From NCBI GenBank assembly GCA_964057225.1, contig OZ059895.1, positions 6,634,001-6,698,000 on the forward strand: a stretch of DNA of 64,000 nt, given 5' to 3'. Shown one piece after another: positions 1 through 64,000 of this stretch. The DNA comes from Auanema rhodensis (lineage: Eukaryota; Animalia; Nematoda). The notes below the pieces were generated by a model, which saw only the letters and a list, made by a program, of their open reading frames with translations, searched no databases and was not told the origin of the DNA. A program made the position numbers and the translations under genes. Positions within the stretch are counted from its first letter, which is position 1. The number at the start of each line of letters is the position of its first letter.

Positions 1-371
1 ATATATATATGTATCTGAGATTTTTATTCTATATTCCATTTTATTAGAGATAGCTCCTTTTACGCATGGTGCTTTTCATTATTTTCTTCATTACTGGTTA
101 AGTTTACGGTGATCTTCAGTTTTACTACTAGCGTAGAAAAATAGGGTTTGTATTTATCACTATCATGGCTATGTCTGATGGGTTTAAAGTATTATCGAAT
201 ATGAATATATTATATATATTATATAATATTTGTTTATCAGGGTTAAAGATTATTTCACTGTAGTTTTATTATTTATTGTTGGTCTCATGTTCCTGAATTA
301 CTTGTTTTACCTTTTTCATGAGTCATACTATTTTGTTTGCATCCTTTGTATTTGCTTATTGTTTTAGGTAA

Positions 372-1895
372 ATGGAGCCTAATAGCGGAGATGTTAGTAT
401 GGGAGGCGAACATTGTAATCCCCACACCGGGAATTCTTCTCAGACCGAGATTAAAGTAGAGGTGAGCTTGTCATGTGATAAGTTAATATGCAATTGATTA
501 TTATTAATTGCAGAAAGTCAATCACAGTTGGACTGTTAAAAACTTTTCACATTGCTATCAGGAATATCTTGAGGTTTTGATTTCTTAATATTAGTCATTT
601 CCACATGAAGAATCTTAGAATTTCGTGTATCTTACTCGCGGAGAAGAGCAGTTAACATGGTCTATAAAAATATATCCTAAAGGAAATGGAGAGAATAATA
701 AGGATTTTGTTTTCCTATGTTTGAACCGAGTGGTAATGCTTCTTCTTAGTTAGCTATTGCATTTGTTTACATTTAGGTAAATAATAATAATAGTGGCAAA
801 TCGACGAAAATCGGATTTAAGTCTCGCTTCATGCTTCGTACAGCCGAACTAAAAGAAATTGAGGTAACCTCTGCTTTTTCAAATATTTTATTTTGATAAC
901 ATTAATTTTTCATTTAGATGAGAATACATCCTAATCCTTCACATTCCGACTATGTTTCATACATTAAACGAGACGTCCTTTTCCCCCAAATATTGCCTCG
1001 TGATATGATTATTGTGAATGTTGAAATTGATGTAGCTGTAGAAACGATCACAACTACACACGAGCCAATATTGGTAAGATAAAAAAGCATTTTATTCTCT
1101 CAATCATATGGTTTCAGCCCAATTCTAACTGTGAACAGCAATTAGTTGAAGATTACCAAAGACTGTTCCGTGAAGACTTATTAACAGATTTTACTATCAG
1201 AATTGGCGGTCGGGATATTCGAACACATCGGGCAATTCTGGCAGCCAGGTTTTTCCATTTCATAAAGCATTTACAATGTTCAAGTTTTAGATCTCCGGTC
1301 TTTGGCGCTATGCTAATGCATGAGGACACAAATGAAACAAAAACGGTTTGATATATAAGTTATTATGTAGTTCTCAATTGTGGGCTTCAGGGAATATTGG
1401 AAATTAGTGATTTGGATTACGATGTTGTTTATGAAATGGTTTATTATATTTATACTGGACGCTGTCAGCGTGAAATATCTGATATTGCTGGCGACCTTTT
1501 GGTTGCTGCCGATAAGTATCGGCTCGAAGAATTAAAGGTTGGTTTTTTTTTGCCGTGACAAGCTATTTCCTCTTATTTTCAGAGTCACTGTGAAAAACAT
1601 TTAATTGAAAATTTATCGACAGATAGCGTATGCCATCTTTTAGTCTTAGGCGATGTATATGGAGCCCCTCGATTAAGGAATCGTGCTGTACAAGTATGTA
1701 TTGATATTTAAACTTTTACTTATACTTATCTCATTATAGTTGATCCTTTCACGCCCCAAGACGGTAACTAATACTCAAGGGTGGGATGAAATTCTTAAAT
1801 CACATCCTTCACTTGTAACTGACATTGTTAATAACTTCGAAAAGGCTCAGACTGGATGCGGGGAGTCAAGCCAAACTCAAACCCAACCTCAATAA
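372..1895 (+). CDS. mel-26: MEL-26 MATH-BTB CUL-3 substrate adaptor (multi-exon)
   Basis: Spliced translation MEPNSGD..SSQTEIKVE|KVNHSWTVKNFSHCYQEYLE|NFVYLTRGEEQLTWSIKIYPKGNGENNKDFVFLCLNRV..RIHPNPSHSDYVSYIKRDVLFPQILPRDMIIVNVEIDVAVET (MATH), then BTB (RTHRAILAARSPVF..LLVAADKYRLEELK). Near-identical to C. elegans MEL-26 as recalled. GT-AG introns; TAA at 1893-1895. Confidence 0.93.
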
Positions 1896-2829
1896 TGAGG
1901 ATCTGTATTTGCAAATGTGGAAATCAATTAGCTGAGCTTTTTGTTTGAATAACATACGCTGCTTTATATATCGTTCTTCGGACTCAGTCAGTGTATCAGT
2001 CCATATATTATGGGTATTGTAAAGTTTGTATCCTTTCCTTAATTGTTTACTGTATGCTTAATGAGGGTGTCTTACTTTCTACAATATTTTTTATTACATC
2101 TAATCCAAAATTCCAAGTTACAAGCCTTTCCTTCTCTCAACGTTCATAATTTGTATATTGCCGAACCAACTTGATCATAAATGAAAATTTAAGATAAATT
2201 GATTATATTGTGGTCGATTAATTGTTTTATTAAATCATAATATTGAAAATAAATGTATCCTGCCTCATAGACCATCAATTCATAGGACTCAATGGTATCG
2301 TTGTCGGTAGGTATTATCCTATCGCATCTTTTCCCTTCTGTACTCCGACATGTATGACAGAGCAAGTACACATAGATGCTAACCAGAGGAATTGAACCGG
2401 TGACGTTCCGGTAACACGGGGAGCCTACGCATTTAACCATGTACTCCACATTTGTGGTATTTAATGGGACCTTCTGACTAAATCGATCAGCATTACATGC
2501 AATGTTCTGATAATTATAAGTAGCATAAGCTCTGCGCGTTCATTCAGACATGAAGAATGACCTCGTTGCAATCAATTGTAAAATATATTGGGAAGTAAAC
2601 GACTGTCTGTTTTGCTTTTCATGTATACAACTTGTTTTTTTCCTTAGTTACAATAGTTACAAAAGGCTTGATGGATTCATCATTAAAATTATTATGATGT
2701 ATCTGTATAATGAGCATCTGAACAAAGAGGGATACAAGTGCTGCAGTGAAAAACAGATATTTAAATATCAAGAGAATTCGGATATGATCAAAATATGACC
2801 AAGCGTTTTGTTCAGTTAGTCAACGGAAC

Positions 2830-3287
2830 AAATAAACAAGAAATCAGCAGAAAAAAAATTTTTCTTGAATAAGTCCATTTCTCGAAAAAAAAAATAAAAA
2901 ATAATATTTTCATCTATTTCAAAAAAAGAGGAACCTTATCTGATAACATTACTTTAGACAGAAATATTTCAAAATAAAGAAATCTTAATAAGTTTTAAAG
3001 TAATGTTTTAGATAAAAATATTTCAAAATATAGAAATCTTAATAAGTGTTAAAGTAATATTATCAAATATGGTTCCTCTTTTTTTACATATAGAAAACAA
3101 TATAATATAATAAAATATAGAAAACTTATTATGATTTCTATATTTTGAAATATTTTTATCTAAAGTAATGTTATGATAAAGATTCCTCATTTTTTGAAAT
3201 AGATGAAAATATTGTTTTTTATTATTTTTTGATGAAATGGACTTGTTCAAAAAAAGTTTTTTTTTTCTGCTGATTTCTTATTTATTT
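2830..3287. mobile_element. Foldback/MITE-like element with ~165 bp imperfect terminal inverted repeats
   Basis: 2830-2996 (aaataaacaagaaatcagcagaaaa..aagtccattt..ttttcatctatttcaaaaaa..) matches the reverse complement of ~3121-3287. Internal direct repeat (~2952-3004 vs ~3007-3058). No coding capacity; target-site duplication not clear. Confidence 0.75.
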
Positions 3288-3648
3288 TAATTTTAATGAA
3301 AAGAAGTCTGTATAAAAATATTGAAATTAAATAATAAGTATTATACTCTACTCCATATAGACATTTCTGATTGATGAACATAAATCGAATGGCTCAAACA
3401 ACCAAGCCTACCGACTAGCGGATTCACATATTGCCATCTATTTTCTACAAATTAAATACTGGATACTGTAGTTGACCTTGGACGTATTGCGTACAGGGTG
3501 ACATGGGCGGCCGGTCGATAATAGAAAGTAGCGTTCTTTGCCAAATATTTACAGCTTGCCAAGCTGAACACTTTTTCTTTTCTTTTGTTATGCTTGTGTA
3601 CTTTAATTTTTGAACACTATTTTACAGTTAATCATTTTTATAGAAGGA

Positions 3649-5602
3649 ATGAAGAGAGAACACGGTGGAGGAGACGATGATCGCTATGGAGGTCGTCATA
3701 AGCGACAACGAGGAGATGCGTAAGATTCAAGTTATGATTTTCGAAACTAATGAATAATTATTTAGCTTTTCTGAGGCTTTAGCTCAGGGAAAGTTCGAAC
3801 TTCGTCTTTTGGTTAGTAGTAAAGCTGCTGGTGCTGTGATAGGAAAAGGCGGTGAAAACATCAAAAGGATCCGCAGTCAGGTAGGTTATACACCAGTATA
3901 GTCATCTAACAACTCATAATAACTTTGCAAACTATATCAATCCAAGTTTGGTATACACACGATAGTCCAAGTATCCTCACTTTTTTCTTGCGGTTGTTCA
4001 TTTATTTGCTTAGTTTGAGTTGTATGCAACGCATTGTCTCCAACTTGGCTTTAGTAATACAGAATTCAGTCTTAAATCATAAATTTTAATAAACTGAATT
4101 AATCTATACCCACAAGATTTCAGTTCGATGGCCACATCTCTGTCCCCGATTCGAATACACCTGAACGGTAATTCCCAAGTTTCCCATTCAAATGATGTTC
4201 TTACTTCTCGTATGGCCTGGCGCAAGACCCTTATTACCCAGTCCTAACCGAGTTGCTTTGGTTAAAGTTTTCCAAGTTGCAGAATTTGATTCACTGTTTT
4301 CCTTTATATCTAAAGCCAATCCTTAACCAATGGCTATAAAAAATAGGGTTCGTTTATAGATCTAATTTTTACATTTTAGTGTGATCACTATGACTAGTAT
4401 CATTGAAAATGTTCTTAAAATGGTAGAAGATGTTCTTCCAAGACTTGATGACGTGAGTATAACTTTAAGCTAATATTTTTACCGGATTCAATTGAAGGGG
4501 TCGAATGATAAGGACAAGGCTGAAATTCGCGTGTTGGTTCATCAGTCTCACGCAGGAGCTCTGATTGGAAGACAAGGTGCTCGCATTAAGGAACTTCGCG
4601 AGAAAACTAATACTCGCATCAAGGTATTAAGCATTACCTTCGTACCAGTAATGGTATTTTTGTTAAGGTTTTTCAAGATACTGCCCCTCAATCTAGCGAT
4701 AGAGTTGTTGTCATTGGTGGAGAGGAAGCTTCAATTATTGATGCTGTTCACAAGATCATTGATGATCTTCGTAATATACCAATTAAGGTGCGACAATCAC
4801 AGATGAATTTAAGATTAAATATTTCTTCAGGGTCCTGCTAACCCATATTCATCATTCAATTATGACCCAATCAATTTTTCCAAGTACGGAGGATATGCCC
4901 CAATTGGATTTACACCTGCTCCTCCAGGAAGAGGCCCAGCTGGTCGTGGACCATCAGGAATGAACCGAGGAGGTTACAACAATGGCCCTCCACCGCAGAT
5001 GGGGTTTGCGATGAAAACTGTTTTTCAGTCTATTCAGAGTTTTTTTCAGTGGTAACCGTGGATATGGACCAGGACCTGGAATGGGCAATATGGGAGGAAT
5101 GATGGGTATGGGCGGGCCACCACCAATGCCTGTGCCTCCTCCACAGCAATCTTCTTATATGAACCTAATGCAGGTAATATTTTAGTTATCAGTTTAATTA
5201 ATATTTTTCCTATTTTAGGGTCCCATGTATGGACAGCGTCAAGGCCCCCCAATGGGTGGCTACGGAGGACCTCCACAAATGAACGGTTATGGTGGACCAG
5301 CTCCACAAAGCATACAAACAACACAAGTTACCATTCCCTCTGACTTAGGAGGAACCATAATTGGTCGTAATGGAGAGAGGATAAACAAAATCAGAGACGA
5401 ATCTGGTGCTAATATCACACTAGAGAAACCTACCGGTTCTGCCGAACGTATTATCACTATTTCGGGAACATCCGAGCAAATTCACACTGCACAATACTTG
5501 TTACAACAATGGTAAGTAAAAAAGTGAATTTTGTTAAAAATACTCAAATTTAGTGTTCGTAGCTCCGCACAAGGGCGAAAATATTACGAGGGGACCCGTT
5601 AA
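3649..5602 (+). CDS. hrpk-1: hnRNP K (three KH domains, G/P/M-rich linker)
   Basis: [39 protein letters not shown] (KH1); [26 protein letters not shown] (KH2); [31 protein letters not shown] (KH3). Canonical introns; TAA at 5600-5602. Confidence 0.93.
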
Positions 5603-6277
5603 GTAAGTCACAAAAAAATGCTCTTTTTTACTTTGCGCTATTGCTTATTAATATTTGTCGTTCTCATGTGGAGGATCTTTGTGATCTCTGTAGTGTAAAT
5701 ATTGTGGGAATTGTAGCTCGTTAATGTTCATACTTTAAATTATTTCACGCTTCATGTTGCAATGATAAATACCATCCTCTGAAATTTGAATAAACCCACA
5801 ATGTTCGTTTCTATAAAAATTTATTTATACACATATATTATTAATATTAATTATTATTTATTATACAAAAAAAGGATCACAATGTCAAATCACTTAGTGC
5901 TGGTATAGTTGGCATACTGTTAGGCTTGGAACGATGCAGTTAAAAATACTATCTGTTTAAAACGTTTGAAATTGATAATCGATGTTTGTGGAAGGGCGGA
6001 GAATATAAAAGAATTTAAGTGAAATACAGGGAAATTGCAACGAATGAATAACTAGCATCAATCACATCTGTAAAAATATATGGTGATATGATTTTTTGGG
6101 AATTGGAAGGCAAGCTAAAAACTCATGTAGTTTTCTTGGTCTCGATTAGAAGAATTTTGAGAGCTGAAACGCCGTGCAAATGAAATGCTCGAAAACGTTG
6201 TAATAAATTTGACTCTTCATTTGAAGATTTGATTTACCTAAACAAGAATGAATATGAAAACAAACGTTTGGTAAAGC

Positions 6278-9023
6278 TTACATTTGAATTGGCATAATTT
6301 GGTTCAGAACCCTAGCTCTGCTTTCCTTCTCCAACAACTTCCGCTCTCGTTCTATTCGGGTCTTAATCATTTTTACTTTCTTTTTGATCAATGATCGATC
6401 AGAATGATTTTGAATACCCATGCTCTAAAACATACACCATATTATAAAAATATGTTCAATATTAAAAACCTTGAGCTTATTTCCATCTAGATCCAAGAAT
6501 TTAGCTCCATTAATCTTGTTAATGGTGAATTCAGGTACGTACTTGTCAAGACCCATAGAAACCAATAGTTGACAGACATCATCAACAGACCAATGCAAGA
6601 CTTGTAGACCCTGAACTTCCACTGAAGCTCTCCAGAATTCATTCTCATCTGTTGAAGAAATGAACATAAATCGAGCACAAGTAGAAAGAACTAACTGGTC
6701 ACATATCGTTTCCGAAGTGGAAAGAGCAGTTTCCGATGTACAAATTTATGGGGCATAGCTGGTGAGGCTGGTTCGGATATCCGTGGAATAGGGCTGTCGC
6801 ACGAGCTACTGAACTTGTCTTCGTCGCAACTACTGCCAACAGAAGCGTCAGCCTCCTTACGACACTGAAACAAAACATTAATGAAAATTTAAGTCACGTA
6901 TAAACTCCTACTGAATTAAAAGGTAGATCAGCCATTACAGCCTTATCTTCATGAGGTAGTTCACCGCCAGCTGGTTTGTATGCCAACAGCTCATCGCGTT
7001 TGTCAACCTGAACCTGAGCTGAGTTTCCGGCATTGATTGATGACTAAAAGCATTAATAAGCAAAAGCGAATCCCGTGAACAATGCGAAGCATTTAGCATT
7101 CAATATTTAAAAATATACCTTCAGTTTATCGCGAAGGTGATTAAGTTCAAGCTGAGTGATAGATTGACGTCGCTGATCCATTTCCTCAAGCTTAGACTCA
7201 AGTTCTTCTATTCTTTCCTACAAAAGGTTATTACATGACTCATAGAGACAATTGTATCCTACTCGTAATTGCGTGACGAGCATAGCATAATGAGAATCTT
7301 TGTCACGAAGTTGTTCAACATGACTTTCTTCCCTACTTAAAAGTTCTTTTTCTCTGAAACAAATTGGATTTTTTGACATTTTTCCATATTTTTTTTTACC
7401 TTTCTTGATAATTTCGCAATAGTTGATTTGCCTGTTCATATTTTCGTTCCAACTGCTCATAATGGACTTTGGTATCATCCAGAACATTATGCATTTCATC
7501 AGCCTTCTTTTGAGATTCTTCTAATTCTAATTCGAGTGCAGTTATACGAGTCTAGAGATAATATTGGTTAAAATAAGAAAACATGCTCCATAAAGACGAC
7601 ATACTCGAATCTCATGTTCATCTATTCCTCGGCTTGAGTGAATTGGATGCTCATCTTCGACAGGCTCATTATCTTCTTCCGTCATACGTAGGCGATCTTG
7701 CTCCAATGACTGCCGAATGAGTTGAGCAACTTCAGACTCATCCAAATTTGGCTCTCGTCCTAGAATTATGATTATTAACCAAATTATATTACTCGAAATT
7801 TACCGATTGTGAATAAAACACGATTTGTTGTTGCTCGTAAAGTTTCAGCAGCATAAAGTTGAGAAACTCCGACAAGACTTTTTCCGTCGACGGAAACAAT
7901 TTGATCACAAACGCGAATACGCCCATCTCTAAAAGTTGCAAAGAATAAAGTTTTACATTTACGTAACATGATAAATTTGCAGTTTGCAAAAAGCATAACA
8001 AGACTTTGTTTCTCTTGATTAATTGCAAAATATTTAATGAAGAACTGGATTTCAAAATTGTTAAACAAAAAAACTAACTGATAAACTGCACCACCAGGAG
8101 TAATGCTTTTGACGAAAATTCCTAGCTTTTCTAAGCCAGAATCTGCTCCAACACCCATTCCAATTATCGAAACGCCAAGACCTTCAGGACCTTTTTCTAA
8201 TTCAACGTCGAACAGCTGCATCCGTTCTAAACGACGCTCCAGTTCGTATTCAGCACATGAGGCCACAGGGTCGATTTCCTCGTTCTTACGATCATAATCA
8301 TCAACAGAATGAGCACAATAGACCTGAAAAAAAATAGCCTCAACAACACTAAGAGAGGGTATATCCTACAGGGATAGGAGCTGTGCTGAATGAAACTTTC
8401 CGACCCTGTTCTTCAAATTCTCGTCTTTCAGGACTCAATCCACGTCTTGTTTCCATGAGCCCTCTACAAAAACAAAAAATAATATTAGAACTTGTAAAAT
8501 CACAATCACTAGAAGAACAAAATCTTACTTCGGACTCTCAGATATTGGTTCAGCATCACGGCAACGAGGACCGAGATCCGGCGAGTAAGCATAAGACTCG
8601 TCATCATCACGTCTTGTCTTAACCAATGCGTAGGTAGTATGTCTCATTGTGTCATTATCCGCTTCAATGTGATCAGAATCGTCTCCAAATCTATAAAAAG
8701 AGAGTATAGAGTGGTTTCCCACAGTCAATAGGATGTTTGGCTGAACACGGTCAACTATCGTACATATGACATACGCAAGAGCAATTCGTCGATGTGAAAC
8801 GGTGGCATTACGCCAGATGACAGCTTTAAGTGAACAAAGAAAAAAAAATAATAATCTCGCAAAGCATGCTAAATATAGAAGATATAGTATATCTATTAGA
8901 GGGATGAAGAACAGAGCAAGAAATTTGAGTAGTCTGCGCCCACATATATGGCTGAGCAGAGCCCGGAAAGGGAGGAGGGGCCGAATAGCAGCCGAAAATG
9001 GAACGAACCGAAGCGAACCGAAC

Positions 9024-9054
<31 letters not shown>

Positions 9055-12000
9055 GTACATACACTTGCCTATACTACTAGAGGATTGAACAATTTCATAT
9101 ATAAAGGATATATGAAAAAAGAAAACGCTTGAAAATGCACACAAGAAAACACTGCAGATTAGAAACTGACCTTCTCTTAAAGAAAGATGGATCACGCCAA
9201 TATGGCTCATATCGTTGCTGTTGTTGTTCTTGAGTGTTATTGTTGCCGTTAGCTGACGTGGGAGGAGGCGGCGGAGCTAACGGATTTCCGGAATATAGAG
9301 GTCCGTAGTTCGAAATAGAGGGAGATGATGGCGAGATACCACGTGGAGTTCCAGCCAAAATGGATTCAGTGCTGTTGCGAACAAATCTGTAAAGGAGCAG
9401 AAGCCATGCAAAGAACAAATAATATAAGCGTTGTGGGGTACACATAGGTGATCGAGCTAAGATATCTGTTTCGAGCAAACATATACAGTACAAGGAATTT
9501 ACAGATGCAGTAAGAAAGGAATCTAGAAACAGGATGGACAGAAATAAGAAACAGCTAACAGCTAACAACTGTAGACTAATGGCTTGTCTTTTGAGACATA
9601 TTAAGCCTTCCATTGAGCCTCATGATGGTTCAATAAGCCATTATCATGAAAACATAATGGGATGTCTTCGTATATATCACAACTGAATCCACACACAGGG
9701 CAATGATGACATAAAGAAATGAGGAATAGTGTCCATAGCAAACCACAGAGCGGCTCGGAAAGCAGTGTAGATTGCTGTATGCGGGCTAGTGAGACCATTG
9801 GGTGCTTAGCTTTTCCTTATATGTACATGGATCGAATTCTCAAGAGAAAAGAGAATGTGTGGGGGAGGAAAGTCTGGTAAAAATGGCAGGGTGAAGATGA
9901 GCAAAAAAGATGAATGAGCGATACAACGAATCATCTATTCGTTACGTGCCAGATATCTTCATGTCATCATATGGAATACGACACATGCTCTTCATGTAGG
10001 CATACACCCTTCATCAAGAACAAGATCTAAGTTTAAGCATGATATGCATATCTGGAATATATAAGAGCTGAATGACACTAGATAACATGTGTACTCAGTC
10101 ATTCTTCCAGCTTCATAGAGATGCTTGATAAAACATAACATCTTGAAAAAGGCAATTCATTAAGCTAAAAGCCAATAAAACGAAATTTAGACAGAAAATG
10201 TTTGAAATTAAAGAAGAAATCCTGTTAAGAAAAAACTTTACGTAAACATTGAAGTAGCTTTTTCTGTAGGAATTACATAATTTTTGAACAAAACAGCCCC
10301 ATTTTGGAAAAAGTAACTCTTTTTCTTCACAAAAAACGACGCACAATCTTATTCAAAGCATACTCTAAACAAAACTACACGGGAACTGACGATATTTACA
10401 AGTCGCGGACAATATGCAGAGATTCCATTTTCTGTAACTGCAATTGCAGGCTTGTCCAATGTGGGAATGTTTGCCAAAGACACCAGAATGGCAGTAACGT
10501 CTGTATGTTTCATGAGTTTGTATTATGCTCGACACAGAAGTGTGTTTTCAACAAATATGAAACGAAGCCTTTTTCGGTGACGTCAGAAACGATTATTCAC
10601 AGAAGGAACCAAAAAGTTGTATCAAGAACTATTGCTACTATCTAAGTGAGATTAATGGTATCTCACAGGTAAGTTATTCAAATTTAATTGGTCCCTTGGA
10701 ATGATTTATTTCACATCAGGCGTTAAATCATCAGCTTTTCGATGCCGGCGGCCACTTCAAGAAGCACATCTGGGAAGAACTTGTCTCGAACCACTTAAGA
10801 CTTTTCCAATTGCAGAACAAGCATAAACACGAATAATACAAGGAGAGGACAGGGAAGCAGTAGAGCAAGAAACAGGAAGACAATACGCTTATGAGTAGTG
10901 ATCTTTATGACCATCTGTATTAGGATGTGAGGTTGAACTCACGCTTGGGTTCAAGAAGGTGCGAAAAAGACAACTGTTTATCGAAAAACTAACCGTTTTT
11001 GATCCATTGAAGGCGTAGAGGTGGCCGAAGATCTTGATGACGATGATATCTTGGCCAAATCGTTAGCCATATCCGAAAAATTTCGAGCAACCTGTAAGAA
11101 AATATATAAAAAAATATTTCTACTGTTTCTTGAAAATAATTTAAAAATTCAATAATCAGGGAACCCATGCATTAAATCAGCGGCAAAAATTTGTATACAG
11201 TTGTATACAGACACACTCGAACGTTAACCGCAAAAAAGTTCGTAAAATTATATATACGTATTTGAGAGAAGTACATGGCATTTACAGGTTCAATGTTAAA
11301 GCAGTATGCTGGTATACATCGAAGGGATTAATCGGAGATGTTGTCTGACTGCGTGCATGAAATATCAATAGGAATCAATTTTTCGGCAGCATATAATATA
11401 GTGCGGAAAAGCAACTTCTTCATACCAAATAACTAGAAATGACAAGTGTTATCTCAAGTTTTCAATCCATCGTAGGGCCGGAGTTGTTATGTTGAGCAAA
11501 GCTAACGTTTAGGCAAAGGCTAAGGATGAATGAGTCGTTTACTACAGACATTGAAAACAGAATGAATTCAAAATCATGAGGAATTCTATGTGCATGTGTC
11601 ACGTGAGATGGTCAAAAATCATTTTTGCATTTGTCAACGTTATGAACGGTTTGTTGTATTAACCAACCGTTGTTTACAAATTCAACAACAAAATCGGGCT
11701 TTATGGATATGATATAAGAAAAGACGAAAGTTTCAACATGAATCATAAAGTTTCAGGTATTCATGTTTCATAAATACAGTTTAACGTTAAAAAATATCAG
11801 CTAGATTAACAACATAAAAGCAAATTAAAAAAAAAATTACCTGCGAAGTTGGACTGTTGGGACAGGCCATAGTAGTGGAATTCCCGTTACTCATTGGTGC
11901 TCCAGCCGGCTTTGGTGGCAGCGGAGGTGGTTGTCTGATAGGTCGTGGTGAATAGAAGGACGGTACATTGGTTGCCTGAAAGCCAGATAGTGTATAGTTG

Positions 12001-12293
12001 CGATTGCCAACTGTCTATCTTTATGATAATACGCTCGCGAAAAACATGAGAAATAGTAGTATTTAGTACTTGTAATACGTAAAACTCTTCCTACACACCA
12101 GAAGGTCATATAAAATTTGAATTTAAAGAGAATTATTACAAAACAGTGTCAACTTTATAAAGAAAGTATATTGAATATTCAAGGAGAGAAAACAACAAAC
12201 CTCGTTTTGACGTTCTAACTGTTCGAACAGAGCCTTAGTATGACTGAAACGGGTCCGAGCATCTTCCGTCAGCAATTCGGAAGTCGTAGCCAT
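6278..12293 (-). CDS. nab-1: Neurabin/spinophilin (actin-binding N-terminus, PDZ, coiled coil, SAM)
   Basis: Start [29 protein letters not shown]; [13 protein letters not shown] exon; [58 protein letters not shown] (PDZ); [41 protein letters not shown] (SAM). Ends ..IQM*. Confidence 0.93.
9027..9054. repeat. (AC)n microsatellite in a nab-1 intron
   Basis: Perfect AC run, 14 units. Confidence 0.95.
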
Positions 12294-15200
12294 TTCGGCT
12301 CGGAGTAATCACCACGGACCTTCGTCTAGAATTCAGATAGCTGAAGAGCTTAATGAGGAAAAAATAAACACATAAAAAGTTAAATTTCATTTAATATTCA
12401 ATGAAGTATCTAAGAACAGCACAAAGAAATGAAGAAAGTGGAGGATTCGACTTCAGAAGTAAACAGAACCTATTTTCCGGTTCTGGGTGCAGGAGCCAAG
12501 TTAGAGAAGAGGAAATGAGAACAAGTCCTTCATACTCTTCTATCTAGCCAAGCAATTAAATCATAAATGATCCAAATTTGAGAGAAAGTGGTTGGAAGGA
12601 ATCAAATAGATTGAGGCAGCGGACAAAAAACAAATACGATGAAACGAAATCAAGCTGCTGCTGGTTTATACCTTTATGAGAATATCAATGCGTTTGAACG
12701 ATATAGGCTGAGACATTAAAGGCTATGACGAAGTTAAACATCAACAACGACAGAAGAGAGTTTTTGGCATAGAAGATGCAACCGGTTCAATAAATATTCA
12801 AAGATAAAATAAAAACCACACAATGTTCCCATGTGTAGTGAGGGCTGAAGTGAAAATAAAGAAAAGCTAACTATTACAAATGATATAGCATAATATATCA
12901 AGAAAGGTGGTTGGTTAAGTAAGTGATAGTATGTATAGTGGATTGGATTAATCTCACCTTCTCTTCACTTTAAGACGAACGAATATGAGTTGGATGAACC
13001 AGGGATGGACAGATGAAGGAGGTGGATGGACAGGTGAGTGGATATTCGGAACATCACATATTATTATGTATGGGCAGCAAAATAGAAGAGAAACATAAGC
13101 AAAATTAGAGAAATTAGAGAGAGAAAGACTTATCAGATAAGGGATTTGTCCGAGTGTTGTGGCCCGATTTCGTGTCTGCGTAGTCTCGGTCGTCCGCCTA
13201 CTAGCTACCCCCCACCCTCTTCGTAAGTCGAATGGGCCCGAGGCAGTAGAAGGTTAGGTAGATAGGATGATAGTAAATATAGGAGTGAGGTAACTGCGAA
13301 TGATGTCTTATGTACTCTCTATCTCTTAAAGTCTCGATAGTTATCATCATATTCAATCTTGTATCTAACATCTTTGTTGTCTTAATCATCGTATTGTGTT
13401 CTAATGCCTAAGCAAAAGTCCGTATTGGAGCTAGAATGAGTTATTCCACTCTTCCACCCTTTAATCCTTTATGAATGTTGTAATATATTGAACAGAAGGA
13501 GTGTGTTCTCTATAGTGAACGCATAAACAGTTGAGAGAATAGAAAGAAGGAAAGATAGCTTCGGGCAAGATAGAAAATTAAGAGAGAGAGAGAAGGGGGG
13601 ACAGAGTTAGTATTGCAATGATTGTCGGGAAGATACAGAACATAGAAGAGATATTGCTATGCAGAATATGTGATCCGTGAGGTGGTAGTAGTTGTCTCAA
13701 TCTATTTCTATTTCTCCCAAACGACTGTTTCTCGTGCCGTGCAGATAATAGAAATGAGAGATGTACAATTGAAGTAAAAGAAAGAGATAGAATACTTCAA
13801 AATAGTCTTCAGATGGATAGATACGACAAAGAGATTATATAAATACGTTAAAATGATAGTCAACTGATAAAAACAATGGATATCATTCTCATATCTCTTT
13901 TTCATCCCTACCTCTCTGCAGGATGTTTCATTTCCATTTATCTCTCGTATATACCTAATTTGGAGTACTGGTGGTGCAGTCACCCAAGGACAAGGATGTT
14001 GCAGAAACTAATGTCAACTACTACCAACCATTCGTCTGTATTCCTGAGGCTGTCAGGTTCGTCTATATCCACTCTCTCGGCCATGTCTTCTCCTCATCAT
14101 CAACTGTACAGATTGCGGTAATTATGAATATTTTTCCTTCTCTCATATTTTCCTAATCTCTACTTCATTATAGTTATTTTGATGTGCGGCTATAGATCTG
14201 TCCTGCCGGTAGGATATGACTGCGCATATGCATACAAGATAAACAGCTGATTATCAATGTCTATTCGAGATGAAGGGGCAAAACAAAGGAACCTATTTTA
14301 ACAAATAATTCCCTGTTGTACATTTTGATTGAAGTATATGACAAATCCTTCAACAATGTTATATCAAAATCGCAAAATCTTAAGCTTGTGAATTGTGGAT
14401 GTAGACAACGCTGTCTGCAACAGCTAACACCCACCATCCCCTTTTTACTTAATGGATTTGACTGATAGAGCGAGCATCATCAAGAAATAAAGCAGTGCGA
14501 GGCTTGAATAACTTGAAATTTGATTTAAGGACAGATCTTTAGACAAAAAGGCTTGAATGTCCAAAAAACTGCACGTGTTAAATTTGAGTCTGGAAGTCAA
14601 ACCCTCCATTGTCAAATAGATTTATTCAACGTCAACAACGCCTACGTTGAAAACTGGGACTTGTCAGTTCATTCCTCTCATCGGCAAAAACGAGTGTGGC
14701 AAGCAAAATATTGAAATAAATGAAATTTGCCTTCAAGAAGAGAAAAATTTCATGTACACTAAGGGATAACTCTACAGATGAAGAATCAGTAACAATTGAG
14801 AACATGTTGAAATAACATGTTATTTAAGGACGAGAATAATTATATTTTATAGTATTCAAAACTATTACGAGGAATATTATAAGAAATGATACTTAGTAAA
14901 CCAGAAAGAACACTTTAATAACTAGAATTGGTGCTATTTATACTTGAAGGTTCATTTTCCTTTCTTTGAAAAAAAAACGAAGGAAAGACGAAATAGTTAT
15001 TGATAAAAAGAACATCGTTAATTAAAAACTAAAAAAACAAATCTGAGCCAATCATTCATTTCAGAGAAAAATGACAGCTATCAGAAAGAGAAAGACAATT
15101 CCAAAATGAAAATTGTTTTCTAATTTAGTAAACGTTTACACCAGATGTATGTTTTGTTTTTACTATATTCTACACAATTTTCCAATGTTCACACTAAATT

Positions 15201-18200
15201 TAAGACAATCTGATAACGTAAATTAATAGATTAAAAGTTTTAAAGAAAGAAGTATGTGTTATGTAATAAAGATTTAACATCATGCTTAAGGCTGAAAAAC
15301 AAAGCGGTAATCCCCAAGCATAAGGTCGGGACGAAATACTTGCAAATAGTAATGATAAGAACGAAATTAGCTAACATTAGAAAGTAAATGACAAATTTGT
15401 ATTATTGTTGCAGCAAAAGTTGGAAAGCATTCCACGTATTCTCACCTAAATGCGTGCAATATAATTTGGAACCAAATGAAATATTAAAATGTATGATCAA
15501 AAAGCAAGAATGTGCATCCTTTTGAGAACGATGAGTAAAATGCAAATATTTTCCAAAACTTTTGTTATTGTCTCTAATTTCGCCATCACTTTTCACGCTG
15601 GGAATAAAAAAAGTTCCATGACAATAGATTAGAGTTTGTAATCGGAGCAGACTAGAAAAGACCAGAGGCGAAACGAAAATGGGATAAAAGAAAAAATCCA
15701 GTGTATTAACTATACATACACAAATAGATGAAGAAAGAGACAAGCGGAAGAGTGCACAAGTAAGCTTAGAAAACTGAGAACATGAAGAACATCAGAAACA
15801 ACTTAATCGAAGTAGTTCCTGGATTGAAGCTAATGGAAATTAACATTTTCCCAAAAATGAAGTACAGTGCATTGAGCATAGACATCAAAATATTTTCAAT
15901 TAAAATTTACAACTCAAACTTAAATTCGAAAACATAATAAAAAGAAATGTTGAATTAGCATTTTAAAAATGGAGAAAGTTAATATTACGAAAAATTTCAA
16001 GGACAGAAAGTGATAAAAAATAATTAGAAACGATGAGAAAATAACGGAAGTAAAGTAATATCACAGAATTTCATACCCCATAAAAAATAAATATTCTGTC
16101 AACTAACTGGATTAGTCATTAAGCCAAAATATTGGCAGATTGCCGGATTAGGTCAGGCAGCTCGATCGATTCGATGTATCTGTCTTTCTTGGTTCTGTCT
16201 CTTGCGCATGTGTCACAATCATCTGACCTCAATTGGCTCCGCCCTAAGTCCCAAATATAGCCCGCGGCTCAGACTAATTGAATGGAGCAAGATATGGCAT
16301 ACAATCGTGAACCAAATTGAAGAACACATTCGAAAATAGATATGATGTTATTGAACTTTCAGGGTGGTCGGAGAAAGCAAAAGCAGAACTCTAACTTGAA
16401 ATAGATAGAAAAAAGTAAAATGCAGACTGAAAAATGTCGGTTGTCACACCAAAGTACAAATGAGATATATGAAATTTCTAGCAGACTAGTAGTAAATTGT
16501 TTTATATTGTAACTCAAAAAAAGGGAAAAGTGATTAAAAGGAAAAAGTAAAATGAAGAAATAAATGGATATACATCGATAAAAATTTAGTATAAACATAT
16601 ATGTAGTTAAACACAAGCATATGCATCATGAAGAATAGATTCCAAATAGAGATTAGGTTGCTAAATAATAATCGTATGCGTTTCGTTTTCTCTTTCTCTC
16701 TTCTATATTGTTTGTGAGCAGTTCCCTTCAGGAGTCCAAAGCTAGGAATGGATATACGAGCTGAACGAGGTCGTCCAGATTGTCTCAACCCTGATATGGA
16801 CTGCTTCTAATGAATAAGTAATAGAGCCTTGAGAGCTCGTATACATCTATGTATATCCCATAAAACTCACTGAATCAACGTATTATAGACAATTGATGAG
16901 ATGATACATGACCCAGGTAATAAGGTAAGAAGATAAAAATGTTTCTTTTATCTATCGAAATAGAAAGAAAGCCTTCTGCCAGACGATATCTATCAATATG
17001 CCAGATGGGTACTTTTCGGCTTTTTTATCCAAATATGGCCAGTGTCATATTGGAGGTCGAATATCCTGACAACGTGTAATGACCTTTGGAGAATGATTTG
17101 CAAACGTTTTTATTCCAGAAATCTTCGTAAAGAACAGCAATTTCTTGAAGAAAGTATTGGTTGAGACACAAATGAGAATAGTTCTTAAGAAGAGGAATCA
17201 AATTGAAAAAAATGAGTAAATCATCAAAACAGGTAATAATCCTCCAATAAGTAAAATGTTTATAACACTCAAAAAGAAAAATATCAAAAAGAAAACTGGG
17301 TTTCAAACTAGAAAACAAATTTGGATACTGACAGATAAAATAATTTTATTTATGAAAAAGAAAACCTGGAGCTTCATAACACTTCACTACCATTTTATAA
17401 AATTAGATTAGAATAATCCATAGACAAGAGAAGAGAAGAAAACTGTGAATACGAATAGTACAGCAAATATATATACATATGTAAGTCTTGAAAAGATTGG
17501 TTAGTGTGAAATTGAGGCTTCATTACTGTGTTGAATTCTAGAAGAGACACATGATTGCAACATTAGTTAGCGGAATAGCCGACTAGTCTTAAAAAGGAAG
17601 TACAGCCGATAGTGGGAGTGGATAGCGAAGTTGAGGACCACAGAAAACGTAATGAAGATGTGCTACAACCACACATGTTTCTTTCAGTCGTAACGGTTCT
17701 TCCATTCTTTTTGCTCCACGTCTAATCCGAACGTCGGCAGCAAATTTGTCAATTAAGTCACGACAAGATACAACGGCTATCTTGGCCATCTGGCAGAATT
17801 TAGAAGAAAAATGGCCGAAAATTGGAAAGAAAGAAGGAAGACGTGGGAGGTTACGAGATGTGAAAATGAATAAATGGATTGAAAAGAAAAAAGGCAGTAG
17901 GAATCGACAAGCAGCGCGATACATTACTCATCAGAACGTCGATGTGGATAATTGTTATACACAACAATCTCTGAAGTTCAAGAGGGAGATGGACATGCTC
18001 CTACGAAACAAGAAACAACAATACAAATTTAAGAAGTAGCAACATGAAGAACACATCAATTAAAAGGTTGAATAAAGATTGGTGGAAATGCATAATAGTC
18101 GATAACGAATCAAATACGAACCAGAAGTGGAAGTAGAAAAAGAACATAGAACAAGACATACTCAATAAGAATGGAAGATGAACGCACCACGCTTTTAAGA

Positions 18201-21200
18201 GCTGCAACAGCTGGAAGACATCAATGCTAGAGTTGGATGAGTGGCAACAGTAGCACCACCTCGTGGGGTCGTGTGCTGTCTGATGAACATTCTAACTGTA
18301 AGCTTGCTGGAGCTGTTATTATGCTGCGCATCAATTTACAGCATGGTAAGGGAAATATATTATTATTTATGTATATTATGAAAAAAAGTAATCCGGAATA
18401 GAGACATATTTTCATTATTATTGAGAAGTTATATTAAAAATGCTTAAAAGAATGGCAACATACAATCCTCAAAAAGAATCAAAGGTAAAAATAAGCCGCT
18501 GGAACTAGATGAATTCCATACTCACTTCTATCTATCCTCTCGTCTTCATTCTGGTCATTCCTACTTCTTCATTCAAGAGAGAGGACGAAGCACTGAGTGA
18601 ATTTTAGTGGTTGGGGAAGATTTCTCAGCAAAATATATGAGAATATAGATGAAGATCAAGAGATCTCCAGAGAAACCTCAGTTCGACGCCTCTTCAAGCT
18701 TCAGCTGGTCGGCGGTCATTGAAGCGCGAAATAGATCTGGACAATAAGAGAGAAGGATATTAGGAGAGAGTATGAAGAAAAATACAGGAGACCTAAAGCA
18801 GAAAAGCGATAATTGACGAAGTGCTGGATAAATCCATAAACACCTGATAAGCGCATCACAAGAATAAATACAAATCTTTTCCGGTTGCTAGCACAAATCG
18901 ATCTAGATTTTTTAACCAATGCTTGAAGATGATATCCTTCAGAGAAGGGATAGTATCAAAATTGTTTGTTAAGTACAACTAAGTACAATACATAAAAATA
19001 TACAATGAATAATGGATCATAGAGAAATTAAAGAAGAATTGATCTATAGTATCGTATTTCTATTTCTACTCTGCTTTGTTATCGTGTAGAATTAATGAGA
19101 TTTAGTATAAGTCCTAGGGTTATAATAACTGAAAGTTTATATTTTAAACTATTCTAATAAATTTAATGTTATAATTATAAAGATAAGTGAATAATCTAAA
19201 TAATATGTAGAAAAAAAGAATATTGTGACAAAGTGTGAAAAGAGACAGCACAGAAAATTTACTTGGATCAATTCAAAATGTTGAAAAACTTTTGGGTTTC
19301 GATTAATTTCAGTATACTGAACAGAATATTCCATAAAGCTCATGCGAGAGAATCTGTAAAACAAAGGAGTGTAGGATATTTGAATAAGTAAAACTTGTGA
19401 GAGCTAAGACAGAAAAAAAGGCCATTGGTGGCAAGCACTTCACAATAGAAGAGGGAAGGAAAACGAACAAGAAAGCCTAGAAAAATAGATAGAGCCAAAT
19501 GATGAGACCAACATAGAGAACAAAAAACATAGTTTGAATAAAAATAGGCTGTAGTATAAGACTAGAAATTCGTTATTGTGAATTTACAACTTTAGAGCTT
19601 CATGTTTAAAAGAATGAATATAAACTGAGCGACTATCTTAAGAACGCTTTTCGATTTCACTCTATTTTCTCAGCGACTGCTGGATGCCAATATTATTTTG
19701 TCTACCAATAACAGATGTTGACCTGAACAGTTAGTAAAAAGTTATGGTGGACTTAAAAACTAATAATAAAGCTTATCTTTTATCGTTTTTCATTTTAAAT
19801 GTAATTGAAATGGAAAAGGGAGCATATACAGAAGTTAAACACTTAAATTCAAATGAGCTGGGTAAACAAGAAAATTCATAATGGAAAGAAAAGGCAATTG
19901 CTTTCATGTTGACGTCCGTTGTAAATGAAAAACTAAAATATTGGATTAACCTTATAATATTGGAAATACCGTGTTCAAGAAATTTAAAAAGAGAAATTCA
20001 AGAAGCATATGATATAGCAAAATAATTTCAGAATATAACTAGTAAACAGTATTCAAGATAAGTTTAAAAAATCACAAATGTGGAAATGAAGAAGTGGGAA
20101 TATAATGAAGACATGAGGGATTTCATTTTCGTCATGATCACGATCATGAAAGTTCCGATTCAATAACTAATGCGATTAAAGGATTGTTTTGCTCGCTGTA
20201 CAATGGATAAGCATAAAGTTATAAATTTCGCCAATACTGAACGATCATTTTACTGAGAAAGTAAGATCTATAGATAGAAGTACGTGTCAAAGGGATTAGT
20301 ATATGAGCCTCGCCTATGTGAGTGGAAACAAGGCCAGCAATGGAAGCAGTAGAAAAGCTGAGTTATTCTTCCAAGAATATGCAATATTGAAAATGAATTG
20401 AAAAAATGAATACAGGGCGTGTATTTTAAGATCCAGAAATAGAAGGCCGGAGTTCTCTGACTCCTGCATACTCTGTCTTAATAATTAATTAGATTGTTGA
20501 TTCGTAGCTCCAAGCTATAAATGTTCTAGAAAACAATTCCAATTCAGCTGAATGATACATATGTCAATTTTTGAAAAGAGAAGCTTAGGCGACGATGCAA
20601 TAAAATAACCTCAAATATGGTAATAAGTTTAGCATGCATGTATGAACTATGAAACAAAACGCTTATATTTGAATTACAAACAGAAATGACGTGAACCCAT
20701 ACTTCAAGAAGTCGATCGAAGCCCAAGTATTAATGGCGGAAGTTCTTTTGCTACTGGTCAGAAATATACGTTTGAATAATAAAAGTTAAACGAGCGAGAT
20801 GACTAGAAAGGGGGTAAGGCAGTTATTCGGAGAAGATAGGAGACGCAGATGATTGCAGAGATATGACCAAGAATAAATAATCGGCTGTCTGCTCAATCAT
20901 CCAGAAATAATTTAAATACATGAAATAAATCATGAAATGATGTAGGGTAAGGCTGACGCTCTAGTAATGGACGATGTTTCATTCGGCCAGTTGATGTGAA
21001 CAAGCAATGATTGTTCTTGGCACCTAAAGAATTCAGAAAGACCATCGACCGGTGGGAAAAACCCCCAAGTAGTTTAGCACCCTGCACATTATTCATCTTC
21101 GGGTAGTGCAACTTTTCGTTCTTTACCAGTAAATAGCATCCACTACCATCAGCTAATCTCGATCTTAGCCAAGCATATGAGAACAGAATGAGATTAAATG

Positions 21201-21635
21201 GGTCCAGTGTGAAAAGAGGAGCAAGTAGGAAAGGCTGTAATAAAATGATCAGTATTGCAGGAACCAACAACAAAGATTTAGAACGAGGTACTTGCAAGAG
21301 TCTTTTATCGCTCTGCCACCCTCATCCATTCCTTTTATCAATCACATACAGATCAGCTTATCTATGTACTAGTCAGTTTCTAACAATCTAAAGACAAGAT
21401 AATTTATTTTTAGCTCTAGACCAAAGTATTGATAAACTTATATAGATCTTCGAAAACATCCGTAAGTTCAAAAGCTAATCAAGCAATATTTTCCTGACAA
21501 CATAATTCAAAAATGGTGACGGGTTGACTATCAGAGAAAAAGAAGAATATGTTGCATATTGAAAATTTTTCAAAATTCTCCAGCTTATCTTGTTCACACG
21601 AACTTTTCACCTTTCTTTAGAACTAGAGTTAGATC

Positions 21636-21778
21636 TTTCCGCAACATTCTGTCCAAACTAGGACAGCCCAAATCGATGGACAGACTGGATGGCCATGCAT
21701 ACGGAATGAAGTGAAGAAGCCGGCTTTCGGCTTCTTGTTACAGCACGTTGACGGAAATTTCCCTCATTTCGGAGGGAA
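21636..21778. other. Multi-hairpin structured element of unknown class
   Basis: Closing helix tttccgcaac (21636-45) / gttgacggaaa (21747-57); hairpins ctgtcc/ggacag, aagaagccg/cggcttctt (9 bp perfect) and ttccctc/gagggaa. Confidence 0.4.
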
Positions 21779-23489
21779 CAAATCAGAAAGACAAAGCTAG
21801 TAACATAGAACGCAATGTTAAGCTATGACACATCTGGATACGGATTTTAGAAGCAATGAATATGAACAAGGAAACAATGAAATCAAATGAAAATTGATGA
21901 CCAGACGTATGGAGCCAATTTATGGGTTCGAATTGTACATTAAAGACAGAATATGCCAAAGAAACGACATGTGATATTAGCCACATTTCGGCTCATGCGT
22001 ATATAGATTCCCTATGATCGGAAATCAAAACTGAAGATGCCAGTAATAAAACATGTTGAATGTATAAAAACAATAATTGTGGGATGATTATTGAATTTCT
22101 ACTTTTTAGTTAAACACAGTTATAAAAAAAGGTGCTGAGTACGGCAATATCATTGAAAAGAAGCGAATATGTAGAGAGAAGCCGACTTTGTGCCCAGCTC
22201 GTAAGCACTAACGCGTGAACGACTGACTACTCTGGATGTCATGACCACAAACAGCCAGCTTTACCCTGACCCATTATGTTAATGGCCATTGCATTGTTCT
22301 ATTATATATTTCAAACTAAAGGCAGACCACCCGTATTCATAACTCAGGTGGCTAGCATATGTGTTTGTGTTACTAGTAAGAAAACAATCAAAAATGACCA
22401 TTAAGGCCAGGAAATGGAATGCGATTAAGAAACATACTATCATCAGAAACAAAACAGGAATGATAACTGAATGTTCACGAATCTAAACAAACCCACCTAA
22501 ATCCAGAACTACTTCACCACTTCTATTAAATTTATATATAACCAAAAACTATTGCTAGCTTATATTATGCCAATCAATAATAATAAGCTTTGTGCCCGAG
22601 TTATTAATATTTCCCGCCACTTTTGAAAGCTAAATGAATATTACAAAACTGCTGACGTATATCTAGTGAGCATGAATCTAGTGTGCTCTGAATAATTAAT
22701 ACTATTATAATACATATAGTATAAATGCGCAAACGGTACTCGATATTTCAGAATTTTCAGTACTTAAAAAATTGATGATTTCACATAAAATATTCAAATT
22801 TTTCTCACCTGTTAATTACCAATAAAGAGGTTTAAAGGGGTAAACAAACTGGTGATATTAAGTAAACATACATTTTAGCTTAATCATTTTTTACCGTTCT
22901 TCCTCGTATTTCCTCAATTTTATCTATCTCATTGTAAAAACATAACGGTGTTTTTTTAACCGATAATTTGCTCAAATATAATACATACATAAGCGAAAAA
23001 GAGTTAATATTGAATGAAATCGCTTCAACAAGAGAGAAATCGATCTTAATAATTTTTTTAAGTTTTGAAATTGTTTTGTCAATCAATGAATTAAAATTTT
23101 AATGAACTGAAGATTTAGTCAAGTGTGTAATATATCCAGTAACATATATGTAAAGCAGATGATCATCTTATAATGTATTTAATAGAATAGATAATATTTC
23201 TTACGCAGACAAATTCTGCACGTCTAATAAGCCTTAAGATCATTTCTCCCAACTTAGCGACTGGTAGGACATATCTGTTTACATAGACTGAATGGGAAAA
23301 CGCATCATGAATCTGATACGAGGTTGTTTCTTTTAGAGTGAATTCTCTGTGCTAAATTAGAACAGAAGCTTTAAATAATTCAAGATATTGAGATGAAGAT
23401 ACTGTTTCTCTGTGAAACATAAACCTGGTTAAATTGACCTCCCAATCAGTAGTTTTACCTCTATAGCCATTTTTTCAATGATATTCATG

Positions 23490-23729
23490 AAAAAAGAGCC
23501 ATGTCCTGAGCAATGCCGAGAGAGAAACCAGTAGTGGACACCTGCTTTTGTGCTGTAAATGTCCGTCGTTAGTACCAAACGACTGCGTAGTGAATGACAC
23601 GCAGAGGCGCCTGCTACCCGGCCCAGACCCATCGACATTTGTTCCATATCGATTGCCTGTTATTCCCGTGTAGTTTCTATAGTGCGGTGGCTTCCGCTTT
23701 TCCAAGCCTTTACCAAGTAGGACCGGCAT
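23490..23729 (-). ncRNA. Candidate ~240-nt structured Pol III-like RNA, family unassigned
   Basis: 5'/3' closing helix, a second long-range helix and six internal hairpins. Four helices contain G-U pairs on the minus strand that would be C-A mismatches on the plus strand. T6 run directly after the closing helix; TTTAAAA about 25-30 nt upstream. Confidence 0.55.
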
Positions 23730-23741
23730 GAGTAAAAGCGA
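23728..23741 (+). CDS. unc-94: Alternative first coding exon of tropomodulin (UNC-94a-like)
   Basis: ATG AGT AAA AGC GA|gtaagt (consensus donor, phase 2). Joined to the 24370 acceptor it gives MSKSDYYSEEKTF, similar to C. elegans UNC-94a MSQAKTDYYSEEKTF as recalled. Confidence 0.65.
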
Positions 23742-24227
23742 GTAAGTTCTATTTTAAATTATTCTCAAGATACCCACCGAGCCAAATATTTTGGCTTCCA
23801 ACATTGGAATCACCTATGGCGTGAACAACGCTACTCACTATTTGAAGTACACGTCCCGAAACATATGCCTCGTTATTCATACTTTTATTTGCAAATAGTT
23901 AATGCTTAGTGTCTTTCTGACTTTTCCTCTTTTTCGTCGTTCTTTGTTTAAAAATACAGTTCGACTCCACAGTATAGTAAGGGAAGTATTTAAGTGTTTG
24001 TCGAATGTTTGCTCTTCTTGCTGCGCGGCCGCACAGTCCATGTGAGTTGCGCCAATCGACCTCCTCCTACCCTCCTTCACTGTCTTTTCTCCTAATCTAT
24101 ATCCCAAGCCCATCATATACACACTGTCTGTCTGACTTTCCTCATCATTCAATTTTCTTTAATTTTGTCTTTAATTGCTGCAAAAAAAAAGTGAATAAGA
24201 CAAAAATTACTGAGATCTGTATTAAAA

Positions 24228-26583
24228 ATGGAGACTGAGCAGCCTATTGAGTCCACTCCCATGTTTCCGCGTTCGCGCATATATCATAGGTACAAAATGA
24301 AATAAATTTGTAGTTTAATACCAAAATACCGTTTGAATTATTTTTATTTAGTTTTATTTTAATTTTCAGCTATTATTCGGAAGAAAAAACATTCAGTGCT
24401 GCTTCATCCACACAGAAGGGTGCCGGTCTTCCACCAGCCAAAGTTTACGGGGGTAGAAAAGTGAGTTATTTTGAAAATTTAGTGTTTTTTAATATTCCCG
24501 CTCATTTCTAGGATGTAGATGACGATATTGAGAGCTTACTGGCAAAGTTGAGTCCTGAAGAATTAGAGGATCTAAACAATGACTTTGATCCTGACGTGAG
24601 TTCATGATCTTTCATTCATTCTTATGTTATTGTCATTCAATTCTTCATTTTTGTTTTCTTGGTGATTCGACGTGACTTTGTGTGAGCTGATGTTTTTCAA
24701 TTGTTTCTAAATCTTCTACCCTAGCTATTCTGTTTGAAAGAGAGGGGGCAGTTTCAAATATTGCTCTTAATTGTGAAAAGTGAAACTTAAAAACAGCATG
24801 AAAGAAAAGTTGTATGCTAACATGTTGTGGTACTCATCTATCGGTGCGCATTTTTTTGTTTAATATATTCGCAAAGCTTCAAATCAATATATAAGCGTTG
24901 TGATCATATGACGATAAGAGCCAGTGTACATACGGTAAATACAGAGCTGCTGCTGCGATCAAACGAAAATACATGAAACTTGAGATGAACTGTCCGTAGA
25001 TGGAGTTCTAGTGAATGTGAACTTCAGTCTTTGAGAATTATTGATATTTTTCCATAATGTCAGAAAAATAAATTACTTAACGAATAAAGAACGATTAGTT
25101 AAGACGTCTTCATTATACTGTTTGTTTCAGAACTCTATGCTTCCTCCTTCTCAACGTTGCCGTGATCAAACAACTAAAGCTCCGACGGGTCCGTTCAAAA
25201 GGGAGAATCTGTTAAAGTTTTTGGAAGAACAAGCAAAGAGTGAAAAAGACTGGGAAGATGTCATGCCATATTCTCCAGGTGTTAAAAGAGGTTTAAAAAA
25301 GCTTTTGCTAGGTTTGTTTATCGTTTTGTTTCAGGAAAAGTTTTCGAACAAGATGACGATATGGTCGATGAAAACGATGAAAAGGGAAAAGGCGGATTGG
25401 GTGGAATGGAAATGCCAATTGAATTAGATATTGATGATGAAGATGAAGACGAGGATGGTCTGGATCAAGCTCTTGATGGGGCTCCTGAAAGAGACCTTGT
25501 TGACTTGGCTGGAATCTTAGGTGAGTTTCTTTTATTTATATTTTCACACTTCAATTTTTTTCAGGAATGCACAACATTCTTAATCAACCCCAATACTATA
25601 ATGCATTGAAAGGCAAACGACAAGATGAATCTACAGGAACAACGTTTAGGTTTGTATATGCATGAACCTTTTTTTTAGCATCATTTAATATTATACTATT
25701 GTTTTAGTGGTATTATACGTGGATATGAACCTAAAATTATTCCCGACGAGCCGGAAAATGAAACTAATGTGGATGATTGTATCGAGTTTGTTTTTGAAGT
25801 TACCTTTCATCAAATATCTTTCTGAAATTATAGACGTTTACAATCTGATGATGACTCTCTCACCGAAGTAAACATTAATAACATGAAGCGAGTTTCTAAA
25901 GTAAGTCTTTTTTTGTGTTTTTATCGCAAGCTAATTGTTTATCAATTCAGGAGAGAATTCGAACTCTTATTTCTGCTGCTTGTAACAGCAAACACATTAC
26001 GAAGCTGACAATGGCCAATACGGCGATCTCAGATAGTGAAGCTAGGGTTAGTGTTTTTCTTCAACACAAATATTTGTTTTTTTTTTCTTGAATTATATAC
26101 AAAACAAAACATTGTTTTCTTACAGGGATTAGTAGAATTGTTAGAGGTGTCACCGTCCTTAAAGGTTCTTAATGTAGAGTCAAACTTCTTGACTCCCGAA
26201 TTATTAGCAAAATTATTAAGAGCTACATTAACTACTCAAAGTTTAATCGAATTTCATGCTGAGAACCAGGTTCGTCGCATTAGTTTAAATAATTTAAAAG
26301 CTATGACTTACAGCGGCAAACTGTGCTGGGTAATCAAATAGAAATGGATATGATGATGTCAGTAGAAGAGAATGATTCCCTGCTACGTGTTGGCGTGGCA
26401 TTCCAATCTATGGAAGCTCGACATCGAGTTTCAGAAGCTCTTGAAAGGAATTATGAACGACGTAAGTTTTTCAACTAAAATTTTCATTGAATTCGAGAAG
26501 ATTTAAAAATATTTTTCATGAACACTGTTAATATGTCTTTTTCAGTGCGTTTGAAACGTCTCGGAAAGCTTACTGAAGCGTAA
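24228..26583 (+). CDS. unc-94: Tropomodulin
   Basis: METEQPIESTPMFPRSRIYHSYYSEEKTF..LSPEELEDLNNDFDPD|NSMLPPSQRCRDQTTKAPTGPFKRENLLKFL..APERDLVDLAGIL; LRR part LKVLNVESNFLTPELLAKLLRA; ends RLKRLGKLTEA*. Confidence 0.95.
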
Positions 26584-27179
26584 GTTTGAGGCTACGTTTG
26601 TTCATTGCTAATCATTGCTTGGCCATTCAATAATCCCAGATTGTACAGGATATATTATGCTTTATCTTGTCATTATTTAACACTGTTCATTGTACAATCT
26701 TTTTCTCCTCCTAACCCACTACCTTTTCTCAGAGTTCTATTTTTCGGAAAGTAGAGAACAACGGATTTATTGTGATCTTTCTTATGTTTTCATAATTCTA
26801 TATATTAATAATAGCTCAATTTGATTATTTTCTTATTCTTATTTCTAGCTTCTATTAAGAAAATCATGCATATCAAAGCTGTTATGAAGTTTTATTTTGT
26901 AATTAAAAACTAGTAAGAATTTAATAAAAATTATATAATTTATTTCACATTTGTATTATATTTATATATTTGTACCATTTTCAAATTATGCCTTTTTTAA
27001 ATACATTTGAGCTCACTGTATACCCATTTTCGTTTGCAATAATTAGCACCTAATTAATTTTTTTAAAAGAATTCCATTTGTGTGCTCAATTGGACTTTCC
27101 AAACATATGGAAAAAACTAACAATCCATGAGTATGCTACACTGGCTAATGCAATTACTACCTATAACTAGTTCATTCTT

Positions 27180-28977
27180 TTACTGTTCATCTGAAAAAAG
27201 TAGTGAAACCTGCGGGGAAGAGATGATATAACGCTGAACAGCTGACAAAGTAGGGGCTGGAGTTGATAGTTGAAAGCTTGGCGGTTCATCGAATGAGCTA
27301 TCTGATCCTATCCTGCAAATGATGATTTGTTAGGATTCATGTTGACTCAATGCTTTACAGGTGTACGGAGTCAGTAAAAAGGTTATAGAGTTCAAAAGAT
27401 TTCGGAAAGGCCAAAGACACATGTAAGAACTTTGAAGATATATTTGTTGTAATATATTCATACCTCATTGAAACACTAGAGGCTATTGAGCGTGCAGATA
27501 TATCTCCGTGATTATTGAAAACTGCAGCCTTTCTTTTTTTCTTTGAATTTTCTTCAATTGGTGCTTGGTTCGTATCCAAATGAAGTTTTTCTATGGATCC
27601 GTCAACTTCCGCATTGTAAGAGTTTAGTTCAGCAGCATCTGCAGGAAAAAAATTGTTTGACACTGCTGCGGAAAGTTAATTAATAATTTCAAATCATATT
27701 TATAGAATGAATGTTAATAAATAAGGTTTATAGTTGATGTTATAATTTTAAAAAATACATTAGCAAATTCTGTAAATACATTTACACGCACTTTAGATAG
27801 GGCTGTGCAATATATGAAAGTATTACTATGAGTATCATCATTTTATCAGTCAATAGTTTAAATTTTATCTAATTACTCAGTAAATGTGGTTGTTCCGGTA
27901 TCGTTGGTAGACTGCATCTGGGGTTTACTGAACTGGTAGAGTGTGTACTTCTCGCTGTGAGACCTTCTTCTATTCTCACACTGTGCATTAAATCTTTCAT
28001 CGATAAATGCTTCCTAAAAGAAAATTTGCATCCGGTATCAAAAACGATAAAAGGGATATCAGGAAGAAAAATTCGGACCTATCTGCGGGACCATGTGTTC
28101 GAGCAGTCGTGAATACTTCATCGCCATCAATATCAATCGCAGTGATCTGTTTCAAAGTATTTTGGTACTCGGAAGAGGGGCGACTGAAATGAAAATGATT
28201 TCCATGGATTATATTCAGAATTCTTCATGTTGTTATTTACAATTATGTGATCCATCATAGTTATTATGTTCTTGTCAAAAAAACACAACATTATGCGTCA
28301 AGTTGAAAAACTTGAAGCAAATTGTGTTTCATTTCATTTTAATTAGAGCCGTTTTCAAAAAAAAAAGAAATTAATGGACCATAGTGAACAAGAAAGCATT
28401 TAGTTTGCGAAAAAAAGCTGTCCGAAGATATATTGTTGTAGTTTTTATCTATTGAGCCTTTACAACCAGAATTTTGTGTGAACAAACGAATGAAGAATTA
28501 CATGTAAGTGAAGAAAGCTGAAGTTGCGCATTTTTATTAAATGTTGACGTATATTTTGCAAAATAAAATGAGCAGTTTGTTTTCATAACATCAAAATATC
28601 TTAAAATGTGCATACCTATAAACAATCTTCTTGCTTTTGATTTCTGCGCTTTTATTCGTCGAATTATTCGTTCTCTGTGGTACAGTCAGGGTCTCTTTGT
28701 TGTTTATTCGAATTGATATTTCATTTCCCTAAAAATCAATGATTGATAGAAATTAAACTAATATTAAAGATAAAGGCAAATCAATTGAGTTATTGTTGCT
28801 AATAGTTAGATAAGTTCAGGAATGTTTCTCTTTTAGCCTTTTTTTGTTTTCTTTTGAGCTGAATGAACAGCTGTTGATAAGTAGATCTGGTACACCAACC
28901 TTGGTTAGTTTCTTTTTCGGACTCTTCGAGCAGCAGCTGATGGGACAAAGAGGAAAATATGAAGTTGTTGGTGGCAT
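27180..28977 (-). CDS. Unknown low-complexity protein, multi-exon model (roughly 280 aa)
   Basis: Phase-compatible exons: MPPTTSYFPLCPISCCSKSPKKKLTK | GNEISIRINNKETL..ARRLFI | 16-nt microexon | RPSSEYQNTLKQITAIDIDGDEVFTTART..CSLPTIPEQPHLL | ..SNNFFPADAAEL..RSIASSVSMR | IGSDSSFDEPP..DEQ*. No domain recognised. Confidence 0.6.
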
Positions 28978-31900
28978 CTGTAGATAAATTGTAAGAAATA
29001 TGAACTGTTCAGAAGAATATTACTGAGAGTTAATTAATTTTACGAATAGCTTGATGAGAAAAGCCTCAAAATCAGTAAAGTGATAAACATTGTTTTGTAT
29101 TTATTTGAAATTGTATCAATTTAACTTAAGAAGCAAGTTAGATTATTGACCTTTGAGAGAGGAGAAGCTGAATTATCAGTTTTAGGAAATGGAAAGGAGA
29201 AGAGAACATTTTGATCTTATGGTATTAGAGATGTTTGAGCATAAGCAAGGTAATGATTCATTACAGATTAAGAAAGATTGTGGTGGGCGGTTATATGGAA
29301 AGTACTCATATAATTGACAAGAACAATACACTGAAATGCTTATCATTAACATAAAATGTCAATTTTTGGTTTAGTTTGATATACAAGTATGTTCAGAAAA
29401 TCGTATTATGTTTGAAAACATACTGAAGAAATAGAAATATTGTATGTGTGAAATATAAACTATATGATTGTATATGGGAGGATAGTGGTATAAGGTTGAT
29501 ATTTATTATTCGAAAACGAGAATAGAATATGATTTTACAAGACGTGAAGAAAGGGTAAAAAGATAAAAATAGGTAATGGCTGTATATAAGCCATACGGAA
29601 GACGGTTAAAAGAAAATTGTCTAGTTCAATCTTCTATGCTAAGACCTGATTTTAGAGAAGGAATATGTCCTTCTGAATTATATTAAACCTCTGCATGTCT
29701 GAGAATTGTAAAAATGTTTATTTAAGAGACCGAAAATTCAAGAAAAGTATTTGGTAGACATATTATCACTTGTATTTCTACATGTCAACAAATAGCCAAA
29801 TTATACAGAATGAGGACGAATATAAGAAGTTGCGGAAATTGTAGTAAAACTACAATTTTCTCTTGTCAATGTTTTTTTTCTTCAATTTGGTTGAATATAA
29901 AAGATTATTTCTGAAAAAAAAGGTTGTACGAAATGCGCATACTAAAACAAATTGAAAGGATAAATACAGCCGGCTTCATGAAAGCGGAAAGGAGTTGCTC
30001 AACATTTCTCATTAGGTAGGTTAAATTCTCTGATAATAATGAATTTCCACATGGATGAATTTGTATTTTAATGAAATCAATGCATATGTTGAGATTGAAG
30101 AGGTTTAAAATCATATAAGTGAAGAAAATTTTCATTATCATCCAAATTTTATCAAAAAACTGCTGAAAAGAAAGCAATAGAAATTCCGAGTAGTAAAATT
30201 GGCTATTGATAATGCTGAAATGAGAGACAGAGAGATAAAAATGAAATAAAAGGAGAGAATGTTATGAGGGTAGAAAGAAAGGTAACACCTCAGAGAGTAG
30301 CCTTGGTAACCACAGAGAAAGAGATACACAGATTGAGAGAAGCACGAACTCAACGAACAAGCTCTCATTTGATTTCATATCAACCTGCAAATTATATTCA
30401 AAAAGACAGAAACCAACTCTGCTTCAAAACTATAATAAGCATATGCAGATGCTAGATTACTAACTATTCAAACTTAGTTAGCAGTGTAGTATAGCAGAAA
30501 AAAATGGGTTCTCATATGAGTTGAGCAACTAAATTTTATATAAAGGTTCATTATATTAATTATATAAAACGGAAGATAAAGTTTTCCTTGTGACAGGAGC
30601 TAGCTATATGATTTCATGATAAAGATCAAATTACAAACTATATAGGGTTGGTTAGTCATGTTGATTATTTATTTTGAGACAGTAATGGAATAAAAGAATA
30701 AAAGTATGATAATAAATATTTTCTTAACAAAAATATTTATTGAATACTTACCTAATTATAGAATCTATGAATATAAAATCATCGTTTTTCTCTTCATAAT
30801 GTTAAAGAACTCATTTTGGAAGCTGTGGTAATTCACAATATCCTCTGCTTATTTACTTATTCTTAGGAATATATCTGTTTAGAAGAAAATTTAAACTTTT
30901 ATCAACTCATAATCAAAAGAAAAGTGAAATCATAGAATCATTTGTCATTTTTATGCATATTTATCATCATAATGTATAATTTCGTTTTCTTATCTACAAA
31001 TTAAATAAAAAAGATAAAAAAAAAAGGAAAAAAGAGAGATTTTATCAAATAACTTACGAAAACTTTAAAGTTCTTTAACATGTTTGCTTTACGTCTCTAA
31101 TCGGATGATAAATAAATTTTAACCGAAAGTTGTACATTTTAACTTCAAGATACTGAAGTAAACGACTAAATATTGTATCAATTGCAAGTTATATCTTTGC
31201 AAGTTTTTTTAATAAAATGGCGGAATAATTGCAAATAATATAAAATAACTTTACAGTGAGGTTGTTGAATAAATATTTTCTTATAGTTTATTAATTATTC
31301 AATTACTTGTTATAGTATTTTCAATATTAACTATGTATTCTACTATTCTCCATATATTCAAACCAAAATTATTTAATGCATGACTACAATAGAAAAAAAA
31401 ATACATTTGGATAATAAAATACTTTTTATTATTTTTGCCAGTTTTCATACAGTTTCCAATAAATTGTTTTTTTTTTTTGAAAACTATACAAAATCTTAAG
31501 GATTTTGTGGTATAGAGGGGTGTAGGAAGTAATAGCCGAACATAGTGTCGGATCATAAACTTATAAACTATTAGTTTTTTAAATGAAAAATTATTACTTA
31601 TACACTTTTATATGTTATAATACACGGCAATATAAAGTATTTATAATTATATAGTTTGATAATATTTCAAATAAGATCAAATCATCACAGATTTTTCTCA
31701 TTTATATTTCAAATCTTATAGTATAATAAAGAATGTATATTATTTTAATATTATTAATAAATAATAATTTAAACTGTTCTGATAAAAAAGGAAAAACTTC
31801 TACAAATGCTCTGAAATAGAAATTGAATATTCTTCAAATGACGTTTTTACAACATTTTAAAATCAGATCTTTTCAATTTGAACATTGAAATGAGCGAATT

Positions 31901-32179
31901 AACATCTGCTATATGAATAATTATTCAAATACAATCTACATATATTTATAGATTTTCAGCGATTAAAGCTCTTTTAACCCTTTTTCTTGTTAAATATTAA
32001 AAAAAATATTCATTTAAACTAAAAATAGCTGTATTAATAAGAAAGAAAGTATTACACAAAAAGAAAGAAAAAAATATTTTCTCAATGTATTCACATGATC
32101 TCACATTGACATGTGCCTGATATTTATATTCAAAAATTAACCGGAAATTACTAAAAATCGATTAATTTGCACTTAACTA

Positions 32180-32267
32180 TTCCCACAATACGACTTCCGG
32201 TCTACAGTATAAGGTTGATCTATGAGAAATCTAGGATTGCGCCCTCAACTCATAGTTAACGTGGGAA
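32180..32267. promoter_or_regulatory. Cluster of three LAG-1/CSL consensus sites (YRTGRGAA)
   Basis: ttcccaca at 32180-87 (TGTGGGAA on minus), TATGAGAA at 32221-28 and CGTGGGAA at 32260-67, all 265-350 bp upstream of the ATG at 32532. Confidence 0.7.
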
Positions 32268-32531
32268 AATTGGGCGTGGTCGAACGATATTTCATAAAAA
32301 TCAATTGAGAACGATTTCTTTAATGTGATCGGATATTATTACAAATTTGTCATTTAATGTTATCTGTTCACAGTTTTTATTTCTGAAAATTTGAATATAA
32401 TAATAATAAAATAGAATAATTATTATTATTATTGTAATTAAATTTTTAATTTTTCTTTTATTTTTTTAATTTTTTTTAAAGTTGTTATACATACTATTTA
32501 TGTTAACGTTTTTTCAGGAAAAAAGTTAGAA

Positions 32532-33477
32532 ATGTGCGACGAACCATTTATTAGCGGCTTTGACCGTATTGGCAAGAATGTAAGAAAAGTTATTCAAATA
32601 CTTCTATGTTTGAAATTTTTAGTGGATTGATGATCATTATACTTGGAAGAAGGAACCATCCAAACAACTGCTGCAAATTAAACCAGATTACTCGATGAAA
32701 ATTCAGAAGAAATGTGATATGAAGTATGGCAATCGAATGGATTTGACTTTAGGAAATGATCAAGTGGTGAGAAAAAATGGGTTTTTTCTAATTTATAGTT
32801 ATTTGTATTTTAGAAAATCGCGAAAAGTGTTGAAAATATGAGTACAGAAGACGTTTTCTCTGCAACAGATTGTTCATTCGATTCCTGTGAGATTAGTCTG
32901 AATTCCGATCATAGCATCAGCCCCGAGGTATATTGGCTATAAATTCCAATTATCTATTACTTGTCTTTAGATTAGTCATGAGCATATACCCAACATTTTC
33001 AAGTTAAATTCCCAAGCTGTACCTACTTCATTGAATTCTTCTAGCTGCGGCTTTAGAACATATTTGAGCAAGGGACAATCCAGAAGAAAGGTAATTTTGA
33101 CATTTCATTTTCTCAAATGATTTAATGGTTTTCAGTTCTGTTTCTATTGTTATGACATGGAATATCGTAATTGTGTTTTACGTAATGAAGGTGTACCTAC
33201 CGTTAATCAAGCTGGCATATGGAAATCTCATACTACATATGATTCCAAAGGAAGACTCACGTTAGTAATATAAGTCTTTGGATTTGAATATATAAATTAT
33301 TTCAGATGTCCTCTTCTTCATTTCTTTCAACGTTCGCCATCTGATATCTACAATATTACACGTGCAACTCGTTTAGATCAAAACTGTTCTGCTGCAACTA
33401 GCTGCTCTGCAGCTGCTAACTGTTTTGCCGGTCGAGTCCTCGATCGTCGCGAGAGTAAAAACCGTTTCAAATACTAG
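32532..33477 (+). CDS. Single Nanos-type CCHC zinc-finger protein, LST-1-like
   Basis: Six exons: MCDEPFISGFDRIGKN|WIDDHYTWKKEPSKQLLQIKP..|..|..GQSRRK|FCFYCYDMEYRNCVLRNEGVPTVNQAGIWKSHTTYDSKGRLT|CPLL..RFKY*. One nematode-style Nanos finger with a long insert, no second finger, and an N-terminal KxxL motif. Confidence 0.75.
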
Positions 33478-34104
33478 ATCCCAAAACTTTTTCATCAAAA
33501 TCTTGAATATCACCCTCCTTCAAACTTGGTCATCATTCAATTGAAACACAATCTCTGTTTTATTCCATTTTTATTAGTTTTATTAGGGTTTGAACTATCT
33601 GATTCTCTTACCTATATAACGATCTCCTTCAGTTCCCTGCTCCGCCAATCCAAACGCAAGAAGGGAAAGATCGTTTGATTTACTTCCTCTATATCTCAAA
33701 ATTACCCTGTTCAGATTGTGTTGATCAAGCCCTTATTGCAAACAATCAAATATACCATGTTAAATTCTTATTTTTTTGAATTTCTCTATGATGTTGCCAC
33801 CCTTGTCGTTTGGCTGTTTAAACTACTTCATCCAAATATGTATTTGGCTGTGCATGCTTGCTATTCCTTTTCATGTCGATTGATTGTCTTATCCATTTGC
33901 GGAGCTGTTTGATCTGTTTTATGTCATCATGTTGGTTTTAACATTTTTCGTCATCCTTGTTCTTTGTTATCATCATTGTTATCACCTACTGGTTCGAGTA
34001 GAAATGAATTGTTGATGTTTCTGCTAAAAACTTTATTTTAATAAATAAAATTATATATATTCACGTGCTTTTTGATTATGATCTTTATTTGATCTTGTGT
34101 ACCA

Positions 34105-34177
34105 GCCCGGTTAGCTCAGTCGGTAGAGCACCAGACTCTTAATCTGGCTGTCGCGGGTTCGAGCCCCGCATCGGGCT
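34105..34177 (+). tRNA. tRNA-Lys (CTT)
   Basis: GCCCGGTTAGCTCAGTCGGTAGAGCACCAGACT-CTT-AATCTGG..GGTTCGAGCCC..CGGGCT; full cloverleaf followed by a T-run. Confidence 0.97.
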
Positions 34178-35069
34178 TTGAATTTTTATGAAAAAAATTT
34201 CGGGAAGAACGCAATAAAAGAAAGTTAACAATAAATTTACTGAAAAAAATGTTTTTGAATTATGAACACTGATTTTGAATATCAAATAACATCTGATTTG
34301 AGATTCTCATTCAACTTGAAACTGTTTAACATGTCCCGTAAATGATAATGTAAATATTTCAAATAACTTATCCATGGTTGAACAGAGTACTGTTTTTTGA
34401 AGTCTGATGTGAAAATAAAGCTCATATGTATTTATCATAAATATTTATTAATGAACATTGCCTTTAACTCCTCGGTAGCATTCCCAGTATTTGAAGGTAC
34501 GCAGGGATTTCATTAACTAACTATAGTTTACTAACTTTTTGTAAAGTCTATTTGGGGTTACCCGATTAGACCATCAGAGAAAAAAGATTATTTTCTCGGA
34601 ACGATGGATTTGTTATTTGAAGTGTTAAACCAATTTCAAATGATTCTGTAGTTTCTCATATCATATGTTGTCAACGCCAATTTTTTTATTAAAACCTATA
34701 CAATATACGGCGAAGGTATCTACTTGCTCTCAGTATCCTTTTTAATATATCTTTTCACTCAATGTGATAGCATACGGTTTAACGTTTATGCATATTTTTT
34801 GGATAGCCTGTCCGGGGTACACCGGATGGGTGATATGATGGAAAATTGTTAGCTTTTCTTAGCTTCAATAAATTGGAAATTAGATATTTCTTATTTTTAT
34901 CTTACTAATTGTGAAATCTTATATTATTAATTTGTATAAAAGTTAGAACAATCATTTCCACTTTTTAAAATTACGTTATAAAAAATTCATAATTGATTCA
35001 AATGTTTTTCGAAATGATTTAGAGGTGTAATAGCATAACATAATATCCTAACAAAACCTCGGAATCGTG

Positions 35070-35141
35070 TCCTCGGTAGTATAGTGGTGAGTATCCGCGT
35101 CTGTCACATGCGAGACCCGGGTTCAATTCCCGGCCGGGGAG
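35070..35141 (+). tRNA. tRNA-Asp (GTC)
   Basis: TCCTCGGTAGTATAGTGGTGAGTATCCGCGTCT-GTC-ACATGCG..GGTTCAATTCCCGGCCGGGGAG, followed by a T-run. Confidence 0.97.
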
Positions 35142-35693
35142 AAATTTTTTCATTTTTTTTAAACTCACTTGTTTCTAATGAGTAAAATATATTTCACGCC
35201 TTCAAACGAAAAAAATTTAGATTTTGATAAATTGCCGTAGTTATAAACAATAATACAGGAGTTATAAACACTGAAAGTATATACTTCATATTTTGGCATG
35301 AACTGTTATAAGAATAAAACAACTGGGAAAACTAGCCTTATATAATACTCATAATTAAGCAAAACTGCGTAATCAAAACTTCTTCACTCTCATTTATCAT
35401 AGAATCTTTAATTTTAGAAACTTCAATACCGCATAAAAAGTTGATGATATTAAACAACATGTATGTTTCTGTATTTTCAGTTGTACGCAAAAAGGGTTTT
35501 AACGAAATATTGCGTATCTCTTCAAAAAGCACAACTGTGAAATATTTGTTATTTATAATTACTTTCGAATTCTTCTAAAATAATAGCTGAATACTATTTT
35601 TATTTAATTCAGTGCTTTGCTTTTTTATCTCATTTGACAGGCATTTTATTTATTGTGGTATTTTGATTTTCCAACATGCTTTAATAGTTCAGT

Positions 35694-36222
35694 ATGAACC
35701 GTTTGCTCTCTGTTCGGTTACCGGTAGCTTGCATTAGAGCGTCTTCTAATGTTTCGAAACCTACTGCTGGTTCAGTCGCACCTGTGTTCGACAAAGCTAC
35801 TCATACTGGACAAGTAAGTTTTAATATTTACTGTTTCTTACTCAATTTTTTATTCAGTCATGGGACAATGCTGACTACAGACTCCAACGTTTCGACACTG
35901 CTCCTAAGCAGGTTTGAGTTACTATATTTATTTGTTAATAAGTTTGATTCTAGGTTAATCCCAATGTTGCTATGAACTTGGTTGCTGAACGTCCAGCTCA
36001 AGATTGTGGGCACGAAAGTGTTGTCTATTGTGATGGTGGACATCCAGCTTTAGGGCATCCCCGCGTTTTCATCAATATTGTAAGTTCGAAAAAGTTTACT
36101 TTGTTTTAAATGTTGTTTAGGATAAGCCAGGAGTACATGCTTGCGGATATTGCGGCAACCGTTTTTATAACTCTCATGTGACCAAGGGAGAGGACCTTCA
36201 AATTCACCATCTTAACTGTTAG
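35694..36222 (+). CDS. nduf-6: Complex I subunit NDUFS6 (zf-CHCC)
   Basis: Mitochondrial presequence-like MNRLLSVRLPVACIRASS; FDKATHTGQ|SWDNADYRLQRF..VNPNVAMNLVAE..VYCDGGHPALGHPRVFINI|DKPGVHACGYCGNRF. Confidence 0.93.
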
Positions 36223-36334
36223 TGTATTTAGAAAACAATATCGAGAAAAATAAATAGTTTATAAAATCATGAATACAGTATTAAAACCCATGATAAACAC
36301 AAGGAAAGACACCGTTCTTCATTGGCTCTTTTAA

Positions 36335-39512
<3,178 letters not shown>

Positions 39513-39864
39513 TTTTCGATTAATTTAACTGGTTATGAAGTAGGAAATCTAAAACAATCTACTACATTTGAATGATAAGAACGCAAAACGAATATGGTGA
39601 AAATGATATTATTAAAAATTTCCAAATCAGCTGATGTGCATCATTCACAATAGTTTATATATTATACCCATTAAAGCTCAAAATTTTTCGAAAATGGGGG
39701 TTCACTGCGTATATCATAACGCAATAATGCGTACTCGCAACCCCCTAATTGTGGACCCATAAAAAAATGGTATCTTATTTTGTATTTGAATTTGAAAAAA
39801 AACATGACTTTGTATTTTTATTACAATACCAGCATCAAGCAACATATAACACAAAATTAATCAG

Positions 39865-42800
39865 TTATGACGGGGAGTATACTTTTTTCGGTCGGCCACG
39901 GGTTCGTTTGGGAGGTGAGACAGCCTGATTCAATATACAATGTGAATTGCTCATTTCTCCTTCAACTTACGACAGCAGGTTTTTCTCCATCACCATTCTC
40001 ATCTGCATCCAGGTGTGATTTCACTTCTTGTACATCAATTAATTCATCGTTAGAACTGGGTTCCATATTTTTATCATCAGCGGAAGACAATCCTAAAATT
40101 AGAAACATATAGCATAATTTTCTAGCATCATGATACCTTCCGCTTGAACGAGATCATCAGGTATATTTTTAATATCTGTTGGAACACCTTCCTTTGGTAT
40201 AGCATCATAAGTTGTAGGATAAGACGAGGTGACTGGAACTTGTTCATCAGCCACATGCACTACTTTACGGAACTAGAAGAAAACAGAATATTAAGAATAA
40301 CTTTACAAAACTGGAACCTTTTTCATAGTTCTCCTTACAATCACCATTTCGCCATTCTCTCCTCTTCGTAAAAACATTGCTTGACGAATATTACCACTAA
40401 AATTACAATATTAATCATCGATAACTTTATAATTCATAATGAAACATACTCAGGATTGGTATTTATACTATGTTTAGCTTTAGATACAGATATAGGGGCA
40501 AGTTTTAAAGTCTAAATTGGAAAAATATAATATATGAATTTCATCTTCTTACGTGTTTCCCTTTCTCTGGCTCTACACCCAAATCAGACAATTTAGAAGT
40601 AACAGGTGATCTTAGATATGCGATTTTTTCCGAATCTATAAGTGAATGAACATTAAAAAACAGTGATCCCCTGACGATACCGTTTCCTCTTGGAGCACAG
40701 AATGGATCAGCCATAACATCATCCAGAACCGAAGATATCCTAGTGAGATATTTTCTTGCTACATCTGGACGCCGACAATGTTGCATTCTTTGTTTTAACA
40801 ACTGTAAAACAAAATTATAAAATAAAATTTCAACATATACCTACATCACATTGAATTTCTATCTGATGCACAACATCATAAACATTCTTGTCTTCAAAGT
40901 TTGTCTTCGAAGAAACCTTTAATTAAAAAAATTATTGAATTAGCTTAATGTCTAAGCATACTTTTGATGGTGAAGGTAAACTGCAGCACGCATCAGCCAA
41001 TGAAGAACTCACTTTATTGTGGTCGTCAACAGCATCCATGAGCCATTGATCATTTGTCTCAGCTTCTATAAGAGCAGGACGGTTGTGTGAACAAAGAAAT
41101 AAAAATACTGTAAGATCATACCTACAGAAGAGGTACTGGGTTGAAGTGTTAAATCACCATTGTTCGACTTGTAAGCTATATAACGCTGCCTATCACCATG
41201 TGTAGGTACTGTCGCTAACTGATTTGACTCAAGAACTTCTACATAAAATTACATGCATTCAAAATTGAAAGATAACGTACTTGGCGGCATCACTCGCTTA
41301 ATTCTTTGGAGGGAACTAGAGGACTTCAATAAAAGTTGTGTACGCTGTCGTCGCGCTTCTAAATCTTTCATGAAAACTTCCGGTGAATAATACTCATACA
41401 GCGGTTGTCTACATACATCAGGCAAAGGAGAATCACCTTGAAGAAATACATATCGAGAAAATTGTTTTTGTTTACAAACCAGAATGGAAAATATGATCTA
41501 GGCAATAGTCAACTACAATAGGTTTTATTTCTCGTCGTAGTATGTACTACAAAAGTATGCATTAGTAATATATTATAAGGTAACAAAACGAACCCTCCAA
41601 TCATGAACACGGACAAAGGCAGAACATTGTAAGCTAATAATTGCACCTTTACCATGATTGCATCTTTGTTGGCGATCATCAGATTGACATAAGTAATACA
41701 TATGTTCATCATATAAGCCAAGTTTCCGAAGTCGATATCTACTGTGCTGTTGTAACTCCCGAATCCATTGCTGAAGTAAAATGTTAAACTCAGCAGATAT
41801 TGTTTCTTAGTACGCACTTCAAACAAAGCAGCTTCAGGGAACGTATACCTTTCCACTTGAAGCTGTCTTTGATGCTGATAATCAAGATGATCGATCAGTA
41901 AATCATGAGATGGGGCAATGTCATTAGAATGAATTTCAAGATTACATTCAACGCATATTGACTGAAAGAAACAATAAAATTGATTTAAAGAACTTATGCC
42001 TTTTCGTACAGGTGGAAAAGCTTTTGTTCTGCGAAACTGAACAGTAGGGTCAACACGGGGCTGTTGTTGCGATAAGAAAACCTTACGACGTAGATTCTGT
42101 TGTTTTCTGATTTCGAAATGACGTCGAAAAATCTAGGAAGTGGAAAATAATATTGATATTTCTCCCCAAGGAACTTACAAGTTGTGTGCGATGCCTTTCT
42201 AATCTATCTTTAATAGTTTCGAAAGATGGGAAAAGATGGCCAATATCGGACTGCTCTGTGCGCACTTTATCAACTATTATCGTAATATTCATTTCAGTAT
42301 TAAGTGATGTGAATGACTAACCGTATGCATTATACAGAGCCAATAGATCTATATCAGTGAATTCTGCCATAAGTCTCAAGTCATAGATACATATACGAAG
42401 TCGAACCTACAATAATAATGATCCGCTTAGTATTCAGCTTCAAAAAAACTTGTTTATCATCGGAAACACATCCATGAATATGCTCAGAACGCAAACGAAG
42501 AGATTCAAAATTTGGCGAAGTTTTTATTGTTCCGGTGCATCCAGGATTAGCACATCGCCATATATTATTATTTTCTTCTGACTTAAATTAAAAACAAATT
42601 CACAGAAAAAGGAAACGTTAACCAACCACTCCAGCAATATTATAGATATAGCCATCATAAGCTAATTGTCTGCTACATTTTTTGGAGAAACAAATATAAA
42701 ATGTTTCTCCAGTAGTAAGTGATTTAGGTTGAGTCAATAAGTCAGGTAAATTCAATGTGAATACAGGTCTTCCATTTTTCATTTGGAGTAGGGAGTTGTG

Positions 42801-43091
42801 GTATGCTACAGAATCATCCAACCCTGAAATCAAAGCATCTTATTTTGAATTGAAACAGTTTATACCTTCTTCTACTTCTTCTACATAACCCTGTTCTACA
42901 TCTACTCCTCCAACTTCAATATAATGATTGCCAACATCCTTAACATTAACACAAAATAAGGAAAATATAATGCATTTATCCCTTACATCACCTATGACTT
43001 CTTCATGTGCAACATCATCATCCCACAACTCTTCAGATCCACCAAAATCAGCTAAATTGTTTGAATGATCATCCACAATTGTGGATGTCAT
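39865..43091 (-). CDS. Putative DNA-binding protein: FLYWCH finger, C2H2-like finger, C-terminal AT-hook
   Basis: FSKKCSRQLAYDGYIYN..IWRCANPGCTGTIKTSPNFESLRLRSEHIHGC (FLYWCH); ICVECNLEIHSNDIAPSHDLLIDHLDYQH; final exon PKRTRGRPKKVYSPS*. Confidence 0.75.
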
Positions 43092-44028
43092 ATCAAATGA
43101 GATCTTAAAAAAACTATTTAGGAATGCGTTATTGTTTTATTGAGCCCAGTATTGATCTGCTTTATTTGAGAAACTTTTATATATTTAAATTAGTATTTCT
43201 TGAATACATAAATATTAATACAATATTTTGAAAATTTTCCAAAGGTTATCAAGCTTTATGTATAATGTTTAAAAAAATAAAGGGCTGCATTCTAAAATTC
43301 ATCGGTCCTGCCACGATTTATTTCATACTCTACACACGTGCTGGGTATCAGCTGAGTGCGCATGTTTGTCATCGCTGTTTTCTTATTTATGTCTTATCTT
43401 TTTTATATTTAAATCACTTTTATATTACATATAATATACATATGATTGTCTTTACGGTGGAATGGGTTTCATATGCATTGACCACTTGTTTTTAGAGTGA
43501 AAATGATTTCGTTACACCATCATACAAATGCTGAGCAGAAAACTTTCTTGTATAGATTATTTATTTTCGCATTATTTAATAATTATAGATCATGAAAAAG
43601 AAAACAGCGTCGTCTTTTTTCCACCAATGCTATCGATTATATTTTTTCATTCAGCCCATGCTGTGTAGGTGATCAATAGAAAATTCTCTGTTGCCTATGT
43701 TGTTTGTGCCATCATGTTTTCTGGATTGACGAACAAAATTGTTAATATTATTGCTTCTATATGTTCCTTTGTAATCTGTAGCGACTGTCTATGAACCAAG
43801 CTTCAAAAAGATTAGATAGAGCAGATTACGTAGATAAATGTCCTTGGTTTGTACTAGTGAAGTTCAGTCCCTGTTTTCAAGCGTTCTCTCTCAACCCCCT
43901 AGTGCTCTTGCACTCGGAAGCTGTCCGTTCTCTCCTTTCATGGCCTACTCCTCCGCCAGTCGATTATTTTCTCCTTTTCTCTCCGCAACCATGATTTTGA
44001 TTCTTGTTTCATATTGCAGATTATCTTC

Positions 44029-44975
44029 ATGACTGATCACCTTAGAGCTTCAACTTCTGCTGGCGCTTTCCGCACCTTAGCTAATGAACTCAAAAGTCTT
44101 CAGTCGCAACCTGTTGAAGGATTCACTATTAATGTAAATGAAGACAATCTATTTGTATGGAATGTTGGTATTTATGGCCCACCAGCAACAATATATCAAG
44201 TTTGTTTATCATATATTGATGACTATTATATTTTCATTTTAAGGGCGGGTATTTCAAAGCTGTGATACGTTTTCCTCAAAATTATCCGTATGCGCCCCCT
44301 ACTGTTAGATTTTCTACAAAATTATGGCATCCTAATGTTTATGAGGTACATTTTCACTTTTTTTAAAATTTATAATCATTTCCTTAAAGAATGGTGACTT
44401 ATGCATCAGTATATTACACCCCCCTGTAAATGATCCACATAGTGGAGAACTTCCTTGTGAACGATGGAATCCAACTCAAAATGTTCGGTAAGGAAAAATT
44501 TAATTTTCATAAATGTATCGATTATTTTTAGCACTATACTACTTTCTGTGATATCTCTCTTGAATGAACCAAATACTTCCTCCCCAGCTAATGTTGATGC
44601 ATCAGTAGCTTATAGGAAGTGGAAAGATGGATCCGATCTTGAATACGCTAATATTGTTAGGTATAAAAATTGTTTTTCTTTTTGTCTTAAGTATTTGCAT
44701 CTATTTCAGAAAACAAGTTGAACAATCGAAAGCGGATGCAGAGAGAGACGGTATTCGAGTACCAGAGACTCTCGAAGAATATTGCATAAAATCTGTACCT
44801 ACGCCACAAGATGATGGCCTTGATGGATTTGAACTTGGTGAGTTTCGCAATGTTAATCCTTATTGTTTTATCTTTTACAGATGATGATATGTATGATTAT
44901 GGTGATGATAGTGATGGTGATGACGATGATTATGCCGATGATGATGATGTCGATTCGGGCCAAGGAGAAAATTAA
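44029..44975 (+). CDS. ubc-3: Cdc34/UBE2R E2 ubiquitin-conjugating enzyme
   Basis: [33 protein letters not shown]|[32 protein letters not shown] (Cdc34 insertion), [13 protein letters not shown], acidic tail ..[11 protein letters not shown]. Confidence 0.94.
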
Positions 44976-45369
44976 ATTTATTTTCTTACACCTAACCTCA
45001 TATTTGGTCTTTTCCGGTTTGCATGAGTATTCGGAAACAAAAAAAAACCGTCGTGTATTTTGTACATTCTTTTTAGGATTTTAAACGCATTATTATTTCC
45101 AATCCGCAACCTAGATATCAATTAAGAGGTCTTTTCAACATATTGTATAATATTTTCACGTGTGGCCTCATTGGTGTGTCTGTCTGTTTATGAAATACAG
45201 ACTTGGCTTTGCATTTAACCATTTTATATTGTGTGAACGATTTTGTGATGAATTTTTCTGTCATATTGTTTTCTGTTACTTTATTCTGGATTATGGTTTT
45301 TGCTATACCTACTCACTATCGACAACTATTTGTTCAATCATTTTTGAGTCCTTTCCTGCATGGTTTAGA

Positions 45370-45999
45370 ATGAGTAAACGACAGAACCCGTCGGAATTCT
45401 TGAAGCAGATTATCGGAAAGCCGGTTGTAGTCAAGCTAAACTCCGGTGTTGATTACAGAGGGATTCTAGCTTGTTTAGATGGGTAAGTCGAGTTCATATT
45501 TTTCAGACTTGAATATACTGTTCGGGGGGGGGGGGTGAGGCTATTTTATTAGGAAAAAGAATTGAACTTATTCATTTGCATTTGTAAACACTATCTTGCT
45601 TCATGTGTATGTGTAAGTGTAATAATATATGAGGAGACAGGAGAGATGAGGGGATGAAAGAGAAAGATGGAAATGAAAGACTTGGAGCAGAACCGGTCCT
45701 GTTCTGATCCTGTCGTTATAAGCTTCTGCTTTACGCATATATTGCGTAGGAATTTAGTCGCAATGACAGCAATGATTTATGGGAAAGAACGATTTTCTTC
45801 AATCCATTTTAGGTTTGGAGTAATGACCGAGATTTGAAAATTTGAAATAAAAAACACTTTCATCAAAACTTGTTTCAGCTTCATGAATATTGCTCTCGAG
45901 CAGACTGAGGAATACAGCAATGGCCAATTAAAAAACAAATATGGGGATGCTTTTATACGTGGAAATAATGTTCTTTATATTTCCACCTTGAAGCGATAG
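45370..45999 (+). CDS. lsm-6: U6 snRNA-associated Sm-like protein LSm6
   Basis: MSKRQNPSEFLKQIIGKPVVVKLNSGVDYRGILACLDG|FMNIALEQTEEYSNGQLKNKYGDAFIRGNNVLYISTLKR*; one 396-nt intron. Confidence 0.96.
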
Positions 46000-46483
46000 A
46001 CCTGATTTCAACTAGGCTGTTGTTGGCGGCACTTGTTTTTTGCCTGCTCGAGTGCTGGGTTAAAATTCTAGAATTGTTAGCCCATCACCTGTTTCCATAT
46101 TTTATTATATCATTACATTACCATTATGTTTATTGTTACATGTATTGTTTTCTCTGGATATCAGGATCTCTTAAATAAACGCAGGCTTCTCTTCATGTTT
46201 CAATAAGTTAATTTATTTTATCATTCGTTGTTATTTTATTCGAGTTATATTATTTAATTAATATGGGGATATCCATGTTATTAGACCAGTTCTTAAAAAT
46301 GCTTTCTAAAAATATTCAAGCTTGGGATACACAAGTTTTGAAATTGGTTCTGACACGAAAGATTACGGTAGTCTTTGCGAAAAGGCTTATGTTCCAATGA
46401 TCACTACGTATTTCTGAAACTTTTTCATCGTGATAATATTATAATTTTAAATTATACATACGTACTTCTAGATTGAGCGAGGA

Positions 46484-48957
46484 ATGTTACCTCTTCTTTC
46501 TCAACGAAACGTCGATCATAGAGTAGTACGCAAGTTGGTAAGTTTTTAAATATAAAATATGTCTTGGTGTTTTATGATTCACCGAGCGATTCTATCGCAA
46601 TGACGTATTTTGTCCCTTTGGAATCTACCAAAGGACTATTGAATCATTCCAGCAATAAGTCATAGTAGTACCGATAGAGCTTCTGTGATGATGTCGGTTG
46701 GTCCTCAACCCAGGGATCAGGCTACTGCAGCCTTATTTCAAAGAATTATTCGTGAGAAAGCTGTGGGTTTTGACTCTTAATTTGATGAAATATTAAAGTG
46801 ATTTATACAAATTTACCTTTTCAGCAAGAACGTGAATTGCTCAAATGTCCTCGTTGTTATGATCTCATGGAAGCCTTACCTCTCGAAATTGATGAGCAAG
46901 GTAACCAAACGATCTGGTGGGTTTGTAAGAGCACCGGAAAAAAAGTAAGTTGACAAAATAGTTATCATCATAATTTCGTATAAAATTTAGAAATGTGATT
47001 TTCCCCTTGACATGCCTTTAGCAGTGTTTTGGGTTAAAAGATCTCCTGCTGATATCAAGGATGGTTATATGCCAAGACCAAAAATAGAACTCTTACCAGA
47101 TCGTTACAAGTCAGTTTATATTTTATTGTTTTGTATTTTTATTTTATTTTCTCGATAGATATCTCTATCCTGCTCTTTTTGCCAATACCATGCGTCCATC
47201 TTCTCAATCACGCTGTGGTTCTGTTACTAGTCGATCAAGCACTGGTAATATTGCTTTCAAGCTTTGATCTTATAGTTTTTATTTCAGCTACTTTATCAAG
47301 TAGGAGTTCGTTACATACATGTGATATGCCTTTGTCTGGATTACCCTCACCACTAACACCTGCAACTAATGATTGGGAAGGATGTGCTGTATATTGATGT
47401 CTTTATTTCCTACTTCTATTTAAATTTATTTAGACTAATTCATCTTCATCTCAGCGTGGAGCTTCGGGAGACCTCTCCTCAAGAAACAGTTGTGAACCAT
47501 CTCCTTCAACTTCTGCTATAGCGGAGTTGAGTAGAGATGATGCTAAGGAGACTCTAATTGTTCCAAAAACTAAAACTGTCTCACGAAGTCTAAAAATTGT
47601 TCCTGACACTACATCAGAAACAAATCAATCTTCCTCACTTCCTCCTATACCTCGCAATAACACTAAGAGAAGTACATATAAATTCCATAGCTTTTTAAAA
47701 AATTTAAATTCAGGTGATACTTTTGATTCTGAAACTTATCGAGCTGTCCGAAAACGAGTAGACGAGCGAATAGCTCGGAGAAACAAGAACCGGACTAGAA
47801 ATACTGTTCTCGAAGGACAATCATTACTAACTCTTTACAGTCAGATTAAAAACATGGATTTATCAAAGTTAAACGTATGTTATTTTTTTACCTGTTATAG
47901 GTACTGCTTCTTTTTGATTCTTTAGGTTGAAGAATTGGAATCAATTCTGGAAAAATGTGATATGGATATGCGTTCAATAGGAGATCATTTTCTGAGCAAA
48001 AGAATGTAAAGTTTAAAATAAAATAATTTAAATATCATATAAATGTTTCAGGAGACGTGAACAAGATCGTGCTGATGTGTCTCGTGACTTTTATCAAACT
48101 CTGGATATCAGTAAAATCGAAAATCAAGTTCAAGAAAGAACTCCAGTTGATCGATTGGTTGGTTTTATTTCTGTGAAAGTTTAATAGTATGAGGTATTCA
48201 GAATATGCTTTATTCGTTACGAGCAGCTCATGATGGTAATTCTCTAATGGCTGCATTGGGTGCTGAAAGTCCTCAACGGCAAGCAGTTATTGTTGTCGAA
48301 CAGAGAGATCCGGGAGCAATGCAAGAATTTATCAAAGCACGAATGAAAGATATGGCTGTTAGTTTATTAAAATTTAGTTTTATAATAATTTTTTAAATAT
48401 TCTACTGAATTTCAGACTTTGATCTTGAAAAAGAAAAAAGAAGGATCTCGTTTGTTGATGAAAGCAGCTCAGGAGACTAATGGTCGAGCTTTGAGCAAGA
48501 AGAAAGCTGTTTCTCTCATTACTGATAGCAATAATGATCTCAGCGCTGAGGAGAATGAAAGGCGTAAAGCTGCAAAATTGGAGTACGAACACAAAACCAA
48601 AGCATTAGTTCAGAGCAAGGTAAGGACATCATTTAGGAGTTATGTACTTTTAATACTTAATAGGTGGCAGCGTATATGGAAGCGAAAAGAAAGAAAATTC
48701 TCGCATCTAAAGATCTCAAGCAAAAAACAGCTCAAAACATGGGATATATGGAGCCATTGGCTGATCCATGTTCTTATTCTCAGCAGTCAATGTGTGATCT
48801 CTTTGAAAACAGTTCTGTGTCAGAGCAGGGTGATCTGTTTCTTAGTGGTGATAACAATGATCTCCAATCTCATCATTCGTATTCATATGGAGATCTAGAA
48901 GAAAACCCTTTCTCTAATTTAGAGTTGAGTAATAATTATCTTGATTTTTCTATGTAG
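46484..48957 (+). CDS. Uncharacterised protein with an N-terminal Cys cluster (CxxC..WWxC..CxFPL) and a basic/coiled C-terminus
   Basis: Exons include LLKCPRCYDLMEALPLEIDEQGNQTIWWVCKSTGKK|KCDFPLDMPLAVFWVKRS, a Ser-rich middle, and ..NNYLDFSM*. Lies between lsm-6 and atg-5, the position of Y71G12B.13 in C. elegans as recalled. Confidence 0.75.
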
Positions 48958-49225
48958 GTTTCGGTATATGTAATGTGGGCTTTTGATACTCTCTTGATCT
49001 AGTTTTTATTTGTACTTGTAGATGTTAATCGTTTTGTAAGTAATTTTGTTATGTTGTAGGAATATTGTTTGTACACGTTGTTAATACTTCTCGTTCAATA
49101 TAACGAGTTCACTAAATAAAATTGTTGTTTTTATACAATTAAATCATTTTTTATTATTGGTTATTCTCCATTCTTAACTTCACAATTTAATTTTGAATAG
49201 GCACTATATATATTTGTATTTAGAC

Positions 49226-50424
49226 ATGGTATATGATTATGAGATATCAAGAAAAGTCTGGGAGACTAGGGTTCCTATTGAGTTTATTCTGAGCTCTGAT
49301 GAGCAACAAGGCAGGCCCTTATATGTTATGATACCTAGAATATCATATCTATGTCTTCAACTACCGAAAGTATGTTCTTAGTTTTATGGCTGTCAAGTTT
49401 AATGTTTAATTGGTAGATTATATCGTTCTTCTTTGGTGATCAGGATGAACGTGTGGACCCAGATACTATTTCGTTTGAATATTGTTCTCAGAATATAAAA
49501 GCGTATTATCCTGTTGGAGTTCTTTATGATATCTATAAACCTAAATCTGCTGAATTTTGGTCAATCAGTGTTAGGTAGGGATATTTACAGTGATATACAT
49601 CTTAAATTTTATCTTGCAGAAAAAATGATAAACCAACAGGATTAGCTTTAAGAAAAGATCAAATGGAACAAATGTATATGCAAACAGTTAAAGAAGCTGA
49701 TTTTATGAAAAGAAAGGGAGAGGTATTAGTGTTAAGTTGTTCTTAAAATCTTACATTTTATCAATTTTTAGGTTATTTATAGCATGCGTGATGAAGATCA
49801 CCGCCAATTATGGAACGGAATTGTTCACTGTGAGTATTTGTTGAATTTTTTTTGATCTGAAAGGGAAATTATGTTGCTATGCTGACTATATTCGAAATTC
49901 AAAATCTCGGATTCATCTTCTCTAAATGTGTTTCCCAAACCTGATTGAATATTATCAGAATAGCTGGAGGTTTTTACTTTTATCCCGCATCTGATTTTTT
50001 TTATTTATCTGATTTTGTTTCCTGTTTTTATTTGTTTAAATTTCAGATAATTTTGAAGAATTTTGGTTGGTCAACAAGCGTTTAATGAGAACAAGCGCTG
50101 AACAGTCTTTCATTCATATTCCTATTAGGTTGTATGAGGATGGGAAACCATTCAAACAGGTTCGCTCAGTTTTTTGCCAATACTTTCTACTTGAGCAATG
50201 AATTATCTTTTCAGTTACCAATCAAACCAACGGAAGAGTCCGGTGACGAGGCAACTCTGGCTTCTGCTTTAAAACTTCTTTGTCCTGATCTAGATATTAA
50301 TCAAACCGAAATATATACTCATGGCATTTTATTACCTTTAAACACTCCCTTAACATACTTGGCTGAAAATTTGGCTTATCCTGATAACTTTGTTCATATT
50401 TGTGCTATAAAAATCGAGTCATGA
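49226..50424 (+). CDS. atg-5: Autophagy protein ATG5
   Basis: MVYDYEISRKVWETRVPIEFIL..PLYVMIPRISYL, YYPVGVLYDI, MQTVKEADFMK, HRQLWNGI, HIPIRLY, HGILLPLNTPLTYLAENLAYPDNFVHIC. Confidence 0.94.
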
Positions 50425-53400
50425 CAGCATGAACTAGCCATTCACGACAAACAGCATCCGGGTTTATGTTGTATGTAAAGCTTATTTCCTTAGAAGTACG
50501 TGTTTCTATAATTATTATTCTTTATTGTCCATATTTGTATATTTCAAGATAAGTTTTTCCTGGGCTTATTTTTAATAAATTAACATAATTTTACTAACTT
50601 TTATTGTTTTGAGTCGTAGGATATATTGCAATATAAACTGCCTTTCTAAGCTACGGGTGAATGATTATCCAAGAATGATGATTCATATTCTGTTAATAGG
50701 TCAAACATCATCGAGTTCGTAGATTATAAGCTGTTAAAGTGTGGTTAACTTTTTTTCCTCTCATCAAAGATCAAGATTACGATTCAACACGAATGCTGGT
50801 TTTTGTTCTCCGAAGGCTTACAAGGTATGTGGTGTCCCTTACGAGTCTGCTGTATTTAGTCACTTTTTCTTTGTGATCTCATTTTGAGCTTTATATTGAA
50901 TTATATGCCCCAATTCGAAGCCACGCTGCCTTTATTCGGAGCTTTCATTGCATTCTTGGTTCTTCTTTTCCCAGATGTGTATATAATATATACTAACCAT
51001 GCCAATTTGCCGGAAATTAAATAGATCTTTGCTTCATATGAAGTTTTGAAGAAAAAAGAAGCTCTTTTATAAAATTCTCTACTTGCAAAAAAACTCTATC
51101 AGCCAGTTTATATGCTACTATTTTTATTAAAAAGAATATGTGTAGCAAAGTAGTTTATCAGAAAATTATGTAGAACATGCATAATTGATTAAGATAATAG
51201 TTTTTGGTCGTTTTAATTTTTCATCATTTCAGTGAATATATTTGCTTCTTAAACTTGAATATACAAAAATCGAAGTATTGCAGTAAAACTTATTGTTTTT
51301 CTATTGATTTTATTTGGTAAACTAAATGAAGAGGAGGGATTCAAATGAAGTGAGTAAATCACATTTAAATCAAATTAAGTTAGATTGTTAATATTGGTCT
51401 TTTTCTTTTCGTATGTTGTGGTCTACGTTAGTATATGCGAGGTCTTTTTGATTTTCTATATATCTTTACTACTTTGTCTTTCTAAGATATATGAGTATTT
51501 TGTTAATTATGATCTGATATGTTAGTTGATCATTGTGCCAGAGAATCTTTAAATTTTATGAATTCCTAGCTTTACTAAATCACTTCCATACGGTAATTGA
51601 ACTGGTTTACTATTTCAATTTGACTATGTAAAAAAAGAAAAATATCAAGTCACAAACAGAATGAAAGCTGATTTATTTGTTTGGTTTTGATGTTTTTAAA
51701 TTTTGTACTTGATCTTTGTGCCATAAAAGAGACAAGGTAAGAAAGATAGTGAATGGCTTGTGTTGTGGAAATGCAGCTATATATGCATGCAATGAACGAT
51801 TCTGCCAAAGCTTTGTACGTTTTCTCATGGATCTGAACCAGCTGATCCACATAGCCCGGGATTGGATTCAAATTCCTACCATATTAAGTATGCCCTGAGC
51901 AAATAAACAACATAGACTTATTGAAGCAGACTAGCTTCTGCCGAAAATCGTAGAGACAACACAGTTATAAGAGATAAAGAGAAAAAATTAGATTTTTTTC
52001 TGCCAATTGCTTGTCCTCTTAATGAGCCATCTTTTTTTAAAAGTTTACTAGGTTTTCTTAATTATCCCCTCTCATTATGTGACTTTTCAGTGAAAGTTAT
52101 GAATGAATTAGTAGAAATGCTTCAGTAATTGTATTTAAGATGATGTTCACTGATGATCTCCTCTTAGGACCCAGCCACGTCTCTTTTTAAAATTCATAAG
52201 TCTGGCGTTACTCCCGTTACCTTTGGTGTATAGTCTCTGTTTGAGCGCTGAGCTTCGTTTAAATATTTCGCATTTGAAGAGGTTTGAAAACACGAAGTTT
52301 TTGGCCAAGCTATGTTATCAAGTTGTGCTTTTATGTATTTCATCATGCTCGCTAAATTAATATTACTTGAATAGTGAAGTATGTGTCCATTTCAATAGAT
52401 GCAGAAACATGAAACACGTCATATATGTATATACATACATGTATATAGAAAAAGAAAGAAAGTAGGAAAAAGGAAGTAAAAATTAAAAACTGAGGACATT
52501 GCTTTAATGCCCGTCTTCAGTGTTGTTGTTTCTCTTGTTTCTACCAGTTACGGCTTTATTTTGAAGTTACTTTGAATACTTGATTATGAATAGCAGCCAG
52601 GGCTTTTTCAATTTCTCCGAACTTAAACTCAATTTCTCGTTCATCTTATTTTTATTTTAACATTTCCGTATCATATCATATTTCATGATTTCTGAATTCT
52701 AATTCATTTTGGACTCAATTTACAGAGCTCACTCATCACTCAAGATTACAAAACTTTTTTTGGCCTAATGATCTAAATTCATTTGCTGGCTTTGTATATA
52801 CGATTTCTAACTAATTAGAACGGACTTTATTGTTCATTTCTATGTTTTTTGAAAGGTTTCAGCTTAGCAATACTCTAAGATCATTGATCTATTAGGATGC
52901 TTCTAATCGTAGTTCCCAGGTTCACATCAACTGAAAATTTTTAAAAAAATCACCAACGAAAGAATGAGAGGTTCAGTTGAACTATAAGTAGAGAGTATAG
53001 AATGAGATGAAAAACTGATTTTAAGTGTTTTCAAATGAAGTTCTCTCATCTATTTGTACTTTTGTAATAAAATTTGCTTATGAGTATAGAGAGACAAGCA
53101 CATCAACATCTGTTTGTTGTATTCAACATGAAAACGAGGGAGGTCCACATGACAATGAGCATGTGAGAGAAAGAGAAAGAGAGAGAAAACTACATTCATA
53201 AAAGAGAAAAAAACCAACCAAATGAGTTAAGCTTGATTTCGTTTTGCTTCTTTGTCTATGCTGATCAGATTTCAACCTTGGAAAGCATTTCCATGAAAAC
53301 GTACTCTCGCAATTTTTTTTCAATTGTCCACTGCTGACTCCCAATTGCGATGAATTTATTTTTGCTTTATTTCTATTCTTATCAGATAGCTTTTTCAACA

Positions 53401-54871
53401 AGTGCTGTTGTTTAATTCCTCTCAAAGGGAAAAAAATAGAATTAGTTAACTTTTCAGAAAAAAAAGAAGACGAAAGAGGAAGCTTTTTGTACGTACGAAG
53501 AAATATTTTAACTATGAAAATACATGATGTAAAACGTTAGAGTTAATTAGTTTGATAAGTTTATAAATTAATTTGAAAATTAAATTTTATAATTTTTGAT
53601 AATAATCAAAAAGTAATGAGCATTCAGTTTCAGTTCAGTAGGTAAGCAGATAATGCAGAAGATATCCATTACTTATGGAGAGGGGGTGGCAGAAAGTAGG
53701 GAAGTGCCTAGTTGCCAAATGACATTTTATCGTTTATTGTTAGTCTTATTTGATATTCTCAAGACAATTTTCTATTTTTTTTTAAAGCTATAACCCTATA
53801 TGTATGTATCTATGTGCATCCATATATCGTGTTAGTTAACAGTATAACATAAGTTATATAAAAAAACGAAAATAACAACATAGGCAGGCTGCAAACTAAA
53901 CGAATTCTCATCGCAACTGTGAGCAAGTCAATAATTTGTAGTTCTGCCTTTTTTTGGTTCAAATACATACATACATATTCCATCACCATTTTTGCATTCC
54001 CCCTGCTTATATTGTTTTTCTTCTTATATTTTGTAACAACATTTGGTTTTTTTCCTAATCAATAAACAAAAATATTATAATTTATAAATGAAATATGAAA
54101 GGTGGAGTTGAAATATTTTCATATATTCTATTCAGAAGCTCAGGAAATTATTTATCAATTGTAGCATTTGCTTTGTTGAAATTGAACATTTTCATTTATT
54201 CAGTTCCGTAGAATAAAAATAAATTCATATTAGATATATCTATTCAACAGTTCAGCTGAAAAATAATAAAAAAAAAGATTTTACTCTATTTTACACAAAA
54301 TGTTGTTCAATTTTATTATAATATGTTCGTTTATATCTGTCTATCCTTATAAATAGGATTTTATGTATGTGAACGTTAATTATACGAATAAGAGTTATCT
54401 ATATTTAATTAAATCTTTTTTATATTCTTATTGCTATCAAACGGTTATACTTTTATCATTTCATCATCTCTCTTGCTTTTTCCTCTTTTTTTTCAATCAA
54501 GAGTTAGTAATATGAAAGAATATGTATTAATTAGTTTTTTGGTTTTACTCAACTTTTCGATTTTATATTTTCTGGTGACTATTTTTAATTTTTTATATTT
54601 TAGATTCATTACTATTTATTCTTTACTATTTAAAAAGCTAACAAAGTCATCATCATCTGCATGAATTTATGTCTTTCTTCTTCTTTAAATAGTCAATATT
54701 GAGTAATTTATGTCTTGTAATCTGGAAAGAAGCGTTCCGAATTCTAATTCATCCTTGTATTGTTTGTTTATACGGTTTTCATCTAATTTTCGGTTTACTA
54801 CAAAATCTATGAAATTACTCGTCATCTTGTCTAAGTAAGGACAATTGTACTTTTCTTCATGTCCTTCTGCT

Positions 54872-54905
<34 letters not shown>

Positions 54906-54958
54906 GATATAGATAGATAGATATAGATAGATATAGATAGCCATATATATATACATAT
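54872..54958. repeat. Compound (TA)n/(GATA)n microsatellite
   Basis: TA runs flanking tandem GATA/GATATA units. Confidence 0.9.
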
Positions 54959-57047
54959 AGCAAGCTGTTTTGTATTGAATCGAGTAGTAGGATTTCAGAA
55001 ATCATTGTCTACCGCAATTAGTGTTGTCGTTTCAAAAGCCGATGCTGGAATTTTCTCGCCTTCTTGTATCTTCTAATTGAATCCACTGAAATTGCAATAG
55101 TTAACGTTATTCCATTTTTAATATAATTTGCTTCTATTTTGGATATGTTCCTCCTAGGATTACTTGATATTTGAATATTTGAGAGCACATCATTGAATTT
55201 CAATGACTAGTTTTATCTGTATACGTCCTCCCGCCTATTCTCCTTTTTTTTGAAATCTCTTCTGCTTTTGAACTCTTACTAATTTTTTCTCACTCATTCA
55301 TTTGTTCTTTTTCCTTTGTGAATACATTTCTCCAAATCCATCCTCTACCTAAATTCGCTTTACGATTTCGACTTTTTATTATTTTATTTTGGCTATATCG
55401 ATCTATTTCATACAACCAATTTCAACGACATGGAAAATAGTTAAAATAATCTGTCTGAACTTCTGAATATAAAAATCCGATAACATCCTGATTTTTTAAA
55501 TTGTATCAAATAATATTAGGCTAAATGCTTATTGAATTGAGGAAAACGTCCTTGAGATGTGTTCAGTTCATCTTCCAACTAATTAATATTAATGTGTTGT
55601 ATTTTTTCATGATGATAATATGACATAGTCAAAAATAATTAATTATAAGTATCAATAGAGTATCGTCTATGACGTGTAAGACATTATCATCTTTCATCAT
55701 AAAACTGTTTTTTTATATAAAAAGTTTAGGTAAATTAAAAGAGAAGACAAGAAAGGTTATAAATAATTATTAAATTGAGAATTGTGTACGATGTGAAAAT
55801 CGTTTTACTTCATTTTATTCTGATCAAAGATTGTTGCATGATGTTCAGATGTTATTGGTGATTATATTAATATTATTTCATCTATGAGAATCATATTTTG
55901 AAGATCCTTCCATAACATTCTACGAACAAAGAAACTAAAACCTTTCAAACATGGATCTTTTAAATATGAATATAATAACAACTTTACAAATAAAAAGATT
56001 TAAACTTTATAATAAAATAAAAATAATTAAAAATACATACATGTATTGTGTCAAAAGCTAATGACTTTAGTTTTGTTTGATAGTTGAGCTTTATGGAATA
56101 AAGAAATTGTTGATTGTTTTTTATTTTTGTTGAATTTTTTCTTTTTGTATTAGATTCTTACTTCGAGAAAAGACTGTTTTTTTCAATTTTTTTCTCATTA
56201 GTATGTCTGCAGAGAATAGTTTCAAAACGAGTTATTCTTTATGGTTCTTTATAAAAATTTCATTACATGAATTATTTCTTTTGTTTTTCTCATTGCTTTA
56301 CTTTTTCTTCTTTTAGTGTTAATACTCTTAAAAATAGCTTATGCGTCAAGCTCAATTTAATGCTAATGACATAACTTAAAGTCAGGACTTTCCAGAAAAA
56401 AAAAGCTAAATTGAAGCTTAACATGAGATGATTTGAGAATTTGAAATCGAATGAGTGCTCTACATTTCCGCATGCCGTCCTTTTGTCAGCGGTCATGCAG
56501 CTTTGCCATCAACTTCCCTATCTGTTTCATTGAGTAAAAGCTAAATCTTTACAAAATTGTTGCACCGCTATGGCCTAATGCTAATTTATTTGAACTTTTT
56601 CCTTTGTTAAGAGATTAAATAAACTTGAGAAAATGTTCTATTCGTGTTTCAAGGCGTGACAGAGCTAGAGCATACATATGAAATCAGCATCAAAATTTAC
56701 GTGTAAATACTCCTCACGCAATTGCAACTGTCATTTTCATTTTCTGAAGACTCATGCATGGTTGTTTTTTATTGTCCTTTTCAATCATTCTCTATCTTAT
56801 ATTAATGCTTGTCGTCCCCCCATCTACCTTTAATTTTTAGTTGAAAAAATTTTTTTTCAGTTATTTCCTCATTACTCTCGCCATGCTCTTCCAATTTTTA
56901 TGTCAATTCATCTTTTTTTCCTTCGTCATAGTCGTCTTCTTCTTTCTTTCTTCTGTTTTATTTTACTAAATGTGCTTCTTAAGAGCTGGTTACTGGAACA
57001 AAACATGAGAATATTCTATATATAGATGTGCAACATTCTATTTTGGG

Positions 57048-57081
57048 ATATACATATACATATATATATATATATATATAT
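57048..57081. repeat. (TA)n microsatellite
   Basis: atatacatatacatatatatatatatatatatat. Confidence 0.85.
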
Positions 57082-57768
57082 TTCTATGTATATATGCATA
57101 TGTATATGATATAATATATAGAAATATTATCTATTTGAACAATAACCGTTTTAATTTTCCATGACACATTGAACTGGGAAATAAAAATTTTATACTACGT
57201 AATTCATATTACATGTGTTTTTCATTATACAAAGTATAAGTATGAACTTTTTATTTCTTTTAATTTTTCACACAAAAATCCTGGAAAATAAGTTATTTTT
57301 CTGCTTCCGGTGGTTAGATATTTAGGCGAGAATGTATCCGATTTATGTCTGTCTAATATTCACGAAATATATGTATTTCTATATGCATGTTCATATTTCT
57401 AGCTCTTCTGACGTTTCACATCTCAATTAGACGCAGGTTTTAAACTCTGTGCAAGCCGGAAAAATTTTGCTAATTAATTTGATATATCTTCTTCTTTTTC
57501 ATCGGCTTCCTCTTCAATGTTACTGCTTTATGAACAAATTTCTCATCGTTGAATTTCTTTTTATTCTTCATTAAACATATTATCATGTAACCACCAATAC
57601 TTCATCTTCTTTTTCAGAAATTAGTCATGTATTCCTTTTCTTTAAAATGACATGTTATTACGCTTAATTTCGAAGCATATTTCTTTCATTCCTTTTTTCG
57701 TATTATAATATTTTTTAAACATAACAGCTATTATACTCAAATATATATTGTAGCTGCCTGAATTTTGA

Positions 57769-59479
57769 ATGACGCGCCTGATACAAAATACGGAGACGGT
57801 ACGTCGTCTGGAAAGAAGTCGAAGTGCTGCTAGACCTCGAGGCTCATCTAATTCTAATGCAGCCAAGGGACAGCCATATGAAATAACATTGGCTGTACTG
57901 GGAGCATCTAGGGTATTGCAAACATACGCATGTATATATTAAAAAACAATGTTTCTCTCAATTTTTGATTGAAGATGACAAAATATTCAATACTTGTATT
58001 GTATCGAGCATCTTGACTTACAGCTAAACAAAACTCAAAAATCCCTATAGGTCAGCATAACATTTCTGAATGATATATGTATGTAAAAATGTTCGTATTT
58101 TAGCAATTTGTTTGTTAAAAAATGAATTTTTTTGTAGGCATATTTTAGTCTTTTTAGCCTTTATTGTTTCGAACTTAAAAAATAGCTCATATTGCTCCTT
58201 TTTTATTTTTTTTTGACAAATTTATATAGCCACTTGTGACAATGTTGCAACAAGAAAATACTATGTTCTAAAGCAAAAACGTTTTTTAATTGTTTATAGG
58301 TTGGCAAATCTGCATTAGTCTCTCAGTTCTTATGGGAAGGGTTTCCTTATGATTATCGTCCAACCGTTGAGGAATTTAATTGGATTGAATATGAAACAGA
58401 TGAAGGTGGACCACATATAATGCTTCAGGTTAATGAAGTTCTTATTTTTATCAAATTTTATTTTATTTTATTGTGCTATATAAAGGTTTTATCTATTCTG
58501 ATTTTTTTCCAGGTAATTGATTCAAGTGGCTCACGAGATTTCTTGGCAATGCGCCAATTATATATCCGAACTGCACAAGTCTTCATTGTAAGTCAATATT
58601 AATTTTATGTTGAAAAAACCCAGATAGAATGCTTATTATTGTCCACATATAAAATTTAGGTTGTATTCTCTGTTGATGATCCGGATTCATTTGAGGAAGC
58701 AAAGAAAATAGTTGATGAAATTTTGGAAATTAGACAGAGAAAGGTAACTTGCTCCGAGTTTTCAAGACTAAAACAATTTCAGGCCCCAATAATCATCGTT
58801 GCTAATAAAAGAGATTTGTATGAAAATATAGAAAACTGGAAAGTTCATGATTCGTACAATTTTGCTTATAGTCGTATGATTCCACTGTTTGAAGTGACAG
58901 CCAAGGAACGCAATGAGGTATGCATAGCTTAAATTTTCCATTTTTTTTCATTACTTAAACAGTCGAGAAGACAATTAGTAGTAAAACAATAAAAAGCATA
59001 TTCAAAAAGATACCCCAGGGCCACAAAACCCTCTTATTGAGAAATCAAATACGCTTGTATGTTTGAAGATTTTTTTAAACACTAGAGGAGGAAAACAGAT
59101 TTTTAAATATGTAATATTCTAATTTTGTTCTTATCTCACATATTAGTTTTTTGATGTTCTATTCAAAAAAAAGGAGCAATTAAGAAAATAATAAAAATAT
59201 TTATATATTCTAGGTCTTGGATGCGATAAACGATGCTTTGGAGCGTTTGCGCACTTCAAATGGTTCAGGAATTTCAGTATTACGAAAAAGGAGGTTCGTT
59301 TTTATCAAATCAATTTATAAAAAATTAAAATTAGGAATTATTATATATGGATACAAGCATATTCTCCTTTTTACAGACAGTCAATGCCTAGCTCGAGAGC
59401 CTATAGTGGTATAGATGTAACAGATATTGAACGCCTTCAACAAAAACATAAAGCTAAAGGGAATTGCACAATATCCTAG
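57769..59479 (+). CDS. Ras-family small GTPase, RASD/Di-Ras-like, with CAAX box
   Basis: G1 VLGASR|VGKS; effector loop YRPTVEEF; G3 DSSGSRDF; G4 VANKRDL; G5 EVTAK; tail RKRRQSMP..KGNCTIS*. Confidence 0.88.
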
Positions 59480-60528
59480 TTTTTTTTATATAGATGAGTC
59501 GAACATCTCCTAGGGCTTGCCCCTCATTCTTATATCAGAATTGTGCCATAGATGCACCGCGTGTTCCATATTACTCGTGATCTTTTGTCTAACGGAGCTC
59601 GGATTCTCATCTTCACAAATATAGTTCAATGACTCATTGTATATTTTACCAGAGATCAGAAATAAGATTGAAAAACATTAGTGATAATTATTTGAGCTTA
59701 ATAAAAATTGTTTTTTTTTTCACTTTGAACTAATAAAAAACCACAATAAGATAATAAAAAGAAGTTGATTAGAAGAAGATTTTAAGAACTGAATAAGGTG
59801 ATTACAGATATTTATTGAATCTAAATGAAAAACATATTTACTGGTAAACTTCTACATCAAAGCTCATGTTTTTTCTAATTTGCTATCTTGTATGATTCAG
59901 AACTCACATCTTATAAAAATAATAGAAATTGAAAAGTGAAATCAATTTTAATATGACGAATATTACACTTCCTATTCTTTTAGAACTGTAGCTAGTTTTA
60001 AAAAGTTTCCATTCATTCAATCATCCTACATGTGTGTGAATTGAGACAACAATTCATTGTTTGATAATGAACATCACTTAAAAATAAGAAGAATAATCAA
60101 AAAATAGACGTGTATCTTAATCTTATACAATTTCTAAACAATTTTCTAATTTAAATTATTGTATACATTTTTATTTTCAAGGTGCTATCTTTACTTTTTT
60201 TTCTTTTTTTTTGTCCTTTTAACTCAACTATCTGTCTTCTCATAAAACAGAATAAAAACATGAGAGTACTCCAAGGATACGCAACTACGTACTTTAAACG
60301 TATTCGAGCTTATCAACGGAGAAGAAATGCCAAGTATTTTTCAGTTGACTGAAGGCTAAATGTACATTATCGATTATAAATAACTGCGATAATATGAAAT
60401 GTGAATTTTTTTCATTATTTGTATTGGCAGATAACGTTTTACTCGTGCGATGTTAATCAAAATTAAAAAATAGTTCCAAAATTAAAAAAAAATAGAAAAT
60501 CTGGTACTTTCAGAAGTTCATCGTAACC

Positions 60529-61626
60529 ATGTCTGTTGCAATAATCACAGGTAAGTTCTTATGAAACATAAAGACAAATAGTGGTGTAATTAATCTAGGA
60601 GCAAGTTCTGGAATTGGACGAGCTACTGCTTTACTTTTTGCCAGGAACTCTTACAAACTTCTGTTAACTGGGCGAAACCAAGCTGCTCTTTCAGAAGTCG
60701 CTAAAGAATGCATTTCTGCAGGCTCGTCGCCAAGTGATGTAAACTGTGAGGATGAAATTTTCTCTGAAAAAAAACTGCTTTAGGTTGCAACTTTTGCTGT
60801 TGATTTATCCTCTTTAGAAGCTCCCAATTCAATTGTTAATGAGACCATCTGCAAGTTTAATAAGATTGATACACTAGTAAATTCAGTATCATCATTTGAA
60901 AATTCAAGTAAATGATACTAGATTAACTCTGCTGGTATTTTAAAAAGCGGTTCTGTCATTGATTCTGATATCAACGTTTATGATGAACTTTTCGATGTTA
61001 ATGTTCGAAGGTAGGCTCGTCAAGAATGTTGCAAACATATATTTCATTATAGTCTAGTTCGTCTTACTAGAGCTTCCCTTCCACATATAATCGAATCGAA
61101 GGGAACTGTTGTTAATGTCAGCAGCATTAATGGACCCTGTCCTGTATGTTGAACGGTTTTGAAATACAATTGCAATAAAAACTTAAGTTTCCTAATGTCA
61201 CATATTACTGCATGTCTAAGAGTGCAGTTGATCAATTCACAAAATGTTTGGCTTTGGAAATGGCTCCCAATGGAGTCCGTGTAAATGCTGTGAAGTAAGT
61301 ACTCTACAATCGTATTTTATGTAATACCGTATTTTCTTACAGTCCTGGTGTCACTGTTACCAACCTACATCGCCGAGCTGGACAAGATGAGCAAACTTAT
61401 TCTGCAGTATGTCAATATTTTCACTTTTACAGTTAAATTTTATAATTATGATTAATTATTGTTATAGTTTTTGGAAAAAAGTAAGACTACTCACGCTCTT
61501 GGTCGCCCTGGAAATGTTTCTGAAGTAGCTGAAGCAATTCTATTTTTGGCTTCCAATAAAAGTTCATTTACAACCGGAGAACTACTACGAGTAGATGGTG
61601 GTCGCGGAATTATGCATCCACGTTAA
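60529..61626 (+). CDS. Short-chain dehydrogenase/reductase, copy 1
   Basis: MSVAIITGASSGIGRATA, INSAG, VNVSS, YYCMSKSA (YxxxK), GVRVNAV, ends VDGGRGIMHPR*. Confidence 0.93.
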
Positions 61627-61802
61627 TTTTTTATGTTCCGAAGTTATTATAAGAAACATGTAAATAATGGTAATTGTGTTGTATTTTACATATAAATATT
61701 TTAGCATAACGTTTCTTTACTTCTTTTCTTTTGTAATTTTCAAATTCATATCGATGATCAAATTAAATGAGTTTAAGCTTTAATATATCTTAGTTACCTA
61801 GA

Positions 61803-62880
61803 ATGCCTGTGGCTATCATAACAGGTGAATAAATTAATGCTGTTTTGAAGCTTTTTGTTTACTTTTAGGAGCTTCTTCTGGAATAGGAAAGGGAACAGCT
61901 TTGCGCTTCGCGGCGGAAGGATTCAGTCTTTGTTTAACAGGACGTGATACTAAGAGTTTGGAAGAAGTTGTTCAAGCTTGCATTGCAAAAGGACTTTCTA
62001 AGGATGATGTATGTTTAATAAGCAATTATCTGAATTATTTGCTTCTATAGATTACTTTAAAAGTCGGAGATCTCTCTGAAGATGCTACTGTAAAAGGAAT
62101 TATTGAACACGCTATGAACACTTTTGGCCGAATTGATATTTTGGTACAAAATATAGGAATAGATTAAATATTATATTGCTATTTAGATTAATTCTGCTGG
62201 TATTCTATGTAACGGCTCTGTACTTGACACCGATATTGACGTTTATGATAAACAAATGGAAGCTAACGTCAGAAAGTATGTTTCTTCTATAATAGTTCGG
62301 GATATAAAAAATATTGTTCTAGCGTTGTTAGACTCACACGAGCAGCTCTTCCCGAAATTATTAAGAATAAAGGAAGTATTGTTAATGTATCTAGCATTAC
62401 AGGACCATGTCCAGTAATATTATTTTTCAATTTTTTCTAGTTTCAATCATAAATTTTAGTTCCCAGGTGTAACATATTACTGTATGTCTAAAGCAGCTCT
62501 TGACCAATTCACTAAGTGTTTGGCACTCGAGATGGCGCCTCATGGAGTCAGAGTAAATTCTGTTAAGTGCGAAATAATTTTTATGTAAAAATCCATCTTC
62601 TCGTGTTTTAGTCCTGGAGTAATTGTAACTAATGTACATTTGCGCTCTGGAATGTCTGAGGAAGCATATCAGGCTGTATGTCTGCGATCGCCATATTCAC
62701 ATTATTCTTAATTTTCAGTTTATCCAGAAGGGAAAAGAAACACACGCGTTGGGCCGTGTAGGAGAAGTTCATGAAGTTGCAGAAGCTATTCTCTTCTTAG
62801 CTGATTCAAATCGTAGCTCATTTATAACCGGTGATCTTTTGCGTGTAGATGGTGGTCGAGGAATCATGCACCCTCGCTAA
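61803..62880 (+). CDS. Short-chain dehydrogenase/reductase, copy 2 (tandem paralogue)
   Basis: MPVAIITGASSGIGKGTA, INSAG, YYCMSKAA, ends VDGGRGIMHPR*. Intron positions match copy 1. Confidence 0.93.
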
Positions 62881-63254
62881 TTTTTTCATCTTGTCAAGTT
62901 GTTAGTTCGATTTTTCGTTGATTTTAAATAGGAAAAAATAAAATGTTCGGTAATTGATTTTTTATTTCAATATATAAAATGCCATAGTATTTCATCATTC
63001 AAGTAAAACATGCTCCATTGCGAATTTAAAAACCCGTTGCTAATATAAATTTTTGTACCGTAAGATAACGACTTAACATATCATATGAAGCCATATAGTA
63101 CCTGGATTTACATTACTTAATCTATTTCAGAATTGCATTTGACTTTGAACTTATGAAAAAAAGTTTCAAAATATTTTCTACCTTTTTTTTAATTCGAATA
63201 TGTGCGATTTGAGACGAACTAGTCGTTTTTTTAAGATTATTTATCTAGATTTTA

Positions 63255-64000
63255 ATGGAATTTGATGAGGTTTATGGGCCGAACGGGGGTGAAACGCTCA
63301 CCTTTGTTGAAACTGGAGAGGATGATGATGGAATTATGAATGGAGCCACTCAAGACTCAACTTTTGACTTTGAACACCGTTTTTCAATACCAACACAGAG
63401 TAGTCAGGTACTACAGTATAATGATAGTTTTTGAGCGTTCTTTTAGATTTCTATGACATCAGGTCTTGAAAGCAATGTAGAGTTAACTTTTCATGATGTA
63501 GACGAAGAAGAGGAATTACATAATCAAAAATTACCAGAGCACGCCTGCAGGTATGCGTTGTATTTCTGCGTTAAGGATTCACTGATTTTGTATTAGATAT
63601 TGTGGAATTCATGAACCTAGCTGTATTGCGCTTTGTACAGTATGTAAAAAATGGTTTTGTAACGGAAAAGGAAGAACAACAGGCTCTCATATTATTACGC
63701 ATATGGTTAGAAGTGGCCACAAAGAAGTAAGAGCTTTTATACAGGAAAAATAATATAGTTGACGCAAGGTTTGCCTACACAAAGAATCACCTCTTGGAGA
63801 TACACAACTTGAATGCTATCAGTGCGCTGCGAGAAATGTGTTTTTACTCGGATTTATACCAGCAAAAGCTGATTCCATTGTGGTATTGTAAAGATTGATT
63901 AGTTCAAATGTATTATATATTCTCTAGGTTATATTGTGTCGACAACCATGCGCTCAGGTTGCTTCACAGAAAGATGCAAACTGGCAAGGCGATGAGTGGG
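63255..64000 (+). CDS. smg-2: UPF1 NMD helicase, 5' part (runs off the window)
   Basis: [70 protein letters not shown]|[38 protein letters not shown]|VILCRQPCA (CH domain). Confidence 0.95.

Follow-up and report, generated by a model that had tools for sequence, protein, structure and literature searches.

A strongly constrained element with a minus-strand-specific fold at the start of the tropomodulin gene unc-94a in Auanema

Results and discussion

The unc-94a gene and its mRNA at the locus

The window studied here, meaning the whole 64,000-nt stretch of Auanema rhodensis DNA, carries on its plus strand a tropomodulin gene (unc-94), which was traced by exon-by-exon translation and by public RNA contigs. 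Run X1 matches the window at 100% identity, and one of its contigs, which is spliced, joins 23607-23741, 24373-24460, 24512-24595, 25131-25288 and later exons, with the intron 1 donor GTAAGTT at 23742 (Table 1). The coding part of exon 1 (23728-23741) is in frame with exon 2 and gives the N-terminus MSKSDYY, of a form common to many nematode tropomodulins. All four same-species runs contain the same 48% of the sampled words, and therefore the mRNA contig end near 23607 is reproducible. As to the protein family, two alternative N-termini are kept across clades III-V in the nematode tropomodulins (P0012, P0163, P0166, P0168 and others): an a-type, MS[KR][ST]DYY, for which exon 1 supplies just five codons, and a b-type, ...PMFPRS[RQ][IL]YH.

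A first-pass annotation of this DNA had proposed a structured RNA of about 240 nt, antisense to the unc-94a start. Its placement is borne out. Since the unc-94a ATG lies at 23728, the proposed RNA 5' end (23727) abuts the complement of the start codon, and positions 1-121 at least of the candidate RNA are antisense to the unc-94a 5'UTR in the X1 contig. The same stretch holds a 45-aa plus-strand ORF (23594-23731), whose stop codon shares the sequence ATGA with the unc-94a ATG. This ORF begins with an ATG placed 13 nt before the mapped end of the mRNA contig, and no upstream ATG is present in the 5'UTR as mapped (23607-23727).

Table 1. Coordinates of the features around the unc-94a start, with their counterparts in the A. 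melissensis locus L001
Feature	Positions	Strand	Basis and remarks
Candidate PSE, GC-richer block GGCTCGGTGGG	23773-23783	-	-56 to -46 of the proposed start; without L001 counterpart
TATA-like TTTAAAA	23752-23758	-	-31 to -25 of the proposed start; TTGAAAT in L001
unc-94a start codon	23728-23730	+	ATGAGTAAAAGCGAGTAAG, also in L001 at 9523
unc-94a exon 1 in spliced RNA contig	23607-23741	+	X1 contig; 121-nt 5'UTR and ATG AGT AAA AGC GA
Proposed 5' leader, including 5' arm GCCGGTCCT (23727-23719)	23701-23727	-	78% identity to L001
Ultraconserved structured core: GCGG/CCGC hairpin and multiloop closed by AGAAACUA/UGGUUUCU	23520-23700	-	L001 identity and minus-strand fold
Proposed 3' tail: 3' arm AGGACATGGC (23507-23498) and T6 run (23495-23490)	23490-23519	-	38% identity in L001 over 23494-23519

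A fold specific to the minus strand

Read on the minus strand, 23727-23490 runs from GCCGGTCCT to AGGACATGGCTC and then into the T6 run, and all of the helices named by the annotation, the terminal stem as well as the internal ones, are present in it. The 3' arm of the terminal stem is followed by TC and then directly by T6. Inside this stem, AGAAACTA (23678-23671) pairs with TGGTTTCT (23530-23523), and ATCGATAT/ATGTCGAT, CTGCGT/ACGCAG, GTCGTT/AACGAC, GGACATTT/AGGTGTCC and GCGG/CCGC are also found. The multiloop that had been drawn from these helices stands as far as their existence is concerned and is ambiguous in part, as GTCTG has two CAGGC copies as alternative partners, and the MFE structure has CGTTTG/CAGGCG where GTCGTT/AACGAC had been proposed.

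On the whole, the compact folding of the minus strand alone is confirmed. The 234-nt minus strand reaches -80.8 kcal/mol with a z of -3.28 (1 of 200 shuffles as good), and the same stretch has a z of +0.48 on the plus strand. For the 181-nt core the minus strand gives -61.8 kcal/mol and a z of -4.14, a value equalled by none of 200 dinucleotide shuffles, vs -0.14 on the plus strand; its MFE structure is identical with the centroid and accounts for 23% of the ensemble. The mRNA exon 23607-23741, folded as plus strand, has a z of +0.40. This strand asymmetry arises because 9 of the 55 pairs in the core fold are G-U, which turn into C-A mismatches on the other strand, in line with the earlier argument from G-U pairs in favour of the minus strand. 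The predicted 3' end of the 234-nt fold is not formed by a terminal hairpin.

Conservation of the core in Auanema melissensis

Relatives of the tropomodulin were searched with one exon of the window, and the full-length public relatives were then used. The closest one to the protein of the window is that of Auanema sp. JU1783 (P0166), a strain of A. melissensis with the assembly GCA_943334845 (PMC9984802). The unc-94 region of A. melissensis (L001) was taken as the comparison locus, and the identities of regions given here come from its global alignment to the window. In L001 the element is located at 9304-9523 on the minus strand in the same placement, directly adjoining the start-codon sequence.

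The best-conserved stretch of the entire unc-94 locus is the 181-nt core, which shows 98.9% identity to L001, with 2 substitutions and one 2-nt indel, vs 76-95% for the unc-94 coding exons, about 45% for introns, and about 32-54% for introns and flanks taken together in the same alignment. One of the two substitutions, at 23622 (G>C on the minus strand), is stem-adjacent and gives one extra G-C pair in L001, and the other, at 23691, falls in a hairpin loop; loops and stems alike are nearly invariant between the two Auanema species. The conserved span corresponds to about positions 28-208 of the proposed RNA, and to no more than that. In the 5' leader, L001 has a 9-nt insertion together with G1>A and C8>U, its version of the 5' arm being ACCGGTTCT.

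The footprint of the conservation is that of the folded domain and differs from that of the mRNA exon. Upstream, it continues for 87 nt past the mRNA contig end, which is situated mid-core, and it decays across the 27 nt adjoining the unc-94a ATG, the least conserved part of the 5'UTR. Comparison of the two genomes indicates that the core is under very strong purifying selection. Compensatory changes could be looked for in two full-length sequences with 2 core substitutions and in a third, L007 (see below), which is partial and marginal; because both full-length sequences are nearly identical, they provide no covariation evidence.

Distribution of the element in other nematodes

A part of the element is identified in a third rhabditid, represented by L007, a Logan transcript contig of the unc-94a mRNA (protein P0163), with a tropomodulin at 74% identity to the A. 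melissensis one. The 5'UTR of this contig (102 nt) includes ATATCGATCGCCTGGTTTTCCCGTGTAGTT, which corresponds on the plus strand to core positions about 52-82 and was found by nhmmer with an E of 0.012; the covariance-model hit is marginal and truncated. The shared core part, ACUACACGGGAA.A.CAGGC.AUCGAUAU, occupies the same unc-94a position, with most differences in predicted loops, and the hairpin ATCGATAT/ATGTCGAT is not preserved cleanly in it. The start of the L007 contig is roughly homologous to the 5' end of the X1 mRNA contig, and in this species too the element belongs to the plus-strand mRNA. The core segment in L007 shows that the element predates the genus Auanema.

Outside these species, blastn, nhmmer --max and the covariance model detect no homolog within ±10 kb of unc-94 in C. 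remanei, C. bovis, Diploscapter pachys and Dictyocaulus viviparus. The comparison of unc-94 orthologues suggested by the annotation has therefore given a match in A. melissensis and a partial one in L007, and none in the other four loci. The a-type ATG exon is recognisable in Diploscapter and Dictyocaulus, and the sequence upstream of it is unrelated and of low complexity. In these two loci a GTT/GAC-type trinucleotide-rich tract is observed just upstream of the unc-94a ATG (L004 8620-8700 and L005 9900-9960, respectively). The short genomic contigs L008 and L009 and the transcript L006 either do not reach the element or do not contain it, and exact-pattern scans of JGI metagenome contigs gave no match to the core motifs. 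Within the 64-kb window there are no further copies, so the element is not a repeat or transposon relic here. Overall, the core is a real, strongly constrained and lineage-restricted element.

Expression over the element

The RNA data consist of unstranded contigs, probably from poly(A)+ libraries, which would not retain a small discrete RNA. In the species of the window, runs X1-X4 contain only 23607-23741 of the element, and this part is found within the spliced unc-94a mRNA. Reads confined to the plus-strand 5'UTR had been named in advance as speaking against the proposed RNA; four runs show this pattern, and they do so in part, being unstranded and probably poly(A)+ contigs. The contigs that cover the core in X5 and X9, two A. 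melissensis-like runs, stop exactly at the exon 1 boundary (23741) and run 282-665 nt past the core into unlike sequence. The depth of these contigs is 13.9 and 8.0 in the two runs, only about 1.5 times that of the intron-containing contigs (8.7 and 5.2), while a downstream exon has 71-85. There is accordingly no sign of an abundant discrete small RNA over the core in the unstranded, probably poly(A)+ contigs of X5 and X9.

Signals proposed for transcription by Pol III

Type-3 Pol III genes carry a PSE between about -65 and -45, a TATA box around -30 to -25, and an oligo-T run at the mature 3' end. The TTTAAAA, the GC-richer block and the T-run that the annotation took for such signals are all present in the window at the places it gave. 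The sister species does not keep them. In L001 the PSE-like block cannot be aligned, and of the T6 run only TT is left (CTCTTCATGAAT), with a T4 instead about 17 nt past the core, i.e. between the core and the would-be 3' arm. This arm of the closing stem is itself replaced by unrelated sequence. Ranked among the possible partners of the 5' end, the closing stem of the window comes second, at -13.8 kcal/mol, and the best replacement pairing in L001 reaches -8.5 kcal/mol and ranks seventh within 800 nt. The 5' 16-mer pairs best, in the window as in L001, with an internal conserved segment around CCGGGUAG. Moreover, T6 and TTTAAAA occur 1.8 and 0.5 times per kb and strand in the AT-rich window, respectively, which makes them no more than expected by chance, and runs of T4 or longer occur 11.7 times per kb and strand.

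The type-3 Pol III look therefore belongs to one genome, as L001 has lost or altered all four features, from PSE-like block and TATA-like box to T6 run and closing stem. Two claims of the annotation are not supported on these grounds. One is the PSE and TATA promoter, since block and box are not kept in A. melissensis and the motif is common by chance, and the other is the unit of about 240 nt with its closing stem, of which only the 181-nt core is kept while the 3' arm and T6 are lost. Rather than the full 240-nt model, the functional unit is most likely this core, about 181 nt long. In general, TATA-like boxes, T-runs and terminal stems argue only weakly for a Pol III gene when they come from one AT-rich genome alone.

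Known RNA classes and coding readings

The Rfam search proposed for the element returns no known family, neither at the gathering score in the window and L001 nor at E<=10 over 23300-24000; two distant tRNAs and two junk hits are all that these searches gave. The absence of the hallmarks of RNase P, MRP, Sm and telomerase RNAs, as noticed earlier by eye, is also confirmed by motif and Rfam searches. 7SK has its HEXIM site, formed by paired GAUC motifs, in a 5' hairpin and ends in a 3' terminal hairpin with a U-tail behind it; the RNA proposed here has no GAUC, does not end in a terminal hairpin, and matches neither RF00100 nor RF01052 at E<=10. In RNase P and MRP, CR-I and CR-V form the P4 pseudoknot, and there is a P3 domain; both were rejected, with no Rfam match at E<=10 and no visible pair of the GUCCCC/GGGGCU or the GGUCUGAGA/UCAGAC type. 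Nematode telomerase RNA has a template complementary to at least 1.2 TTAGGC repeats, and no permutation of the GCCTAA repeat of at least 7 nt is present on either strand of 23400-23800. An snRNA or a box C/D snoRNA was rejected too, as there is no Sm site and no C (UGAUGA) or D (CUGA) box.

The nematode sbRNA / Y RNA and other C. elegans intermediate-size ncRNAs are small, structured RNAs restricted to nematodes, with upstream-motif promoters, and the element would resemble them in these respects. They are much shorter, however, at about 70-140 nt, and their terminal stem and defined motifs are not found here.

Protein-coding readings fare no better. The ORFs across the element have no homologs, three of them were without a Pfam match, and the 84-aa ORF on the minus strand loses its ATG and its frame in L001 and has no match among miscalled 'proteins' in related assemblies. 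A link to the 29-nt palindrome that serves as motif of programmed DNA elimination in Auanema (bioRxiv 10.64898/2026.08.27.747507) was rejected, the two being unrelated. The literature search gave nothing relevant on an ncRNA at unc-94 / C06A5.

Interpretation of the core

What has been observed is a conserved core with a fold on one strand, an mRNA from the plus strand, and no match to a known family. Since the extreme selection coincides with a fold of one strand, a structured RNA from the minus strand is the best single explanation, and we give a probability of about 0.5 to the core being a structured ncRNA or RNA domain read from this strand. We infer the existence of the minus transcript, and what is said of its ends, its polymerase and its function is inferred likewise. 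Such an RNA would consist of a small hairpin and a multi-helix junction with many G-U pairs, and its whole surface may be in use, for example as a protein-bound scaffold, as suggested by loops and stems being conserved alike. The same DNA serves on the plus strand as promoter-proximal region and 5'UTR of unc-94a. The mRNA 5' end at about 23607 is mid-core, which would make the two transcription units overlap in a head-to-head arrangement. The constraint may be partly dual, acting on both strands, and it is possible that this would help to explain an identity above that of the coding exons.

As for its origin, the minus-strand RNA could be made by Pol II antisense transcription from a conserved block in intron 1 (described below) or from an unrecognised internal promoter, either being at least as likely as a type-3 Pol III promoter. 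Cis-natural or promoter-associated antisense transcripts are usually poorly conserved and unstructured. The element would be like them in overlapping the unc-94a 5'UTR head to head with full complementarity up to the AUG, and is unlike them in exceeding the coding exons in conservation and in having a well-defined fold. One may go further and regard the core, tentatively, as the gene body of an undescribed family of small structured RNP RNAs found only in the Auanema clade of rhabditids, whose DNA would have been co-opted as promoter and 5'UTR of the muscle isoform unc-94a, so that both strands are constrained and the expression of the two products is coupled.

The strongest of the competing explanations, which we nevertheless consider doubtful, places the function in the DNA or on the plus strand: the core would be the unc-94a core promoter and 5'UTR (about -87 to +94 of the TSS), constrained for transcription-factor, initiation or translational control, with the minus-strand fold incidental. 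A promoter/5'UTR element would also be centred on the unc-94a TSS, as the core is, and this speaks against a minus-strand RNA. The mRNA contig begins at 23607 in 4 of 4 same-species runs, roughly at the core centre, the L007 transcript begins at the homologous place with the conserved segment in its 5'UTR, and the public contigs, unstranded and probably poly(A)+, show no minus-strand transcript. However, an identity of 98.9% is far above that of the coding exons and of the promoter-like block of unc-94b (80-90%, with indels), and a structure signal is obtained on the minus strand and none on the plus strand. Besides, the 27 nt closest to the ATG are the least conserved of the 5'UTR, and the unc-94a start in Diploscapter and Dictyocaulus does without such an element.

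An autonomous type-3 Pol III RNA of about 235-240 nt, starting at G23727, with a PSE and a TATA box, a stem of its 5' and 3' ends and a T6 end, is improbable, because no diagnostic feature survives the comparison with the sister species. Its appeal lies in the window, where TTTAAAA, a purine start, the closing stem and T6 come together, and in a size (about 200-240 nt) and a compact fold like those of Pol III small RNAs such as U6, 7SK, RNase MRP and Y RNA. The likeness in purine start, A/T-rich box near -30 and oligo-T run holds in the window only: all four diagnostic features are unkept in A. melissensis despite a core identity of 99%, the motifs are common by chance in AT-rich DNA, and the T4 of L001 comes between the core and the would-be 3' arm. 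Unlike the type-3 genes, the element has neither hallmarks nor an Rfam match, and the proposed gene would overlap the first exon and 5'UTR of a protein-coding gene, its promoter lying inside intron 1 and exon 1 of unc-94a.

A highly divergent housekeeping RNA of a known class (7SK, RNase MRP or P, Y/sbRNA, telomerase RNA or snoRNA) is very improbable: size, GC-richness and extreme conservation would fit, and 7SK and MRP are hard to detect in invertebrates (PMC2770079), but Rfam returns nothing up to E<=10, the GAUC motif, the Sm site, the C/D boxes and the TTAGGC template are all lacking, and the other four rhabditid or strongylid loci have no homolog at or near unc-94.

Should the minus-strand RNA exist, it would represent a new structured RNA family under near-absolute sequence constraint, in a genus used for studies of sex determination and programmed DNA elimination, and one DNA segment would be both an RNA gene and the promoter/5'UTR of a conserved muscle gene. 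If the element acts as DNA or on the plus strand instead, it would be an unusually long ultraconserved promoter and 5'UTR in a fast-evolving nematode genome, which is uncommon and easily tested.

Other features of the locus

A second conserved non-coding block is found in unc-94a intron 1 at 23875-24045, with 80-90% identity, including indels, to L001 ~9660-9830. The alternative unc-94b first exon (about 24240-24300) lies downstream of this block, which is probably the promoter or enhancer of unc-94b; it could also be the promoter of an antisense transcript running into the core. Another intronic block, 24893-24950, shows 94% identity to L001 10710-10769 and has a GATAAG motif, and is likely an intronic enhancer. 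In addition, the sole Rfam matches of the window are two tRNA genes on the plus strand, tRNA-Lys(CTT) at 34104-34178 and tRNA-Asp(GTC) at 35070-35141.

Follow-up and report, generated by a model that had tools for sequence, protein, structure and literature searches.

A probable LST-1 family gene beyond Caenorhabditis: one of two LST-1-like paralogues in Auanema rhodense

What is the small zinc-finger gene on the plus strand in the middle of the window (the whole stretch of nematode DNA analysed here, 64,000 nucleotides in length), and does it carry the link between Notch, LST-1 and PUF proteins beyond Caenorhabditis? In Caenorhabditis elegans, LST-1 (T22A3.3; LST-1L, 328 aa) is a regulator of germline stem cells, a target of GLP-1/Notch and a partner of FBF. 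The initial annotation proposed that the window gene is an lst-1 orthologue with intact Notch and PUF logic, and held that LST-1 was known mainly from Caenorhabditis. In the literature, SYGL-1 as well as LST-1 has been described as "not recognizable beyond Caenorhabditids" (Shin et al., 2017).

The gene was modelled as follows:

32532-33477, plus strand: LST-1-like coding region, 6 exons, 240 aa, stop codon TAG at 33475-33477
32532-32579, 32623-32766, 32814-32927, 32971-33090, 33136-33260 and 33306-33477, plus strand: exons of the LST-1-like gene
32518-32531, plus strand: short 5' leader, seen in the sequence itself, that follows the TTTTCAG acceptor at 32517/32518

The TTTTCAG acceptor is a probable trans-splice site. 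All introns are of the GT..AG type and 43-47 nt long, and the six-exon layout is matched in the independently made annotation of an orthologue from Auanema sp. JU1783 (CAI4227309.1), with exon lengths of 54/141/114/117/125/208 nt in JU1783 versus 48/144/114/120/125/172 nt in the window gene. The two genes also share a neighbourhood, both lying downstream of tropomodulin. The window protein is 67% identical to CAI4227309.1; synonymous sites between the two genes are saturated (pS 0.83), and pN in the part before the finger amounts to 0.13-0.19. The 240-aa protein is conserved and selectively constrained. In four transcriptome-sized runs, the word share for the gene was 0.55, against expectations of 0.51-0.59 for spliced mRNA, 0.78 for unspliced RNA and 1.0 for genomic DNA. 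This value fits spliced mRNA with a UTR end between about 33950 and 34060, and thus points indirectly to expression.

The DNA very probably belongs to Auanema rhodense, a rhabditid that is not a Caenorhabditis. The evolutionary interest of the locus had been made to depend on a host outside Caenorhabditis, and the sole database relative belongs to Auanema sp. JU1783; Auanema and Caenorhabditis are separate genera. In a search with exon 5 against 1.84 billion representatives at E <= 0.001, the only real relative found was the JU1783 orthologue; three bacterial repeat proteins were also returned, but these match just a KSTT-YD-RG repeat and were rejected as chance. Word searches with CAI4227309.1, either whole or as the finger region, returned nothing at E <= 10 except CAI4227309.1 itself. 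Searches of PDB chains retrieved neither an LST-1 peptide nor a Nanos chain with exons 2 and 5 of the window gene, with CAI4227309.1, or with exons 2 and 3 of a second LST-1-like paralogue described below. The PDB chain library should contain LST-1 peptides.

The finger lies at the C-terminal end of the protein:

33139-33330, plus strand: single Nanos-like CCHC finger (C144, C147, H174, C185) and the following PLLHFFQ, split by intron 5 (33261-33305)

The single C-terminal Nanos-like CCHC finger claimed by the initial annotation is thus confirmed, as C144-x2-C147-x26-H174-x10-C185. The Pfam profile zf-nanos (PF05741) scored 15.9-19.4 bits on this finger, below the cut-off of 27, and the match covers only profile positions 1-25 or 1-32 out of 54; the window finger therefore corresponds to the first half-finger alone. 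No second CxxC...H...C is present after C185 in the window protein, and the two-finger arrangement of Nanos is lacking. The spacing is equal to that of C. elegans LST-1 (C260-x2-C263-x26-H290-x10-C301, according to the LST-1L sequence given in the supplement of Haupt 2019), and in both proteins the half-finger is followed by CP-x-L-x-F-x-Q. A comparison by eye with the machine-read supplement, ungapped and at a constant offset of 116, gave identity at 19 of 50 positions, namely C, Y, C, the third Cys, P, G, W, H, T, Y, D, G, R, T, C, P, L, F and Q.

Could the gene instead descend from Nanos, as a truncated paralogue (nos-3-like or other) whose second CCHC finger was lost in an event separate from LST-1? 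The sole Pfam match, although weak, is to zf-nanos positions 1-32, and Nanos proteins (PF05741; NOS-1/2/3) have in common with the window protein a first CCHC unit, with its CxxC, an aromatic residue three before the His, and the H-x10-C and CP-x-L elements; the H-x10-C-P-x-L residues are those of Nanos proteins generally. However, Nanos proteins have a loop of 12 residues and a second CCHC unit, whereas the window protein has a loop of 26 and one unit; this 14-residue longer loop is found exactly in C. elegans LST-1 and in the Auanema paralogue, but not in the genome's own Nanos. The latter is a bona fide two-finger gene elsewhere in the genome (C5:13.694 Mb, CxxC-to-His x12). In addition, 10 of the 19 LST-1 identities fall outside the Nanos consensus, and KQLLQ stands at the LST-1 position. 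Generic Nanos proteins are without the three LST-1 features, that is, the x26 spacing, the 19/50 identities and the motif context considered next. Descent from a truncated Nanos gene is accordingly regarded as exceedingly unlikely. The zf-nanos scan of the own genome did not pick up the window gene; another match in that scan (L002) was rejected as an EGF-like false positive.

The KxxL motif noticed by the initial annotation is present near the N-terminus:

32662-32673, plus strand: KQLL (aa 30-33) in the context PSKQLLQIKP, a candidate for PUF-interacting motif A (PIM-A)

This context is identical in JU1783, and its counterpart in the second Auanema paralogue is SKEVLLLKP. PIM-A of C. elegans LST-1 is KQLL at aa 32-35 in the context PKQLLQLRSEIKP (sequence from the Haupt 2019 supplement), and the two contexts read PKQLLQL(RSE)IKP at aa 32 in C. 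elegans and PSKQLLQIKP at aa 30 in the window protein. In both proteins, then, KQLLQ stands some 30 residues into the chain and IKP comes after it, although the C. elegans KQLL is split by an intron and that of the window gene is unsplit. In CPB-1 and GLD-3, the last Leu of the KTxL/KxxL motifs docks at the R7-R8 loop of FBF; CPB-1 (CPEB) and GLD-3 (Bicaudal-C) are unrelated to the window protein, and only the docking principle is shared. Across the whole window protein, the only KxxL motifs are KQLL (aa 30) and KGRL within the finger. Unlike in C. elegans LST-1, PIM-B (KLHLTY, of the form KLHL-x-Y, aa 80-85) has no counterpart in the 240-aa protein, and neither a KxxL nor an obvious Leu motif was found in the neighbourhood of aa 76-85. 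Having one PIM and not two, the window copy could therefore bind one PUF molecule only. In C. elegans LST-1, either PIM by itself suffices for self-renewal in vivo, and the missing PIM-B is for this reason no bar to membership in the LST-1 family.

The remainder of the protein is less informative for comparison, in that similarity to C. elegans LST-1 outside PIM-A and the finger is negligible. The description of the N-terminal part as low-complexity is only partly right: residues 1-64 are of ordinary complexity (entropy 4.0 bits) and well conserved, and residues 65-140 are rich in Ser/Thr (28%). A Ser-rich and probably disordered middle is likewise a feature of C. elegans LST-1. An AlphaFold single-sequence model of CAI4227309.1 gave pLDDT <50 over residues 1-127, in a model that was poor as a whole (mean 33).

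Could such likeness arise in a lineage-specific gene through convergence or chance, involving a short motif, a small Cys/His finger and a TGGGAA site? Database searches gave no significant link to LST-1, the disordered parts of the two proteins do not align, and both KxxL motifs and single TGGGAA sites occur commonly. However, chance is very unlikely to bring together an ungapped identity of 38% over 50 residues, an identical unusual spacing and an identical pentapeptide equally far from the N-terminus: at a random identity of about 6% per position, about 3/50 would be expected. Three independent features coincide, and we consider convergence or chance a highly unlikely explanation. The window gene is placed in the LST-1 family because of its x2/x26/x10 spacing, its 19/50 identities and its PKQLLQ...IKP at a matching distance from the N-terminus. 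These comparisons indicate that it probably belongs to the LST-1 family, as one of two LST-1-like paralogues of A. rhodense. With Auanema as the very probable host, LST-1 would thereby be known beyond Caenorhabditis, and the earlier suggestion that the module reaches deeper into nematodes is borne out in that the family is extended past Caenorhabditis, to Auanema.

The upstream region was compared with that of JU1783, with promoter alignments and motif scans ending at 32437 or masking 32438-32485. The relevant elements are:

32139-32147, plus strand: conserved block AACCGGAAA (ETS-like core CCGGAA), exact and collinear in the JU1783 upstream region
32180-32186, minus strand: canonical LAG-1/CSL site TTCCCAC (GTGGGAA on the minus strand), species-specific
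32193-32202, plus strand: conserved block ACTTCCGGTC (reverse complement GACCGGAAGT, ETS-like), 10/10 identical and collinear in JU1783
32222-32228, plus strand: relaxed LAG-1-type site ATGAGAA, fitting RTGRGAA only, unconserved in the JU1783 alignment
32260-32279, plus strand: conserved composite of CGTGGGAA (canonical CSL site, GTGGGAA at 32261), 4 nt and GGGCGTGG (GC box)

The three LAG-1-type sites that had been reported within 90 bp upstream are present, spanning 88 bp, two of them canonical and one relaxed. The site at 32180 is unconserved, because the aligned JU1783 position reads TTCACAC, and the relaxed RTGRGAA pattern occurs at 0.83 per kb in the 64-kb window. GTGGGAA was found seven times in the window, and the sites at 32180 and 32261 form the sole canonical pair within 100 bp. 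Only CGTGGGAA out of the three LAG-1-type sites is kept in JU1783, where it, GGGCGTGG and their spacing are identical. The conserved promoter blocks are limited to this CSL site joined to the GC box and the two ETS-like CCGGAA blocks, and their collinear conservation against JU1783 was significant in a shuffle test (P < 1/300). An upstream canonical GTGGGAA is shared with C. elegans lst-1, but the latter was selected in a screen for a cluster with four or more LAG-1 sites, as compared with one conserved CSL site here (two canonical in A. rhodense). Across the 181-Mb genome, the composite TGGGAA-N4-GGGCGKG occurs four times (reversed control, once), and two of the four copies lie upstream of the two LST-1-like paralogues.

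The second LST-1-like paralogue, likewise finger-bearing and a point of difference from the C. elegans system, was located on the contig of the window gene (C3:17.21 Mb). Its finger has the same x26 CxxC-to-His loop, its KxxL motifs are KEVL (aa 26-29), KQEL (aa 60-63) and KELL (aa 76-79), and its promoter bears two copies of TTCCGG and the composite with CTGGGAA as the CSL site. One-to-one orthology is too simple because this paralogue on the same contig bears the same composite promoter element; the window gene is a co-orthologue of lst-1. The proposed name of lst-1 orthologue thus stands as far as family membership is concerned, given the x26 spacing, the 19/50 identities and the PIM-A context, but not as simple orthology.

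The presence of this paralogue also makes it possible, though doubtful, that the window gene belongs to the LST-1 family without being the functional equivalent of lst-1. The paralogue would then be the germline stem-cell regulator, leaving to the window gene a partial role or a different one, such as that of a somatic lateral-signal target or a modulator. The KxxL motifs of the paralogue at aa 26, 60 and 76 compare with C. elegans PIMs at 32/80 in LST-1 and 39/77 in SYGL-1, and the two-PIM geometry is fitted better by the paralogue (KxxL at aa 26 and 76) than by the window protein, which has no such motif around aa 76-85. The 8-mer GRVTCPRL is moreover common to the paralogue and C. elegans LST-1. 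On the other hand, the window gene is nearer to C. elegans LST-1 in other respects: KQLLQ is identical, the finger has 19 identities versus 16 in the paralogue, the third Cys is kept, and the CSL site is the canonical CGTGGGAA, as opposed to CTGGGAA. A single PIM is, furthermore, enough in C. elegans.

The 3' UTR was found to contain the following elements:

33478-34062, plus strand: 3' UTR, about 585 nt long, with AATAAA at 34040 and 34044 shortly before its end
33556-33563, plus strand: UGUUUUAU, degenerate PUF-type match, unconserved in JU1783
33758-33765, plus strand: UGUUAAAU, degenerate PUF-type match, unconserved in JU1783
33905-33935, plus strand: sole conserved 3' UTR island, CTGTTTGATCTGTTTTATGTCATCATGTTGG, holding the third UGUDHHAU match at 33915

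The length given by the initial annotation (~570 nt) was about right, and all three of its UGUDHHAU matches, at 33556, 33758 and 33915, were recovered. A long 3' UTR with UGU-type motifs is also a feature of C. elegans lst-1. None of the three matches fits UGURHHAUA (0/3), and their number was marginal in a shuffle test (P = 0.057). In the JU1783 version of the conserved island, CTGTTT and TCATCATGT are kept and the exact UGUDHHAU is lost (UGUUUCGU). The caution that these degenerate motifs may be chance matches is well founded, given the shuffle result and their being mostly unconserved. Intact Notch and PUF logic is an overstatement: PIM-A and CGTGGGAA are kept, but the other two LAG-1-type sites are unconserved, PIM-B has no counterpart, the UTR motifs are degenerate and a second LST-1-like paralogue is present.

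Potential partners are encoded in the genome. A CSL gene and Notch receptors are present, and an FBF-type PUF, as in C. elegans, is encoded by an FBF-like gene at C4:14.664-14.666 Mb, which matches FBF-2 with 80% identity over repeat 7 and the first part of the R7-R8 loop (EIFDGYIPHP); the docking surface for LST-1 on FBF is the repeat 7 / R7-R8 loop region. If the C. elegans case is a guide, the gene would be turned on by Notch signalling, with CSL acting at the conserved CGTGGGAA, and Leu33 of KQLL would dock the protein on an FBF-like PUF. The docked protein may then aid the repression of differentiation mRNAs in germline stem cells, and the finger, as in C. elegans, may serve autoregulation or feedback and not the self-renewal activity itself.

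How might the paralogue pair relate to SYGL-1? C. elegans SYGL-1, the redundant partner of LST-1, is small and for the most part disordered; it has PUF-interacting motifs near aa 39 and 77 but no zinc finger. Its gene and lst-1 share a linkage group, as the semicolon-free notation of the double mutants indicates, and the Auanema paralogues are likewise on one contig. It can be speculated that a rhabditid ancestor had two finger-bearing LST-1-like genes on one chromosome with a shared element of CSL site plus GC box, that Auanema keeps both, and that SYGL-1 is what the second copy turned into in Caenorhabditis after loss of the finger. This reconstruction is improbable as it stands, but it would explain the redundancy of two seemingly unrelated proteins, their common placing of PIMs at about aa 30-39 and 76-80, and the shared linkage group.

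What does the finding mean for the family? An LST-1 relative in Auanema would imply an origin before Caenorhabditis for the PUF-docking motif, for the peculiar half-finger and for one CSL site or more. The comparison would also reveal the residues under long-term constraint, namely KQLLQ..IKP, the third Cys, G-x-W-x-x-H-T-x-Y-D and CP-x-L-x-F-x-Q. CRISPR and RNAi are reported for Auanema (PMC6345965), and Auanema would be a second genetically tractable genus for the link between Notch, LST-1 and PUF proteins. Finally, the paralogue pair and its rare shared promoter element may provide handles on the origin of the redundant lst-1/sygl-1 pair.

The nematode DNA that holds the LST-1-like gene is AT-rich, its introns being short and of the GT..AG type, and the model built for the gene comprises 240 codons and a TAG stop, divided by introns of 43-47 nt. 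The last base of a TTTTCAG acceptor is 32517, 14 nt ahead of the ATG, and with AATAAA at 34040 and 34044 the 3' UTR comes to ~585 nt. The single Nanos-like CCHC finger (C144, C147, H174, C185) and the KQLL motif (aa 30-33) that the initial annotation had read from the sequence are both present in the six-exon model, and intron 5 interrupts the finger inside the codon preceding the last Cys.

The window gene and the tRNA genes downstream of it
32532-32579, 32623-32766, 32814-32927, 32971-33090, 33136-33260 and 33306-33477, + strand: the six exons of the model
34104-34178, + strand: tRNA-Lys(CTT), directly downstream of the poly(A) signal
35070-35141, + strand: tRNA-Asp(GTC), likewise downstream of that signal and on the gene's strand

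Further along, 37041-39499 (- strand) has open frames that contain a kinase motif and a long run rich in Arg/Ser/Lys/Glu; by eye they look like a PRP4-type splicing kinase gene.

Database sequence searches with the exons and with the orthologous protein gave no link outside Auanema, the sole relative being CAI4227309.1 (252 aa) of Auanema sp. JU1783. Auanema is a genus of Rhabditidae separate from Caenorhabditis, and, on the point raised initially, the species is very probably no member of the latter; the nearest relative of the protein is also from Auanema. Mapped on its locus, the JU1783 protein shows the same six-exon layout, and in both species a tropomodulin gene lies upstream. The two proteins are 67% identical overall. 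Synonymous sites are saturated (pS 0.83), and non-synonymous differences amount to 0.19 (aa 1-64), 0.13 (aa 65-140), 0.15 (finger) and 0.43 (C-terminal tail).

Haupt et al. (2019) print the sequence of C. elegans LST-1L in their supplement, and it was compared by eye from machine-read text whose numbering agrees with the published K32, L35, C260 and C263. The C. elegans finger is arranged as C260-x2-C263, x26, H290, x10, C301, and continues with PRLWFAQ; the spacing in the window protein is exactly the same, and PLLHFFQ comes next. Over 50 gapless positions at a constant offset of 116, 19 residues were found by eye to be identical (C144, Y146, C147, C155, P163, G169, W171, H174, T175, Y177, D178, G181, R182, T184, C185, P186, L188, F190 and Q192). 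The Pfam Nanos domain (cut-off 27 bits) matches exon 5 at 16 bits and the unsplit orthologue at 16-19 bits, both below threshold and only over the first half of the domain (profile positions 1-32 of 54). In Nanos fingers, CxxC and His are separated by 12 residues, unlike the 26 of the window protein and C. elegans LST-1, and the two-finger Nanos of A. rhodensis itself (G000:C5:13692874-13695984, - strand) likewise reads C-TY-C, 12 residues, H. Specific to LST-1, therefore, are the loop, longer by 14 residues, and some ten of the identities. The intron of this Nanos gene falls just past the first His, at a different position from that in the LST-1-like fingers. At the N-terminus, C. elegans LST-1 reads PKQLLQLRSEIKP, with KQLL at aa 32-35 as PUF-interacting motif A (PIM-A), and aa 28-37 of the window protein are PSKQLLQIKP, identical in JU1783. 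PIM-B (KLHLTY, aa 80-85 of C. elegans LST-1) has no counterpart in the window protein, and likeness in the probably disordered middle is limited to fragments such as S-x-ENM.

Exon 5, used to search the genome (180,911,798 bases, 112 contigs), matched weakly on its own contig at a distance of 10.5 Mb, at a place that belongs to a second LST-1-like gene. The germline assembly of Auanema rhodense APS4 has been reported as 180.9 Mb, of which 61% is eliminated as tandem-repeat blocks (2026 preprint).

The LST-1-like paralogue, L004
G000:C3:17212719-17215838, - strand: paralogue of 201 aa in six exons
L004:2220-2243, 1977-2093, 1831-1932 (plus split codon), 1694-1780, 1498-1647 and 1328-1447, - strand: its exons

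The paralogue is only 23% identical to the window protein, and the two share the x26/x10 finger spacing and the position and phase of the intron inside the finger. It has the 8-mer GRVTCPRL in common with C. elegans LST-1, which is nearer to the window gene than to the paralogue at PIM-A and the finger (19 vs 16 identities). Residues 25-33 of the paralogue are SKEVLLLKP, and further KxxL motifs occur at aa 60-63 (KQEL) and 76-79 (KELL). By the published PIM positions (32/80 in LST-1, 39/77 in SYGL-1), a two-PIM geometry suits the paralogue more closely than the window gene.

Three LAG-1-type sites had been claimed upstream, and all were located exactly. Canonical GTGGGAA occurs seven times in the window, and 32180 and 32261 form the only pair within 100 bp; the expected probability of at least two in a pre-specified 400-bp promoter is ~0.001. 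C. elegans lst-1 was found by four or more LAG-1 sites in a cluster, a number of which this promoter falls short. Despite the saturated neutral divergence, alignment with JU1783 revealed four collinear exact blocks, AACCGGAAA, ACTTCCGGTC, CGTGGGAA and GGGCGTGG (shuffle P < 1/300), the last beginning 4 nt past the CSL site. Site 32180 is TTCACAC in JU1783, and ATGAGAA is likewise unconserved. With one of three sites kept, it is a single CSL site, within a GC-box composite, that is under constraint; the "intact" Notch logic first proposed is overstated, this one site being conserved and the other two not. The composite, TGGGAA-N4-GGGCGKG, also lies 111 nt upstream of the paralogue ATG, there as CTGGGAA. 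It occurs four times in the whole 181-Mb genome (reversed control, one), twice in promoters of LST-1-like genes.

Copies of the composite
32262-32278 of the window: window gene promoter
G000:C3:17215056-17215072: paralogue promoter
L016 position 2557 (G000:C7:8859056): copy at another locus
L017 position 2486 (G000:C7:12635999), reverse strand: copy at another locus

These data support a shared, ancient cis-element with a CSL-type core in the two genes, and a CSL gene is present in the genome. One non-LST-1 copy precedes a leader rich in GC and an ORF encoding a membrane protein that belongs to no known family; 60 nt upstream of the remaining one is another GTGGGAA, and tyrosinase-like exons lie ~1.7 kb away. 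These loci may also be targets of the same two factors.

Of the conserved blocks, those at 32139-32147 and 32193-32202 contain CCGGAA, in opposite orientations, and TTCCGG blocks lie further upstream of the composite in the paralogue promoter. The other strand of 32193-32202 is GACCGGAAGT, a near match to the ETS consensus. It was in EGFR/LIN-12 cross-talk that the lst genes came to light, and this is what an ETS input next to a CSL site would, speculatively, recall.

On the PUF side, a classical Pumilio-like gene of the genome lies on C6, and C4:14.664-14.666 Mb holds a second PUF.

The second PUF gene
G000:C4:14663190-14666898, - strand: FBF/PUF-3-type PUF gene (L010 and L013), outside Caenorhabditis

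The exon for repeat 7 shares 80% of its residues (35/44) with FBF-2, including EIFDGYIPHP, the start of the R7-R8 loop, the surface known to dock the terminal Leu of LST-1's motifs; a candidate partner thus plausibly exists. The three UGUDHHAU matches claimed in the 3' UTR were recovered exactly in place (0.85 expected, P = 0.057), and none of them fits UGURHHAUA. The 3' UTR is unalignable with that of JU1783 but for an island at 33905-33935 (CTGTTT...TCATCATGT), a candidate regulatory element that includes the third match, the motif itself being altered in JU1783. Of the proposed PUF logic, KQLL and a candidate FBF-like partner are present; PIM-B is missing and the UTR evidence is weak.

Sampled 31-mers of 32100-34060 were present at a share of 0.55 in each of four runs from one 2019 study, whose contigs come to 18-21 million letters per run, a transcriptome-like size. 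The expected share is 0.51-0.59 for spliced mRNA with UTR, 1.0 for genomic DNA, 0.78 for unspliced RNA and 0.28 for the CDS alone, which is indirect evidence that the gene is expressed.

Overall, the original observation on the window gene is confirmed. By analogy with C. elegans, and with partial support for each step, Notch would act via CSL on the promoter, KQLL would dock on the FBF-like PUF, and the finger would serve feedback. The lst-1 job in Auanema may fall to one of the two paralogues or to both. In the collection of papers searched, none names lst-1 or sygl-1 along with Auanema, Oscheius or Pristionchus, and the LST-1 family has been reported as unrecognisable beyond Caenorhabditids (Shin et al., 2017). 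The window gene is best classed as an addition to the LST-1 family, from a genus in which that family had been called unrecognisable.
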